DNA of 62,684 nt, the filler included, from an uncultured bacterium (GTDB taxonomy: Bacteria > DYJV01), in the NCBI GenBank assembly GCA_964543655.1. It is 3 parts of 3 records of this genome, joined end to end, with 100 filler letters (N's around TTAATTAATTAA, not from the genome) between each part and the next. Parts side by side here need not be neighbours in the genome. Positions count along the whole stretch, not along the records: positions 1 to 29,357 come from CAZIZE010000083.1; 2 more parts are not named here. One strand, given 5' to 3'. Every line of letters begins with the position of its first letter. The stretch's first letter is position 1. Below, piece after piece: positions 1-62,684 of the stretch. The notes under the pieces are model-generated. The model saw only the letters and a program-made list of their open reading frames with translations, was not told the DNA's origin and made no database searches. Both the position numbers and the translations under genes were made by a program.

Positions 1-542
1 TATCACTATCCTTTATCACTCCATAAAAATTTCTCAATATACTCCTTGCTTTTATTGCCATTTCCTGATTGGTGATATTATCCAATATCGGTTTATCATA
101 TTCATCTATTAAAATTACTACTTTGGATTGGTATTTTTGATAAGATTTCTTTATTAATTCTTTGAAACAAAATTTACATTTGAATATTTTTACATTCTAT
201 TTCAAGTGATTCAATGTTTTCATTTAAAATATACTCTATTTCATCAAAAATAATTTTTTCTTCAGAATAATCACCACTACCAAAGCTTATTCTAATAACA
301 GGATGAGGCTTAAAATCATATTCGTCATAAATATAAAGTCCTTTAAAAAGTTCTCTACTGCCAAGGAATATCTCTGATAATGTATCAAGGAAAAGTGATT
401 TGCCAAACCTCCTTGGACGGGATAGAAAATAATACTTGCCTGAATTTATTAATTTATGGGCAAAACCTGTTTTATCAACATATAAATAGTTTTCCTGGAT
501 TATTTCACTAAAGGTCTGAATGCCTATGGGAAGTTTCTTCAT
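1..542 (-). pseudogene. AAA-ATPase-like protein, frameshifted, runs off the window edge
   Basis: N-terminus KKLPIGIQTF...YVDKT...SRPRRFGKS (Walker A) stops at 174. Walker B VVILIDEYDKP continues in a shifted frame from about 175 to 1. Confidence 0.8.
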
Positions 543-853
543 ATTGATAATTTATCAAAAAAAACAGATAAATTCAAGATTTAATTATTCATTAGTGTAA
601 ATTTTTATGATAAAGTAACCCAGTTTTTCATGAAAAATTCAACTTGTGCTAATAAAAAACGTCCAAATAAAGAAAATTTTTTAATCTTCCTTTTTCTCCA
701 TTTATTTGCCCAATTCTTATTTAATGCTATTGTTTTTATTTTATTTTGAGGTAAGAGGGGACTTTTTTTAAAAATATTTTATTTCTCTGTTATTAGAGGT
801 AATATTTTAAGATTTAAATTTTGATTTATCAAAATGGAAAATATCTTAATTTC

Positions 854-1690
854 TTACATCTTCATAGCGCCTATTGCATCACTTACTTTTACTATTGTGG
901 AAAAAATTCTGTTAATTTCCTGAACTGTTGTATCAACATCCACTATCTTTGAAAATATACTTGATAATACTTGTGCATTTTCATCAATTGCAATGGTAAG
1001 TTGATTAATTGACATACCAATCTGGTCAGAAGCTTCTTTGTTGGATGCAAAAGTTGCTCTAACACCTACAATATCATTTTCAAAAGTATTTAAAACCTTC
1101 GTAAGTTCCTCTATATCAACAACTGCTTTTGAAATTCTTTTGGTAAAATCCTTTAAAACTCTTGAAATATTTTTGGTCAGGCTGTTTGTATTTTCAGAAA
1201 GCTTTCTAATCTCTTCAGCAACAACAGCAAAACCTCTTCCAGCATCCCCTACCCTTGCTGCTTCAATAGCTGCATTAAGAGCAAGAAGATTAGTCTGGTC
1301 AGCAATATCAGAAATATCAACTACAAATTTATTAATATTTTCTGCAGCCTCTCCTAATGAATTAATCTCTTTTGAAGTAAAATTAACCTTTTCTGTAACA
1401 TTTTTTATATCTTCAATTCTCTCTGAAAAAGCTTCATCTATTTTATCATTTTCTTCTAAAATGATTTTCATCTTTTCATTTACATCATTTACATTTTGAG
1501 TCATCTGACGCAATGTTGCTTCCAATTCTTCAACAGCAGTTGCAATTGCATCAGTATCACTCATAATTCTTGAAAAATTACTACCAATAAGGTCAAGAGT
1601 ACTTTTGAGCATAGAGTCAAGAATAGAAGCTTTTACAACACTTTTAGAAATATTTTTAAAAGAATTAAAATTATCCATTTTTCTACCCAT
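854..1690 (-). CDS. Soluble methyl-accepting chemotaxis protein, signalling domain only
   Basis: [36 protein letters not shown] hairpin tip; no transmembrane segment. Confidence 0.92.
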
Positions 1691-2483
1691 AAATTGTATT
1701 TATTATATCAACTCCAACTTTTAAATTTCGCAACCAATTTAAAAAAGTTTGTGATGTCTGCTTATCTGGAAAAATTGAACCATGTTGTGGAGCAATCATT
1801 TGAATATCATATTTAGCAATTTTATTTAAATATGCTTTTATTGCAATATTCGAACTTAAGAATCTTTTATGAAAATCTTCCATTAACTTAACATGCTCAT
1901 TAAAATTCTCAACAAAAAGGTATCTTTTGTTAACTGGAAATAGTGCTGCACCAATATCACCTGTAAATAAAATTTTCGATTTATTATCAAATAAAGTAAA
2001 ATTACCAGTTGAATGTAAGAAATGTGCTGGCACTATATCAAGTCTTGTCCCAGAGGAAAAACTAATATTACCTCCTCTATCCTCAATTGGAATAATTCTT
2101 TTACTATCATAAATTCCAAAATGAGGTAAAAAACGAACCCACCACTTTGAAATAAAAACCTTTGCATTAGTAACACTTAACCAGAGAGATATTCCTGAAG
2201 ATACATCAGGATCTTGATGGGTAAAGAAAATATATTTGATTTTGTCTAAATCAATATATCTTGATACATTTCCAACAACTCTTGAAAAAACATGAATACC
2301 ACCTGGATCAAGAAGAACTCCTTCACCTTTGTTTATAATAATATATTGGTTAACCTGAACCATGCCTTCTTCTTCTTTTTCTTCCCAACCAAGCCAGATA
2401 AATTTATGACCATCTTCATCAAAAAGAACCTCACCCTTCACAATATCCACTTCATCATTGCTTTTAATTAAATAATCAGGCAT
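1683..2483 (-). CDS. MBL-fold oxygen-binding di-iron protein (ODP-like)
   Basis: THQDPD, AHFLHS, FTGDIG and PQHG motifs; no flavodoxin domain; overlaps the MCP gene. ATG at 2483 follows a GGGG SD. Confidence 0.85.
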
Positions 2484-2500
2484 TTTATCCCCCAAATATT

Positions 2501-3166
2501 TTAAACAAATCTTGTTTTTTCAAGGATACTTACCACATTAAATCCTTCTGCATTTACATCATCAACTATCTTTTTAATATTTTCTGTTACAACACTTCTA
2601 ACTATAATATGTTTTTTATGCAGATACTGTGGTAAATCCATAACAGAGATTACCTTTAATTCTGCTCCATGTTTATTAACAATTTCTGCTATTTTAATAA
2701 GTGCCTCATTCACTTTGTCATCTGGAACTTCCACAGTTATTCTTGATGCCTCTACATCAAGACCATTCATCTGAACCATAACGTTAAAAAGATCATTTGA
2801 AGTTATAAAACCAACAAGTTTTTTACCATCCACTACTGGCAAGCCACCAATTTGATATTTGTGCATTGTATATGCAGCAGCTTCAAATGAAAAATCTGAA
2901 GGAATTGTAATAACCTTTTTATGCATAACATCTTTTACTGTCATTTTAGAGAGAAGATAGTTAAGCTCATATATACTTAAAGTAGTTGCTTTTGATGGAG
3001 TAGCTTCCTTTAAACCTCTACGTGTAACTATTCCTACTAATTTTCCACCATCAACTATAGGCATTCTTTTTATATTATTTTCTTTCATAATTTTCAGTGC
3101 GTCATAAATTGATGTGTTACTTGGAACTGCAATAACATTTGTTCTCATAAAATCTCTTACTCTCAT
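2501..3166 (-). CDS. CBS-pair + ACT domain protein (AcuB-like)
   Basis: Two CBS repeats with ATPSKATTLSIYELNYLL and a C-terminal ACT-like domain. Confidence 0.88.
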   Translation of the reverse strand: MRVRDFMRTNVIAVPSNTSIYDALKIMKENNIKRMPIVDGGKLVGIVTRRGLKEATPSKATTLSIYELNYLLSKMTVKDVMHKKVITIPSDFSFEAAAYTMHKYQIGGLPVVDGKKLVGFITSNDLFNVMVQMNGLDVEASRITVEVPDDKVNEALIKIAEIVNKHGAELKVISVMDLPQYLHKKHIIVRSVVTENIKKIVDDVNAEGFNVVSILEKTRFV

Positions 3167-3252
3167 TCTTAACTCCTTTTAAATTGATATTTTAAACTAT
3201 AAATTATTGACAAAAAAGTCAAGGATTAAGTTGAAAAGTTTTACCTATTATT

Positions 3253-3279
3253 AAAAAAGGGCTTTATAAAGCCCCTTTT
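3253..3279 (-). terminator. Intrinsic terminator after the CoA ligase gene
   Basis: GGGCTTT-AT-AAAGCCC hairpin flanked by A/T runs. Confidence 0.75.
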
Positions 3280-4552
3280 AATCCCACTTCCTCTTATCTT
3301 CTATAAGTTTATCATCATCTTTTATAAATCCAGGTTCAACAAAATCTACCTCACCTTTTAATTTAAAAATATCTCTAATTGCACCTAAAATCTTCTCTTT
3401 AAAAGTCTCTGTTGGTGGAATATCTTTTGCCAGTTCACAGTAAAAAGTCATAATATCATAATCATTTTCCCTTGTAATAACAATTTTCCCTTTAACAAGG
3501 TACTCAAATTTATTTAAAAGTTCTTTTACCTGACCTGGATGGATAAACATACCTCTAACTTTTGTAACCATATCCACCCTGCCAACTATTTTTTCTATTC
3601 TAAAAGAGGTTCTTCCACAACCACATTCTTCTTCTGTATGAACAATAAGATCTCCAGTACCTAATCTAATTAAAGGATATGTCCTGTTTCCAAGAGTTGA
3701 TACCACAAGCTCTCCTGGCTCTCCAGGTTTGCAATGTTTACCAGTATCAGGATTAACAACTTCCACAAGCCTGTTCTCAGAAAAGTGGATACCTGCTTTG
3801 CAGTAACATTCATAACCAATTCCACCCATATCAGCAGTTGCAAAAAATTGCCTTACAAGAATATGGTAAACCTCTTCAAATTCTTTTCTCATAGATGTAG
3901 GTAACATTTCACCAGCAACACATGCTATTTTTAAATTAAAATCTTTATTCCAATCATAACCCATTTTTTCAGCTTTTTTTATTAACATATGGAGAAATGA
4001 TGGAGTACCAATGTAACCTGTAACCTGTAAATTTTTTAAAGTTTGAATTTGAATCTCTGTGTTTCCAACTCCTGTTGGTATTGTGGTACAACCAAGGTTT
4101 TTTAAAGCTTCATCGCAAAAAATCCCTGCTGGTGTTAAATGGTAACTAAAGGTATCAATCACTCTATCACCTTCAAGAAATCCTACATTTGTAAAAATTT
4201 CCCTTAAATTCCAGTAATCATCTGCATCTCCTTCTGGGTCATATATTGGTCCAGGTGAAACATAAATTCTCTTTAACTTTGCTCCATTTGCAAGCATTCC
4301 ACCAAAAGGATAATTAGACTTATGAATATTTACAATATTAGATTTGTTTGTTTTAGGAATAGCTGTAATATCATCATAAGATTTAATATCATTAACATCA
4401 AAATCTTTTCCAAAAAGATTTTTATAATACTCACAATTATTGTATGCAAACTCTAAATCTTTTTTAAACTGGTTAAATTGTCTCTCCATCCTCTCTTCAG
4501 TAGAAGAGCACTCCTTTTCTTTGTCATAATATTTTAATCTTCCTTCTGTCAT
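3278..4552 (-). CDS. Phenylacetate-CoA ligase family protein
   Basis: SPGPIYDP, GTPSFL, YPLIRLGTGD and GRVD motifs. ATG at 4552 preferred over GTG at 4564. Confidence 0.85.
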   Translation of the reverse strand: MTEGRLKYYDKEKECSSTEERMERQFNQFKKDLEFAYNNCEYYKNLFGKDFDVNDIKSYDDITAIPKTNKSNIVNIHKSNYPFGGMLANGAKLKRIYVSPGPIYDPEGDADDYWNLREIFTNVGFLEGDRVIDTFSYHLTPAGIFCDEALKNLGCTTIPTGVGNTEIQIQTLKNLQVTGYIGTPSFLHMLIKKAEKMGYDWNKDFNLKIACVAGEMLPTSMRKEFEEVYHILVRQFFATADMGGIGYECYCKAGIHFSENRLVEVVNPDTGKHCKPGEPGELVVSTLGNRTYPLIRLGTGDLIVHTEEECGCGRTSFRIEKIVGRVDMVTKVRGMFIHPGQVKELLNKFEYLVKGKIVITRENDYDIMTFYCELAKDIPPTETFKEKILGAIRDIFKLKGEVDFVEPGFIKDDDKLIEDKRKWD

Positions 4553-4582
4553 TTTAACCCCCACAAAATTTGTTATTATATA

Positions 4583-5449
4583 TTAAGAAAGCCATCTTTT
4601 TCTACGTCTGTAATGCTTTACATCTTTGTAACTTTTTTTACTACCAACTTCTGATAAACCAAGATAAAATTCTTTAACATCATCGTTGTTCCTGAGAACA
4701 TCAGCAGGTCCATCAAGCACAACTTTACCATTTTCCATAATATAACCATAATCAGAAATTTTCAATGCCATATTTGCATTCTGTTCAACAAGAAGAATAG
4801 TTGTCCCTTCTTTATTAATTTGCTGTATTGTCTCAAAAATCTCTTTAACAAGCAGAGGTGATAAACCAAGTGACGGCTCATCAAGAAGAAGTAACTTAGG
4901 TCGTGCCATAAGGGCTCTTCCAATTGCAAGCATTTGCTGCTCTCCACCACTAAGATAACCAGCTCTCATATTCATCCTTCTTTTAAGAGCTGGAAAAAGT
5001 TCATAAATATGCTCCTTGTCAGATTTTAAATTTTCTTTATCTTTCCTAATATAACTTCCTGCTACAAGGTTTTCATCAACTGTTAATTCTTTAAAAATTC
5101 TTCTCCCCTCCATAACCTGAAATATTCCTTTTTGAACAATATCTTCTGCATAACTGTTATTAATAACTTCACCTTCAAAAGTTATCTTGCCATCAGTAAC
5201 CTCACCATCCTCTGAAATTAAAAGCCCGGAAATTGCTTTCAGTGTTGTTGATTTACCAGCGCCATTTGAGCCAAGAAGTGCAATAATTTTTCCTTTTGGC
5301 ACTTGTAAAGATAAACCTTTTAAAACAAGTATTACTTCATTGTAAACAACCTCAATATTACTTACATCAAGCATAATTTCAAGATTTTCAAAAAACTTCT
5401 CTTTTTCTGATTTTTGCTCTGTTTTTTTCTTTTCAATAACTTCACTCAT
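4583..5449 (-). CDS. livF: Liv-type ABC transporter ATP-binding protein
   Basis: GSNGAGKST, LSGGEQQMLAIGRAL, LLLDEPSLGL. Confidence 0.92.
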   Translation of the reverse strand: MSEVIEKKKTEQKSEKEKFFENLEIMLDVSNIEVVYNEVILVLKGLSLQVPKGKIIALLGSNGAGKSTTLKAISGLLISEDGEVTDGKITFEGEVINNSYAEDIVQKGIFQVMEGRRIFKELTVDENLVAGSYIRKDKENLKSDKEHIYELFPALKRRMNMRAGYLSGGEQQMLAIGRALMARPKLLLLDEPSLGLSPLLVKEIFETIQQINKEGTTILLVEQNANMALKISDYGYIMENGKVVLDGPADVLRNNDDVKEFYLGLSEVGSKKSYKDVKHYRRRKRWLS

Positions 5450-5478
5450 ATTTAAACCTCTTTAATATTTTTTTGTTC

Positions 5479-5527
5479 TCTCACAGAACACATAGATTCC
5501 ACTATGAAACCTATGCCTTCTGTAAGA
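5479..5527 (-). other. Intercistronic mRNA hairpin (23-bp stem)
   Basis: On the minus strand 22 of 23 positions pair, four of them G-U, around a 3-nt loop. Confidence 0.7.
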
Positions 5528-5530
5528 CTA

Positions 5531-5557
5531 AAAGAAGGGGGAGTGTCCCCCCTTTTT
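5531..5557 (-). terminator. Terminator-like hairpin after the binding-protein gene
   Basis: GGGGGA-GTG-TCCCCC stem flanked by A/T-rich runs. Confidence 0.7.
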
Positions 5558-5558
5558 A

Positions 5559-6764
5559 TTATCTTTCAACTTTTATATAATCTGAAACAGGAACAAATTT
5601 TCCTTTCTGGAACTGATAAATTCTTAAACTTACAGAGCCTTTATGTGATTTTTTAGTAAAAGTAATAGGACCTGTTAAGCCACCTGTATCAAAATCTTTT
5701 AATGATTCTAATGCATTTTTAACTCCAACACCTGATAAATCACCTTTAGCAGCTGCTCTTTTAAGAGCTTCAGCCATTACGTACATAGCTGCAAAACCTT
5801 GACTGTAACATACAATTCTATCTTTTTTATTTGGATGATATGTTAAACTAACTTTTCTCATAAGTTGAACACCAGGTAAATTTGTATCATTCCAGAGACC
5901 AAATGGACATGTCCAATATACACCTTCTGCAGCATCACCAGCAAGTTTAGCAAATAACTTGTTCATACCCCAGTTAAGTGCAATAAACTTTGTTTTAAGT
6001 CCAAGTTTTTTAGCATCTTTTAAAATAGTAGCTGTTGCTTTTGTTTCCTGAACAATTGCCCACTCAGCTCCACTCTTTTTCATATTTAAAAGCTGTGATG
6101 TAGCTTCAAGAGCATTTAATGCAACAACTTCTGTGTCAACAACATCAACACCTATTTTTTTAGCATAAGCATCTGCTGCTGGGAAAAGCTTTCCTCTATA
6201 CTTTACTGTAAAAAATGGTGATCTTCCAAATCCTGTATCATTGTAGATAAAGCAAACTTTTGGTTTACCTTTTTTACCCATTTTCTCATGCTGTTGTTTG
6301 ATGAACTTTAAAGCAACTCTTGCCTGATCAGCATATGTAACACCAATGAGGAAATTATATGGAGTTAAAGATGGATCAGTTAAATGCTCTGAATATGAAG
6401 CTGACATATAAGGAATTTTATCTCTTGTTATTAATGGAGAAAGAGCTTCTGTATCACCAGTACCCCAACCTTGAATAGCAATTGCTTTACCTTGTAATGT
6501 TTTATATGCTGCTAATGCCTGAGGAATTTTATACTGATAATCTGTGTCTAATAGTTTGATTTTCATACCATTAATTCCACCATGATCATTGATCCACTTA
6601 ACATAATCTCTAACACCTTCTGCATAAGGAGCACCAACTGCACCTGTTCCACCAGTGATATCAAAGATACCACCAATTACAATTTCTTTAGGTTTTGCAA
6701 ATCCAACTGTTGCAATCATAACAAAACCTAACAATGCTACTAAAAAACCTGTAAATCTCTTCAT
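5559..6764 (-). CDS. Liv-type ABC substrate-binding protein
   Basis: Signal peptide MKRFTGFLVALL...GFA after an AAGGAGG SD (start 6764, not 6884); GWGTGDTEAL motif. Confidence 0.9.
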   Translation of the reverse strand: MKRFTGFLVALLGFVMIATVGFAKPKEIVIGGIFDITGGTGAVGAPYAEGVRDYVKWINDHGGINGMKIKLLDTDYQYKIPQALAAYKTLQGKAIAIQGWGTGDTEALSPLITRDKIPYMSASYSEHLTDPSLTPYNFLIGVTYADQARVALKFIKQQHEKMGKKGKPKVCFIYNDTGFGRSPFFTVKYRGKLFPAADAYAKKIGVDVVDTEVVALNALEATSQLLNMKKSGAEWAIVQETKATATILKDAKKLGLKTKFIALNWGMNKLFAKLAGDAAEGVYWTCPFGLWNDTNLPGVQLMRKVSLTYHPNKKDRIVCYSQGFAAMYVMAEALKRAAAKGDLSGVGVKNALESLKDFDTGGLTGPITFTKKSHKGSVSLRIYQFQKGKFVPVSDYIKVER

Positions 6765-6810
6765 GTTACCCTCCTTAAAAATTTTATTTTTTGGGGAAAT
6801 CCCCATACAA

Positions 6811-7863
6811 CTAATAAGAAAATGGCCATAATTTCCAGTATGCTTTAATGAGATTCCATCTGTGTGCCATTCCTTTTGGCTCATAAATTAAGAAAAGGAT
6901 AATAACCAGACCAAAAACCCCTTCTCTTAATGCAGCAAAAATATTAATAATTGCAGGATAACTCTGAGATACAACACCTGAAATAAACCTTAAAAACTCA
7001 GGTAAAGCAATCATAAACACAGCACCAAAAATTGAGCCAAGTATACTCCCAAGTCCACCAATAATTATCATAGCAAGATACTCAATTGATACACCAATTG
7101 TAAAATGCTCTGGAGTTATTAAGGTAAGGTAATGAGCCCATAAACTACCAGCAATACCTGCATAAAATGAGCTAATTGCAAAAGCATAAAGTTTATATCT
7201 AAAAATATCTACCCCTATAATTTCTGCAGCAATATAGTTGTCCCTAATTGCTACAAAAGCTCTACCTGTTTTTGTTCGAATAATATTTTTTGCAAATATT
7301 GTTAATATAATTGCAATTGTTACAGATAGGTAGAAATAGCTTTTATCTGTATTAAATGCAAAACTGCCTATATGAGGAGAATCAACCATTTTACCAAGCA
7401 CACCATTGGTAACCGCTTCCCAGTGAACAATTATATATTCAATAATAAATTGTGCAGCAAGAGTTGCAATTGCAAGGTATAATCCCTTTAACCTTAAAGA
7501 AGGGATACCAAAGATCATACCAATAACAGCAGTTACAACACCAGCAAGAGGCATTGCTATCCAGAATGACATTCCAAGATTGGATGTAAAATATGCACAT
7601 GCATAAGCACCTATTCCAATAAAAGCACCATGCCCAAGAGATATTTGACCTGCAAACCCTGTGAGAATATTAAGACCAATAGCGCCAATAACTCCAATAG
7701 CCATTAAATTCGCTACATACAATAAATATTTTCCACCAAATAGCGGGAATATATATAGCAGCACTAAAAATCCGTAGAGGCAAAATTTATGAAATTTAGT
7801 TTGATAAATTTCCATGTCTTTTTCATAAGTTTCCTTAAAATTACCACATACTCCATATTCCAT
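6811..7863 (-). CDS. livM: Liv-type ABC permease
   Basis: GLNILTGFAGQISLGHGAF, LRLKGLYLAIATLA. Confidence 0.92.
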   Translation of the reverse strand: MEYGVCGNFKETYEKDMEIYQTKFHKFCLYGFLVLLYIFPLFGGKYLLYVANLMAIGVIGAIGLNILTGFAGQISLGHGAFIGIGAYACAYFTSNLGMSFWIAMPLAGVVTAVIGMIFGIPSLRLKGLYLAIATLAAQFIIEYIIVHWEAVTNGVLGKMVDSPHIGSFAFNTDKSYFYLSVTIAIILTIFAKNIIRTKTGRAFVAIRDNYIAAEIIGVDIFRYKLYAFAISSFYAGIAGSLWAHYLTLITPEHFTIGVSIEYLAMIIIGGLGSILGSIFGAVFMIALPEFLRFISGVVSQSYPAIINIFAALREGVFGLVIILFLIYEPKGMAHRWNLIKAYWKLWPFSY

Positions 7864-7887
7864 ATTTACTACTTACCCTCCTTATAT

Positions 7888-8772
7888 TTAAACTTTTTCT
7901 ATTTCTTCTGTTCCAAACAGACCGTATGGTTTAACCATTAAAATAAATACAAGAACAATAAATGGAGCAACCTCTTTAATACCAGGGATAATTGGGTCAA
8001 GGTAACCTCCACATAGGTTCTCAAGAATACCTATAATCAACCCACCAATAATAGCTCCACCAATACTATCAAGACCTCCAAGAATAACAACAGGAAAAAC
8101 CTTTAATCCATAGAAACTTAACGAAACATTTATACCATTAATGTTACCAATTAATATTCCACCTACAGCTGCAACAACAGCAGCAATACACCATGCAAGT
8201 GCAAACACTTTCTTAATACTAATACCCATACTCATTGCAGCCTGTTGATCATCAGCAGTAGCTCTCATTGCAATACCACTTCTGTTGTATTTGAAAAAAA
8301 GTGTAAATATTCCAAGGAATATAGCTGCAAAAACTATACTATAAATATAAACTTCTGAAATGCCTATATGTTTGGTAATGTGAATAGGTTTCTCTGAAAA
8401 AATTTGGGGAAAAACCTTTGTCTGAGTACCCCAAAAAATAGCAATTATAGATCTAATAACACTTGATAAACCAATGGTTAGCATAATAATAGAGATAATT
8501 GGCTCTCCAATCATTGGCCTTAAAAATAGACGCTCTATCAAAAGACCTATTATAGCACAAACTATTAATGTTAGAAAAAAAGCTATCCAGAATGGAATAT
8601 GAAAACCAACAACCATTTGCAAACAAATATAAGCCCCAAGCATTAAAAACTCACCTTGAGCAAAGTTAATTACAGATGTTGACTTATAAATAAGCACAAA
8701 CCCAAGGGCAACAAGTGCATAAATACTTCCAAGCACTATACCTGTTATTATTAATTGAATAAACTGCTCCAT
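7888..8772 (-). CDS. livH: Liv-type ABC permease
   Basis: GSIYALVALGFVLIY...INFAQGE. Confidence 0.92.
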   Translation of the reverse strand: MEQFIQLIITGIVLGSIYALVALGFVLIYKSTSVINFAQGEFLMLGAYICLQMVVGFHIPFWIAFFLTLIVCAIIGLLIERLFLRPMIGEPIISIIMLTIGLSSVIRSIIAIFWGTQTKVFPQIFSEKPIHITKHIGISEVYIYSIVFAAIFLGIFTLFFKYNRSGIAMRATADDQQAAMSMGISIKKVFALAWCIAAVVAAVGGILIGNINGINVSLSFYGLKVFPVVILGGLDSIGGAIIGGLIIGILENLCGGYLDPIIPGIKEVAPFIVLVFILMVKPYGLFGTEEIEKV

Positions 8773-8774
8773 AT

Positions 8775-10754
8775 TTACTCTCCTTTATAATCTCTTACTT
8801 TTAAAACTGTTTTTATTGTAGCTGTTTTACCATCTTGAAATTTAATAACATCTTCTATATCTATCTCTTTTTCGCCACTATACATTCCCTCAATAACTTT
8901 GCTGTATCTCTCCTCAACATATTTTCTTCTAACTTTTCCAGTTCTTGTAAGCTCATCATCATCTGCATGCAATTCTTTATATAGTAATACAAATCTCTTG
9001 ATTTTAGATACATCAGGAAGAGTCCGGTTAACCTTAACAACTTCCTGCTCTATAAACTCCTGAACTTTCTCATTAGCAGAGAGATTTGTATAGGTTGTAT
9101 ACTCTATTCTCTGTGTTTCAGCCCACTTACCAACAATACCATAGTCAATACATATCATTGCAACAATAAAATCTCTATTATGTCCAATACAAACTGCTTC
9201 TTTAATATATGGACTAAATTTAAGTTTATTTTCAATAAATTGAGGTGAAAACTTGGTTCCATCTCTTAAAGTCATAACATCTTTTACTCTGTCAATAACA
9301 ACAAGGTGGCCATTCTCATTAAAATACCCTGCATCTCCCGAGTATAACCAACCATCTTTAACTGTTTCTTTTGTTGCTTCTTCATTTTTATAATATCCAA
9401 CAAAAACCGAAGGGCTTTTTGATATAATTTCACCATCTTCTGTGATTTTAATATAAGTCTGAGGTATTGGCTTACCAACAGAATCAAAATCTATATCACC
9501 ATCTCTGTGAATACATGAAATACCAGCAATTTCTGTTTGACCATAAATCTGCTTTAATTCAATTCCAAGAGCATGGAAAAATCTGAAAGTATCTGGACCA
9601 AGTGCAGCTCCACCAGTAGTTGCACTTCTCATTCTTGAGAAACCAAGCCTATCTTTTAATGCTCTAAAAACAAAGATGTAAGCCAGCCAATATTTAATCT
9701 TCTCCATCAAAGGCGGTGTTTTTTTCTGAAATTTATAATCTGCCCATCTATATCCAATAGGTAAACATTTATTGAAAAACCACCTTTTTATTGGTGAAGC
9801 ATCAAGAATTTTAACCTGCACTGTGGCTGCAAGGTTTTCCCAAACTCTTGGTGGTGAAAACATAAGATTAGGACCAATTTCTCTAATATTTTCATTGGTG
9901 GTTTCAACTTCTTCTGGAAAATTAACTGTAAAATTAAAAAGAAGTGAACTTGCTATACACATCATCTGCTCACCAACCCATGCAAGAGGTAAAAATGAAA
10001 CAAATTCATCAGTTTCATATTTTCTATCAACAATCCCTAAGTTATATGCCATTGTTAAAAGATTGTGATGTGAAAGCATAGCAAGCTTTGGAAAACCTGT
10101 GGTTCCGGATGTAGTACATATCTGAGCAACATCGTAAGGGTCAGTTTCTTCTATTATTTTCTCAAAATTAATATTGTGCTCCTTTTCATATTTTTTCCCA
10201 AGTTCTTCTACTTCCCAAAACGGCATAAGAATAGGGTCATTATATTTCCACATGCCTTTTGGGTCATGGTATATTATTTTTTGAACTTTAGGAAATTGAT
10301 CTTTAATTTCTAAAGCTTTATCAACCTGCTCTTGATCTTCAGCAATTACAAATTTACTATCTGAATGGTCAATAATATACGCCACTTCTTTAACTATAGA
10401 ATCTTGATAAATTCCTATAGCACAACCTCTCAAACATTGTGCAGCAAGCTCACCATAAACCCATTCTGGCCTGTTATCACTAATAATGGAAATTTTATCA
10501 TCTTTTTCAAAACCAAGTGCTTTTAAACCAAGGGCAAAGTATTTAACATGATTATAATAATCCTCCCATGTGTATGTTTGCCATATTCCAAACTCTTTTT
10601 CTCTAAGGGCTACTTTATTTTTACCAAATTTTTTATAAGCCCTTAACAATAATTTGGGAAAAGTCATTCTATCAATATCAATATCTGGAAGATAATCTGC
10701 AGGTGGCTTCTCCCACTCCTTTTCCCAATCAATGTTCTTTGTTCCATTGCTCAT
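8775..10754 (-). CDS. Long-chain acyl-CoA synthetase family protein
   Basis: TSGTTGFPK, YGQTE, GWLYSGDAG, IDRVKD. Confidence 0.9.
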   Translation of the reverse strand: MSNGTKNIDWEKEWEKPPADYLPDIDIDRMTFPKLLLRAYKKFGKNKVALREKEFGIWQTYTWEDYYNHVKYFALGLKALGFEKDDKISIISDNRPEWVYGELAAQCLRGCAIGIYQDSIVKEVAYIIDHSDSKFVIAEDQEQVDKALEIKDQFPKVQKIIYHDPKGMWKYNDPILMPFWEVEELGKKYEKEHNINFEKIIEETDPYDVAQICTTSGTTGFPKLAMLSHHNLLTMAYNLGIVDRKYETDEFVSFLPLAWVGEQMMCIASSLLFNFTVNFPEEVETTNENIREIGPNLMFSPPRVWENLAATVQVKILDASPIKRWFFNKCLPIGYRWADYKFQKKTPPLMEKIKYWLAYIFVFRALKDRLGFSRMRSATTGGAALGPDTFRFFHALGIELKQIYGQTEIAGISCIHRDGDIDFDSVGKPIPQTYIKITEDGEIISKSPSVFVGYYKNEEATKETVKDGWLYSGDAGYFNENGHLVVIDRVKDVMTLRDGTKFSPQFIENKLKFSPYIKEAVCIGHNRDFIVAMICIDYGIVGKWAETQRIEYTTYTNLSANEKVQEFIEQEVVKVNRTLPDVSKIKRFVLLYKELHADDDELTRTGKVRRKYVEERYSKVIEGMYSGEKEIDIEDVIKFQDGKTATIKTVLKVRDYKGE

Positions 10755-10803
10755 AATCTCAAATCCCCCTTAAATTTATATAAATTTTTTTTAAGCAGAA
10801 AAA

Positions 10804-11607
10804 TTATCTACCGAGGAACTCTCCCTCTTCTCCACCAAGGTAAGCAGTAACAACTTCTGGATGTTTTGCAACCTCTTCTGGCTTACCTTCAGTAATCTTT
10901 TCTCCAAAGTTAAGAACCATAACCCTGTCTGAAAGATCCATAACAACACCCATATCATGCTCAATGAGAATAATTGTCTTTTTCCATTCTTGATTAATAT
11001 CAATAATAAACCTTGCCATATCTTCTGTCTCTTCCAAGTTCATACCTGCCATTGGCTCATCAAGAAGTATAAGATCTCCCTGAAGTGCAAGAGCTCTTCC
11101 AAGCTCAACTCTCTTCTGAATACCATAAGGAAGCATTCCAACAGGCTTCTTTCTGTAACTTTCAATTTCAAGAAAATCTATAATGTCTTCAACAAGCCTT
11201 CTATGCTCAACTTCTGTTCTCCTTGCTTTTCCAAACCAGAAAATATCACTTAAGATATTGTTTCTAATGTGGATATGCCTACCTAACATTAGATTTTCAA
11301 GTACTGTCATACCTTTGAATAGCTCTAAATTTTGAAATGTTCTTGAAATGCCTTTTTTGGCAATTTGATGGGGTGATAATTTTGTAATATTTTCACCTTT
11401 GTAAAAAATTCTACCTTTTTGAGGTTTGTAAAAACCAGATATAACATTAAACATACTTGATTTCCCGGCACCATTCGGACCAATAATCGAAAAAATTTCA
11501 GTTTCATATACTGTAAAACTCACATCCATAACAGCTACAACACCACCAAATGCTAATGTTATATTTTCTCCTTTGAGTAACTCTTTGGAAGGATTTACTT
11601 TCTCCAT
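10804..11607 (-). CDS. livG: Liv-type ABC transporter ATP-binding protein
   Basis: GPNGAGKS, RTFQN, LPYGIQKRVELGRAL, IEHDM. Confidence 0.92.
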   Translation of the reverse strand: MEKVNPSKELLKGENITLAFGGVVAVMDVSFTVYETEIFSIIGPNGAGKSSMFNVISGFYKPQKGRIFYKGENITKLSPHQIAKKGISRTFQNLELFKGMTVLENLMLGRHIHIRNNILSDIFWFGKARRTEVEHRRLVEDIIDFLEIESYRKKPVGMLPYGIQKRVELGRALALQGDLILLDEPMAGMNLEETEDMARFIIDINQEWKKTIILIEHDMGVVMDLSDRVMVLNFGEKITEGKPEEVAKHPEVVTAYLGGEEGEFLGR

Positions 11608-11630
11608 GCCCTTTACCTTTCTTTTTATTT

Positions 11631-11659
11631 ATTATAAAATAATGTTTTATAAATTGCAA
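11631..11659 (-). promoter_or_regulatory. Sigma70 promoter of the liv/CoA-ligase operon
   Basis: TTGCAA-N17-TATAAT on the minus strand; spacer overlapped by inverted repeat TTATAAAA-N5-TTTTATAA. Confidence 0.6.
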
Positions 11660-11810
11660 GGTTTTTTTAAAAAAATAAAGTTAACGTTAGGTGGCACATA
11701 TAAAAAATTATTTTAAATTTGTCAAGACTTTTTAGAAAAATATTAAGTTATTGTTATAATTGAAGGTATTGTTTAGTCTCAATATTTCACTTAATTTTTT
11801 TAAAAAAATA

Positions 11811-11840
11811 TTGACTTTCAATAGAAACAATGTTTATTAT
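11811..11840 (+). promoter_or_regulatory. Sigma70 promoter of trmFO, probably leaderless
   Basis: TTGACT-N18-TATTAT, with ATG 7 nt downstream and no SD. Confidence 0.5.
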
Positions 11841-11847
11841 TTTCAAA

Positions 11848-13164
11848 ATGGACACTGTGAATATTGTTGGCGCAGGATTAGCTGGAAGTGAAATAGCATA
11901 TTATTTAGCCAAACGAGGAGTTAAAATCAATCTCTATGAAATGCGTCCCACTGCTACAACACCTGCACATAAAACAGAATATTTTGCTGAGCTTGTTTGC
12001 AGCAATTCTTTTAGAAGCATTGACAATTATCATCCTGCTGGCATATTAAAGAATGAGCTTGAAAGATTAAACTCTTTTTTAATTAACACAGCAAAAAGGT
12101 TTTCTATTCCTGGTGGAAACGCATTAACCATTGATAGAGAAAAATTTTCTAAAAATATTTCAGAGACCCTCTCATCTTTTTCAAATATCAATATAATTAG
12201 AAAAGAGGTAACAGATCTTAATTTTAATGAACCAACAGTTTTAGCAACTGGTCCTCTAACATCTGAAAAACTTTCTGAAAAATTACAAAATATAACTGGA
12301 GAAGAGCATTTTTACTTTTATGATGCAATTGCTCCTATTATTGAAGCAGATTCCATTGATTTTAATTATGCTTTTTTTGGCAATAGATACTCTAATTCAG
12401 AAAATAATGACTATATTAACTGCTTCCTAACAAAAGAGGAGTATGAAACTTTTGTAACTGAGTTATTAAATGCTAAGATATACCCCTTTAAAGATTTTGA
12501 AAAAGGTAAACATTTTGAAGGATGCATGCCAATAGAAGAAATGGCAAAGCGTGGCAGGATGACTCTTGCTTATGGTCCAATGAAACCTGTTGGTTTAAAA
12601 CATCCTGTTACAGGAGAGGAATTTTTTGCAATAGTTCAGCTTAGAAGAGAAAATAGAGAGGGAACAGCTTATAATATTGTTGGTTTTCAAACAAAGATGA
12701 CCATATCAGAGCAGGAAAGAGTTTTTAGATTAATTCCAGCATTAAAAAATGCAAAATTTCTGAGATATGGCTCATTGCACAGAAATATATATATTAATGC
12801 ACCTGAAGTTTTAAATAATGACCTTTCATTACATAAAATGCCAAATATCTATATTGCTGGTCAATTATCTGGTGTAGAGGGCTACATTGAATCAATAGCT
12901 CAAGGATTAATTGTAGCAATGATAATAGATTTTAAATTAAAGAGAAAAAGTTTTCCCTACCCACCAAAAGAAACTGCAATTGGAGCATTATACCATTTTT
13001 TAAGAGAAAAAAAGAAAAAATTTGTTCCATCTAATATAAATTTTTCACTGTTTAAATATGGAGAGCAAATAAGAAAAACAAAAAATAAAAAAATAAGAAA
13101 AAAATTACTTAAAGAGCAGGCTGATAAATATTTTCAAATATGGTTAAAAAGCATCGAAGGATAA
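11848..13164 (+). CDS. trmFO: Folate/FAD-dependent tRNA U54 methyltransferase
   Basis: GAGLAGSE, AELVCSNS, FEGCMPIEE, GPMKPVGL, AGQLSGVEGY. Confidence 0.97.
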   Translation: MDTVNIVGAGLAGSEIAYYLAKRGVKINLYEMRPTATTPAHKTEYFAELVCSNSFRSIDNYHPAGILKNELERLNSFLINTAKRFSIPGGNALTIDREKFSKNISETLSSFSNINIIRKEVTDLNFNEPTVLATGPLTSEKLSEKLQNITGEEHFYFYDAIAPIIEADSIDFNYAFFGNRYSNSENNDYINCFLTKEEYETFVTELLNAKIYPFKDFEKGKHFEGCMPIEEMAKRGRMTLAYGPMKPVGLKHPVTGEEFFAIVQLRRENREGTAYNIVGFQTKMTISEQERVFRLIPALKNAKFLRYGSLHRNIYINAPEVLNNDLSLHKMPNIYIAGQLSGVEGYIESIAQGLIVAMIIDFKLKRKSFPYPPKETAIGALYHFLREKKKKFVPSNINFSLFKYGEQIRKTKNKKIRKKLLKEQADKYFQIWLKSIEG

Positions 13165-13176
13165 ACCTTCGATGCT
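13150..13176. terminator. Hairpin between convergent trmFO and porin genes
   Basis: Perfect 11-bp stem AGCATCGAAGG-ATAAA-CCTTCGATGCT, with a T-run following on the minus strand. Confidence 0.8.
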
Positions 13177-13181
13177 AAAAA

Positions 13182-15560
13182 TTAGAATTTGTATTGAAAA
13201 CCTATATTCGCAAAATAGTAAGCTCCATCAAGGTCACCATAAGCATATGGCTCATCATCTTCATAATCTTGATAACTTAATACACCATAAATTCCCCATG
13301 ATTTGTTTAAATCAATATTAACATTTAAAGTTAAATCAAGAACTGTATAATCTAAATCAGAATAATCATCAAAACCTTCATAATCAAGGGTTTTACCATC
13401 AGAGCTTATATACACAATGTAGAAACTTGAAGATGATGACTGATCTCCACTTAAGAAACCAGCTGGTGCAGAGAAATGTGGTGTATCCATACTGGCTTTG
13501 CCAATTGTATAATTGGCATTTAAAGATAGTCTAATATTATTTGCTGGAGCAAAGTCAAGACTACCCATAAAAACATGAGCTTTTTCACTATATTCCACTT
13601 TATCACATCCTGGACCCACCTGGTCCGTAAAAACATGGCCACCTCAGCCAGCATATAAGCCAACACTTATCTTTGATTCTGTGTCTGCTTTTTCAAAATT
13701 ATACCCAAAGCTAAAAGATAGCTTCTCTGAAATCATTAATGTTCCATCAAAACCAAGAGTTAATCCATCATAATTCCAATCAGTGTTACCTTCATTATTT
13801 TCGGAGTCAGTATACTTTCCAATAAAATTCATTGACAGATTTTTTGCTGCAAGCCAGTTAAGGTTCAATGAGTAGCTGTAAATCTCAGATGGAGATGCAG
13901 AGCCAGTATAAGTTCTCCTGTCATAAACAAGAGGGTAAGCAGCTTTTCCACCACCACCATATTTAAGTTGTGAAGCAGAAGTAACAGCTATGCAGCCTGC
14001 CTTTGGTTTTGCAAATGGGTCATCAATATTGGTATATTCAAATTTGAATCTACCGCTAAATTTCATAAAAGGTTTAAAATCAATACCTGCTTTAATTTTA
14101 TTTTTCTCAGTTTTCTTATGATTAGGATAAACTTCATAATTATCTCTGTCAATATTCTCATATTCATAACCTAATCTGAATTTTAATTTATTCCTCAACA
14201 TTCTATACACAGCATCTATGCCAAACTGATACTCTTTTCTATCATAGGTGGAATCACCTTCAATATCAAAAATCACAGGTTGATTAATATCATTGTAATA
14301 ATAAGCTTTTGACATATCATAATTGTAGTTAACACCTTTAAAATTTACTGGTGTTGAATAATCTGGCTGAAAATAGTAAGCATCATCTTTTTCAAGCTCT
14401 GCATGCACTGTGTCTCTATCTAACTTTAAATATCTAAATTTTGTGGTTAATGTAAGCTTTCTTTTTAATAAATGAGTTGTAAATCTTAAATTCAAAGCAT
14501 CCTGATCAAGATCAATATTGTCTCCACCATAAGAATCATTATTTGTAATGGTACTTGTTGTATATGAAGCTGCAAAAGTTGAATAATATGGTAAATCCAA
14601 TCTTAATTTAAAAGTGTCCATATGTTTGTCTGATTCTGGTGTTTTAGCAACTTCCTCAGTACCACCATAGGTCTCAGAGTTTAATCTTGGTGAAAAAACA
14701 ATATACTTATCTGGTTTTGAGCTTCTCAAACCTTCAATATTATCAAAAGTTGTTGTTAATGGTTTATTGCTTACATAGAAATCCCTGTACATATGTGAAT
14801 AGCTAAAATAAACTGGGCCACCAGTAAATGAAAAACCTGCTTTTAAATCCCTTGTTGTTTCATCTACATTTTTTCTGAGACCTCTAACATGGCAAACTGT
14901 ACATTTACCAACCATAACTGTTTTATGCTCATAACCATTTCTATTTTCAAATCTTCCAGAAAAATTTAATTTTAAAGTTTCCATACCAGGGATTGCAAAG
15001 GAAACCTTTGTGAGAAGCTCTCTTCTCTTAATATAGTAATCTTTATTAACTGCTGTTGAATCTTGCTCAAAACCATACCACTGACCACCTGGAGAGGTAA
15101 CTGTGTCATCAGCAATAAACTTGTTTATACCATAGACTTTTCCATCAGGTGAATTAACAAATGGTACCTTTCCTGTTGCTACTGCTGGAGAAAAGTTGTT
15201 TTTATCATATTGAATAAATAGAGTATCATAATCCTTTCTGTGAAAGAGGCTTGAATAATCTAAGTCAACAGATATTATTCTCATTAGATTTCCTTTAGCC
15301 TCTATACTGTTTGTATATTCACCTTCATAATTTCCATTAACATAGAGGTCTGAGTTATTGTTAAAAGTTTTAAAATTAAAGTTAACAGTTGGTGATGATT
15401 TATCTTCCTGATATTCTGCAACTCTATCAAGTTTATCATCATCACCCTGTAAAAAAGCCCCAAATTTAATTGAATTATACGATTCTTTATCTCCTGCTAT
15501 AAGTGGCATAGATAAAGCAACACAAAAAAACATTAATAAAATTATTTTAAATTTTTGCAT
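13182..15560 (-). CDS. MtrB/PioB-like outer-membrane beta-barrel, CXXCH-containing probable selenoprotein (792 aa, UGA at 13644-13646)
   Basis: The 638-aa and 145-aa ORFs are in one frame separated by a single TGA and 8 sense codons. SECIS-like hairpin follows. Signal peptide, CTVCH, terminal YKF, next to a decaheme gene. Confidence 0.85.
13604..13637 (-). promoter_or_regulatory. Bacterial SECIS-like hairpin
   Basis: CAUGUUUU-(UAC)-GGACC-AGGUG-GGUCC-AGGAUGUG; G-containing apical loop starts 22 nt after the UGA. Confidence 0.75.
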
Positions 15561-15572
15561 TATTATCCCCCC

Positions 15573-16583
15573 TTATCTTGTTAATCCTCTACCATGACTT
15601 GGCACAGATAATGATGGCAATTCTGATCCATGCACAGCTGAATGGCAGGTTGTACATTTTGTTCCCATAAAAATTTGAGTTGTCCTAACATTTTTAGTTT
15701 TTTCTAAAATTTGATTGGTTTTAGAAGTATCAGTATTTGGATTTAAATATGGCATTCCAGCTGTATTTGGCGACTGAATTGCAGTATGAAAATGTAAGTC
15801 ATGGCATTGGAGGCATAAAAATGGTTCATTCTGCTTTAATAGATTATTTGCAACTGTTCCATGTGGCTCATGGCAGATTGTACAATCTTCAACAACAGGT
15901 GAATGTTCAAAAGTAAAGGGTCCCTGATACCTTGTATGACATTTCAAACAGAGGTCATTAAGTCTTTCATCTGTTTTTAAGTTATTCAAAACACTTCCAT
16001 GATTAGCATGGCAATCAGAACAAACCATCTTACCTTCTTTAACAGGGTGATGTGTTGGGTAGTATGATTTGGCCTTAATATCTTGATGGCAAGAATAGCA
16101 CAAATCAGGCTCTTTCTTAATCAATAATGCTTGATTATGATTGTTATGAATCTTATGACACTTTACACAAGATACATCATTTAAAGCATGCTCTGAACCA
16201 TTCCAATTTTGATGCTCATCACCTGTATGACATCTCAAACAAATTGAGCTTGCTGCAACAGCATCAACTTTGTCAGGGTTGATGATTTTGGATGGCTCCT
16301 CACTTTCTACATGAATACTACCTGGCCCATGGCATGTTTCACAACCAGTTTCACCAATTGCTGTTTCTCCTGGAATAATTCTTCCATGGACATTTGATTT
16401 GAAATTTTGAACTAATTCCTCATGGCAATCAGCACATGCTTGAGAGCCTACTTTTTTGGCTCCTGGTGCTACATCCGGCATTTTAAGAGTAAAACTTCTC
16501 GTTTTCTGAAGATTTTGATTACAAGAGATTAAAGTTATTAAGAAAATTGTTGAAAAGAATAAAAATAAAATTCTTTTAATCAT
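15573..16583 (-). CDS. Decaheme c-type cytochrome, MtrA/DmsE-like, probable lipoprotein
   Basis: Ten CXXCH motifs counted; GPFTFEHSPVVEDCTICH; LISC lipobox. Confidence 0.95.
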   Translation of the reverse strand: MIKRILFLFFSTIFLITLISCNQNLQKTRSFTLKMPDVAPGAKKVGSQACADCHEELVQNFKSNVHGRIIPGETAIGETGCETCHGPGSIHVESEEPSKIINPDKVDAVAASSICLRCHTGDEHQNWNGSEHALNDVSCVKCHKIHNNHNQALLIKKEPDLCYSCHQDIKAKSYYPTHHPVKEGKMVCSDCHANHGSVLNNLKTDERLNDLCLKCHTRYQGPFTFEHSPVVEDCTICHEPHGTVANNLLKQNEPFLCLQCHDLHFHTAIQSPNTAGMPYLNPNTDTSKTNQILEKTKNVRTTQIFMGTKCTTCHSAVHGSELPSLSVPSHGRGLTR

Positions 16584-16665
16584 CCCTCTCTCCCCTTATT
16601 TTTTTAATAATTAAAAATAAAAACCGATATTCACCTCCTTTCAATTTTAATTTTCTTTAATATTA

Positions 16666-16697
16666 TTGTGAAATATTTATTAATAAACTTTTCACAA
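16666..16697. promoter_or_regulatory. 32-bp palindrome, Rex-like operator candidate
   Basis: TTGTGAAA-TA-TTTATTAATAAA-CT-TTTCACAA beside a minus-strand TTGACT at 16700-16705. Confidence 0.55.
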
Positions 16698-16778
16698 ATA
16701 GTCAAGTGAAAAATTTATTTTTCCTGATTCTTTTTAATTTAATTTGAAAAAAAAATTTTTTTGAAATATAATAATATA

Positions 16779-19202
16779 ATGAGGCTTGAAATTTATTTAA
16801 TTATCTTTATTTTTCTATTACTAATAACTTTCTTTATTATTAAAACCCTTTTCAATAAAAACTTAAAATCTTTAAAAGAAAAACATAAAATACGAATAAA
16901 AGAATTAAAAGAGGAATCAAAAAAGTTTAGAATTTTTTTAAAAAATATTCCTGCAATTTCATGTAGTATCAATAAGAATGGTAAAGTATTGTTTATAGAG
17001 GGAAAGGTTGAGGAAATCACAGGTTATTCAAAAGAAGATTTTTTAAAAGGATGTATTTTATGGGAAAATCTAATTATTGAAGAAGACTTGCCAAAAGTTA
17101 AAATTATCCACAACGATTTAATCAACAAACCGGGCTCCAAATTTCAATACACTTTTAGAATCAAAAGTAAAAATAACAACATAAAATGGCTCAACAGGAT
17201 TGCTGAAAATGTTACTGATTCCAATGGTGAAATTCTTTATATCCAGGGAATTACCTATGATATTACAGATTTAAAAAAAGGTGAGGAAAAAGTTAGAGAA
17301 TTAAATGAGCTAAATGAGCTAATTTTAAACAGCGTTGTTGAAGGGATAATAGGAGTTGACCTTGAAGGTAATATTAAATTCATTAACAATGCTGCCATTA
17401 AAATGTTAAAACTTCACAACAAACCAGTGTTGGGGAAAAATATCCATAATATAATACATAAAAATAATATACCTGAGGAAAAGTGCTTTTTAATTGAATC
17501 AATAAAAAAAGGTAAAAATAAACGAATAAGGTCAGATGTTTTTTATGACAGTGAAGGCAATCCACTTGATGTGGATGTTACTATTACATCTTTAAAAAAG
17601 CAGGAGCATCTGGAAGGTGGAGTTATATGTTTTAATGATATAAGAGAAAGAAAAAATTTTGAAATGGAAATATTAAGGCTAATAAATGTTATTGAACAAG
17701 CAGGCGTTTCAATTGTAATTACAGATATTGATGGAATTATAACATATGTTAATGAAGGCTTCGAAAAGACCACACTTTATATGTACAATGAAGTAATAGG
17801 TAAAAAACCAAATATTTTAAAAAGTGGCAAGCATTCAAAAGAATTCTATAATGAATTATGGGAAACTATTAAAAGTGGTAAAACATGGCATGGTGAATTT
17901 ATTAATAAGAAAAAGGATGGCACTCTCTTTTATGAAGATGCTGTTATTTTTCCTATATTTGATCTGGAAGGGGAAATTACAAATTTTGCTGCAATAAAAA
18001 AGGATATTACAAGAGAAAAGGAGCTTGAAGAAAGATTAAAACTCACACAGAAGTTAGAAGCAATGGGCCAAATGGTTGGAGGTGTTGCTCACGATTTTAA
18101 CAATATCCTTACAATTATCAGTGGCTACACAGATCTTTTATTATTAAAAATAAAAAAAGATGAAACTTATTTTAAACCCATTAATGAAATTCAACAGGCT
18201 GTTGAAAGGGCCAAATCTTTAGTTTCGCAGCTTCTTACATTTAGTAGAAAGCAGGTTGTTGAGCCCAAAGCTATAGATGTTGGCTTTGTTATTAAAAATA
18301 TACAGAAAATGTTAAGAAGACTAATCCCTGAAGATATAAATTTTCAGTTAGAAATTCCTGAAAACCTACCTTTAATCTGGGCTGATAACACTCAGATAGA
18401 GCAAATTATTTTCAATCTTGTGGTTAATGCCAAAGATGCTATTATTGCAAAAAACTCCTCTGAAAAACTTATAAAAATCACTGTTTCAGAGGAATGGATA
18501 ACTAAAAAATTTAAAACAGTTATTGGATTTAATATAAAACCTGGGAAATATATTAAAATATCTGTTTACGACAATGGAATAGGAATAAAAAAAGATATTT
18601 TAGAAAGAATTTTTGAACCATTTTTTACAACCAAAGAGCATGGCAGAGGCACCGGTCTTGGACTTGCAACTGTTTATGGAATAGTTACACAAAATAATGG
18701 TTTTATTGATATAAAAACAGAAGAAGGCAAATTTACCCAATTTGATGTGTATATCCCTGAGTATAAAGGAAAATCTATTACAAAATCAGAAAAAGATAAT
18801 AAATACCTATCTACTTATAAATATTCTGAAACTATTTTATTTGTTGAAGATGAAGAGAAAATTCTTACAATGGGTAAAGAAGGTTTAAAAAATTTAGGAT
18901 ACAATGTTATTACAGCTCAAAATGGGTTAACGGGTATTGAAATGTATAAGAACAATAAAGAGGATATTGACATTGTTATTACAGATATAGTTATGCCAGA
19001 AATGGATGGTATTAAAATGTTTGAAAAATTAAAAGAGATAAATCCTGATGTGAAGGTTATTTTCACAACAGGTTATGTAGATAATTACACAGAGCAATTA
19101 AAAGAGAATAAAATTATTGCTTTTATTATGAAACCATACACTATTATTGATTTAAACAGTAAAATCAGGAAATTATTAAAAGATCAAGTAGAAGAGAAAT
19201 AA
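16779..19202 (+). CDS. Multi-PAS hybrid sensor histidine kinase
   Basis: N-terminal TM, three [16 protein letters not shown]-box, GTGLGL, C-terminal receiver. ATG 16779 follows TTGAAA-N17-TATAAT. Confidence 0.93.
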
Positions 19203-20037
19203 AAAGTATTATTGAAATCCAGCCATTTACAGAGAAAAATGCTTTATCTATTTTGCTCAAATCATTCTCTTTTACCAATGAATGCTCATAAAGGAGGAAT
19301 ACTCCTGTAATATTCACACCAGTAGCAAAAATAGCTCCTAACTTGAAAACAGGTATCATATATATCAATGCGCACATCATTATTATATGAAAACATCTTG
19401 CAATGAGCAATGAGCGTTTTATCCCATACTTTACAGGTATTGAATATAAACTATTTTTTTTATCAAAATCAATGTCCTGTAATGAATAAAAAATATCAAA
19501 ACCTGCTATCCAGAACAAAATTACAAAAGATATGAGAAATGGTAAAAAAGAAAATTTACCGGTAATTGCTATCCATGCACCTACAGGAGCAAGGCTTATT
19601 GCAAAACCTAAAAAAAGATGTGTGTAATATGTAAATCTTTTTGTTAATGAATAAAATGATAGAATAAAAATAACAGGAAAAGAAAGATAAAAACATAATT
19701 TGTTCAATTTATATGCTGCAAATATAAATATTAAATAGGAAATTATTGTTAAAATGACCATCTGTAAAATAGTAATTTCACCTTTTATATGTGGCCAATT
19801 TAAAGTCCTTGGATTCTCTCTGTCAAATTTATAATCTGAAATTCTATTAAATCCCATGGCACCGCTTCTTGCACCAATCATGGCAACTAAAATCCAGATT
19901 ATTTTTTCAACAGGTGGAATAGCCCTTTGAGCCAAAATCATACCCATTAAAGCAAAAGGTAGTGCAAAAACAGTATGGCTGAATTTAATTGTCTCCAGGT
20001 AATTGCAAAATGTTCTATAAATTTTTTGAAAATTCAT
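19165..20037 (-). CDS. UbiA-like polyprenyltransferase (MqnP-like)
   Basis: IKFSHTVFALPF, FNRISDYKFDRENPRT, FDIFYSLQDIDFD. Confidence 0.9.
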   Translation of the reverse strand: MNFQKIYRTFCNYLETIKFSHTVFALPFALMGMILAQRAIPPVEKIIWILVAMIGARSGAMGFNRISDYKFDRENPRTLNWPHIKGEITILQMVILTIISYLIFIFAAYKLNKLCFYLSFPVIFILSFYSLTKRFTYYTHLFLGFAISLAPVGAWIAITGKFSFLPFLISFVILFWIAGFDIFYSLQDIDFDKKNSLYSIPVKYGIKRSLLIARCFHIIMMCALIYMIPVFKLGAIFATGVNITGVFLLYEHSLVKENDLSKIDKAFFSVNGWISIILFISLLLDLLIIS

Positions 20038-20039
20038 AA

Positions 20040-20621
20040 TTATTCAATATTTAAAACTATTTTTATCTCTCTCCAAAGCTCTTCTATACCTATTTTCTTT
20101 AAAGATGAGGTAACTACAGGATTTTCTATATTAAAATCTTTTTTTAGTTTTTTTAATGATTTAGCAATCTCATTTTTTGATAATTTATCACATTTGGTTA
20201 ATACTATTAGAAAAGGTATTTCAAATTGCGAAAGATATTCAATTAAAAAAATATCTTTTTTAGTTAATAACCTTCTAATATCAACAAGATGTATAACCCC
20301 TCTAAGATGCTCAGAATATTTTAAAAAATCTGTAATAAGCCTGTCCCATTCTACTTTCTCTTTTTTTGAAACCTTTGCAAAACCAAAGCCCGGTAAGTCA
20401 ACAAAATAAAATTCCTCATTTATCAAAAAATAATTTACAGACTTGGTAAATCCTGGTTTAGAACTGGTTTTAACAAGCTTCTTTCTGTTTAATAATGTGT
20501 TAATCAAAGTGGATTTACCACAATTGGATCTACCTGCAAAAGCTATTTGAGGTAAGTTATCATTAATAAAATGCTCTCTTTTAAAAGCACTTTTAATAAA
20601 TTCAGCTTTTTTTACTTTCAT
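20040..20621 (-). CDS. engB: Ribosome biogenesis GTPase YihA/YsxC
   Basis: GRSNCGKST, DLPGFG, TKCDK. Confidence 0.95.
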   Translation of the reverse strand: MKVKKAEFIKSAFKREHFINDNLPQIAFAGRSNCGKSTLINTLLNRKKLVKTSSKPGFTKSVNYFLINEEFYFVDLPGFGFAKVSKKEKVEWDRLITDFLKYSEHLRGVIHLVDIRRLLTKKDIFLIEYLSQFEIPFLIVLTKCDKLSKNEIAKSLKKLKKDFNIENPVVTSSLKKIGIEELWREIKIVLNIE

Positions 20622-21016
20622 GATGAAATTAATTTAATAAAAAATTTTCTCTGCCTTGGTCCATCAAATTCACAAAAAAAGATTCCCTGCCATGTGCCAA
20701 GTAAGAGCTTGCCATTTTCAATTATAACATGCTCTGAACAACCAATTAAAGATGATTTTATATGAGCATCAGAGTTACCCTCAAGATGAGTATAAGCACC
20801 TTTAAAAGGAATTAATTTTAATAAAAATTCATTAATATCATACTTTACTGATGGATCTGCATTTTCATTAATAGTAATTGCTGCTGTTGTGTGAGGTGTA
20901 TAGATTAGAGCAATTCCATCTTTTATGGAGTTTTTTTTGATTATATCATTAATTTTACCTGTAATATCTATAAACTCTGTTCTTTTTGTTGTGGTTATTG
21001 AAATTTGACGTAACAT
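20618..21016 (-). CDS. yjbQ: YjbQ family protein
   Basis: PHTTAAITINENADP, HLEGNSDAHIK, LGTWQGIFFCEFDGPR. Confidence 0.93.
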   Translation of the reverse strand: MLRQISITTTKRTEFIDITGKINDIIKKNSIKDGIALIYTPHTTAAITINENADPSVKYDINEFLLKLIPFKGAYTHLEGNSDAHIKSSLIGCSEHVIIENGKLLLGTWQGIFFCEFDGPRQRKFFIKLISS

Positions 21017-21161
21017 TTTTTACCCCTTTTGATTTTAAAAAATATCTATTACAACATTAAAAAAAAAACAAGAAATTTTTTACTTACTCTTCTTGACTAA
21101 AAAGGCATATATGTGTAATTAAAATTACAGATATTAATTTAACATTGGAGTATTATATTTA

Positions 21162-21599
21162 ATGATGGTTAAAAAAAATGGTTTTACTTTATTAGAACTT
21201 TTAATAAGCCTCTTTATAATTTCGATAATTACAGGTATTGGTTTTGCATATTTTTCAAGTAACAAAGCGAACCTAAAAAAAGACACAAGGATACTATATA
21301 ATTATTTACAATTTATGAGATTAAAAGCTATACAGATAAAATCAAGAACATATATTCAATTTAATATAAGTAATAAAAATTATTCATTATACTATGATAA
21401 TGGTACTATTATTAAAACAGTTAATTTATCACAGAATGTACAATTTAGTTCAGTTTCATTTGGTGCTACTAATCCTCCAAAAGCTTATTTTTATCCAGAT
21501 GGTAGTTGTTCTCCTTCTGGCTCGATTGTTCTTAAAGATAACAATAACAACACATATCAAATTACTATTAACTTAGCAGGTAATATTTCCGTTCAATAA
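21162..21599 (+). CDS. FimT/FimU-like minor pilin
   Basis: G|FTLLE prepilin cleavage motif; C-terminal FYPDG. Confidence 0.85.
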   Translation: MMVKKNGFTLLELLISLFIISIITGIGFAYFSSNKANLKKDTRILYNYLQFMRLKAIQIKSRTYIQFNISNKNYSLYYDNGTIIKTVNLSQNVQFSSVSFGATNPPKAYFYPDGSCSPSGSIVLKDNNNNTYQITINLAGNISVQ

Positions 21600-21611
21600 A
21601 GGAGTTTTTAA

Positions 21612-22598
21612 TTGATTAAAAAGCACGCATTTTCCCTAATTGAGCTTCTACTTGGTTTATTAATCCTTAGTATAGTAGTGGCTATTATTTACCCTACATT
21701 TCAAACATATAACAGGACAAGTAAAGTTCAAGAAGATGCTATGAAGCTTAATCAAAATTTAGATGTTTGCATTAATTATATAGAACATGCCATTCAAATG
21801 GCAGGTTATGGATGCAAATACTCATTAGAATTTCAAAATAAATCTGTTAATGGTTATTCTACTGTTTTTACAGCAGTTGATGGTGGTACAGGTGGCGATG
21901 ATACACTAACAGTTGTTTATGCTGACAGAGTCTTTGGACAGGTAACAAAAGATCTTGCAGGTAACTCTTCATATTCAGGAAATATAATCTATACTAACTC
22001 AACTAATGCCAATCTACTGGACAGTAATTTAAAAAAATATGTATTTATAGATAGGAATCCATTTAATCAATTTTTTGAGTTAATTGCGGATCCACAATCA
22101 ATCTCTGGCAAAGTAGCTATATTTATTGATAATAGCTCTAATCTTGAAGTATATGAAAATGATTATGTATATGCAGTAAGGGCTATAACCATTTCTTATG
22201 ATGCAACTGATCAGGAAATAGAGATAAATGATAATGTTGGTGGCAGTAATCAGCCTCTTGCATCCTGGATAGAAGCATTACAATTTCAATATGGTATAGA
22301 TGTAAATGGAGATGGTATATTTGACGATACAGATAGTGATGGAAATCCCCTTGACAATACAATTCCTGCAGGTAAAGAATTTTATGTAAAATTAGTTAGA
22401 GTCTCTGTTCTGGGAAGGAGCCCTAATCCTGACCCTACTTACAGGGATCCAAATGGTAGTTATACTGTAGGAAATAAAGTTATAACAATAGATACAGATG
22501 ATACAAATGGAATTAACTCAACTTATGATACCCATTATAGAAGAAGGTTAATTACCATAGATATAGTGCCGAGGAATTTTCAATATGAAACTTTTTAA
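21612..22598 (+). CDS. PilW-like minor pilin
   Basis: A|FSLIE, QMAGYG, LQFQYGIDVNGDG. Confidence 0.85.
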   Translation: MIKKHAFSLIELLLGLLILSIVVAIIYPTFQTYNRTSKVQEDAMKLNQNLDVCINYIEHAIQMAGYGCKYSLEFQNKSVNGYSTVFTAVDGGTGGDDTLTVVYADRVFGQVTKDLAGNSSYSGNIIYTNSTNANLLDSNLKKYVFIDRNPFNQFFELIADPQSISGKVAIFIDNSSNLEVYENDYVYAVRAITISYDATDQEIEINDNVGGSNQPLASWIEALQFQYGIDVNGDGIFDDTDSDGNPLDNTIPAGKEFYVKLVRVSVLGRSPNPDPTYRDPNGSYTVGNKVITIDTDDTNGINSTYDTHYRRRLITIDIVPRNFQYETF

Positions 22599-23070
22599 AA
22601 ACAAAAATGGATTTAGTTTTGTAGAGCTTTTAGTTGCTATAACTATTCTGGCAATTACAATACCCTCTTTTTTTACTTTTTTAAATTCTCAGATTTATAA
22701 AACAAAGTTAAATATAGATATGACCAATGCTCTACTGCTTGCTGAAAATAAACTTGAATTTTTATTACAGGAAGATTATAATAGCTCTGACCTATCTGAC
22801 ACCAATACATCTAATAATTCTAATTTGAATACCTCAATAAATTTAAATTCTATACAAAATAATGAGACAAGCTATATTTCATCCACTTTTGATCATTCAG
22901 ATACTCCTCAAATTATTAATAACACTAAATTTTATATTTTATGGAACATAGCAGAAAGCACAACTATAAAAACCACAAACAAATTTAAATTAATAGGTGT
23001 AATTATTTATTGGATATATCAGGGGAAAGGACACAAAGTTTATCTAATGAGCATTAAAAGAGAGGAATAA
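22585..23070 (+). CDS. PilV-like minor pilin
   Basis: G|FSFVE; LAENKLE. Confidence 0.82.
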   Translation: MKLFKNKNGFSFVELLVAITILAITIPSFFTFLNSQIYKTKLNIDMTNALLLAENKLEFLLQEDYNSSDLSDTNTSNNSNLNTSINLNSIQNNETSYISSTFDHSDTPQIINNTKFYILWNIAESTTIKTTNKFKLIGVIIYWIYQGKGHKVYLMSIKREE

Positions 23071-23072
23071 AT

Positions 23073-23498
23073 ATGAATAATAGAGGAATGGCAATTGTGA
23101 CAGTTCTTATGCTTATATCAGTTATCTTAATATTAATAATATCTCTATCCATAAACACTGTTACAAATTTTACAATAGTTAGAAATTCCAAAAGCACTTC
23201 CATAGATTTTTATAAAGCTGAATCAGCAAATAAAATAGAAATTTCAGATATAATTACTTTTAATGTTTCCAATATTACAAATCCAAGTGAGCCACCTATT
23301 AAAGATGCTGATGTATCAATAGATGAAAGTTCAAATTCTTTAAATTATCACTCCACAATTAAATTTGAATTTTACAAAAACACTATTAAGCCTGGAACAT
23401 CCATGAATATGTTCAGCAATTATTATTATTCAGTAAAAACCCAGGTTAATAATACAGTTATAAAAACTTTAGTTTATAAACTTGGACCTAAAATGTAA
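23073..23498 (+). CDS. PilX-like minor pilin
   Basis: RG|MAIVT lacking Glu5; FYKAES; directly before pilY1. Confidence 0.8.
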   Translation: MNNRGMAIVTVLMLISVILILIISLSINTVTNFTIVRNSKSTSIDFYKAESANKIEISDIITFNVSNITNPSEPPIKDADVSIDESSNSLNYHSTIKFEFYKNTIKPGTSMNMFSNYYYSVKTQVNNTVIKTLVYKLGPKM

Positions 23499-23510
23499 AT
23501 GGAGGTTTAA

Positions 23511-26500
23511 ATGAAAAAATTATTTTTATATACCTTTTCTATTTTAATAATTTTAGGAATAAATTCTTATACAAAAGATACTGATATTTATCTACAAAAT
23601 GTTAAACCAAATGCAATGATACTTGTGGATACATCTGGCAGTATGGGATGGGGGGTTTATGAGCATACTGTAGATTATGGTGCATTTTACGATTGGGCAA
23701 GTGACCAAGGTGATTGTGATATGATTGCAGGCAGTGGTGGAGGAAGGTGTGGCTCATACAACTATTTCTACAATTATCATTATGATAAAAATGAAATACT
23801 CCTTGTTAAAGGTAATATTGGTGTAACTATTTATAATGGTGTAACTTTTACTGGTGATCCTGGCAATCCCAATTATCTCTGGTACACAAGTAATGTTATT
23901 GAAACAGGTACATATATTGACGATAATGGTAATTTAACTGATAGTAGCGGAAGATCAATAACTGATCCTGCATATTCTGGAAGAATTACTGTAGATTCTG
24001 ATGGGTATATATTGTTAGATGGTGAAAGATTGCCACTTGATAGAAATATAAAACTTCATGACTATGTTCAATATCCTGATGGGACAATTATAGACAAGGG
24101 ATTTGCAGGAATGCTTAATGCTCCTGGCTGGTATTTTAGCGGTTTTGAATATATTGGTAATAGTGCTGCAGAGCATAATGTAGCAGAAGATGGAGATACT
24201 TATATATACTTTTTTATTCCTGGTAACTGGATGAATATGCAGGAGATGTATAATCTCTACACAGCATATACAACAAATGAAGCATACAGAACATGGAAAA
24301 CAAGAACATTTTCAACAACTACCACACCATATACTCCTGTTTCCGTTGATATTCATTCACCAAATTATCCAAGTAACTATCCTAATAACAGAGATGAAAC
24401 CTATACTATTACCCAGATAGATGCTTCAAAAATTAAACTTCATTTCTCAGCTTTCAATCTTGAATATAACTGGTATTGTGGCTGGGATTATGTAAAAATT
24501 TATAAAGATAGTATAACAAACTCTAATTTATTAGATACTTTTTGTGGGAACTTAGGTAGTTTTACTACTTCATCATATACCCTTGGTAGCACAAAAAAAT
24601 TAATAATAGTTTTTCATTCAGATTATTCTGTAACTTATTCAGGGTTTAAAATAGACAGATATGAATACCTACCTGAAGATGTTGCAACTTCTGGCTATAA
24701 AATGCAAACAAGGCTTGAAGTTGTTATAGATGCAATGGTAGATGTAATTCAAGAAACCAAAGGTAAAGTTAATTGGGCTCTTGCATCTTTTAGTGTTTCA
24801 CCAACTGGTGATGGAGCAAAAATATGGCAACCTTTTGATCCATCTCTTTCAGATGATCAGCTTGAGCAAAATATTACAAATTATCTTAATTCATTTACAG
24901 CAGATGGTGGTACCCCTCTTGGTGAAGCATTGCAAGATGTATGGAATCATTATCATAGTAAAGCATCCATTTTACCAACATGTGCCAAAAACCACACTAT
25001 AGTTCTCTCAGATGGTTATCCTTCTACTGATGAAGATTGGTCACGAATAAGTGGAGTTACTTTTAGTGATTGGGATAATGATGGATGGACAGAGGATCCT
25101 TACCAGTATAGATCACCTCCTGATGATTATTTTGATGATGTTTCTCACTGGATGTATACTCATTCTATTGTAGATGGCTCATCAGTATCTGATCCTGAAA
25201 ATAGCCACGTAAATGTGAGGAATCATATGTTAAGTTTTACAATGTCTTCGCCACTTATGGAAGATGCTGCTGACGAAGGTGGCGGAGTGTTTGTATCTGC
25301 ATTTAACAAACAGCAGCTTGTAAATGCCTTTTATTCACTTGGAATTATAATTGCGAATAGTGTTTCTTATACTGCACCGGTAGTTTCTGTTGATACAACT
25401 AATAAAACTCAAAGTGGTCAATACATCTATATGACATTTTTTAAACCAAAATCACCAAACTGGCTTGGTAATTTAAAAAAATATAAAGTTAATTATCAGG
25501 TGAAAAGTGGTTGTACAGGTAGAACAGACAAAGAATGGGTGGTAGTTGATAAAAATGATTTAGACGCAACAGATTGTGATGGAACTTTCAAATCTACCTC
25601 TGTTTCATATTGGACAGACCAGGAAGATGGTGGAGAAGTAGAAGCAGGAGGTGCTGGTAAAGTTTTACTTGATAAATTATCTGATGCTTCTCTTTCTGAT
25701 CCATATAACACAACATATAGAAAAATATATTTTATTGATTCATCTACTAATACTTTCAAAAGATTTATACCGTCCAATTTAGCCACTGGTGTACTTGATG
25801 AAGCTGATACAAGTGAAAAGTATAAAATTATTAACTATGTTTATGGTTATACTTATGCTGAAGATGGCTCCACCAATCATTATCCAGTGGCCAAAAGAAA
25901 CTGGGTACTTGGAAGTATGATTCATTCTGAACCTGTTGTTATAAATTATGAAGCTGACAATAAAACTTACATAGTTGCTGGAGGAAATGATGGGCAATTA
26001 CATGTTTTTGATGATTCAGATGGTGAGGAAATCTTTTCATTAATTTTTGATTGTTTTTTAAATAAATTAAAATATATGGATCCTAACTCTACTGAGAGTA
26101 GACCACTATTTTTTGATGATGGTTCTCTATCATTCTATTTTACTTTTGATTCAGAGGGAAGAATTGTTCCTGAATTATTAATTGTGGGTCTTAGACGTGG
26201 TGGAAAAAGTTATTATGCTTTTAATATTGAAGATTCAAATCCAGAAAATTGGACATTAAAGTGGAAAATTACAGGTGGAGGAAGTGGAGACTTTGCAGAA
26301 TTAGGTTATACCTGGTCAGATATGGTTATTAGCAAAATGAGGATTGGTACAACTGATAAAGTAGTAGGTATTTTCAGTGGAGGATATGACCCTATAGAAG
26401 ACAACAGTACATCACCTCAAACAAGTGTCACAATGGGTAGAGGTATTTTTATTATAGATCTTGAAACTGGTACCAAATTATACTCATATACATATAGTGA

Positions 26501-27461
26501 TGATTCAAATATGAAATATTGTATACCAGCAACTCCCACTGTTATTACTGATGTAAATGGCTATCTTGATAAAATATATGTTACTGATATTGGTGGCCAA
26601 GTTTGGCGATTATACTATGATAGCTCAACAGACACTTTAAAAGCACATATTATCTTTAAATCAAATCCAGGTTCAGACTCCACAAGTGGTAACACAGGTG
26701 GCACATTAACATCAAGTGATTCTAATAGAAAATTTTTCTATTCTCCTACAGTTACTGTTCTTGGTAAATGTGCAACTAACTATAGTCAAGGGTCAATAGG
26801 CTTTCTTACTAAAGCCCTCTATTTTGGTTCTGGAGACAGAGAGCATCCACTTGATACAACAGTAAAAAATAGAATTTATATGGTTATTGATGATATTCAA
26901 GATAATGATACAACTACAACTTATACAGAACAAAATTTACTTAATGTTACCAATGATGAACTTGATGTTGATTCAGGTGCTTCAGAAACAGAAAAAGAAG
27001 CAATTTTAAATAAATTACAAACAAGTAAAGGCTGGTTTATAAAATTATCAGAAATTAGTGATACTCAAAATCATTTAGGAGAAAAAATTTTAAGCATGCC
27101 TATACTATTTAATGAGCGTGCATATTTTACTTCATTTACTCCAGAGTCAACTGATCCATGTAATCCACATGGAATCAGTAGAGTTTATGCATTAAAATAT
27201 TGCTATGGATTAGCTGGAATAAATTATAACACTTCAAACGATAGTGGAGATACAGAAAAATATGATAAAACAGATAGATATAGAAATATAGGTGTTTCAC
27301 TACCATCAGGAGTTAAAATTGCCATTAGAGAAGGTCATGTTTGGGCTCTTATAAGTGCTGGTGGTGGTATTCCAGGTGCAGGGGAACTCGGGTCACCTAA
27401 TATTCCAGAAGAAAACCTGAATATTCATATAGAGAGATGGGAAAATTTTCAAAATTGGTAA
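23511..27461 (+). CDS. pilY1: PilY1/PilC adhesin: vWA with inserted CUB domain plus beta-propeller
   Basis: DTSGS MIDAS, GGTPLGEAL, LSDG, GGNDGQLHVF, YFGSGD; CUB motifs at about 24340-24668. Confidence 0.9.
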   Translation: MKKLFLYTFSILIILGINSYTKDTDIYLQNVKPNAMILVDTSGSMGWGVYEHTVDYGAFYDWASDQGDCDMIAGSGGGRCGSYNYFYNYHYDKNEILLVKGNIGVTIYNGVTFTGDPGNPNYLWYTSNVIETGTYIDDNGNLTDSSGRSITDPAYSGRITVDSDGYILLDGERLPLDRNIKLHDYVQYPDGTIIDKGFAGMLNAPGWYFSGFEYIGNSAAEHNVAEDGDTYIYFFIPGNWMNMQEMYNLYTAYTTNEAYRTWKTRTFSTTTTPYTPVSVDIHSPNYPSNYPNNRDETYTITQIDASKIKLHFSAFNLEYNWYCGWDYVKIYKDSITNSNLLDTFCGNLGSFTTSSYTLGSTKKLIIVFHSDYSVTYSGFKIDRYEYLPEDVATSGYKMQTRLEVVIDAMVDVIQETKGKVNWALASFSVSPTGDGAKIWQPFDPSLSDDQLEQNITNYLNSFTADGGTPLGEALQDVWNHYHSKASILPTCAKNHTIVLSDGYPSTDEDWSRISGVTFSDWDNDGWTEDPYQYRSPPDDYFDDVSHWMYTHSIVDGSSVSDPENSHVNVRNHMLSFTMSSPLMEDAADEGGGVFVSAFNKQQLVNAFYSLGIIIANSVSYTAPVVSVDTTNKTQSGQYIYMTFFKPKSPNWLGNLKKYKVNYQVKSGCTGRTDKEWVVVDKNDLDATDCDGTFKSTSVSYWTDQEDGGEVEAGGAGKVLLDKLSDASLSDPYNTTYRKIYFIDSSTNTFKRFIPSNLATGVLDEADTSEKYKIINYVYGYTYAEDGSTNHYPVAKRNWVLGSMIHSEPVVINYEADNKTYIVAGGNDGQLHVFDDSDGEEIFSLIFDCFLNKLKYMDPNSTESRPLFFDDGSLSFYFTFDSEGRIVPELLIVGLRRGGKSYYAFNIEDSNPENWTLKWKITGGGSGDFAELGYTWSDMVISKMRIGTTDKVVGIFSGGYDPIEDNSTSPQTSVTMGRGIFIIDLETGTKLYSYTYSDDSNMKYCIPATPTVITDVNGYLDKIYVTDIGGQVWRLYYDSSTDTLKAHIIFKSNPGSDSTSGNTGGTLTSSDSNRKFFYSPTVTVLGKCATNYSQGSIGFLTKALYFGSGDREHPLDTTVKNRIYMVIDDIQDNDTTTTYTEQNLLNVTNDELDVDSGASETEKEAILNKLQTSKGWFIKLSEISDTQNHLGEKILSMPILFNERAYFTSFTPESTDPCNPHGISRVYALKYCYGLAGINYNTSNDSGDTEKYDKTDRYRNIGVSLPSGVKIAIREGHVWALISAGGGIPGAGELGSPNIPEENLNIHIERWENFQNW

Positions 27462-27479
27462 AATAAAAGGAGTTTAATA

Positions 27480-27783
27480 ATGGTTAGAAAATTTATTTTT
27501 TCATTATTTATTTTAATCTTTTCTATTACACCACTTTTTGCAACACTTGCTGTTTCAAATATGACTTACACTGGAAAAGTTACAAAAATTCAAAAAAGAG
27601 AAAAGATTGTTGTAATAGGTAGTAGAAAATTTCATTACAACAATAATATTTACAATGAATTAAAGCTATTTAAAAAATTAAAAAAAAAATATAACTGTTA
27701 AATTTAAAAAAATTAAAAACAGATTTATTATTGAAAAAATAATTTTAAAAATAGAGCCTCTAAGGAAAAAGGGGAAATATTAA
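27480..27783 (+). pseudogene. Small secreted pilus-operon protein frameshifted at an A10 tract
   Basis: Signal peptide; stop at 27701 just after A10 (27680-27689); +1 frame stays open to 27783. Confidence 0.6.
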
Positions 27784-28424
27784 TTCCCCAATTTTTTCCA
27801 ATCATTTAGAAATCTCTCTATTCCTATATCAGTAAGTGGATGTTTAACAAATTGCATTAATACTTTAAAAGGAATTGTTGCAATATCAGCTCCGATTTTA
27901 GCAGCTTCAAGTACGTGAAGAGGATTCCTGACGCTCGCAACAATAACCTCTGTGTCATAACCATAATTAAAATAAATTTCCATTATCTGTTTAACAAGCT
28001 CCATTCCTGTATGAGAAATATCATCAAGTCTGCCAACAAAGGGACTCACAAAAGTTGCACCAGCTTTGGCTGCAAGTAATGCTTGAAGTGGTGAAAAAAC
28101 AAGTGTAACATTGGTATTGATGCCTTCCTGTGATAAAGTCTTAACTGCTTTTAAACCATTTTCAGTCATAGGAATTTTAATCACAACATTATCTGCTAAT
28201 TTAGAAAGCTCTCTTGCTTCTTCTACCATACCCTCATATTCAAGAGAAATTACCTCTGCACTTACAGGACCATCAACAATTTCACATATCTCTTTAATTA
28301 ATGGCTTAAATTCCCTATTTTCCTTTGATACAAGTGTAGGATTTGTTGTAACTCCATCAATTAATCCAAGCTCTTTTGCTTTTTTTATTTCATCCACATT
28401 GGCAGTATCAATAAAAAATTTCAT
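27780..28424 (-). CDS. tal: Transaldolase / fructose-6-phosphate aldolase family
   Basis: [26 protein letters not shown]. Confidence 0.95.
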
Positions 28425-28456
28425 AAAATAACCTCCTTTATTTTTCTCCTAATCTA

Positions 28457-29053
28457 TCAATTAAAAATTGTTTTGTAAATATATTTTAAATCTTTCCAAA
28501 AAGAATAGTTATTAACATACTCTTTATTTATTCGCACTTTATCAGGCCATATAACTTCATTATTATACTTTTCTGGATCATCCTGCTCTGATAGAATATC
28601 TTCTTCATTCCTATATTTTAAAGTGGCTGGTCCCGTAATTCCCGGTCTAACACTTAAAATAACTCTATCATCACCTGTTAATTTATCAGCATACCCAGGC
28701 ACATCCGGTCTTGGTCCCACAAAACTCATATCACCTTTTAAAACATTAATAAACTGAGGTAGCTCATCTATCTTAGTTTTCCTGAAAAATCTACCAGCTT
28801 TAGTAATCCGAGGGTCTCTATCTGTGGTAACAGTAGTGTTAAAGTCAGGAACCTTTCTCATTGTTCTAATTTTTATAAGCTTAAAAATCTTCCCATCTTT
28901 TCCCACTCTATCTTGAATAAAAAAACCATTCTCTCCTGTATCAATAGTGGCAATTATCCATGCAATTAAAATAATCCACCAAGTCAATAAAAGACCTATT
29001 AATGAAAAAATTATATCAAAACATCTTTTTAATATTTTATCACTTTTTGTCAT
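28457..29053 (-). CDS. Bacterial sugar (phosphoglycosyl) transferase
   Basis: KRCFD, KIRTM, KIDELPQFINVLKGDMSFVGPRP. Confidence 0.93.
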   Translation of the reverse strand: MTKSDKILKRCFDIIFSLIGLLLTWWIILIAWIIATIDTGENGFFIQDRVGKDGKIFKLIKIRTMRKVPDFNTTVTTDRDPRITKAGRFFRKTKIDELPQFINVLKGDMSFVGPRPDVPGYADKLTGDDRVILSVRPGITGPATLKYRNEEDILSEQDDPEKYNNEVIWPDKVRINKEYVNNYSFWKDLKYIYKTIFN

Positions 29054-29310
29054 TCTATATATATGCTCCGCCCAACATAATCCAATATAAATCGATCTGA
29101 TTTGTCATCACCATACGCAATTGCATTTTTAAGAATTTCATCATTGTAAAATTTTTTTATAATATTTAATTTATTTTTTCCATAAGGGATATTACCTAAA
29201 ATCTTTCCTGTAAAAAAATTATTTTTTACTTCTAATTTAACTGAAAAAAATCTTTTTATATTTAAGAATTTTGAATATTTTTCAACAATAAAATCAAAAT
29301 TAGAACTCAA
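29050..29310 (-). CDS. HAD-IB hydrolase, C-terminal fragment at contig end
   Basis: FTGKILG...GKNK and AYGDDKSD motif. Confidence 0.7.
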   Translation of the reverse strand: MSSNFDFIVEKYSKFLNIKRFFSVKLEVKNNFFTGKILGNIPYGKNKLNIIKKFYNDEILKNAIAYGDDKSDRFILDYVGRSIYIE

Positions 29311-29357
29311 AATAATAAACTCTTTATTACTTTTGTTAAAAAATTCTTAATTAAAAT

Positions 29358-29457
29358 NNNNNNNNNNNNNNNNNNNNNNNNNNNNNNNNNNNNNNNNNNN
29401 NTTAATTAATTAANNNNNNNNNNNNNNNNNNNNNNNNNNNNNNNNNNNNNNNNNNNN
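29358..29457. other. Artificial contig linker
   Basis: 100 bp of N with central TTAATTAATTAA (stops in all six frames). Confidence 0.98.
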
Positions 29458-29631
29458 CTTTTCTGAAATTGGCCGGTTAGCTTCAATGTAGTAATTTAGC
29501 TCTTCTATAAGCTTTACTCTTTCTCCTAAAACATATTCATACCATACAGTATAAACTTCAGGAATAGGCCTGTGTGAATATTTGTTCATAAATTTAATAG
29601 CTAACCTGAAGTATTCCTTACTTTTCTCCAT
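29458..29631 (-). CDS. Truncated gene, probable diguanylate cyclase N-terminus
   Basis: LAIKFM...PIPEVYTVWYEYV resembles the N-terminus of VdcA-like GGDEF proteins; cut by the gap. Confidence 0.55.
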
Positions 29632-29684
29632 AACACCGCAATATACCATAAGAAATAAAAAATCAAATACTTTTTTATTTTTTT

Positions 29685-30608
29685 TTACAATTCCATTTCT
29701 GCCATGGTAAAAGTAATTTTTTCTATTGGAATATTTATATTCATATTACCAAAATACATAGGATATATATTTGGCTCTACCTCTGATAGCTTAAAAATGT
29801 TACTATTTTTAACAAAAAGAGAAACAGGGTTGTTTGATGAAAATCTAAGATTTACATATTTGATTGGCTGCATAGAGAAAAATTTACATAATTTTATAAC
29901 AGATGGAATAAAGTAAAATTCAAAACCATTAACCACAATAAAATCTTCAATATTTAAGCAATTTTTATCAACTCTAATTACAAGAAAAATGATATTTTCA
30001 TCATAAATTGAAACTTTAAAAAATTTATAAATTTTAAGTGGATGAAATTCATACCTCCATTTAAAAAATTCCCTGTCTTTTTTAATACCAATATGTTTTT
30101 TATTTTCTATTAAATCATCAATACTTGCCTCTTCTACTTTTAATGATATAAAATAATTGGTTAATAAAATTTTTTCAAATAAAGCTTTTGTTTCAATTAC
30201 AGGATGAAAATCTCTGCCATTTATAATTAGTTTTGACAATCTTCTATGCCTTTCACCAGTAAAGGAGAAAATGAACTTTACATTTTTAAATTTTAAAAAT
30301 TCTTTAAAAACATATTTAGAAAATTTAACAAAAGGCAAATTTTTACCAAAATTTAATTGATTCTGGTCAGCTGCTGCATCACACGGCATACAGATATAAG
30401 AACTTTCTGAAATTGAAAAAGGGAAAAAAATCGCACCATAATGACAAATTATCTTTCCATTTCTCTCAGCAACAAAATTCATTGTATGATAAGGGTTTTC
30501 AAAATATTTCCATTTTAACAAAGACAAAGGAAATGGTTTTGAAAATGATTTTTCCAATAGCTCTTTTATTCTATTAATGTCATTAATATCTGCTCTTCTA
30601 ATATTCAT
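29685..30608 (-). CDS. GNAT family acetyltransferase, tandem GNAT-like
   Basis: IRRA...D, WKYFENP, ICHYG, FFKWRYEFHP. Confidence 0.75.
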   Translation of the reverse strand: MNIRRADINDINRIKELLEKSFSKPFPLSLLKWKYFENPYHTMNFVAERNGKIICHYGAIFFPFSISESSYICMPCDAAADQNQLNFGKNLPFVKFSKYVFKEFLKFKNVKFIFSFTGERHRRLSKLIINGRDFHPVIETKALFEKILLTNYFISLKVEEASIDDLIENKKHIGIKKDREFFKWRYEFHPLKIYKFFKVSIYDENIIFLVIRVDKNCLNIEDFIVVNGFEFYFIPSVIKLCKFFSMQPIKYVNLRFSSNNPVSLFVKNSNIFKLSEVEPNIYPMYFGNMNINIPIEKITFTMAEMEL

Positions 30609-33600
30609 ATTTTTAAAAACATAGTTTTTTCTGCTACGGTTTCCCAGTTATAGTAATACCGCTCTTCTAAAAAATTGCCCCACTTTTTTTTCATATAATC
30701 AATTTCCCAATCATCAGGCTTTTTAAAACTTCTTGTTCTCATATGATAATGAATTGCAACAGCATTTGGATTATTAACTATTCGCCACCCTTTTTTTCTA
30801 ATTTGTAAACAGAAATCAACATCATTGTAATTAACAGGTAAATTTTCATCAAATTTAATTAAATCTAAAATTTCTCCCCTAACCATAAAACATGCACCTG
30901 TAACAGCAGAAACATTTCTAAGGACATTTAAAATATTATTATTACCAAACGTTCTTATTTCAGAGGCAATCCATTCCACATCTGTTCTAATACCATTGTG
31001 CTGAATTTGGCCATCTGGAAATTTTAATACAGCACCAACAGCACCAATCTTCTCTATTACAAATGGTTGTACCATTTTTAATAGAAAATATTTATCTAAA
31101 ATTTGAATATCATCATTTAAAAATAAAATTATACTATTTTTAACATTTATTGAATTAACTGCAATATTATTTAAAGCAGACCAATTAAAATCCACTTTTT
31201 CAAAAATTATGTTAATATTCTCCTTTTTTTCAATCTGTTTTAAATAATTTAATGTTTTATCCTCAAAACTACCATTATCAATCACAGTAATGTTAAATTT
31301 TGGATATCTACACTTTAGTAACGATTCTACACAATTTTTAAGATATAGCATATTATCCTTTGAAGGAATTATAATGTTAATCTCAGGTAAATATTCTGAA
31401 GTATATGGGAATAAAAATCCTGGTCCCATATTGCTCTCAGCGCTGATTTTATCTGTGTAATCTTGAAAAATTTTGCCAATCTTTTCTAACCACACTTTTT
31501 TAATAACAGGTTTTAACCACTCTTTTTCAGATATTTTATATGCTGTTGAGCCAATATGGGCTCTCCATCCATAAAGAGGCTTTTTAATATGAAGAACTTC
31601 ATTATCATCCACTAAATTTCTCATTCTAAGTAAAATTTCCCAATCCTGAGCTCCATGATATTTGTTGGAATATCCATTTAATTTGTTCCAGAAATCTTTT
31701 TTAAAAACAGTTAGATGATTTATGTAGTTGAAGCTGAGCAAAGTTTCAGGAGACCAGTCAGGTTTTTGATGATAAATAAATGCTTTTCCTGAAATATCAA
31801 TTGTATAAGAATCTGTATAGCAAAATTTATAATCTTTATGTGATACATTAATGGCTATTTCAGAAAGAGTCTCAGGTAAGATATAATCATCATGATCTAC
31901 AAACAGAAGATAATCATTTTGTGCTAATTTAGCAGCTTCATTGTATGCTTCAGGGATAGAAAGAGTTTTATCAGAATTTACAATAATACCTTTTTGAGAA
32001 TTATCAAATTTTTCCTTTAAATCTTTTAAAATATTTAAAATTTCCTCTGATTTTGAATTATTATTAAAAACAATTAACTCCCAGAAATTGTAAATCTGAT
32101 TAAAAATTGAATACAAAGTCTCTATGAAAACATTTTTCTCTGGATCTGCAACTACCACTATTATTGAGAATGAAGGTAAATTTCTATTTTCCCCCAAAAA
32201 ATTAAGAAAATAGTATGGCAAATAATCATCAGAAACTGACGTGGATATTTTTCTAAATATTGATTTAAAAGTATCAAATATCCTTTCTCTTTTTTTCAAT
32301 GATTCTTTATAAAAATTTAATTTTTCTGCAAATTGTGCTAACTTTTTTTCAATATAATCTTTCTCTGATTTTAATCCTGTTATTATAGATACTAAATTTT
32401 CATAATTTTCAAATTTAAAACTTTTAAAAATATATTCTCTTACCTTTTTTTCAATTTCAGTATAACCTTTTTTATAGTGTGAAACAACATAATCTTCAGT
32501 AAAAATCCTATATTCACATGTTATCTTGTTGTGATGGTAAAAATTGAAGCATTTATTCTCAGCTTCCAATAAAAACACCCAATCTTCATAAGCTTCAAAT
32601 TCTTCAGAAAATTTTATCTGATTAAAAATATGCCTTTTAATCATTAATGTGTTTAGAGGTATATAATTTTCTACTAAAAGTTTTCCTTTCTCATAAGGGA
32701 AATTAAAAACTGAAATTTTAGCAATTTTTTTTATTATTTTTTTCTCTAATTTACACTTTGTCAAATTAGCTCCTGAATAAACAATATCAATATCTTTATT
32801 AGCCACTAAAATTTCTGATAATTCAGCAATATGTTCTGGATAAAAAATATCATCTTCATCAAGAAATGAAATAAAATCACCGCTGCTATTTTCAATACCT
32901 AAATTTAAATTAAAACTCCGACTTTTTTTACCAAATAAAATTTTGTAATCCAGTTTATTAAATTTCTCTGGAATTTCAAGCTGTTCATTTCCAAACCAGA
33001 CTATTATTACCTCAAATAATGGATAAGTCTGATTTAAAAGAGATTCAAGTGAATTTATTAAAAAATGCTTTTTATGAGCCCGAATAATCACAGAAATGAA
33101 AGGTGATTCTGTGAAAAAATTTTCTTTTCCTCCATCCCAAACAAACTGCAGAAAACCCTCACCAAAATCTTTACCTATTGCTGCACCTCTTAAAGCTGCA
33201 ATAGATTTTAATGATTGCAAATAGTTATATTTATTATGCTGAGATTTATAACATTGAAATGCTTCTAATTTTTTTTCAAAATATTCTGATATGTCATATA
33301 CAATATTGATATTAATGGGGTTAACTACTTCATAAAAGTTTAAAACTGTGTGGAATTGTAAGTTATTTTCAAGAGCCTTCAACACCCCTCTGGTTACATT
33401 AACATGATCAATATGTTGGTCTGACAGAGATGGGAGAAAAATTGCAGTTGGCAAAAAATCATTGTATATTTTAAGATACTCATCAAGTATTTTTCCACTA
33501 ATTGGAATATTGCCATCTTGATAATTTAAACATATAAAATCATCAATTTGTAAACTTTTTAAAGCTTCTCTAAATTCCTTTAATCTGAAATCATCTGCTT

Positions 33601-33745
33601 CATTTGCTGGTTTAAAAAGCTCCCCTTTTGTTACAAGGACTACTTTTATTAAAGAATTATCATGCTTAAATTTTAATAAAGTTCCGCCACATCCAATAGT
33701 CTCATCATCTGGATGAGGAGCAAAAACTAAGATTTTATTAAACAT
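30605..33745 (-). CDS. PIG-L deacetylase fused to three GT2 domains
   Basis: APHPDDETIGCGG and HIDH; FLDEDD, FVDHDD and FLNDD; SAVTGACF...YNDVDFC. Confidence 0.88.
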   Translation of the reverse strand: MFNKILVFAPHPDDETIGCGGTLLKFKHDNSLIKVVLVTKGELFKPANEADDFRLKEFREALKSLQIDDFICLNYQDGNIPISGKILDEYLKIYNDFLPTAIFLPSLSDQHIDHVNVTRGVLKALENNLQFHTVLNFYEVVNPININIVYDISEYFEKKLEAFQCYKSQHNKYNYLQSLKSIAALRGAAIGKDFGEGFLQFVWDGGKENFFTESPFISVIIRAHKKHFLINSLESLLNQTYPLFEVIIVWFGNEQLEIPEKFNKLDYKILFGKKSRSFNLNLGIENSSGDFISFLDEDDIFYPEHIAELSEILVANKDIDIVYSGANLTKCKLEKKIIKKIAKISVFNFPYEKGKLLVENYIPLNTLMIKRHIFNQIKFSEEFEAYEDWVFLLEAENKCFNFYHHNKITCEYRIFTEDYVVSHYKKGYTEIEKKVREYIFKSFKFENYENLVSIITGLKSEKDYIEKKLAQFAEKLNFYKESLKKRERIFDTFKSIFRKISTSVSDDYLPYYFLNFLGENRNLPSFSIIVVVADPEKNVFIETLYSIFNQIYNFWELIVFNNNSKSEEILNILKDLKEKFDNSQKGIIVNSDKTLSIPEAYNEAAKLAQNDYLLFVDHDDYILPETLSEIAINVSHKDYKFCYTDSYTIDISGKAFIYHQKPDWSPETLLSFNYINHLTVFKKDFWNKLNGYSNKYHGAQDWEILLRMRNLVDDNEVLHIKKPLYGWRAHIGSTAYKISEKEWLKPVIKKVWLEKIGKIFQDYTDKISAESNMGPGFLFPYTSEYLPEINIIIPSKDNMLYLKNCVESLLKCRYPKFNITVIDNGSFEDKTLNYLKQIEKKENINIIFEKVDFNWSALNNIAVNSINVKNSIILFLNDDIQILDKYFLLKMVQPFVIEKIGAVGAVLKFPDGQIQHNGIRTDVEWIASEIRTFGNNNILNVLRNVSAVTGACFMVRGEILDLIKFDENLPVNYNDVDFCLQIRKKGWRIVNNPNAVAIHYHMRTRSFKKPDDWEIDYMKKKWGNFLEERYYYNWETVAEKTMFLKI

Positions 33746-34323
33746 ATATCAGATTCTCGGAATTTAATTAATTTTAAAATCTTTTGCCAGAATAGAGATT
33801 CTCTATCTTCAGGAAAAATTGAAAATCTGTATAAATCATACCGCTTATTATTGTAAATAATCTCCTTTTTTAGAATCGCCTCCTCTTTAAAACCTCTTTT
33901 TTTCAAAAATGTAAGAAAATTTTTATTAAATTCTGAAACATAAAAATATATTTTTTCCAGATTTAACTCAGAAAATGCTAAATAGAGTGCCATTACCACT
34001 GCTTTTAACGCATATATACCTGCTGGTTTTAAAAACATCATAAAGTTAAGTTCTGCAATTTTATTATAATTGTCAATACCTTGCAAAGATACTATTCCAA
34101 TAGGGTTGGTATAAGCTTTTTTATAAATAAAACACTCTATCTCCAACCTTGGCTCAAGATTTCTATGAAAATAGATACGCTCTTTAACTTTATCTACACT
34201 TGTGCAAATATTATGAATACCTGGTCTATAAAAAAACAAAGTGCCATTCTTAATTAATTTAAAAAGTGTCTCAGCATCATCTTCTGTAATCTCTTTTAAA
34301 ATAATATTTCCATATTCATACAT
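33727..34323 (-). CDS. RimJ/RimL-type GNAT acetyltransferase
   Basis: AFSELNLEKIY...FN...GFKEEAILKKE pattern. Confidence 0.8.
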   Translation of the reverse strand: MYEYGNIILKEITEDDAETLFKLIKNGTLFFYRPGIHNICTSVDKVKERIYFHRNLEPRLEIECFIYKKAYTNPIGIVSLQGIDNYNKIAELNFMMFLKPAGIYALKAVVMALYLAFSELNLEKIYFYVSEFNKNFLTFLKKRGFKEEAILKKEIIYNNKRYDLYRFSIFPEDRESLFWQKILKLIKFRESDICLIKS

Positions 34324-34331
34324 TGAAAAAT

Positions 34332-35063
34332 TTAATATTGTGAACCATAATTATCTGAAGAACAATTCTTTTCTGTAATATATATTTTGTCAACTTCTGA
34401 AGCTTTTGCATAATTCCAATCAAGTTTTCCATCAGGAAAAACAATTGCCTGTAAATAAAGGTATGAGTCTGCCATATTATAAATATCTGGAATAGTAATG
34501 CTTAAATTTATTGGCATAAATGTCTTGGTCATATCTCCAGTAATAACATTTGAAAGGCCTGGTAATGTTTGCTGCTGAGAAAAGCCCTGACCGGTAACTT
34601 TAAAATATGCTACAAGGTTTAAATCTTTTCCTAATTTTAATTTTCCTGCTGTTTTTCCCCCTGTAAGAGTATCCCAGTAAGAATTATCAATCTCTTTTGA
34701 AACTGCAACATATACCTCATCACCAGGTTTAACTCCAGTAACTACAACAGTAAGTGATTGCTGTGCATAAAAAGTACATCCCTCGCCAGGGAGATAAATT
34801 GTAGCGGCAACTTCTCCTGCTCCACCATAAGTATCATTATTTGATAAATTAATCTGATTCAGCACAACAGATTCACCAGATGGTACTTCAATTAGAGAAA
34901 GATTTGGATTTAAAATTTGGTCAGCAGTTAAATTTAAACTATTTGCAAAAGATGAAGCTTTAGAATAATCTGCTGATAAGTTTTTATCTGCTGCTGAAAT
35001 AACAGTAGTACTTGCCAGAATTTTCCCTGTAACAAGAAAAGATGCAAATTTTTTTAATTTCAT
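34332..35063 (-). CDS. Hypothetical, probably secreted protein
   Basis: Strong SD, signal-like N-terminus, beta-rich, two Cys; family not recognised. Confidence 0.75.
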   Translation of the reverse strand: MKLKKFASFLVTGKILASTTVISAADKNLSADYSKASSFANSLNLTADQILNPNLSLIEVPSGESVVLNQINLSNNDTYGGAGEVAATIYLPGEGCTFYAQQSLTVVVTGVKPGDEVYVAVSKEIDNSYWDTLTGGKTAGKLKLGKDLNLVAYFKVTGQGFSQQQTLPGLSNVITGDMTKTFMPINLSITIPDIYNMADSYLYLQAIVFPDGKLDWNYAKASEVDKIYITEKNCSSDNYGSQY

Positions 35064-35169
35064 ATTCCCCTCCTCTTTTATAAAAATTACTTCAATCTAT
35101 TTAAACGATATTAAAACTTTTGTATGTAATTAATATCACATAATCATTTTTTTTCAATAAAAAATTATT

Positions 35170-35895
35170 TTAATTTTTATTGGTAATGAATTTAAAAAAT
35201 TTTGGAGTCAAGATTTTAACATCTCTCCTTTTACTATTAATTATATCTGCAAACCTCTTTCCTTCTTTAAAATAATCTGTAATAATTACACCTTTTGCAC
35301 CTAATTCTAAAAATTTTTTAGAATATGCAATATACGACTTTCCAGACAAAATAATTTTTTTTATAATAAATTGCAAAATTAGTTTATTTTTCAGAAATTT
35401 ATCAGGGTATAGTAAAATTATATTACACTCTTTTAATGCTTTATCTATTTTGTACGGTATTTCACTGAAACTATTTATTTTATAAAGTTTCAAATTTTTT
35501 AATTTTAAACTTTTTATATATTTAATCTTATTTTTACTGCTCAAAAGAATACCATAAATATTTTTTTTACCAGTACTCTTATCTATTAATTTTATCTGGT
35601 CATTAATAGAAGGTAACTTTAGTAATACCATTTGCAACTTATCTTTTTTATCACAGAGATAAGCAAACACAGAATAAATAGGTAAATTTTTTTTAAAAAT
35701 TTTCTTAAAATCAACATTACCACATGTTAATATCGTATTGGCAATGTTAATATTTTTGGCAAATGATACTCCTGATATTTTTAAGCCTTTAACAAAATCT
35801 TTGCATGCAAAAGAATTTTCTGAAATCAAAAAAACTTTAGCATTTAAAATAGAAATATTAAATAAGAAAATAACAATAAAAAAAATCTTTTTCAT
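35170..35895 (-). CDS. Periplasmic ABC-substrate-binding-like protein
   Basis: Signal peptide; LYPD...AYSKKFLELGA...DYFKEG pattern. Confidence 0.6.
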   Translation of the reverse strand: MKKIFFIVIFLFNISILNAKVFLISENSFACKDFVKGLKISGVSFAKNINIANTILTCGNVDFKKIFKKNLPIYSVFAYLCDKKDKLQMVLLKLPSINDQIKLIDKSTGKKNIYGILLSSKNKIKYIKSLKLKNLKLYKINSFSEIPYKIDKALKECNIILLYPDKFLKNKLILQFIIKKIILSGKSYIAYSKKFLELGAKGVIITDYFKEGKRFADIINSKRRDVKILTPKFFKFITNKN

Positions 35896-35897
35896 CT

Positions 35898-37763
35898 TTA
35901 AAAATTATACCGTAGTTTTAAAATCACACTTCTCCCAAGGTTATCACCATAAGTTGACTCTCTGCCACTATCTTTGAAAAGATTCTTTACATTTAATGAC
36001 ACTTCAAACTTTCTTTTATAAAAATATTTAAGTAAATTAAAATCAACTATTGATAAATAATCTGATTCTCCTGCACATTTTGTATGAATTTTTGGGATAT
36101 ATGTCCATTTGATATTTCCAGAAATTGCATCTGTGTTAAAAAATATTATTGACATAATTTTATATTTTGGTACGAGCCAATCACCCTGAATATTTAAAGT
36201 TTTGTTATTGAAAAATTGCAAATAATATGAAGACTGCATTTTTAGATAACTGTTAAATTTGTAATTTATTGTAGTTTCAAACCCATGCAATTCAAAGTCA
36301 AATTTGTTTGCAGTAAAAATATCAATTTTAGGTGGGAAAAAACTCATATTACCATAGGAATAAAAAAGGTTATAAATTCTATTGTAGAAAAATTCTCCTT
36401 TAACTGTTAATTTATTAATCTTTTTTGCTATATAAAAGAAAGTTGAATAGAACTTTTCAGGTAATAAATTTTTATTTCCATGTATTACTGAAGGTATTTC
36501 AATATTTGTAAATTCATATTTTTCATTTAAATTATAGTATTGTGATAGAATAGAAGGATTTCTATAATTTTTAGAATATCCTAATTTCATTAAAAAATCT
36601 TTCCTATTATTTGAATAAATAATACTTGTTTTAAAACTTAATTCATTTCCAAGATTTCTTGCTCTCTCATTTTTAATAAAACCTGAAAGTTTTAAATTTT
36701 TAAAAATATTATAATCCAAATTCATATATAAAATCAATGCCTCTCTTTTTCCGCTTCCTTGAGAAGAAATATGATTGGTAGAATAGGAAGATATTAACCC
36801 TGTTGTTATAGAAAAAGATTTTATTTTGAAAAATTTTTTAAAACTTAATTTATAATAACCAGTGTTAAATGGGTTACTCTCTGTATGGCCTATTTTACCT
36901 GATATTAGTTGAGAATAAAAAGTAATATTTGAGTTACCTGTTGTGTAATCAATAATAAAATTAAATAATTTTTCATTTTTAAATTGAAAACTCATTGGAA
37001 AACCGTTAACTTTTTTATTCACCACAACCCTGTAAAAATCTCTGAAAGTATAATCTCCCATAAAATAGGAAAATTTTGTAAAAAGTTTGGAATTTTCAAA
37101 AAAGTTAGTTGTAGAAAGAGTTATAAATTTTTTTGTTGTAGCTCTTTTTTTACTGTGATATTTATCAATTTTTCTAAAATCACCTGTAACTTTGTAATAA
37201 ATACTTTTGTAATAGTTATTTATTGAAAAATTGGAGTTTAATAATTTATTGGAGCCTAAATATGTATTTAAATAGTTAGCATTAAGTAATTCTGGCTTTT
37301 TAGTAACAAAATTAATTACTCCTCCTGGGCTTTCTATTCCATTTACAAATTTTGAAGGATCTTTAATTATTTCAACTTTATCTATATCATCAATATTTAG
37401 TGGGAAATTGTAGAAAAAAACTTTGTCATATAGATATTGCTGAAATTCCATTCCATCAATTAAAACTAATGGCTGGATTCTATAAAAACCTGGCAAACCT
37501 CTCATGGAAAAATCAATTGATGATGTGTCAATTTTATAAATATTAACACCACTTATATAGTCAAGCAAATCAGGAACATTTTCAGCGCCTATTAATTTTA
37601 TATCTTTTGCTGTTAAAATCTCAACAGGTTCCAAATCAGAATTTTTTACAACTCCTGAAAGCTCTGAAGTTAGGTTTGTGGAAGAGGTAAACAAACTTAA
37701 AGGCTCACCAGCAATTAGAAATGATGAAATTAAAAAAAAATAGAGAAAAAAACAAAATTTCAT
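35898..37763 (-). CDS. TonB-dependent receptor-like protein
   Basis: Plug motifs LVLIDG, DIDKVEIIK, GGVINFVTK; ends NLF...LRYNF. Confidence 0.85.
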   Translation of the reverse strand: MKFCFFLYFFLISSFLIAGEPLSLFTSSTNLTSELSGVVKNSDLEPVEILTAKDIKLIGAENVPDLLDYISGVNIYKIDTSSIDFSMRGLPGFYRIQPLVLIDGMEFQQYLYDKVFFYNFPLNIDDIDKVEIIKDPSKFVNGIESPGGVINFVTKKPELLNANYLNTYLGSNKLLNSNFSINNYYKSIYYKVTGDFRKIDKYHSKKRATTKKFITLSTTNFFENSKLFTKFSYFMGDYTFRDFYRVVVNKKVNGFPMSFQFKNEKLFNFIIDYTTGNSNITFYSQLISGKIGHTESNPFNTGYYKLSFKKFFKIKSFSITTGLISSYSTNHISSQGSGKREALILYMNLDYNIFKNLKLSGFIKNERARNLGNELSFKTSIIYSNNRKDFLMKLGYSKNYRNPSILSQYYNLNEKYEFTNIEIPSVIHGNKNLLPEKFYSTFFYIAKKINKLTVKGEFFYNRIYNLFYSYGNMSFFPPKIDIFTANKFDFELHGFETTINYKFNSYLKMQSSYYLQFFNNKTLNIQGDWLVPKYKIMSIIFFNTDAISGNIKWTYIPKIHTKCAGESDYLSIVDFNLLKYFYKRKFEVSLNVKNLFKDSGRESTYGDNLGRSVILKLRYNF

Positions 37764-38128
37764 CAGCTTTCTCCTATAAAGTTTTTTATAACTTCTTTCA
37801 CCTCTTTTATTGAAAAAGGTTTCTCAATATATTCATCAGCACCAATATTTTTTATTTTTCTTATAGTTTCATTATCAATATATCCTGAAATAACTATTAT
37901 TGGTATTTTTTTGTTCACATTTCTTATAAATTCTATAAATTGAAAACCATCCAGTTTAGGCATAAAAATATCTGTAATTATAAGATCAAATTTTTTACTT
38001 TTAAATTCTTTAATAGCATCTTCTCCATTATCAACAGCAATATATTCCAATCCCATTGTATTTAATAACGCAACTATTGTAGAGGTTATTAAATCTTCAT
38101 CTTCTGCAATTAACACCCTTTTTTTCAT
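37763..38128 (-). CDS. Single-domain response regulator
   Basis: LIAEDE, ITDIFMPKLDG, ISG, KPF. Confidence 0.93.
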   Translation of the reverse strand: MKKRVLIAEDEDLITSTIVALLNTMGLEYIAVDNGEDAIKEFKSKKFDLIITDIFMPKLDGFQFIEFIRNVNKKIPIIVISGYIDNETIRKIKNIGADEYIEKPFSIKEVKEVIKNFIGES

Positions 38129-38141
38129 TTCTCACTCCTTT

Positions 38142-39509
38142 TCATTTAACAAAAGTAATTTTAAAGCAAGCTCCTTCTTTACTATTAACACATTCAATAT
38201 TTCCATTGTTCTCAATAATTATTTTATGGCAAATAAATAATCCCAACCCCGTACCATCTTCTTTTTTGGTTGTAAAAAATGGGTCAAAAATATTATCCTT
38301 AATATTTTCATCAATACCTGCTCCATTGTCTTTAAATAAAATTTCTATTTTATCATTATCTTCAAAAATATCTATTGTAATTTGGCAATTTCCTTTACAA
38401 GCCTGAAATGAGTTCTCAATTAAATTTATAAAAACTTGAATAACTTCATTTCTATTACAAAAAATTTCAGAATTCACAGATTGGTAATTCCCTTTAAATT
38501 CAACATATTCCAAAACCTTTTTTGACTGATTTAAAATATCTATAGCATCATTTATAATATCTCTAATTTTATAATATTTTTTCTCATTGGTTAATTTGGA
38601 AAATCCTTTTAATTTTTTGATAATATCAGCAATTCTGTCACAATTTTCAACAATAGAATAAAACACTTTTCTTACCTTTTCATCTTTCACATTATCAATG
38701 TACAACATTAGCTCAGCCTGACCCTTTATACCTGAAAGTGGATTATTTATTTCATGTGCCATACCGGCAACCATGGTTCCAATAGATGCAAGTTTTTCTG
38801 CATTTATTATAATTTTTTGTAATGCATTAATTTCATTTATTTTGTCATTTAATTCATCTATTTTATTCTGCAACTGTATGTCTTTAGCTTTTAGAGCCTC
38901 TACAAAATTATTGTAAGTGTCTATAAGAAGATGAAATTCTTTTGATGATTTAATATTTATCTTTTTATATTCACCAGATTTTAATTTTCTAACAGCTTCT
39001 ATAAGATGACTGATTGGTTGTAAAAATTTATTAATAGAGATAGATATAATAATGTAAATTAGAAAGATTAAAAGAATAATAGTAATTGTAATGTTTTCAA
39101 AAAATCTTTGCTGTGCTGATTTAAAATCAGATATATTTAAGCCAATTATATATTTTATAACCTCTGGTTTATCTTTTGGTGGTAAAAGTTCTATTTTTTC
39201 AGCAAGTAGAGAAAAGTTGTTATTTTTTATTTTGGAAAATATTAGTTTATCTGCTTTATAAATTTTTAAAAAATTAATATAATTTATTTTTAAAATTTTA
39301 TCAGAAATCTTATTTAAAATTTTATAATTTGATATTGCAACAGCAAAGTCAAGGTCATTTTTAACTGTTTCAAGAATAGTCTGACCAGAAATTTTTCTCT
39401 GATTTAAAAAACTTTTCTTAAAAGTAAGTATAGAATAATATTCCACTATTATTCCAAATATTATTAAGCTGCAAACAAATAGAAGGTTAAATTTTAATTT
39501 AGTAGACAT
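38142..39509 (-). CDS. HAMP sensor histidine kinase
   Basis: Two TMs, [21 protein letters not shown] at 39509 preferred. Confidence 0.9.
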   Translation of the reverse strand: MSTKLKFNLLFVCSLIIFGIIVEYYSILTFKKSFLNQRKISGQTILETVKNDLDFAVAISNYKILNKISDKILKINYINFLKIYKADKLIFSKIKNNNFSLLAEKIELLPPKDKPEVIKYIIGLNISDFKSAQQRFFENITITIILLIFLIYIIISISINKFLQPISHLIEAVRKLKSGEYKKINIKSSKEFHLLIDTYNNFVEALKAKDIQLQNKIDELNDKINEINALQKIIINAEKLASIGTMVAGMAHEINNPLSGIKGQAELMLYIDNVKDEKVRKVFYSIVENCDRIADIIKKLKGFSKLTNEKKYYKIRDIINDAIDILNQSKKVLEYVEFKGNYQSVNSEIFCNRNEVIQVFINLIENSFQACKGNCQITIDIFEDNDKIEILFKDNGAGIDENIKDNIFDPFFTTKKEDGTGLGLFICHKIIIENNGNIECVNSKEGACFKITFVK

Positions 39510-39591
39510 GATAACTATTTTCAATAATTTATTATTTTTTCTAAAGTAAAAAAATTTTTTAGTCAAGTGAAATTTTTAATTTTTTCTATTC

Positions 39592-39808
39592 AAAGACTTT
39601 TGTACAGCATCTTTAGTGATATACTAAAATTTTTATTTGATAATAATAAGTTATGGATTCTTCAGTTGCTACGCTCCTTCAAATGACCTCGAAAAAGTCA
39701 TTATGACCCTAAGCAAGAGCGAAGGGGAAGAATCCATTGTAACTACTTACTTTTATTTACTTATCTATTGGATTAATTTTTACCATTTTTTACTGTGCAA
39801 AAGTCTTT
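39592..39808. mobile_element. 217-bp MITE with 16-bp TIRs and 4-bp target duplication
   Basis: AAAGACTTTTGTACAG...CTGTGCAAAAGTCTTT (15/16 inverted match), ATTC on both flanks, internal palindrome. Confidence 0.75.
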
Positions 39809-39863
39809 ATTCTTTTTATTTTATGAAAAGCACTATATATGATCTGGAAATTTTAGAAGGGAA

Positions 39864-39884
39864 AACCCGGGTAATTCCCGGGTT
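39864..39884 (-). terminator. Terminator after degP
   Basis: AACCCGGG-TAATT-CCCGGGTT hairpin. Confidence 0.7.
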
Positions 39885-39888
39885 GAAT

Positions 39889-41292
39889 TTATTTAAATTT
39901 AAGTACAAAGAATATTCTACTCTTTCCTCTTTTAATATCAACAAGCATTTTATCTTTGTGGAAATTTTTCAAAATTTTTTCATAATCATCAACATTTTTT
40001 ACAATATGATACTCCATTGATTTTATAATATCACCTTCCTGTATCCCTGCTTTATCAGCAATACTATTTGGTTTTACTTTTACTACTAAAACTCCACTAT
40101 TATCGCTTAAGTCGTATCGCTTCATAATATCAGGTGTAATATTAGTAACTGTTAGGCCAAGTTTATCAACCTTTTCCTCTGAAGCTGTTTCTGTACCATT
40201 TCCTTGCATTTTACCTATTTTCACTGTTAAAGTAATCTCTTTATGATCCCTGAGAACAACAACCTTAACCTCTTTTCCAATAGGGGTAGTTGCCACCATT
40301 CTTGGTAATTGATTTATATCTTTTACATCTTTTCCATCATATTTAATTATAATATCACCTCGTTTCATACCAGCTTTTGCAGCTGGACTACCTTCAACTA
40401 CCTGAGAAACTAAAGCACCATGTGGCTCTTTCATTCCAAAATAATCAGCTAAATCTTTTGTTACATTTTGAATATAAACACCTAACCACCCTCTTATAAC
40501 TTTTCCATTTTTTTTCAATTGTGGTAAAATGGCTTTAGCCATATTAATAGGAATTGCAAAACCTATACCCTGTGCAGCTGCTATTATTGCTGTATTTATA
40601 CCAACAACCTCTCCTTTTAAGTTTATTAGCGGACCACCACTATTACCTGGATTAATAGCTGCATCAGTTTGAATAAATGAATCGTATGGTCCCTCTCCAA
40701 TAACTCTTCCTTTTGCACTTACAATACCAGCAGTTACAGTTCTTGAAAAGCCAAAAGGGTTCCCGATTGCAAGCACCCACTCACCTACCTGAAGTTTATC
40801 AGAATCTCCAAGTTTAACAACAGTTAAGTCATCTCCCTTTGGATTAATTTTAATTAAAGCAATATCAGTTTTTGGATCTGTACCTATGATTTTAGCTTTA
40901 TATGTGTGGTTATTTGATAAAGTAACATTAATTTCATCAGCATTTGCAACAACATGATTATTGGTTAAAATATAACCATCTTTTGAAATAATAAACCCGG
41001 AGCCAAGACTTTTTTGTTTATATTTTTTTGTATATTGTTGCCCAAAAAATTTGTTAAAAAAATCTGAAAATGGGTCATTTTCACCAAAAGGTGAATGAAA
41101 GTTGTGAAATGGATTATAAAATTTTCTTTTAATAATTTTGGTAGTGTTAATGTTTACCACTGCTGGTTTTACTTTTTTTACAATTTCAACAAAATTAGGC
41201 AGGTTATTATTACCTGATGAGCCAAAGCTAAAACCGTAGCACTGAATTGAAAATAATAGAGCCATTAAGATTATCAATATTCTCTTAGCCAT
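39889..41292 (-). CDS. degP: DegP/DegQ periplasmic serine protease
   Basis: LTNNHV, TDIAL, INPGNSGGPL, two PDZ domains. Confidence 0.95.
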   Translation of the reverse strand: MAKRILIILMALLFSIQCYGFSFGSSGNNNLPNFVEIVKKVKPAVVNINTTKIIKRKFYNPFHNFHSPFGENDPFSDFFNKFFGQQYTKKYKQKSLGSGFIISKDGYILTNNHVVANADEINVTLSNNHTYKAKIIGTDPKTDIALIKINPKGDDLTVVKLGDSDKLQVGEWVLAIGNPFGFSRTVTAGIVSAKGRVIGEGPYDSFIQTDAAINPGNSGGPLINLKGEVVGINTAIIAAAQGIGFAIPINMAKAILPQLKKNGKVIRGWLGVYIQNVTKDLADYFGMKEPHGALVSQVVEGSPAAKAGMKRGDIIIKYDGKDVKDINQLPRMVATTPIGKEVKVVVLRDHKEITLTVKIGKMQGNGTETASEEKVDKLGLTVTNITPDIMKRYDLSDNSGVLVVKVKPNSIADKAGIQEGDIIKSMEYHIVKNVDDYEKILKNFHKDKMLVDIKRGKSRIFFVLKFK

Positions 41293-41412
41293 TTTTCTTC
41301 TCCTTTTCTATTGTTGTTTTTAAGTTCTGCCTTAAAAATAATAATAATTAAATTTTAGTCAAGTTAAAAAAAGTTAAGATTGATTTTTTGAAAAAACGTG
41401 GTATAAATAGGT

Positions 41413-41859
41413 ATGATTTTAAAAAATTGTGCTATTATAAGTGCTTGTTTAATGGGTTTTAACTGCCGCTACAATTCAAAAAGCAAGATATGCAAATATC
41501 TTGATATTTACCTGAAAAAACATACTTTAATACCACTTTGCCCTGAGCAGTTAGGAGGGCTCCCGACTCCAAGGGAAAAAGCAGAAATTGAGTATGGTGA
41601 TGGATTTTACGTAATTAATGGTAAATCTAAGGTTTTAACTAAATCAGGTATTGATGTCACTGATAATTTTATTAAAGGAGCCAATGAAGTTTTAAGTTTT
41701 GTAAAAAATCATGGTATAAAAGTAGCATATTTTCAAGATAAAAGTCCATCTTGTGGTGTGAATAAAATATATATAAATGGAATTTTAACAAATGGTGTTG
41801 GAGTTACAACAGCTCTTCTTCTTGAAAATAGTATAGAGGTTTTAGGCGTTGATTTATAA
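41413..41859 (+). CDS. DUF523 / 2-thiouracil desulfurase family protein
   Basis: SACLMG.NCRY, CPEQLGGLPTPR, SPSCG. Confidence 0.9.
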   Translation: MILKNCAIISACLMGFNCRYNSKSKICKYLDIYLKKHTLIPLCPEQLGGLPTPREKAEIEYGDGFYVINGKSKVLTKSGIDVTDNFIKGANEVLSFVKNHGIKVAYFQDKSPSCGVNKIYINGILTNGVGVTTALLLENSIEVLGVDL

Positions 41860-41873
41860 AAAAGGGGGATAGG

Positions 41874-42188
41874 ATGAGGAAATTAATTTTTATAATTTGC
41901 TGTTTAATTTTAATTTCAGGTGGAAATTTGATTGCATGTAGTGGTTCATGTCTAAAATGCCACCCTAAACTTAATTTTGAAAAACCAAAACAGCACAAAA
42001 TAATAAAATCTTGCATTAATTGCCACGGAAGCGGTTGTGGTGAAAATTCATTGTTAAATGATAAAAGTGCAGAAACATCATGTGGCTCTGATTGTTTTGA
42101 TTGCCACAATTCATTACCTCAAGACAATAACCATGAAAAAATTGCAGAATGTGTTCAATGTCATGATAAACTCAGTGTAATTAAGTAG
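41874..42188 (+). CDS. Small tetraheme c-type cytochrome
   Basis: Signal peptide; CLKCH, CINCH, CFDCH, CVQCH. Confidence 0.85.
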   Translation: MRKLIFIICCLILISGGNLIACSGSCLKCHPKLNFEKPKQHKIIKSCINCHGSGCGENSLLNDKSAETSCGSDCFDCHNSLPQDNNHEKIAECVQCHDKLSVIK

Positions 42189-42208
42189 CACATTGTTTTA
42201 TTTTTAAT

Positions 42209-42224
42209 CGGTATATATCTTGCA
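42209..42224 (+). promoter_or_regulatory. Putative sigma54 promoter
   Basis: CGGTAT-ATATC-TTGCA with exact GG-N10-GC spacing, upstream of the acyl-CoA synthetase SD. Confidence 0.5.
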
Positions 42225-42260
42225 TTACGTCAATATCTAAAAATTTTAAAGGAGGGGATT

Positions 42261-43838
42261 ATGATCATTACTGAAATTCTTGCAAGAAATGCCAGAATGT
42301 ATGGCAATGAAACTGCATTAATTGAAAGAATACCAGCTGAGAATATTAGAAGAGAGATTACCTGGAAAGAGTTTGATGATGAAGCAAATAGAGTTGCAAA
42401 TTTTCTTATAAATTACGGGATAAAAAAGGGAGACAAGGTTATACATTTACTTGTAAACTGTCTTGAATGGCTACCCCTTTACTTTGGAATATTAAGAACA
42501 GGCGCATGGGTTGTACCACTAAACTTTAGATTTACTTCAAAAGATATTGAATATTGCACAGAAATTTCTGAAGGAAGAATATTATTCTTTGGTCCAGAGT
42601 TTATAGATAGAATAGAGGAAGCTAAACCAAATCTTGATAAATATATAGAAAAATATATTTACGTTACTGATGGCAAAACTCCATGTCCTGATTTTGCAGA
42701 AGACTACAATAATGTTATAAAAAATTGTTCTACAGAAGAGCCAAATATTGAAATAAATATAACAGATGAAGCAGGACTCTACTTTACTTCAGGTACAACT
42801 GGACAACCTAAGCCTATTTTACTTACACATAGGAACCTTGAAAGTGCATGTATTGTAGAAAATAGACATCACCTTCAAACACATGAAGATAATTTTATAC
42901 TTATTCCACCTCTGTATCACACAGGAGCTAAAATGCACTGGTTTGGAAATTTTATAGTTGGTGCTAAGGCAGTTATACTCAAAGGTGTAAGTCCTAAATG
43001 GATTTTGGAAGCGGTATCAGAAGAGGGTGGCACAATTGTATGGCTTCTTGTGCCTTGGGCTCAGGATATACTTACTGCAATTGAAATGGGAGAGATAAAG
43101 TTAGAAGATTACGATGTATCTAAATGGAGGCTTATGCACATAGGTGCTCAACCAGTTCCACCAAGTCTTGTTAGAGATTGGCTTAAAGTTTTTCCAGATC
43201 ATAAATATGATACAAATTATGGATTAAGCGAATCAACAGGCCCTGGATGTGTTCATCTTGGGATTGAAAATGTGCATAAAGTTGGTGCTATTGGAGTTCC
43301 TGGTTTTGACTGGGAATATATGATTGTGGATCCAGATGGTAATCCTGTTGAGAAAGGTGGAGTTGGTGAATTAATAGTAAAAGGCCCAGGTGTAATGAAA
43401 GAGTATTATAAAAATCCTGAAGCTACTAAAAATGCACTTAAAAATGGCTGGCTCTATACAGGAGATATGGCAAGAGTTGATGAGGATGGATTTATATATT
43501 TAGTTGACAGGAAAAAAGATGTTATTATAACAGGTGGAGAAAATATTTTCCCTGTGGAAATTGAAGATTTTCTACAGGATCATCCAGACATCCAGGATGC
43601 TGCTGTTATTGGTGTGCCAGATGAAAGGCTTGGAGAAATTGCCATAGCAATAGTAAAATTAAAACCAAATAGAGCTGTTACTGAAGAAGAAATTTTAGAA
43701 TTTTGCAAAAAATTACCAAGATATAAGCAACCAAAGAAGGTGTTTTTTGATGATGTGCCAAGAAATCCAACTGGTAAAATTGAGAAACCAAAACTTAGAA
43801 AAAAATATGCAGGAATTGAATCTGCATTTAAATTATAA
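42261..43838 (+). CDS. Acyl-CoA synthetase (class I adenylate-forming)
   Basis: FTSGTTGQPK, YGLSES, GWLYTGD, PRNPTGKI. Confidence 0.93.
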   Translation: MIITEILARNARMYGNETALIERIPAENIRREITWKEFDDEANRVANFLINYGIKKGDKVIHLLVNCLEWLPLYFGILRTGAWVVPLNFRFTSKDIEYCTEISEGRILFFGPEFIDRIEEAKPNLDKYIEKYIYVTDGKTPCPDFAEDYNNVIKNCSTEEPNIEINITDEAGLYFTSGTTGQPKPILLTHRNLESACIVENRHHLQTHEDNFILIPPLYHTGAKMHWFGNFIVGAKAVILKGVSPKWILEAVSEEGGTIVWLLVPWAQDILTAIEMGEIKLEDYDVSKWRLMHIGAQPVPPSLVRDWLKVFPDHKYDTNYGLSESTGPGCVHLGIENVHKVGAIGVPGFDWEYMIVDPDGNPVEKGGVGELIVKGPGVMKEYYKNPEATKNALKNGWLYTGDMARVDEDGFIYLVDRKKDVIITGGENIFPVEIEDFLQDHPDIQDAAVIGVPDERLGEIAIAIVKLKPNRAVTEEEILEFCKKLPRYKQPKKVFFDDVPRNPTGKIEKPKLRKKYAGIESAFKL

Positions 43839-43868
43839 AAAAACTCCCTCAAATGAGGGAGATTTTTT
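43837..43868 (+). terminator. Intrinsic terminator
   Basis: CTCCCTC-AAAT-GAGGGAG followed by ATTTTTT. Confidence 0.8.
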
Positions 43869-43876
43869 ATTTATTT

Positions 43877-44551
43877 ATGAAAAATATTTTAAAAAAAATT
43901 AAAGAAACTTATTCCACAGATAATCCAAATCTTATAAATCTTTTGAAAAAAGAAGATTTTATTAATATTGGCTATTCTGAAAACATTTTAGAAGATTATG
44001 AGTATCTTATAGAATTTGCATTTCCAGTTGTATATCCTTTTCCACCATTTCTTGATTTTAAGGGAAAATCTATTCTTGATTTAGGTTCTGGTGCAGGACT
44101 TGATTCTATTGTGGCATTGAGAAAAGGTGCATATAGAGTTATCAGTTTTGATATATCCATATCTTTTTTAAAATTATTTAATTTAGAGGGTATTTTAAAA
44201 ATTAATGGCACTATGCCTATTTTACCCTTTAAAATAAACTCTTTTGATGTTGTTATAATGAATGGGAGTTTTAATCTTGTAATAGATAAAACAGCTTTAC
44301 TTAAAGAATTAAATGTTATATTAAAAAAAGATGGATATTTAATTATTGGTGACCTTTTCTGGAAAAATATAACAAATAGGGATATATATAGAGATGACCC
44401 AGATGCTTGGAGCTGGTGTGTTGCCGGGGGGTTGACAGAAAACGAATTATTTAATATGGTCAATCAATATAACTTTAAAGTAGTAGATAAATTTTTTTAT
44501 GAGCAAATTGAAAATCTTGAAAGGATTAGATATATTTTGAAAAATGAGTAA
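43877..44551 (+). CDS. SAM-dependent methyltransferase, ArsM-like
   Basis: ILDLGSGAGLD, FDVVIMN, WSWCVAGG. ATG 43853 lies inside the terminator, so 43877 preferred. Confidence 0.8.
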   Translation: MKNILKKIKETYSTDNPNLINLLKKEDFINIGYSENILEDYEYLIEFAFPVVYPFPPFLDFKGKSILDLGSGAGLDSIVALRKGAYRVISFDISISFLKLFNLEGILKINGTMPILPFKINSFDVVIMNGSFNLVIDKTALLKELNVILKKDGYLIIGDLFWKNITNRDIYRDDPDAWSWCVAGGLTENELFNMVNQYNFKVVDKFFYEQIENLERIRYILKNE

Positions 44552-45278
44552 TTCTATTTTTCCATTTGTTAATTTAAAATCTTTTCCAAATGGTTGGAAA
44601 TGGCACGGTAAGTTAAAAGAATTTGTTAAAATAAAATATTATGACAAACTTAAAAGCATAGATGATAATAAAATAGAAGAAATTGCCGAATTTTTAAATG
44701 GTACTCTCTTAAATTTTAAAATTTTTGACAGTTTTAATTGGGCTCTTTACTTTAATCCAGTAAAACATTTAGAAATATATTTTTTATGTGAAAGAGCCCA
44801 GAAAAAAGGAGATAACTTTACTATACTTTTTGGCAAAAAATCATCTGCATTGCCGGTTCAGGATATTTATGGATTTGCCTTGATTTATCTAATATTTCTG
44901 TCTTTCATAGGAAATGATATAACATATTTAAATCAGTCAGAAATATCAGATAAATTTTATCCTATTGAGAAAATAGTGGCAGATAAAAGTATATATAAAA
45001 ACCTTATTTACAAAAAAATTCTTCAGCCTGATTTAAACTTTAAAAAGCTCATTGATGATATTGAAAATCTGCCATTGTTAGAAAACTATTCTATATCAAA
45101 GGATAAAATTGAGTTAATATTTGAAATTTTTAAAAATTTAAAATTGAAATTTCTCTTTTCTGATGAATTTAATAATATCTTCATATCTGCTAATAGCATT
45201 AACTCCATTCCCAAAAATATGATAATAAGCCTTGTAGGTTTATTTTCAAATGCTTTAAATAGAGAATATAAAAAATAA
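44544..45278 (+). CDS. Hypothetical protein, possibly DUF3786-like
   Basis: 244-aa ORF overlapping the upstream gene; weak motif resemblance only. Confidence 0.55.
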   Translation: MSNSIFPFVNLKSFPNGWKWHGKLKEFVKIKYYDKLKSIDDNKIEEIAEFLNGTLLNFKIFDSFNWALYFNPVKHLEIYFLCERAQKKGDNFTILFGKKSSALPVQDIYGFALIYLIFLSFIGNDITYLNQSEISDKFYPIEKIVADKSIYKNLIYKKILQPDLNFKKLIDDIENLPLLENYSISKDKIELIFEIFKNLKLKFLFSDEFNNIFISANSINSIPKNMIISLVGLFSNALNREYKK

Positions 45279-45295
45279 TTTAGGAGGGTTTCATT

Positions 45296-46123
45296 ATGAA
45301 AAAATTTTTTAGTAGTATGGTTATTAGTTTTATTTTTTTTACAACTTTATGCTTTGCTGGAAATATGACACCAGGACAAATGGCTGTTAAAAAGTTTAAA
45401 GCTTTTTTTAAAAATAGAGGAGTTAATGTAAAATTAATTCTTGAAAAAGATATTCATATAAAAGACCTTGATCTTAAAAATTTCAAATTTGTAATTATCG
45501 AACTTTCAAAAGGTAAAAGGAGTCAAAGACTTGCTTTTTTAACTGATGGAAAATATATGATTAGAGGTCTTGAAGAAATAGGCAAAAGAGAAAATTTAAT
45601 AAGCTACTATGAAAGCCTATATACAGTAGCCAAGGTACCTTTTAATAAAAATGATTTTATCTTAGGAAATAAAAATAGCAAAATAAAGATTGTTTATTTT
45701 GGTGATTTTCAGTGCCCATTTTGCAGAAGATGTATGGCTTATATAGAAGCAAAATATAAAGATAAAGTTGCTGTATATTACAAACATTATCCTCTTCCTT
45801 TCCATAAAAATGCTATTCTTCTTGCTAAGATTTATGAAGCAGGCAAAATAATGGGTTTTGATTTACATAAATTTGTTGAAACAGTAAATGGCGATAAGAA
45901 AAAAATAATGGAAGAATTAAAGAAAAAAATACCTGCAAATAAATGGGATAAATTCAAAAAAACTATGGAAGAAAAAAGTATAATGGAGAAAATTAAAAAA
46001 GGTGAAGCACTTGGGAGAAAATTTGGAGTAAGAGGCACACCAACTATATTCATTAATGGCCATAGAATTGGTGGTTGTAATCCACAGCTCATTGACCAAC
46101 TAATAAAAAGAGCAGAAAAATAA
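45296..46123 (+). CDS. DsbA family thiol-disulfide oxidoreductase
   Basis: Signal peptide, DFQCPFC, GVRGTPTIFING. Confidence 0.92.
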   Translation: MKKFFSSMVISFIFFTTLCFAGNMTPGQMAVKKFKAFFKNRGVNVKLILEKDIHIKDLDLKNFKFVIIELSKGKRSQRLAFLTDGKYMIRGLEEIGKRENLISYYESLYTVAKVPFNKNDFILGNKNSKIKIVYFGDFQCPFCRRCMAYIEAKYKDKVAVYYKHYPLPFHKNAILLAKIYEAGKIMGFDLHKFVETVNGDKKKIMEELKKKIPANKWDKFKKTMEEKSIMEKIKKGEALGRKFGVRGTPTIFINGHRIGGCNPQLIDQLIKRAEK

Positions 46124-46137
46124 ATACGAGGTTTAAA

Positions 46138-47454
46138 GTGAAGCAGATCAATCTTGGATTATGTGGATTTGGAACTGTTGGCAAAGGAGTATTTGATGTT
46201 CTTGAAAAGAATAGCAATTTAATTTCTTTAAGAACTGGAATAGATTTTAAGGTAAAGAAAGTTTTAGTAAAAAATTTAAATAAAAGAAGAAATATTTTTA
46301 GCAATGAGATAGAGTTTACTGATAAAATAGAGGATATATACAATGACAAAGATATTCACATAGTTGTTGAGTTAATTGGAGGTGTTGACACAGCAAAGGA
46401 AATTATCCTTAATTCATTGAAAAATAAAAAATCTGTTGTTACTGCTAATAAAGCTGTCCTTGCAACTTTTGGATATGATTTAGCAAAAGAAGCAGAGAAA
46501 AATAAAGTTGATCTATTTTTTGAAGCAAGTGTTGCAGGTGGAATACCAATTATAAGGGTTTTTAAAGAAACTCTTCTATCAGATAATATAGAGTATTTTT
46601 ACGGTATATTAAATGGCACCTGCAATTATATTCTTACTGAAATGACTGACAAAGGACTCTCTTTTAATGATGCTCTAAAGGAAGCTCAAGAAAAAGGGTA
46701 TGCAGAAAGTGACCCTACTTTTGATATAGAGGGAATAGATGCAGCTCATAAGCTTGCAATATTAATGATGCTTGCATACAATATAAGATTTGATTTTAAT
46801 AATCTATATGTTGAAGGAATTAGTAAAATTACTGATAGGGATATAGAATTTGCAAATGAATTTGGGTATTCAATTAGGCTTCTTGCAATTGCCAAGAAAA
46901 AGAACAGTAGCATTGAAGGTAGGGTACATCCTGTGTTGATCAAGAAAGATTCTATTTTATCAAATATCAAAGGTGTTTATAATGCAATATATGTAAAAAG
47001 TGAGTTCCTTGGGCCTTCACTTTATTATGGTAAAGGTGCAGGTAGATACCCAACTGCTAACAGCGTTGTAGCAGATATTGTGGACGCTGGGCTACATTTA
47101 ATTAACCGTGCAAAAAATATGAAGCCAGTTTTTACAATTAAAGGGAGTAGGATAAAAAAATATAAAATAAAGGATATTAATAAACTTAAAAGCAAATATT
47201 ATCTACGTTTTTCTGTTGCTGACATGCCTGGAGTGTTATCAAAAATTTCTGGAATTTTGGGTAAAAACAATATTAGCATAGAAGCAGTTATTCAGAAAGG
47301 AAGAGTTAAAAATATGGACCTACCTGTTTATATTGTAATGATAACACATGAATCACTGGAAAGAGATATAAAAAAAGCTATTAAAATTATCAATAATCTT
47401 ACAATATGCAAAGATGAAACTTTTTTTATGAGAATAGAGGATTTCAATGGCTAA
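46138..47454 (+). CDS. hom: Homoserine dehydrogenase
   Basis: GFGTVG, VTANKA, EASVAGGIP, GILNGT, C-terminal ACT. Confidence 0.96.
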   Translation: MKQINLGLCGFGTVGKGVFDVLEKNSNLISLRTGIDFKVKKVLVKNLNKRRNIFSNEIEFTDKIEDIYNDKDIHIVVELIGGVDTAKEIILNSLKNKKSVVTANKAVLATFGYDLAKEAEKNKVDLFFEASVAGGIPIIRVFKETLLSDNIEYFYGILNGTCNYILTEMTDKGLSFNDALKEAQEKGYAESDPTFDIEGIDAAHKLAILMMLAYNIRFDFNNLYVEGISKITDRDIEFANEFGYSIRLLAIAKKKNSSIEGRVHPVLIKKDSILSNIKGVYNAIYVKSEFLGPSLYYGKGAGRYPTANSVVADIVDAGLHLINRAKNMKPVFTIKGSRIKKYKIKDINKLKSKYYLRFSVADMPGVLSKISGILGKNNISIEAVIQKGRVKNMDLPVYIVMITHESLERDIKKAIKIINNLTICKDETFFMRIEDFNG

Positions 47455-48028
47455 AATTTTAAAATTTTTCATCTTTTTTTTAATTATGTTTATCCCTTTT
47501 TCTCTTATAGGAAAAGTATCTTACATAATAACTTTAAAAGGTGGTACTAAAATTAAAGCTGACTCTTATATAGAGAAGAAGGGTTACATTAAAGTTTTTA
47601 AGTATGGAGGATATATTATTTATCCCAAAAAAAATATAAAAAGCATTAAAAAATTAAACACCTACTCTGTTAATTCTTCACAAACAGATAATAACCCCAA
47701 AAATAGTAAAAGCAAAAGTAGTAAAAGTGTAAAAAAATGTATGCCTGTTGTTAAAAATTTTGAAGCAATTCCTGTATATGATGCTAAAAAAGATGGTTTT
47801 GATATAAAAGTAACAGGTCTAATAGACAACAACTGCCCAAAAATATTAGAAAATGTTAAATTAACTATAAAATTTTATGATAAAAACAACAATAATTTAT
47901 TAACAAAAACAATCCCAATAAAAAATATTTTATCATTTGATTCGTACAAATTTGAGCATATAATTAAAGATGAAATTAAAGGTGATATAAAGTATTACAA
48001 TTATAAGCTTGAGTTTTTAAAAAAATAA
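47447..48028 (+). CDS. Hypothetical exported protein (FxLYD-like C-terminus)
   Basis: Signal peptide; VTGLIDN...IKFYD. Confidence 0.6.
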   Translation: MAKILKFFIFFLIMFIPFSLIGKVSYIITLKGGTKIKADSYIEKKGYIKVFKYGGYIIYPKKNIKSIKKLNTYSVNSSQTDNNPKNSKSKSSKSVKKCMPVVKNFEAIPVYDAKKDGFDIKVTGLIDNNCPKILENVKLTIKFYDKNNNNLLTKTIPIKNILSFDSYKFEHIIKDEIKGDIKYYNYKLEFLKK

Positions 48029-49072
48029 TCTTTTAATATCTACTGCACCATATATGCACAGCTCATGGCAACAAAAGCATCTTATACACTTTAAATAATC
48101 AATTTCTAATTTTCCATCTTTATAAATTATGGCTTGTGGAGGGCATGAATTAAAACATTTCATACATTTTTTACAAACTTTATTGTTTATAGATGGCTTT
48201 GCCATAAAAATATCTGTTATAAATTTTGGTATTCTAAATCTTGCTGATTTACTTTTTGCACGCTTTATTTTTTGCAATTTTAAATTTAGCTCTGGTATCA
48301 AAGATTCATCTAATAATCCCCTCTTTGTAGCTTGATATGAAACAACTGTTTTACGTTTAAAACCAACCAATCTTTCAACTGCTCTATCAAGCAAGTATCC
48401 ATTTTGAGAAATTCCAAAAATTTTAAAATATTTTCTATTACCTGAAGTGGGGCCATTTCCTTCCATTCCTAATATACCATCAATTATATTAATTTCAGGA
48501 TTTACTGTCTCAAATATGTCTATTAATATATCAGCAAACAAATTAATATTATGACCTGCTTTCAAATGATATTTTACTTTCTCTCTGCCTACTATAAATC
48601 CATAACAATTTTTCACACAAAGAGTAATATCAGTCATGCAGTGTGTTTTTAATTTTGCTATATTGATAATTCTGTCAAAATTAAAAGCAGCATCTGCTAT
48701 TTTAAAGTTTTTTAAAATTTTGTTATTTTCCTTCTTAATTTCAATACATTTTTTAAAGTTATAAATAGAAATGTCCAATTTTTTTACAACTTCTAAAATA
48801 CCTGAAACTTTAAGATTAAGTTTTAAAGTGCCCACTCCAGGACTATCACCAATAAAAATTTTGTTATTAAAATCTTTTAAATATTCTCCAACAGCCTGAA
48901 TAACTGCTGGATGGGTATTAACTCCTTTATCTGCTGTTTTTGGAGAAATAAGGTTAGGTTTTAATAAAATCTTTTCATTTTTTAAAATTAAGTTATTGTT
49001 AATAAAATAATTATGCAAAAATTCTTTAATTTCCCTTAAATTATATTGTTTTAAATTCACCATATTCAGCAT
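48017..49072 (-). CDS. DUF362 + 4Fe-4S ferredoxin domain protein
   Basis: LLKPNL, KLKTH, GMEGNGP; CKKCMKCFNSCP and CIRCFCCHELC. Confidence 0.92.
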   Translation of the reverse strand: MLNMVNLKQYNLREIKEFLHNYFINNNLILKNEKILLKPNLISPKTADKGVNTHPAVIQAVGEYLKDFNNKIFIGDSPGVGTLKLNLKVSGILEVVKKLDISIYNFKKCIEIKKENNKILKNFKIADAAFNFDRIINIAKLKTHCMTDITLCVKNCYGFIVGREKVKYHLKAGHNINLFADILIDIFETVNPEINIIDGILGMEGNGPTSGNRKYFKIFGISQNGYLLDRAVERLVGFKRKTVVSYQATKRGLLDESLIPELNLKLQKIKRAKSKSARFRIPKFITDIFMAKPSINNKVCKKCMKCFNSCPPQAIIYKDGKLEIDYLKCIRCFCCHELCIYGAVDIKRLFF

Positions 49073-49185
49073 AAAATTATATAACTGTTAAATAAAAATT
49101 AAGTCAATAAATAAATTTAAATTTTTCTTGACTTTCTTAATAATTAAAATTAGAAATTATTAAATAATAAAATAAGGAGATTAGT

Positions 49186-52100
49186 ATGAAGCACAAAATA
49201 ACTTTTATAATCATTATTGCATTAACATTTTTATCAAATTTTCTTTTTGCTGACTCTCTTCCATTTCAGGGAAATCAAAATAGTATTACCGTAAATCTTT
49301 CATGCTCAACTCCTAACTGTACAGGGACTTTTTATTTAATAAATCAGAGTGACAATAAACCTATCTGGGCTGATGTTGAAAAAAACCTTACATTTAATGG
49401 TAGTGATAATTATACCTTTCAAAATATTGATAATGGAGAATATATTTTAGCAATTAGAGACAATAAAACAAAAGAGTTAGGTTGGTTGTTGGATAATGGA
49501 ACAGTTGTTTTTAATTGTTTTTTCCCATTATCATTAAAAACCTTTACTTTTACCAATAACAATTCATATAATTTAGATGTATCTCTACAACTTTCTTCAT
49601 CATGTTGTAATGGTTCATCAGTACAGTCAGATGAAACAACTGACTTTTCAATTTCATTTTCAGGGATAACTGATGATAATATTTCTGGTGAACTTTACAT
49701 TATACCTGAAACCAATTTCAACAAGATCTTACCAATAAAATTAAATATTTCGTCTAATACTGTAAAAGGATTTTTGCCAGCTGGGAATTATTATATCTGG
49801 GCTTATGTTAGTAGCGGAGATACAATTAAAAGTACCGATGGTTTGATAAAATTTAAAATTTCTGAAGAGGATGACAATAGTAAAACTATTGAATTAAATG
49901 ATGCTCTTACTTTAACTGTTAATTTCAGTGATGAAAGTTTTGATTTGAAAAACAGATGGTTACTACTTTTCAAAGAAGATACAGATGGAAATTGGAGATT
50001 ATTCTTTAGTAGAAAAATTTTTATAAAAAATGGAGAAACAGTAAATCTAAACTTTTTACCACCTGGAAAATATAAACTCGGATATATAAATGTACCAAGC
50101 AACTCTAAAGTATTAGATAATTTTGAAGGTATTAATTTTTATTCAGAAAATGGGATTGTTCATTCGCTTTCTGATGCATCAACAATAGATTTAGAATCCA
50201 ATACAGTTTTAAATTTAAAATTGAATCAACCTTATAAACTGGGGTTAAAACTTATTTCCAGTGTAAATGATATGATGTCTGTTTCAATTATAGCTGATTT
50301 ATTTTATCAAGGTAATTACATTGATACCATTTATAAGAAACCCAATATTTTTGGTGGTGCTACTATAGTTGGATTAACTTATAATCAAAACTTAAATATA
50401 AAAATTTTAAAAGACAATCTTTACAAAGAAATCAATTATACAATTACAAAAGATTCTACAATTGAAGTAACCCTTGATAAATTATCAAGAGAATTAAAAG
50501 GTGAAATATACAATGGGCAAAAACCTCTTTCTTATGCAAAGATAATATTTTTATCACAAGAAACAGGAGAGATTTTGTCTACAACCTGGACAGATAAAGA
50601 AGGAAAATTCTCATTTTATTTTCCTGATAAAATAAAAGAAGTTGCCATTGGTTTATGGTACAATGGGCACTTCTATTTTCTTAATTCTGATAAATTAACC
50701 TCTGATTGGGAAAAAACTCAAATTTATTTAACAAATAAAACATACAAAATAAATTTTAATAATGACAATGAAAGTTGTAATAAATCTATTATCATTTTTT
50801 CTGAAAATTTCCACGATTTTGGCTCTGTATCTGTGGGATTTGAAAAAAAAGCAGAAATAACAATTTTTAATGTAGGTAGTCAGAGTATTTCAATTAACAG
50901 CTTAAAATTTATGAAAAATGATGCAAACTCTTTTAGTATCGACAATTTTTCTTGTAATAAAATAGATGGATTTCAATCTTGTAATTTTTCAATTAATTTT
51001 TTACCCAATAAACTCAATACTTATAATGGAAAAATCGCTATTGATATTGGAAATTTGGGAGTTAAATTTATCAAATTATCCGGAAGCGGTAGTGTTTTTA
51101 ATGCAGATAATATTACAAATGAAATTAGTAACAGATTAGAAAATTTGTTAGACAATATTACAGAGATAAAAAATGGAACAGCAAACAATGATACCATTAA
51201 AGAAACTACAAATGTAATGAATACAATAATAAAAGATTTTTATAATTCTGTTAGAGGTATTACTGCTTTAATGGAAAATGGAGAAAGCATATCAGATAAA
51301 ACATTGAATAAAATTATAGAAAATTATAAAACTATTATTTCATATGCTAAAACTTTAAAGGATAATTCAGCCAATGTTGATATAGATACACTTTCACAAT
51401 CCTTATCATATTTTGAAAACTTGTCTAAAAATCTTATTAGCTCAGAAAATATTCAAACCTTAAAAGATATTTTTAATTCATCATTATTAATAACCGACCA
51501 ATTAAATGAATTAACAAAAACATCTAAAAATCCTGAAGAGATTAAAAGTATTGTGTCAAAATTAGATAGTACTATTAATGCAGGGCTTGAAGCTGCTGTA
51601 ACACAAAATGCTACTCCTCAAGAAGTCTCAGGATTAATTAATAGTGCTGGTAATGTAGTCAATAGTTCAATAGAACAGGCTGCAAAGGTAGCCAATTCCC
51701 AACAGCTATCTGAGATAATTAACAACTCAACCCAATCAATGGGTAAAGTATTTAATAATATTGATAAATTAAAAGCTAAAATGACTCCTGAAGTTAAAAC
51801 AGAGCTAATTCAAAAAGCAAAAAATATTAGTCAAAATATAACCCAAACAGTTATAACATCAGTTTCATCAGTAGCAAATAATAAATTTAAAACTGATGAT
51901 GCCAAAGAAGTGCGTTCAGGTGTTTCAGTAATGGCATCAAATCTGTTAAAGGTAACTGAAGATGGATTGGATAAAACAAATTTAGATTTATTAAAAAATC
52001 TATCTAAATCATTGGTAGAAAAGATCTCTGATGATATAAACCTTGATACAAACAATTTCTCAGCAGATACTTCAATTTCTTCTGATAAGTTAATAAAAGT

Positions 52101-52585
52101 TATTAATTTAGCTTCAATAGATATAACAGAAGGTGTTATCAGCCAGCCAAATATTAAATCATTAAATATTGATAATGATACTTCAAGTAAGATAGAACAA
52201 TTGTTACCTTCGGTTGTTGCTCCTACAAAAACAATTTACCAAATTGATAATCAAAGTATAAACTCTAAGTTAGTTGCTGAAGAGACAATTAAACAATATT
52301 TTCAAAATATTTCTTTTAAAACAAATAATTATGATGGTAGTGAAAAATTAACAATTGATAATTTTACTATACCAATTTTTATATCTAAAGCATCTATTAT
52401 TTCAAATAGTTTTAATGGTAACTTAGCTGTTTCCCCAAGAGGAAATATTGTTTTAATTAATAATGGAGTTACTGATGAATTATCTCCAGCGCCAGTTGAT
52501 TCAATTTCATTGATTTATACTCTATTAAGTCAATTAGGTATAGATAACAACTCTATAAAGTTCAACTCTAACGGTACTTTAGATT
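49186..52585 (+). CDS. Large secreted/surface protein, truncated by contig end
   Basis: Signal peptide, beta-sandwich repeats, HDFGSV Ig-like module, long Ser/Asn-rich helical region. Confidence 0.75.
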
Positions 52586-52685
52586 NNNNNNNNNNNNNNN
52601 NNNNNNNNNNNNNNNNNNNNNNNNNNNNNTTAATTAATTAANNNNNNNNNNNNNNNNNNNNNNNNNNNNNNNNNNNNNNNNNNNN
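52586..52685. other. Artificial contig linker
   Basis: Same 100-bp N/TTAATTAATTAA spacer as at 29358. Confidence 0.98.
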
Positions 52686-52793
52686 TTAGAATGACACCAA
52701 AAAGTCATTCTGCTCCTGAGCAAGGTGAAGGAAAAGATACATTACAGCTATTTATTTTTTTAATTTTACTATTTTTTATTGTGCAAAGCTCTT
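52686..52793 (+). repeat. Partial copy of the MITE family at contig start
   Basis: AATGAC..AAAAAGTCATT..GCAAG..GAAGG and TGTGCAAA end align with 39682-39808. Confidence 0.7.
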
Positions 52794-52821
52794 AAAATAT
52801 TCTATTTAAAAGGAGGGGTGA

Positions 52822-53157
52822 ATGAATTTACCATATGAAACAAAAGAGAGATATATTATTGCAAGTCCCGAAGGTAAAATTGATGCTACCAATGCTGATG
52901 AGTTTACAAATTTATTAAAAGAACTATTAGCTAAACAGAGCAATGTTATTATAAATTTTGAAAATGTTAATTATATAAGCAGTGCAGGATTGAGATCTAT
53001 CCTTATTGGTGCAAAAGAGGCAAAATCTCAAAATGGTAAATTTATCTTATGCTGCCTGCAAAAGCATATTTTTGAAATTTTTGAAATGACAGGTTTTACT
53101 CAAATGTTAAAAATAGTGCCAACTATTGAAGAAGCCCGAAGTATTGTAGAGGAATAA
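52822..53157 (+). CDS. STAS anti-sigma factor antagonist (RsbV-like)
   Basis: GKIDA, YISSAGLR phospho-Ser motif, IFEMTGF. Confidence 0.93.
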   Translation: MNLPYETKERYIIASPEGKIDATNADEFTNLLKELLAKQSNVIINFENVNYISSAGLRSILIGAKEAKSQNGKFILCCLQKHIFEIFEMTGFTQMLKIVPTIEEARSIVEE

Positions 53158-53159
53158 AA

Positions 53160-54731
53160 TTGAGCCTGAAAGTCAAAGCAGCCATTCTTGTTACACTTAT
53201 AAGTTTTATTTTCACCACTGCATTTACAGTTATCTTCTACCATATTCAAAAAAAGATGGTATTAAAAGAAATCGGTGATAAACTTAAAACAGCAGCATAT
53301 GCAATAGAGGAAATTATACCTCAAGACTACTTTGATAGGGCAAAAAATAAAAATGCAATTTCAAATAAGGAATATATGAAATATTTATATAGACTCACAA
53401 ATTATGCAAAAAAAATAAATGTTTACTACCTGTACACATTTGTAATCATAAATGGCAAAAAATATTTTACTGCTACATCTGCTACTGATAAAGAGTTGAA
53501 AAATAAGAGTTATGACAGATACTTTACTGAATACACCTTTAATCCTGAAATAACTCAAAAAACTGCCAAAGCTGTTAAACCAATGATAATTGAAGAGGGA
53601 GATATTAAATATGGACATTTCATGACTATCTACATTCCTCAATGGACAAAAAAGGGGAATAAATATTATCTTGGCTGTGATATAAATATAAATGATGTTC
53701 ATAGAAAATTAAATGAAAACTTAATAACCTGCATTTTAATTGGTTTGATTCTATTCACACTATCCATTTTATCTGGAATCTGGGTAGCCAATCAATTGTC
53801 TGATCCAATTATGAGATTATCAAAATATGCTGAAAACATTATTGACGAAGATTTAAATTACAAAGCTGGTATTGAAAATATTTTGCAAGATATAATTAAG
53901 CGAAAAGATGAAATTGGCAGGCTTGCAAAATCTTTTAACATTATGGAGAAGAAGTTAGAGTCCTACATTGTCAACTTAAAAGAGACAACAGCAGCAAAAG
54001 AGAAAATTGAGAGTGAGCTTAAAATTGCACATAATATTCAAATGGGGTTTCTTCCCAAACCTCTTACAAATAAAACAGAGTATATTGATCTCTATGCATC
54101 AATGTATCCAGCAAAAGAGGTTGGTGGTGATTTATACGATTATTTTATTTTAGATGATAAACTGTTTTTTATTATTGGTGATGTTTCTGGCAAAGGTGTG
54201 CCAGCAGCATTATTTATGTCCACAACAATAACTTTTTTTAGAGCAATGGCTCCTATATGCAAAACCCCATCAGAAATTGCCACAAAAATGAACAAAGAAA
54301 TTTTATTAATAAATGACAGTATGACTTTTGTTACATTAATTTGTGGAATATACAATATTAAAACAGGTGAAATGTTTTACACCAATGCAGGCCATTTACC
54401 ACCATATATTTTATCTATGAATAGAGATTTGATAAAAGCAGAATTGCCTGTGGGAATAGTTATAGGTGTTGATGAAAATGCTAAATATTCAGATTTTCAA
54501 TTAACATTATCACATAATGACACCATTGTTTTTTACACAGATGGCATAACAGAGGCATTTAATATAAATGAAGAGCTATTTGGTTTTCAAAGATTAGAAT
54601 CGCTTTTAAAATCCATTAATTTTTCCTCATCTGAAGAACTGGTAAAAATGATTAATCAGGAGATTTTCAAATTTTCAAAAGGTATGCCTCAATCTGATGA
54701 TATGACTGTATTAGCATTAAAAAGGTGTTAG
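53160..54731 (+). CDS. Membrane sensor-HAMP-PP2C (SpoIIE/RsbU) phosphatase
   Basis: Two TMs, DEIGRLA, VGGDLYD, GDVSGKG, YTDGITEA, DDMT. Confidence 0.93.
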   Translation: MSLKVKAAILVTLISFIFTTAFTVIFYHIQKKMVLKEIGDKLKTAAYAIEEIIPQDYFDRAKNKNAISNKEYMKYLYRLTNYAKKINVYYLYTFVIINGKKYFTATSATDKELKNKSYDRYFTEYTFNPEITQKTAKAVKPMIIEEGDIKYGHFMTIYIPQWTKKGNKYYLGCDININDVHRKLNENLITCILIGLILFTLSILSGIWVANQLSDPIMRLSKYAENIIDEDLNYKAGIENILQDIIKRKDEIGRLAKSFNIMEKKLESYIVNLKETTAAKEKIESELKIAHNIQMGFLPKPLTNKTEYIDLYASMYPAKEVGGDLYDYFILDDKLFFIIGDVSGKGVPAALFMSTTITFFRAMAPICKTPSEIATKMNKEILLINDSMTFVTLICGIYNIKTGEMFYTNAGHLPPYILSMNRDLIKAELPVGIVIGVDENAKYSDFQLTLSHNDTIVFYTDGITEAFNINEELFGFQRLESLLKSINFSSSEELVKMINQEIFKFSKGMPQSDDMTVLALKRC

Positions 54732-54742
54732 AGGTTCTTTAA

Positions 54743-55144
54743 TTGAAAAATTTTAAAATTACCCTTCCAGCTAAAAAAGATTCATTAGCAAAAGTAATTT
54801 CCTTAATAGAAGAATTTGCAGAAAAATACAGTATCCCTCCTAAAACATTATTCAATTTACAACTTATTGCAGAAGAAATCATTGTTAATATCTGCTCCTA
54901 TGCTTATCCTGACAAAGAAAAAGGGGAGTTTTCAATTGAACTTTCTATTTTGAATGGTGATATTTTAATAATATTTAAAGATAGTGGAATAGAATTTGAT
55001 CCTACTACTATAGAAGCTGATACCAAACAGAGTGTTCACAATGCTACTATTGGTGGTCTTGGAATACATATAGTCAAAGAGTTAGCAAAAAAAATTGAAT
55101 ATATTAGAGAGGGAAATGAAAATATTCTTAAAATTTTAATTTAA
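54743..55144 (+). CDS. RsbW-like anti-sigma factor / Ser kinase
   Basis: EEIIVNICSYAY, DSGIEFDP, GGLGIHIV. Confidence 0.92.
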   Translation: MKNFKITLPAKKDSLAKVISLIEEFAEKYSIPPKTLFNLQLIAEEIIVNICSYAYPDKEKGEFSIELSILNGDILIIFKDSGIEFDPTTIEADTKQSVHNATIGGLGIHIVKELAKKIEYIREGNENILKILI

Positions 55145-55153
55145 GGAGAAATT

Positions 55154-56467
55154 ATGTATACTAAAAAAGAAACTCTCCTTATGCAGACTTCATGTAAAAA
55201 GAAATTTTTACCTGTTGTACTTGGATTTGCAGAGGAATCAGTTCAGGCGTTTGGATTGAACCAGAGAGAGACATTTTCAATAAGGCTTGCAGTAGAAGAG
55301 TTATACACCTATCTCTGTAATGTTCTTGAAAGCTCCGATGTTGAAATTATCTGCACAAATTCGGGATATTTTGTTGAACTAATATTTCTATTTAAAGGTA
55401 ATATCCCTCTAAAATCTTTTAATATTACTGCTACAATTTCACCTGATAATAATGAAGACCTTGATGAAATGGGGTTGTTAATTGCAGCAAGAATGGTGGA
55501 TAATTTCAAAGCATCAAAAAATAGTGATGGAAATTTTTCACTTAAATTAATAAAGGAGAAATCTTACCCTCTATATAATTTAGAGAATATTGATTTTTCT
55601 TTTGAAAATTCTGATTCATTTACAATTACAGCTCCAAAACCTGAAGAATTAAAATTAGTATCAAAGTATGTAAAATATTTCTATAAAAATTCACTGCTTC
55701 CAGATTTTTTCTCTTATCCAGGTAAGCTTGTGGATATGGTATTTTTAGGCGATTATCAAGCATTAATAGCTATTGATAATAAACGGCAGATTGTAGGTGC
55801 AATTGTATGGCACTGGACAAGTGATAAATTAATTGAATTTTTCGGACCCTTTGAATTTAAAAAAGATTTTGAGAAATCTCTAAAAGAGGAGATTATTGTA
55901 GCCTTTATTGAAAAAATTGCCAAATCTGATGCTATAGGTATTTATTCAAAAGCAGCTTTAGCCCCTCTTCCTTTAGAATATTTTGAAGAAATTGGCAATT
56001 TACTGGTTTTTGCAAAAGATAGAGAAATCTCTTTGCCAATATATTTTAGGCAATTAAAAGAAGATACAGGTAGGGTTGTGTGGACTCATGAAGAACTTAA
56101 AAACTTTTTAATGGAACAATATCAAAAACTATTTTTACCAAGAAAGGTTGAAATTATTCATGATATGGGTGAAACAATACCTGAATTTTCTGTATTATCA
56201 GCAACTCTTGAGCATTTTTCAAAAACAGCTACACTTAAACCAATTATGTTTGGAAATGATATTGAAAATAATTTAAAAGCACATATAAATTTACTGGTGG
56301 GAGAAAAATTCAAAAATATATTTTTTGAAATAGATACAGGAATTTCAGAACATGCTTACATTGTGCCATCTCTTTTAAAAAATGGTTTTCAACCCAAACT
56401 TCTGCTCCCCTGTGCTGGAGAAGGAGACATAGTGATTTTTCAGCTGGAGAAAGTAAACCATGCTTAA
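55154..56467 (+). CDS. Degenerate RsbW-like domain fused to GNAT-like region
   Basis: RLAVEEL...MGLLIAARMVD N-terminus; LIAID...IVGAI and LLKNGF GNAT-like segments. Confidence 0.55.
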   Translation: MYTKKETLLMQTSCKKKFLPVVLGFAEESVQAFGLNQRETFSIRLAVEELYTYLCNVLESSDVEIICTNSGYFVELIFLFKGNIPLKSFNITATISPDNNEDLDEMGLLIAARMVDNFKASKNSDGNFSLKLIKEKSYPLYNLENIDFSFENSDSFTITAPKPEELKLVSKYVKYFYKNSLLPDFFSYPGKLVDMVFLGDYQALIAIDNKRQIVGAIVWHWTSDKLIEFFGPFEFKKDFEKSLKEEIIVAFIEKIAKSDAIGIYSKAALAPLPLEYFEEIGNLLVFAKDREISLPIYFRQLKEDTGRVVWTHEELKNFLMEQYQKLFLPRKVEIIHDMGETIPEFSVLSATLEHFSKTATLKPIMFGNDIENNLKAHINLLVGEKFKNIFFEIDTGISEHAYIVPSLLKNGFQPKLLLPCAGEGDIVIFQLEKVNHA

Positions 56468-57566
56468 AATTCCTCTTTCAGAACTTGTACCAGCTTATAT
56501 TAAAGGTTTTGAAGCTTATATTCCTTCAAAACCTGATGATGTTTTAAAAAAAATCTACAATGTAAATAAACTTTATAGGTTAAATAATAATGAAAATCCA
56601 CTTGGGCCATCAAAAAAAGCAGTAAAAGCTATTGAAAACTTTAATTCTTTTGAAGCAGCAATATATCCAAGTGGCGATGCTTATCATTTGAGGTATAAAC
56701 TTGCAGAGAAATTTGGACTTCATCCTGAGCAATTTATAGTTGGCAATGGTGCAAATGAGGTAATAGCCTTTGTAATAAAGGCATTTTGCGAGCAGGGAGA
56801 TAATATTATTACAGCAGATAAAACTTTTGCTGTTTATGAATGGGTTGCTACTTTTTCAGGGTTTAATGCAAAGTTAATTCCTCTTAAAAATTTCACTTTT
56901 GATGATATTGCAATGTTAAATGCAATTGATGAACGTACAAAAATAGTTTTTGTGTGCAATCCAAACAATCCCACAGGAACATACTGGAACAGGGAGAAGT
57001 TATGCAGCTTTCTTGACAAAATAGATGGTAAACAGATAGTTGTAATTGATGAAGCTTATTTTGAGTTTGTAGAAAAAGAAGATTACCCAAATGGTATTGA
57101 ATTGATTGAACAGTACCCTAACCTTGTTGTATTTAGAACTTTTTCCAAAATGTTTGGGCTTGCTGGCTTGAGAATTGGTTATCTTGTAGGTAGCCTTGAA
57201 GTTGTTGATATAATCAGGAAAACCTGTGTTGTTTACTCAGTTAATACATTGGCTCAAAAAGCAGCTTTTGCTGCTATTGATGATGATGAGCATATTTTAA
57301 AGACAAGGGAGCATATTAGAAATGAGAAAAATTTTCTTGTAAATGAATTTAAAAAATTAAATTTAACATTCGTTGCAGAGGAAGGGTGTTACATAATGGT
57401 AAAATTACCAATGAGTGACACCCTTGCTTATAGAAAAATGCTTCATATGGGAGTGATTATAAGAAGCATGACAGGATTTAGATTCCCCAACTGGATAAGG
57501 GTTAGCATTGGCTTACATGAAGCAATGGAATTATTCATTGAATCACTTGCTAAAATTTTACCTTAA
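56460..57566 (+). CDS. HisC-like PLP aminotransferase
   Basis: NENPLG, NPNNPTG, DEAY, RTFSKMFGLAGLRIGY. Confidence 0.9.
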   Translation: MLKIPLSELVPAYIKGFEAYIPSKPDDVLKKIYNVNKLYRLNNNENPLGPSKKAVKAIENFNSFEAAIYPSGDAYHLRYKLAEKFGLHPEQFIVGNGANEVIAFVIKAFCEQGDNIITADKTFAVYEWVATFSGFNAKLIPLKNFTFDDIAMLNAIDERTKIVFVCNPNNPTGTYWNREKLCSFLDKIDGKQIVVIDEAYFEFVEKEDYPNGIELIEQYPNLVVFRTFSKMFGLAGLRIGYLVGSLEVVDIIRKTCVVYSVNTLAQKAAFAAIDDDEHILKTREHIRNEKNFLVNEFKKLNLTFVAEEGCYIMVKLPMSDTLAYRKMLHMGVIIRSMTGFRFPNWIRVSIGLHEAMELFIESLAKILP

Positions 57567-57583
57567 AAATAGAGGAGTAACTT

Positions 57584-59875
57584 TTGGAAAAAAGTATATG
57601 TGAAATTGGGAAAAATATGGTGAGAGCTGATGCTTTTGATAAAGTTACAGGTAAAACTAAATATGCTGCTGATTTTTACAATAAAGATATGTTATGGGTT
57701 GGCATTAAGAGAGCTGGCATAGCTCATGGTAAACTTTTGAAAATAGATTTTGAAAATGCATTAAAAGTTAAAGGGATTAAAAAAGTATTAACAGCAAAAG
57801 ACATTAAGGGCAGTAATCTACAGGGAGTTGCACAGAAAGACCAACAAGTTTTAATTAGTGAAATAGTAAGGCATAGAGCTGATGCAGTTGCTTTGGTTAT
57901 TGGAGAAGATAGAGATAGTGTTAAAAATGCTTTAAAAAAAATTAACATTCACATTGAAGAACTTGAACCTGTTTACTCTATTTGTAGAGCATTGGAAAAA
58001 GATGCTCCTAAAATCCAGGAAAAAATCAGTAAAAACAATGCTTTACTCAAAGGGGAGATAATCAAAGGTAATATTAACAAAGGTTTTAAAAGTTGTGCTA
58101 AAATTGTTGAAGCTGAATTTAACCTGCCAATGCAAGAGCACGCTTATCTTGAAACAGAGACAGGATGGGCAATATTCAAAGATAATATTCTAAAAATTAC
58201 AGTCTCCACTCAAACACCATTTCGAGACAGAGCAGAAGTAGCTGAAGCATTAGGATTGCCTGTAAAAAATGTTAGAATCATAGCTCCTTTTTGTGGTGGA
58301 GCTTTTGGAGGTAAAGATGGTATAACTGTCCAAACTTTTTTAGGACTTGCAGCTCTACATTGCCCCAGTATTCCTGTTAAAATTTTGCTCAATAGAGAGG
58401 AAAGCTTTAATTCTGGAGTTAAAAGACATCCTGCAAAAATATATTATAAAATTGGTGCAGATTCAGAAGGAATACTTAAAGCACTTTATGCTAAATTAGA
58501 GTATGATACAGGCCCCTACGACCATCTTGGTGGTGTTGTAATGGCACTTGGTCTTGAGCATGCAGGTGGACCATACAAAATACCAAACACAAAGTTAAAT
58601 GGGATTGTAGTTTACACCAATAATCCAATTGGTGGCGCTTTTAGAGGTTTTGGGGTGCCACAGGTTACTGCTGGAATTGAGCAGGTTATTGACATGCTTG
58701 CAGAGGAGCTCTCAATTTCACCTATTGAGATTAGGAAGAAAAATATTTTAACAAAAGGTGATGAAAATCCTATTGGAGTTAAAATGTTAACTTCAATTGG
58801 AATAGATGAGTGCCTCAATGTTGCTCAAAATCATAAATTCTGGAAAAATAGAGAAACCTGGAAGAGAGAAGCACCAGTTAATAAAAAAAGAGGAGTTGGT
58901 ATTGCATGTGCTATTCATGGTATAGGATATGGTCCCAAAGTGCCAGATGTAGCTAATGCTAAAATAGAGCTCACTGAAAATGGCACATTCAAAGTTTACT
59001 GCGGGGTTGTGGATATGGGTCAAGGAAATATTTCAACATATCTTCAAATAGCTGGCACTATTTTAAACCAAAATATATCTGCAATGGAACCAGTGCTACC
59101 TGATACAACTCAAACTCTTCCCTCAGGCTCATCGTCTGCAAGTAGAACAACTTTTACCTTTGGAAATGCGCTTATTAAAGCAGCAGGAGCTTTAAAAAAA
59201 AGAATTTTAGAAAAAGCTGCTGATATTTTAATGGAAGTTGATATTAGCAGTTTTGACATTTTACCAGAAAAGGTTATACATCTAAAAAGTGGTAGAGAAA
59301 TACCTATAGTAGAAATTGCAAATCTTCTTTCAACCAATGAGAGGATATCTGTTTCAAGATATAGAATGCCTGTTAACTATCAGGAGCCTACTAAAGAGGA
59401 AAGTTTAAAGCTCCATGGGATACCTCATTATATTTTCTCATTTGGTGTGCATATATCAGGAGTTGAGGTTGATATGTTAACTGGTAAAGTCACTGTAAAA
59501 AATTATATTGTTATTAGCGAATGTGGAAGATTAATCAACCCAGATGTTTTTAATCAGCAGGTTCATGGTGGAGTTGCACAGGGTATAGGATATGGAATGT
59601 TTGAAGAAATGATAGTAAAAGAAGGGAAGATTTTAACAGAGGATTTTTCCACATATATTTTGCCAACATCACTTGACATACCTGATTTGGAATCTTTAAC
59701 TGTACAGAGAGATGAGCCAAATGGCCCATATGGTCTTAAAGGAGCTGGTGAAGTGGCTATTGATGCTCCCTTACCTGCAATTGCCAATGCTGTTTATGAT
59801 GCTTGCAAAGTTAGAATTAAAGATTTTCCAATTACTGGAGAAAAAATTTTGAAAAATAGAGGGGAATTAATTTGA
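57584..59875 (+). CDS. Xanthine dehydrogenase family molybdopterin-binding subunit
   Basis: KVTG, QEHAYLE, GGAFGGK, AFRGFG, DMGQG, KGAGE. Confidence 0.95.
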   Translation: MEKSICEIGKNMVRADAFDKVTGKTKYAADFYNKDMLWVGIKRAGIAHGKLLKIDFENALKVKGIKKVLTAKDIKGSNLQGVAQKDQQVLISEIVRHRADAVALVIGEDRDSVKNALKKINIHIEELEPVYSICRALEKDAPKIQEKISKNNALLKGEIIKGNINKGFKSCAKIVEAEFNLPMQEHAYLETETGWAIFKDNILKITVSTQTPFRDRAEVAEALGLPVKNVRIIAPFCGGAFGGKDGITVQTFLGLAALHCPSIPVKILLNREESFNSGVKRHPAKIYYKIGADSEGILKALYAKLEYDTGPYDHLGGVVMALGLEHAGGPYKIPNTKLNGIVVYTNNPIGGAFRGFGVPQVTAGIEQVIDMLAEELSISPIEIRKKNILTKGDENPIGVKMLTSIGIDECLNVAQNHKFWKNRETWKREAPVNKKRGVGIACAIHGIGYGPKVPDVANAKIELTENGTFKVYCGVVDMGQGNISTYLQIAGTILNQNISAMEPVLPDTTQTLPSGSSSASRTTFTFGNALIKAAGALKKRILEKAADILMEVDISSFDILPEKVIHLKSGREIPIVEIANLLSTNERISVSRYRMPVNYQEPTKEESLKLHGIPHYIFSFGVHISGVEVDMLTGKVTVKNYIVISECGRLINPDVFNQQVHGGVAQGIGYGMFEEMIVKEGKILTEDFSTYILPTSLDIPDLESLTVQRDEPNGPYGLKGAGEVAIDAPLPAIANAVYDACKVRIKDFPITGEKILKNRGELI

Positions 59876-61221
59876 TTATTAACTTTATTTTAAATGGTTC
59901 TAAGGTAAGTTTTAATATACCTCCAGATCTACGTGTTGTTGATCTTTTGAGAGAGCATTTAAATCTTACTGGGACTAAAGAAGCCTGTGGTTCTGGAGAA
60001 TGTGGGGCATGTACAATTCTCGTGAATAATGAGAGTAAGCTCTCCTGCCTCATGCTATCAGCACAATTGCAAAATAAAAATATTACCACAATTGAAGGGA
60101 TATCAGATGGAAAAGACCTCCACCCTATTCAAAAAAAATTTATTGAAAAAGGTGCTATTCAGTGTGGTTTTTGCACTCCAGGAATGATTATTGCCACAAT
60201 TAATTTATTAAACAATAACCCTTCTCCTTCAAGAGAGGAGATAAGAGAAGGTATAAGTGGGAATCTATGCAGGTGCACTGGTTATCATAAAATAGTTGAT
60301 GCTATTGAATCAGCATCCAAATCTTTTTGCAGAACCAATGAATTTCCTAAAATCTCACCACAAAAAATCATAAATATTGAAAAGCTCATAGGCAAAAGCA
60401 AAGCCAATGTTTTTATTCCGGAAACTTTAAATGAGCTCTGGGAAATTAAAAAAAATAATATTATCTATGCAGGTGGCACAGATATTCTTACTAAAAGGAG
60501 AAAAGGCTTAATTGCAGAAGATAAAAACTTAATCTGCATTGAAAGAAAAGCAGATATAAAAAAAATCGAAGATAGAGGAAATGAAGTTTTTATTGGTGCA
60601 GCAGCAACACATTCAGATATAATGAGCAGTGAAATAGTTAAAAAAAACTTTCCCATTCTAATTCAGGCAATTAAAGTGCTTGGCTCTCCACCTATTAGAA
60701 ATATGGGCACAATTGGTGGCAATATATGCACTGCTTCACCAGCAGGTGATACACTTCCACCATTATATGTGCTTGATGCAATACTTGATATTAGAAGCAT
60801 GTGCAGTAAGCGGTTAATATCAATTAAAGATTTTATAAAATCCCCTGGTGTTACTGATTTAAAATCAGATGAAATACTCTATGGAATTAATATAAAAAAA
60901 GTGCCCCACTTTAATTTTCACTATTATGAAAAGGTTGGACAGAGGAATGCTTTATCAATATCAATAGCAGGTATTGCAATTTTAGCAAAAATAGTGGAAA
61001 ATAGAATAGAAGATATTAAAATCGCATGGGGAAGCGTTGCACCTACAGTGATTACTTCAAATAAGATAAATAATGAGCTTATTGGGAAAGAAATAACTGA
61101 ACAAAATTTAAAATCTATTTTCCCTCTTATTGACGAAGTTGTTTCACCAATTAGTGATATTAGAGCGAGCAAAGAATATAGAAGATTATTAGCAAAAAAT
61201 CTCCTTCTTAGATTGCTTTAA
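59872..61221 (+). CDS. Fused 2x[2Fe-2S] + FAD subunit, xanthine dehydrogenase family
   Basis: CGSGECGAC, QCGFCTPG, CRCTGY, then AGGTD, IRNMGTIGGN, DIRAS. Confidence 0.93.
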   Translation: MIINFILNGSKVSFNIPPDLRVVDLLREHLNLTGTKEACGSGECGACTILVNNESKLSCLMLSAQLQNKNITTIEGISDGKDLHPIQKKFIEKGAIQCGFCTPGMIIATINLLNNNPSPSREEIREGISGNLCRCTGYHKIVDAIESASKSFCRTNEFPKISPQKIINIEKLIGKSKANVFIPETLNELWEIKKNNIIYAGGTDILTKRRKGLIAEDKNLICIERKADIKKIEDRGNEVFIGAAATHSDIMSSEIVKKNFPILIQAIKVLGSPPIRNMGTIGGNICTASPAGDTLPPLYVLDAILDIRSMCSKRLISIKDFIKSPGVTDLKSDEILYGINIKKVPHFNFHYYEKVGQRNALSISIAGIAILAKIVENRIEDIKIAWGSVAPTVITSNKINNELIGKEITEQNLKSIFPLIDEVVSPISDIRASKEYRRLLAKNLLLRLL

Positions 61222-62376
61222 TTTCTGATAAAAATAAACCTTATCTCTTCCTAAATTTTTAGCCATGTAGAGCGCTTCATCTGCCTTTTTAATTAATGAT
61301 ACAAAATTCTCTTCATGGGCATTTTCAATTGAAACCCCACCTATGCTTATTGTTACAAATTTTGAAACAAGAGATGATTTATGGGGAATTTTTAATGCCT
61401 TAACCTTTTCTTTGATTCTCCGAGCAATTTCCATTGCACCATTTTTGTCAGTATTATTTAAAAGAATCACAAACTCTTCTCCACCAAATCTTGCAACAAT
61501 ATCCCTCTCTTTTCTAATCTCTCTTTGAAGAACTTTTGCTATTTTTTTCAAACAATCATCACCAGCAATATGTCCATAAGTATCATTAAAATTTTTAAAA
61601 AAATCTACATCTATCATTAAAAGAGATAATGTTTTTTCTTTTTTTTCTCTATAATGCTCAATAAATTTAAATAAAAATCTCTTATTAGGAACTTCAGTTA
61701 ATGCATCAATATATGCTAATTTTTCAAGTTTTACATTATCAGCAGATAAAAATTCTTTCTCTTTTTTCAACTGTCTATACAATAAAAAATATTTTCTGGT
61801 ATCAAGCTCAATAATGTAATTAACAATAATTCCTGCAACATTAGTAGAAATAAGAAAAAAATTAGAAGCAATCAATGCTTCATTAGGAATTTTGGTTATA
61901 AAAACTGCATTAAACTCATAGGCAATTATCAATAAAAAACCAGAAAACAATGCATATAAAAATTTTAATCTGAAAAAAGTGTATGCAAAAAAAGCCACAA
62001 GCAATAATCCTGAAAAATAAAGATTGTTCTCAAATCCATAAAAATGTATTATCTTTATCATTTTAATAATTCCAAAGCCTGCTACTAAAATCCCAACAGT
62101 AATAATAATGGGAATATTCTTCACAAATGGTTTAAAGTAAAGTAATAGGTAGAGAATTATAAAAATTGGAACTACAAACTTGAATCTTATGGCAAGCAAT
62201 AAAGGGTAAAAAGATGGGTACAGGAAATAATCTAAAAATCCAAAAATGCTGTATAGGAGCATTCCAAAGAACATTGCTGTTTTTACTTGCAGCAGAAATC
62301 TTTCTTCAAAATATTTTTTATACTCTTGCTCTAAATTTTTATCATTAAAAGTAAGGGAAATCTTATTTAAACCCAT
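61189..62376 (-). CDS. Membrane-bound diguanylate cyclase
   Basis: About six TMs; DALT, DVDFFKNFNDTYGH, RFGGEEF. Confidence 0.93.
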   Translation of the reverse strand: MGLNKISLTFNDKNLEQEYKKYFEERFLLQVKTAMFFGMLLYSIFGFLDYFLYPSFYPLLLAIRFKFVVPIFIILYLLLYFKPFVKNIPIIITVGILVAGFGIIKMIKIIHFYGFENNLYFSGLLLVAFFAYTFFRLKFLYALFSGFLLIIAYEFNAVFITKIPNEALIASNFFLISTNVAGIIVNYIIELDTRKYFLLYRQLKKEKEFLSADNVKLEKLAYIDALTEVPNKRFLFKFIEHYREKKEKTLSLLMIDVDFFKNFNDTYGHIAGDDCLKKIAKVLQREIRKERDIVARFGGEEFVILLNNTDKNGAMEIARRIKEKVKALKIPHKSSLVSKFVTISIGGVSIENAHEENFVSLIKKADEALYMAKNLGRDKVYFYQKLKQSKKEIFC

Positions 62377-62483
62377 AACTACATATTACAAAATTTAAAA
62401 GAAAAGTCAACTTAGATAGGGCTGAACTTTATTTTATAACTTGAAATTTGGCATTTACAACTTTTTTAAATAAACCTACCTCA

Positions 62484-62576
62484 AAGCTGCATGAAGGGAG
62501 TGAATCCATTATAACCATTTAGTTTTACATTATCAATTTTATAAAATTTTACTATTTTTTATTGTGCAAAACTTTT
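62484..62576 (+). repeat. Degenerate right half of the MITE family
   Basis: GAAGGGAGTGAATCCATT resembles 39721-39738; 62545-62570 is identical to 52762-52787 (26 bp). Confidence 0.65.
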
Positions 62577-62684
62577 ATAAAAGTTAGAATATTTAACTAA
62601 ATTCTCTCTTCTGTTACATCTAAAACCTTTAAAGATAATAAAGCTAAATCAATTATTATAAATTTTGGCGCAAATATTATTTCT

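Follow-up and report, generated by a model that had tools for sequence, protein, structure and literature searches.

A predicted selenocysteine-containing barrel of the GSU2204 family encoded next to a decahaem cytochrome in an uncultured bacterium

RESULTS

A split outer-membrane barrel gene with a predicted read-through of an in-frame UGA codon

The window analyzed here, a stretch of 62,684 nucleotides that joins three parts of the assembly GCA_964543655.1 from an uncultured bacterium, very likely contains a two-gene operon for a porin-cytochrome electron conduit, including a barrel protein whose synthesis depends on SECIS-directed insertion of selenocysteine. Under the proposed mechanism, the operon (16583..13182, minus strand) would supply a decahaem cytochrome of the GSU2203 family and a 792-aa, 26-strand MtrB-like barrel, and the two products would form an electron conduit of the porin-cytochrome type across the outer membrane. 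A hairpin past the UGA at codon 639 of the barrel mRNA would act as a bacterial SECIS element, and SelB-GTP-Sec-tRNA(Sec) would insert selenocysteine at that codon in place of termination. A closed barrel would arise from the read-through product only, the 153 residues after the selenocysteine providing strands 22 to 26 and the C-terminal aromatic signal; an invariant CxxCH motif is the presumed site of covalent haem attachment on the barrel. We infer selenocysteine insertion in the source organism from sequence. The original prediction, made from this DNA alone, of a single selenocysteine-containing outer-membrane barrel of 792 aa is upheld by the conserved TGA, the cysteine-containing homologs, a covarying hairpin, and purifying selection. 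The features discussed below are collected in Table 1.

Table 1. Features of the barrel-cytochrome locus, with positions counted along the window
Feature	Coordinates	Strand	Basis
Whole gene for the predicted selenoprotein barrel, 792 codons	13182..15560	-	ATG 15560..15558, TAA 13184..13182; NF041027 match
Putative N-terminal signal peptide, ~residues 1-23, ...PLIAG	15492..15560	-	Sequence; helix 2-21 in model; putative cleavage site
CTVCH, single CxxCH haem-binding motif (C220, C223, H224)	14889..14903	-	Invariance in homologs
UGA codon 639, predicted to be read as selenocysteine	13644..13646	-	TGA at aligned codon in relatives, Cys codons in others
SECIS-like hairpin, positions 19-37 after U of UGA	13610..13628	-	Covariation and bSECIS criteria (PMC13188914, Fig. 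2 legend)
Codons 640-792: barrel strands 22-26 and C-terminal ...FQYKF	13185..13643	-	dN/dS; model strands E645-673 to E779-791
Cys652, 13 residues past Sec	13605..13607	-	Cys in 16/22 distinct Sec forms; partner role not conserved
GGGGGG, Shine-Dalgarno-like run 6 nt 5' of ATG, right after the cytochrome stop	15567..15572	-	Sequence; putative function
GSU2203-family decahaem c-type cytochrome, 336 aa, 10 CxxCH, lipobox-like LISC; upstream partner	15573..16583	-	NF041028 match
Inverted repeat of 11 bp in the gap between the convergent trmFO and barrel genes; may be a terminator for both	13150..13176	.	Read from sequence

On the minus strand, positions 15560..13182 form a single frame whose sole interruption is a TGA at 13646..13644 (codon 639), the component ORFs being 15560..13644 (638 aa) and 13619..13182 in the same frame. 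The original prediction had described the pair as one frame split by a TGA, without naming the strand; it had also placed the C-terminal Phe typical of barrels behind the read-through and a Cys 13 residues past the UGA. All three statements agree with the sequence, the Cys being Cys652 (13607..13605). With the TGA taken as a residue, the 792-aa product reads ...VGLYAG-U-GGHVFTDQVGPGCDK...FQYKF-stop, and the barrel gene contains exactly one in-frame TGA. Among the 45 ORFs of at least 150 aa in the window, 7 are terminated by TGA. Past that codon, the frame stays open for 153 codons in the barrel gene, versus 0 to 14 codons in the other six, and when 153 trinucleotides were drawn at random from the window 20,000 times, only one draw lacked a stop.

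Contigs from sequencing runs also cover the site. The first (X1), which may be the source of this DNA, spans the gene from end to end and differs from it only at 14817; a second, of 392 nt (X2), covers the TGA and extends only 20 letters beyond it; and a 93-nt piece of ~92% identity (X3) bridges the TGA, its sole listed difference lying at 13624. None of the three contigs carries TGG or TGT at the site, which is weak, contig-level evidence. A terminator-like hairpin at 13650..13636 that overlaps the UGA is not kept in the related locus L001 and was treated as chance. The inverted repeat downstream of the gene (Table 1) is absent from the output of the terminator scan.

Were the TGA a true stop, the locus would yield either the 638-aa product alone, from a pseudogene, or a two-chain barrel whose C-terminal 145 aa are made separately from the GTG at 13619, an in-frame codon at position 648. 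Gene callers do divide the gene: database proteins P0004-P0010 end in ...LYAG, and short C-terminal fragments, roughly 65 to 190 aa long, make up about 40 clusters in the protein library. However, in 22 distinct sequences, some as little as 26% identical, the stop falls at one and the same codon, which is unlike the decay of a pseudogene. The dN/dS after the TGA is 0.059 against L001 and 0.114 against L002, and these low values indicate that the downstream region is translated and under purifying selection. The stretch that separates the TGA from any start-like codon is also conserved, with mostly synonymous changes. Codons that could start the downstream ORF are placed differently from locus to locus, and the 20 nt ahead of GTG 648 show no purine-rich ribosome-binding site. 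Moreover, the cysteine-containing forms of the family are single chains, and the structural model described below suggests that a 21-strand product without the C-terminal aromatic would be unable to close the barrel. We consider termination at codon 639, with or without a separate C-terminal chain, highly improbable and treat the two ORFs as one gene.

Family assignment and the cytochrome partner

The barrel product matches the NCBIfam model NF041027, "GSU2204 family CXXCH-containing (seleno)protein," at 389.6 bits (cut-off, 350), and this is its only NCBIfam match; the family named in the original prediction is thereby borne out. Residues 12-638 align with model positions 4-580 of 580, with the model stopping at residue 638, just before the UGA. 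The upstream cytochrome matches NF041028 at 439.5 bits (cut-off, 325) and the DmsE/MtrA-type decahaem model TIGR03508 at 264.1 bits (cut-off, 192.2). An ORF of 332 to 350 aa with 10 CxxCH motifs lies directly upstream of the barrel gene in 8/8 loci, and the barrel gene itself has exactly one CxxCH in each of these (8/8). This motif (C220/C223/H224) is invariant in 11/11 aligned full-length homologs. A Pfam scan of the barrel returned no family at E ≤ 0.01, and querying PDB sequences with the family profile gave chance matches only (best E, 0.4).

The family-level idea is already known from the name of the NCBI model and from Table 1 of a 2026 review, where the GSU2204 family is entered with one selenocysteine and no motif; that row cites reference 61 of the review, a 2008 ocean-metagenome paper (PMC13188914). 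A search of the literature found no experiment on selenocysteine insertion, haem binding, or function of the GSU2204 family.

The UGA codon is conserved and is replaced by cysteine codons

In five loci from related genomes, which are 26 to 80% identical to the window product, the aligned codon is TGA (5/5) and the frame continues to ...Y[KT]F. The gene occurs in 5/5 genomes of the phylum of genome G001, where 6/6 matches have one TGA, and was matched in 15/18 genomes of the phylum of genome G005, where one TGA is present in 16/17 site-spanning matches; the one exception there (L032) has TGT. Pooling these two phyla, both small and uncultured, TGA is found in 22/23 site-spanning matches, and the selenocysteine form is present in 5/5 and 14/18 genomes, respectively. 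Counted as distinct sequences, 22 carry TGA and 4 carry a Cys codon (TGC in L010-L012 and TGT in L032), and Cys is therefore the residue at 4/4 of the DNA-verified loci that lack TGA. Three database proteins also have Cys at the site (P0014, P0015, and P0016), of which P0014, from Desulfuromonas thiophila, is assigned the name of the GSU2204 family by NCBI. One locus (L013) spans residues 19-474 only, stopping short of the site, and was left out; another (L035), whose product ends in Leu, was left out of alignment A6, and its TGA and flanks were read separately. The homolog alignment that had been proposed as a check thus yields a conserved TGA and, in distant homologs, a real Cys codon.

The surroundings of the site vary more. 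The residue at +13 is Cys in 16/22 distinct selenocysteine forms; among the others, three have His, two have Lys, and one has Asp, which gives Cys or His in 19/22, and +3 is His in 19/22. In the cysteine forms, +13 is Tyr (4/4). The Sec-Cys redox pair that had been raised as a possibility is therefore weakly supported, since its Cys is found in only part of the selenocysteine forms and in none of these cysteine forms.

A covarying hairpin follows the UGA codon

The window contains the hairpin described in the original prediction, in which GGACC (13626..13622) and GGUCC (13616..13612) form a 5-bp stem around the loop AGGUG (13621..13617), with a folding energy of -8.4 kcal/mol. The loop starts 22 nt past the UGA, a spacing that was held to fit bacterial SECIS elements and that lies within the published 16 to 37 nt. 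The hairpin as a whole falls within the published bSECIS criteria, namely, a loop of 3 to 9 nt, a stem of 4 to 16 bp, a G in the first two loop positions, a spacing of 16 to 37 nt, and an MFE of ≤ -7.5 (PMC13188914, Fig. 2 legend). In the relatives, the stem reaches up to 8 bp and the loop is GGU; across 21 distinct sequences, the stem begins 15 to 17 nt after the UGA and the loop contains GG(U/C).

Pairing is found in 87.5% of the pairing cells in the 21 distinct sequences, compared with 71.9 ± 1.7 in shuffles (0/500 reach the observed value), and both sides have changed in 6/8 hairpin pairs (0/500 shuffles), in a control that ignores relatedness and with a structure derived from the same sequences that were tested. 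A further covariation measure, the number of additional pair types, was not significant (49/500 shuffles). Shifted registers of the hairpin pair in ≤47%, and RNAalifold independently pairs positions 22-26 with 30-34 around a 3-nt loop; G27 and G28 are invariant. In the four cysteine forms, pairing occurs in only 12/32 cells, and the loops are GAU or GAG: the hairpin is specific to the TGA forms and absent from the cysteine forms. It overlaps conserved codons (QVG). The 66-nt stretch after the UGA has a folding energy z of -0.35, with 68/200 shuffles folding equally well, and the support for the hairpin therefore comes from covariation and not from energy. A bulged U is present in the folds of the L003 and L004 hairpins and absent from that of the window copy. 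The G-U-rich lower stem that had been described is visible in the single-sequence fold and receives no backing from variation among relatives, in which its columns are invariant. A search of the site (13540..13700) against Rfam returned no family even at E ≤ 10.

Selenocysteine machinery and the genetic code

In the five related genomes G001-G005, selB scored over its cut-off in 5/5, selA in 4/5, and selD in 5/5, and a tRNA-Sec exceeded the gathering score in 4/5. The gene selA was not found in G003, and the best tRNA-Sec match in G005 reached 45.1 bits, below the gathering score of 47; both genomes are incomplete MAGs. Each selD of G001-G005 has one in-frame TGA, and their selB and selA genes are open. 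Within the window, ARAGORN identified no tRNA, Rfam gave no match at the gathering threshold, and tblastn with the selB of G001 gave no match.

Trp-bearing homologs, which the original prediction had named as evidence against its reading, do appear among database proteins: P0002 and P0003 have W at the site, and P0017 and P0021 have G, all four being known as protein calls only. Such residues could signify that TGA encodes a standard amino acid here (Trp under code 4 or Gly under code 25) and that no selenium is involved. However, the W- and G-bearing proteins are ENA-only gene calls on contigs of 1.6 to 6.2 kb (2.5 and 1.6 kb for P0002 and P0003), and the L003 product, to which P0002 and P0003 are 80 to 83% identical, is encoded by DNA with TGA at this position. 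The W of P0002 and P0003 is most likely a TGA translated under code 4. In the window, TGA ends six other ORFs of at least 150 aa, with frames that close within 0 to 14 codons, which indicates that TGA is not reassigned. The selD, selB, and selA genes of the relatives are likewise open apart from the single TGA in selD, and the barrel gene has just one. A reassigned code is thus extremely improbable.

Downstream structure is known, in general, to stimulate read-through of stop codons. A selenium-free version of it would have the hairpin stimulate near-cognate decoding of the UGA (as Trp, Cys, or Arg), giving a mixture of 638-aa and 792-aa products, and a search of the literature turned up no demonstration of selenocysteine insertion for any GSU2204-family member. 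We regard such read-through as improbable, given that the DNA-verified alternation is with Cys alone: alternation between UGA and Cys only is a hallmark of selenocysteine sites and argues against decoding without selenium. The loop sequence and spacing of the hairpin also agree with the SelB-type bSECIS model, and the related genomes carry the selenocysteine genes in the proportions given above, with selB and selD in all five and selA and an above-threshold tRNA-Sec in four. Selenocysteine insertion remains the preferred reading of codon 639.

Structural model of the barrel and a possible role for selenocysteine

The AlphaFold2 model of the read-through product has 26 strands with strand pLDDT mostly >85, and all 12 turns on one face consist of 2 to 4 residues. 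Its top structural match in the PDB is 6r2q_B (MtrB), with an E value of 2.4e-25 and a TM score of 0.74 by target; the runner-up has an E value of 4.6e-10. The last five strands (22-26) and the C-terminal Phe are encoded 3' of the UGA. In the model, the long hairpin joining strands 21 and 22 carries Sec639 at its tip, and the one joining strands 7 and 8 carries the CxxCH motif at its tip, with the loops, including 217-225 and 634-650, having pLDDT <50 and being placed by strand parity only. By the convention for outer-membrane proteins, the long-loop face is extracellular, and Sec639 and CxxCH are probably on the same, outer face of the barrel.

We infer haem attachment to the barrel, this loop orientation, and a redox or ligand role of selenocysteine at the outer mouth of the conduit. 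A more specific and doubtful proposal is that Sec639 and the barrel haem (CxxCH 220-224) come together at the outer mouth, where the selenol might be an axial or second-sphere ligand of the haem or might contact an extracellular substrate (a metal, sulfur, or selenium species). The arrangement is allowed by the model and alignments because both motifs are invariant or Sec/Cys-only and each is found at the tip of an unusually long hairpin, both on one face of the model, with His at +3 and Cys/His at +13. If true, selenium chemistry would take place at the cell surface, within a beta-barrel of the outer membrane, and would stand in for MtrC, the surface cytochrome that classical systems have as a separate protein.

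DISCUSSION

The practical consequence for annotation is that the two ORFs should be recorded together as a single selenoprotein gene. Dozens of database entries of the GSU2204 family that are split or contain W or G need the same correction. The family itself stands as a computationally predicted family of outer-membrane selenoproteins that is tied to a decahaem electron conduit.

The window copy shares with other members of NF041027 (e.g., Desulfuromonas thiophila WP_092076389.1) the match to the HMM, the single CxxCH, the decahaem GSU2203-family neighbor, and the Sec/Cys site. It is 25 to 28% identical to the Desulfuromonas-type cysteine forms, from which it differs in having selenocysteine instead of Cys, and it comes from an uncultured lineage of 29% G+C; there is no difference in kind from the family.

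The closest structural counterpart is MtrB (Shewanella baltica MtrCAB, PDB 6R2Q chain B), a 26-strand barrel like the model of the window protein, and the gene adjoins that of a DmsE/MtrA-type decahaem cytochrome, as do the genes of the MtrB/PioB/MtoB porins. In contrast to MtrB, to which it is 13% identical, the window barrel bears its own CxxCH and a predicted selenocysteine. Its partner cytochrome has a lipobox-like N terminus, unlike the MtrCAB counterpart, and no gene for an MtrC-type surface cytochrome is adjacent to the operon. UniRef names the D. thiophila homolog MtrB/PioB. Neither Pfam nor NCBIfam gave an MtrB/PioB-family match to the barrel at E ≤ 0.01, the relevant models being Pfam MtrB_PioB and TIGR03509.

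In Cyc2, the fused cytochrome-porin of iron oxidizers, a haem domain precedes a smaller barrel. Cyc2 resembles the window protein as an outer-membrane barrel with its own single c-type haem motif (bioRxiv 10.1101/228056; PMC8406198). The CxxCH of the window protein differs in its placement, falling in the loop that connects strands 7 and 8 of the modeled 26-strand barrel, and is accompanied by a separate decahaem partner and the predicted selenocysteine.

The candidate SECIS element is like those of the E. coli fdhF type (PMC13188914) in being a coding-region stem-loop just past the UGA, with a stem of 5 to 8 bp, a loop of 3 to 5 nt starting with GG or GU, and a distance of 22 to 23 nt from UGA to loop; it differs from known elements in having no sequence likeness to any Rfam family. 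ExtKL (NF040886), compared by description only, is likewise a predicted selenoprotein of a porin-cytochrome cluster with no recognized selenocysteine motif (Table 1 of PMC13188914), but it is a soluble or lipoprotein cytochrome and not a barrel. Set beside these systems, the combination of selenocysteine and a haem motif within one MtrB-like barrel would represent a compact variant of extracellular electron transfer.

Probable read-through of a single reading frame

The barrel gene begins with a minus-strand ORF of 638 aa that ends in TGA, beyond which the frame stays open for 153 codons until a TAA (see the table). Read-through translation yields a 792-aa product (...VGLYAG-U-GGHVFTDQVGPGCDK...NIGFQYKF) in which the UGA is codon 639 and Cys652 lies 13 residues further on. 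Among the 45 ORFs of at least 150 aa in the window (G+C content, 29.3%), 7 end in TGA, and the other 6 of these meet an in-frame stop again after 0 to 14 codons. Only 1 of 20,000 random draws of 153 window trinucleotides was free of stops; an open frame of this length is beyond chance expectation. The ordinary use of TGA as a stop in the window excludes its general reassignment. The split frame, its UGA, the Cys at +13, and the hairpin that follows were all described in the original prediction and are confirmed as observations.

Coordinates of features in the window and, where marked, in a related locus
Feature	Position	Strand	Details
GSU2203-family decahaem cytochrome gene	16583..15573	minus	NF041028, 439.5 bits (cut-off 325); immediately upstream of barrel gene
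Barrel gene, ORF up to the UGA	15560..13644	minus	638 aa
UGA	13646..13644	minus	codon 639
TAA ending the read-through frame	13184..13182	minus	
SECIS-like hairpin	13626..13612	minus	GGACC/AGGUG/GGUCC; loop 22 nt past the UGA
Terminator-like hairpin	13650..13636	minus	UGGCUG-AGG-UGGCCA followed by UGUUUUU, around the UGA
Inverted repeat	13150..13176		11 bp, loop ATAAA, across the trmFO stop codon
Pseudopilin-like gene and two ORFs	21162..27461	plus	ComGD/GspH-type N-terminus; ORFs of 328 aa and 1316 aa
Large ORF in L004 (barrel locus of related genome G004)	1100-4750	plus	1216 aa, 7 CxxCH

The 153 codons past the UGA show dN/dS values of 0.059 and 0.114 against the corresponding loci of two related genomes, L001 and L002, respectively. 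The first start-like codon after the UGA is a GTG at codon 648, and the eight codons leading to it are kept in the window, L001, and L002, with differences solely at third positions; the start position of the downstream ORF varies between loci.

Conservation of the UGA site

Homologues were aligned at this site, as originally proposed. In the five species-representative genomes, all five loci (80, 73, 54, 52, and 26% identity) have TGA at the aligned codon, and their frames continue past it to a C-terminal aromatic residue. The gene occurs in 5/5 genomes of the collection from the phylum of G001, with one TGA in 6/6 matches, and in 15/18 genomes from the phylum of G005, with one TGA in 16 of the 17 matches that span the site. 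The remaining locus, L032, lacks the TGA and reads ...RA-C-AGSTF, with the codon TGT, and three metagenome loci (L010 to L012; 24 to 26% identity) have TGC. Cys also occupies the site in library proteins P0014, P0015, and P0016, the first of which comes from Desulfuromonas thiophila and bears the NF041027 family name at NCBI. The gene pair is near-universal in two small uncultured phyla whose genomes are all 1.2 to 2.5 Mb, with two or three copies in each of G003, G005, and G013.

The original prediction regarded Trp or another non-Cys residue in homologues as evidence against selenocysteine (Sec). Loci read as DNA have either TGA or a Cys codon; four full-length library proteins depart from this pattern, with Trp in P0002 and P0003 and Gly in P0017 and P0021. 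Each of the four exists solely as an ENA gene call from a contig of 1.6 to 6.2 kb. P0002 and P0003 share 80 to 83% identity with the L003 product, and P0017 shares 60% with those of L021 and L022; the DNA of all three loci reads TGA. Judging from these sequences, the likeliest source of the Trp and Gly residues is translation of TGA under code 4 or code 25 during gene calling, a pitfall for Sec/Cys tests run on protein databases.

A covarying SECIS-like hairpin

In the bacterial SECIS model, as given in a 2026 review, the loop has 3 to 9 nt with a G in its first two positions, the stem has 4 to 16 bp, the spacing from the UGA is 16 to 37 nt, and the minimum free energy is at most -7.5 kcal/mol (PMC13188914). 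The window hairpin agrees throughout (loop, 5 nt; stem, 5 bp; spacing, 22 nt; -8.4 kcal/mol). For covariation, a gapless alignment was made of 21 distinct sequences, each covering 54 nt from the TGA onward, with copies identical across the 54 nt merged and L035 left out. In the helix formed by columns 19-26 and 30-37, 87.5% of cells were paired, compared with 71.9 +/- 1.7% after shuffling; six of the eight pairs had changed on both sides, and the covariation score was 0.350 versus 0.120. None of 500 shuffles reached any of these three values, in a control that is blind to relatedness and for a structure derived from the same 21 sequences. Other registers gave at most 47% pairing, and further pair types within the helix were not significant (49/500 shuffles). 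Independently, RNAalifold placed the stem at 22-26/30-34 around a three-base loop; G27 and G28 do not vary, and pair 23:33 occurs as G-C (9), C-G (6), and A-U (5). In the same register, the four Cys forms have 12/32 cells paired, and GAU or GAG replaces GGU. The energy of the wider 66-nt fold was ordinary against shuffles (z, -0.35), and no Rfam family matched at the hairpin.

A contig of a related strain (sequencing run X3) has T>C at 13624, or A23>G in hairpin numbering, which turns A-U into G-U with pairing retained and Asp into Gly. The terminator-like hairpin around the UGA is absent from L001 and is probably due to chance.

Decoding machinery and the proposed Sec-Cys pair

The window contains neither a tRNA gene nor selB. 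Across the five related genomes (G001 to G005), selB and selD scored above cut-off in all five and selA in four, being not found in G003, an incomplete MAG; tRNA-Sec exceeded the gathering score in four, with a best score of 45.1 against 47 in G005. Each selD has one in-frame TGA; SelD itself reads as a selenoprotein, and UGA is therefore decoded as Sec elsewhere in those organisms.

One part of the original prediction, a possible Sec-Cys redox pair, gained little support. Of 22 distinct Sec forms, 16 have Cys at +13 and the remainder carry His (three), Lys (two), or Asp (one), while Tyr occupies this position in all four Cys forms. The model places residue 652 well down strand 22, distant from a hairpin tip that is itself predicted with low confidence. 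With +13 variable and residue 652 off the tip, the data do not support a conserved selenenylsulfide partner. The His at +3 (U-G-G-H) varies less (19/22 Sec forms).

Barrel model and gene neighborhood

An AlphaFold2 model built from an 11-sequence alignment (mean pLDDT, 67.5; pTM, 0.62) has 26 strands, mostly with pLDDT above 85, and loops below 50. All 12 connections on one face span 2 to 4 residues, and the long loops (up to 65 residues) all lie on the opposite face. In outer-membrane proteins, the long-loop face is usually extracellular, and the same orientation is inferred for this model. The CxxCH motif (220-224) is in the loop that connects strands 7 and 8 and Sec639 in the loop that connects strands 21 and 22, both in unusually long hairpins (strands of 23 to 29 residues) on the long-loop face. 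Strands 22 to 26 come from residues 640-792. The 638-residue product would comprise 21 strands and, as originally noted, lack the C-terminal Phe, which is evidence from the model that barrel closure would require read-through.

The read-through protein matches NF041027 ("GSU2204 family CXXCH-containing (seleno)protein") with 389.6 bits (cut-off, 350), bearing out the family named in the original prediction; the model (GSU2204_Se_pt_1) stops precisely at residue 638. No Pfam family was found in the barrel. The upstream cytochrome also matches the DmsE/MtrA family TIGR03508 (264 bits) and is separated from the barrel gene by 12 nt; a run of GGGGGG lies 6 nt ahead of the barrel ATG. In 8/8 loci, covering both Sec and Cys forms, the barrel gene comes after an ORF of 332 to 350 aa that has exactly 10 CxxCH. 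The flanking genes, trmFO (convergent) and a PAS histidine kinase (divergent), are unrelated to the pair, and no MtrC-type gene adjoins it in the window.

The inverted repeat, which lies where trmFO and the barrel gene converge, may be a terminator common to both; it was not called by the terminator scan. The large ORF of L004 lies directly upstream of the decahaem-barrel pair and may encode an extra surface cytochrome. Elsewhere in the window, the two ORFs that follow the pseudopilin-like gene had no NCBIfam match at E <= 1e-5.

Comparison with known systems

The conserved TGA, the Cys forms, the covarying hairpin, and the low dN/dS support the main original claim, a single Sec-containing outer-membrane barrel produced by UGA read-through. 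This gene from an uncultured lineage joins a selenoprotein family already catalogued but uncharacterized. In Geobacter, GSU2203 (OmcK) and GSU2204 are reported in a 2013 paper to be induced by iron oxides; full-text literature searches on GSU2204 and on NF041027 yielded no experiment on whether Sec is inserted, whether haem is bound, or what the protein does. New here are the Sec/Cys census at the DNA level and a SECIS element backed by covariation, together with model-based evidence for read-through-dependent barrel closure and the prediction that Sec and the haem motif share one face of the barrel.

The top Foldseek match of the barrel model was MtrB of the Mtr complex (6r2q_B; E, 2.4e-25; TM, 0.74 by target; runner-up E, 4.6e-10). 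The likeness is at the level of fold, between a predicted model and 6r2q_B, and neither a Pfam scan nor a PDB sequence search linked the two by sequence. MtrA is soluble, whereas the decahaem partner is probably a lipoprotein: its N-terminus resembles a lipobox in 9/9 sequences (window, L001 to L005, and L010 to L012), reading ...LITLISC in the window and LFSC, LFAC, ISSC, LISC, LAGC, VCAC, LCAC, or LVSC in the others.
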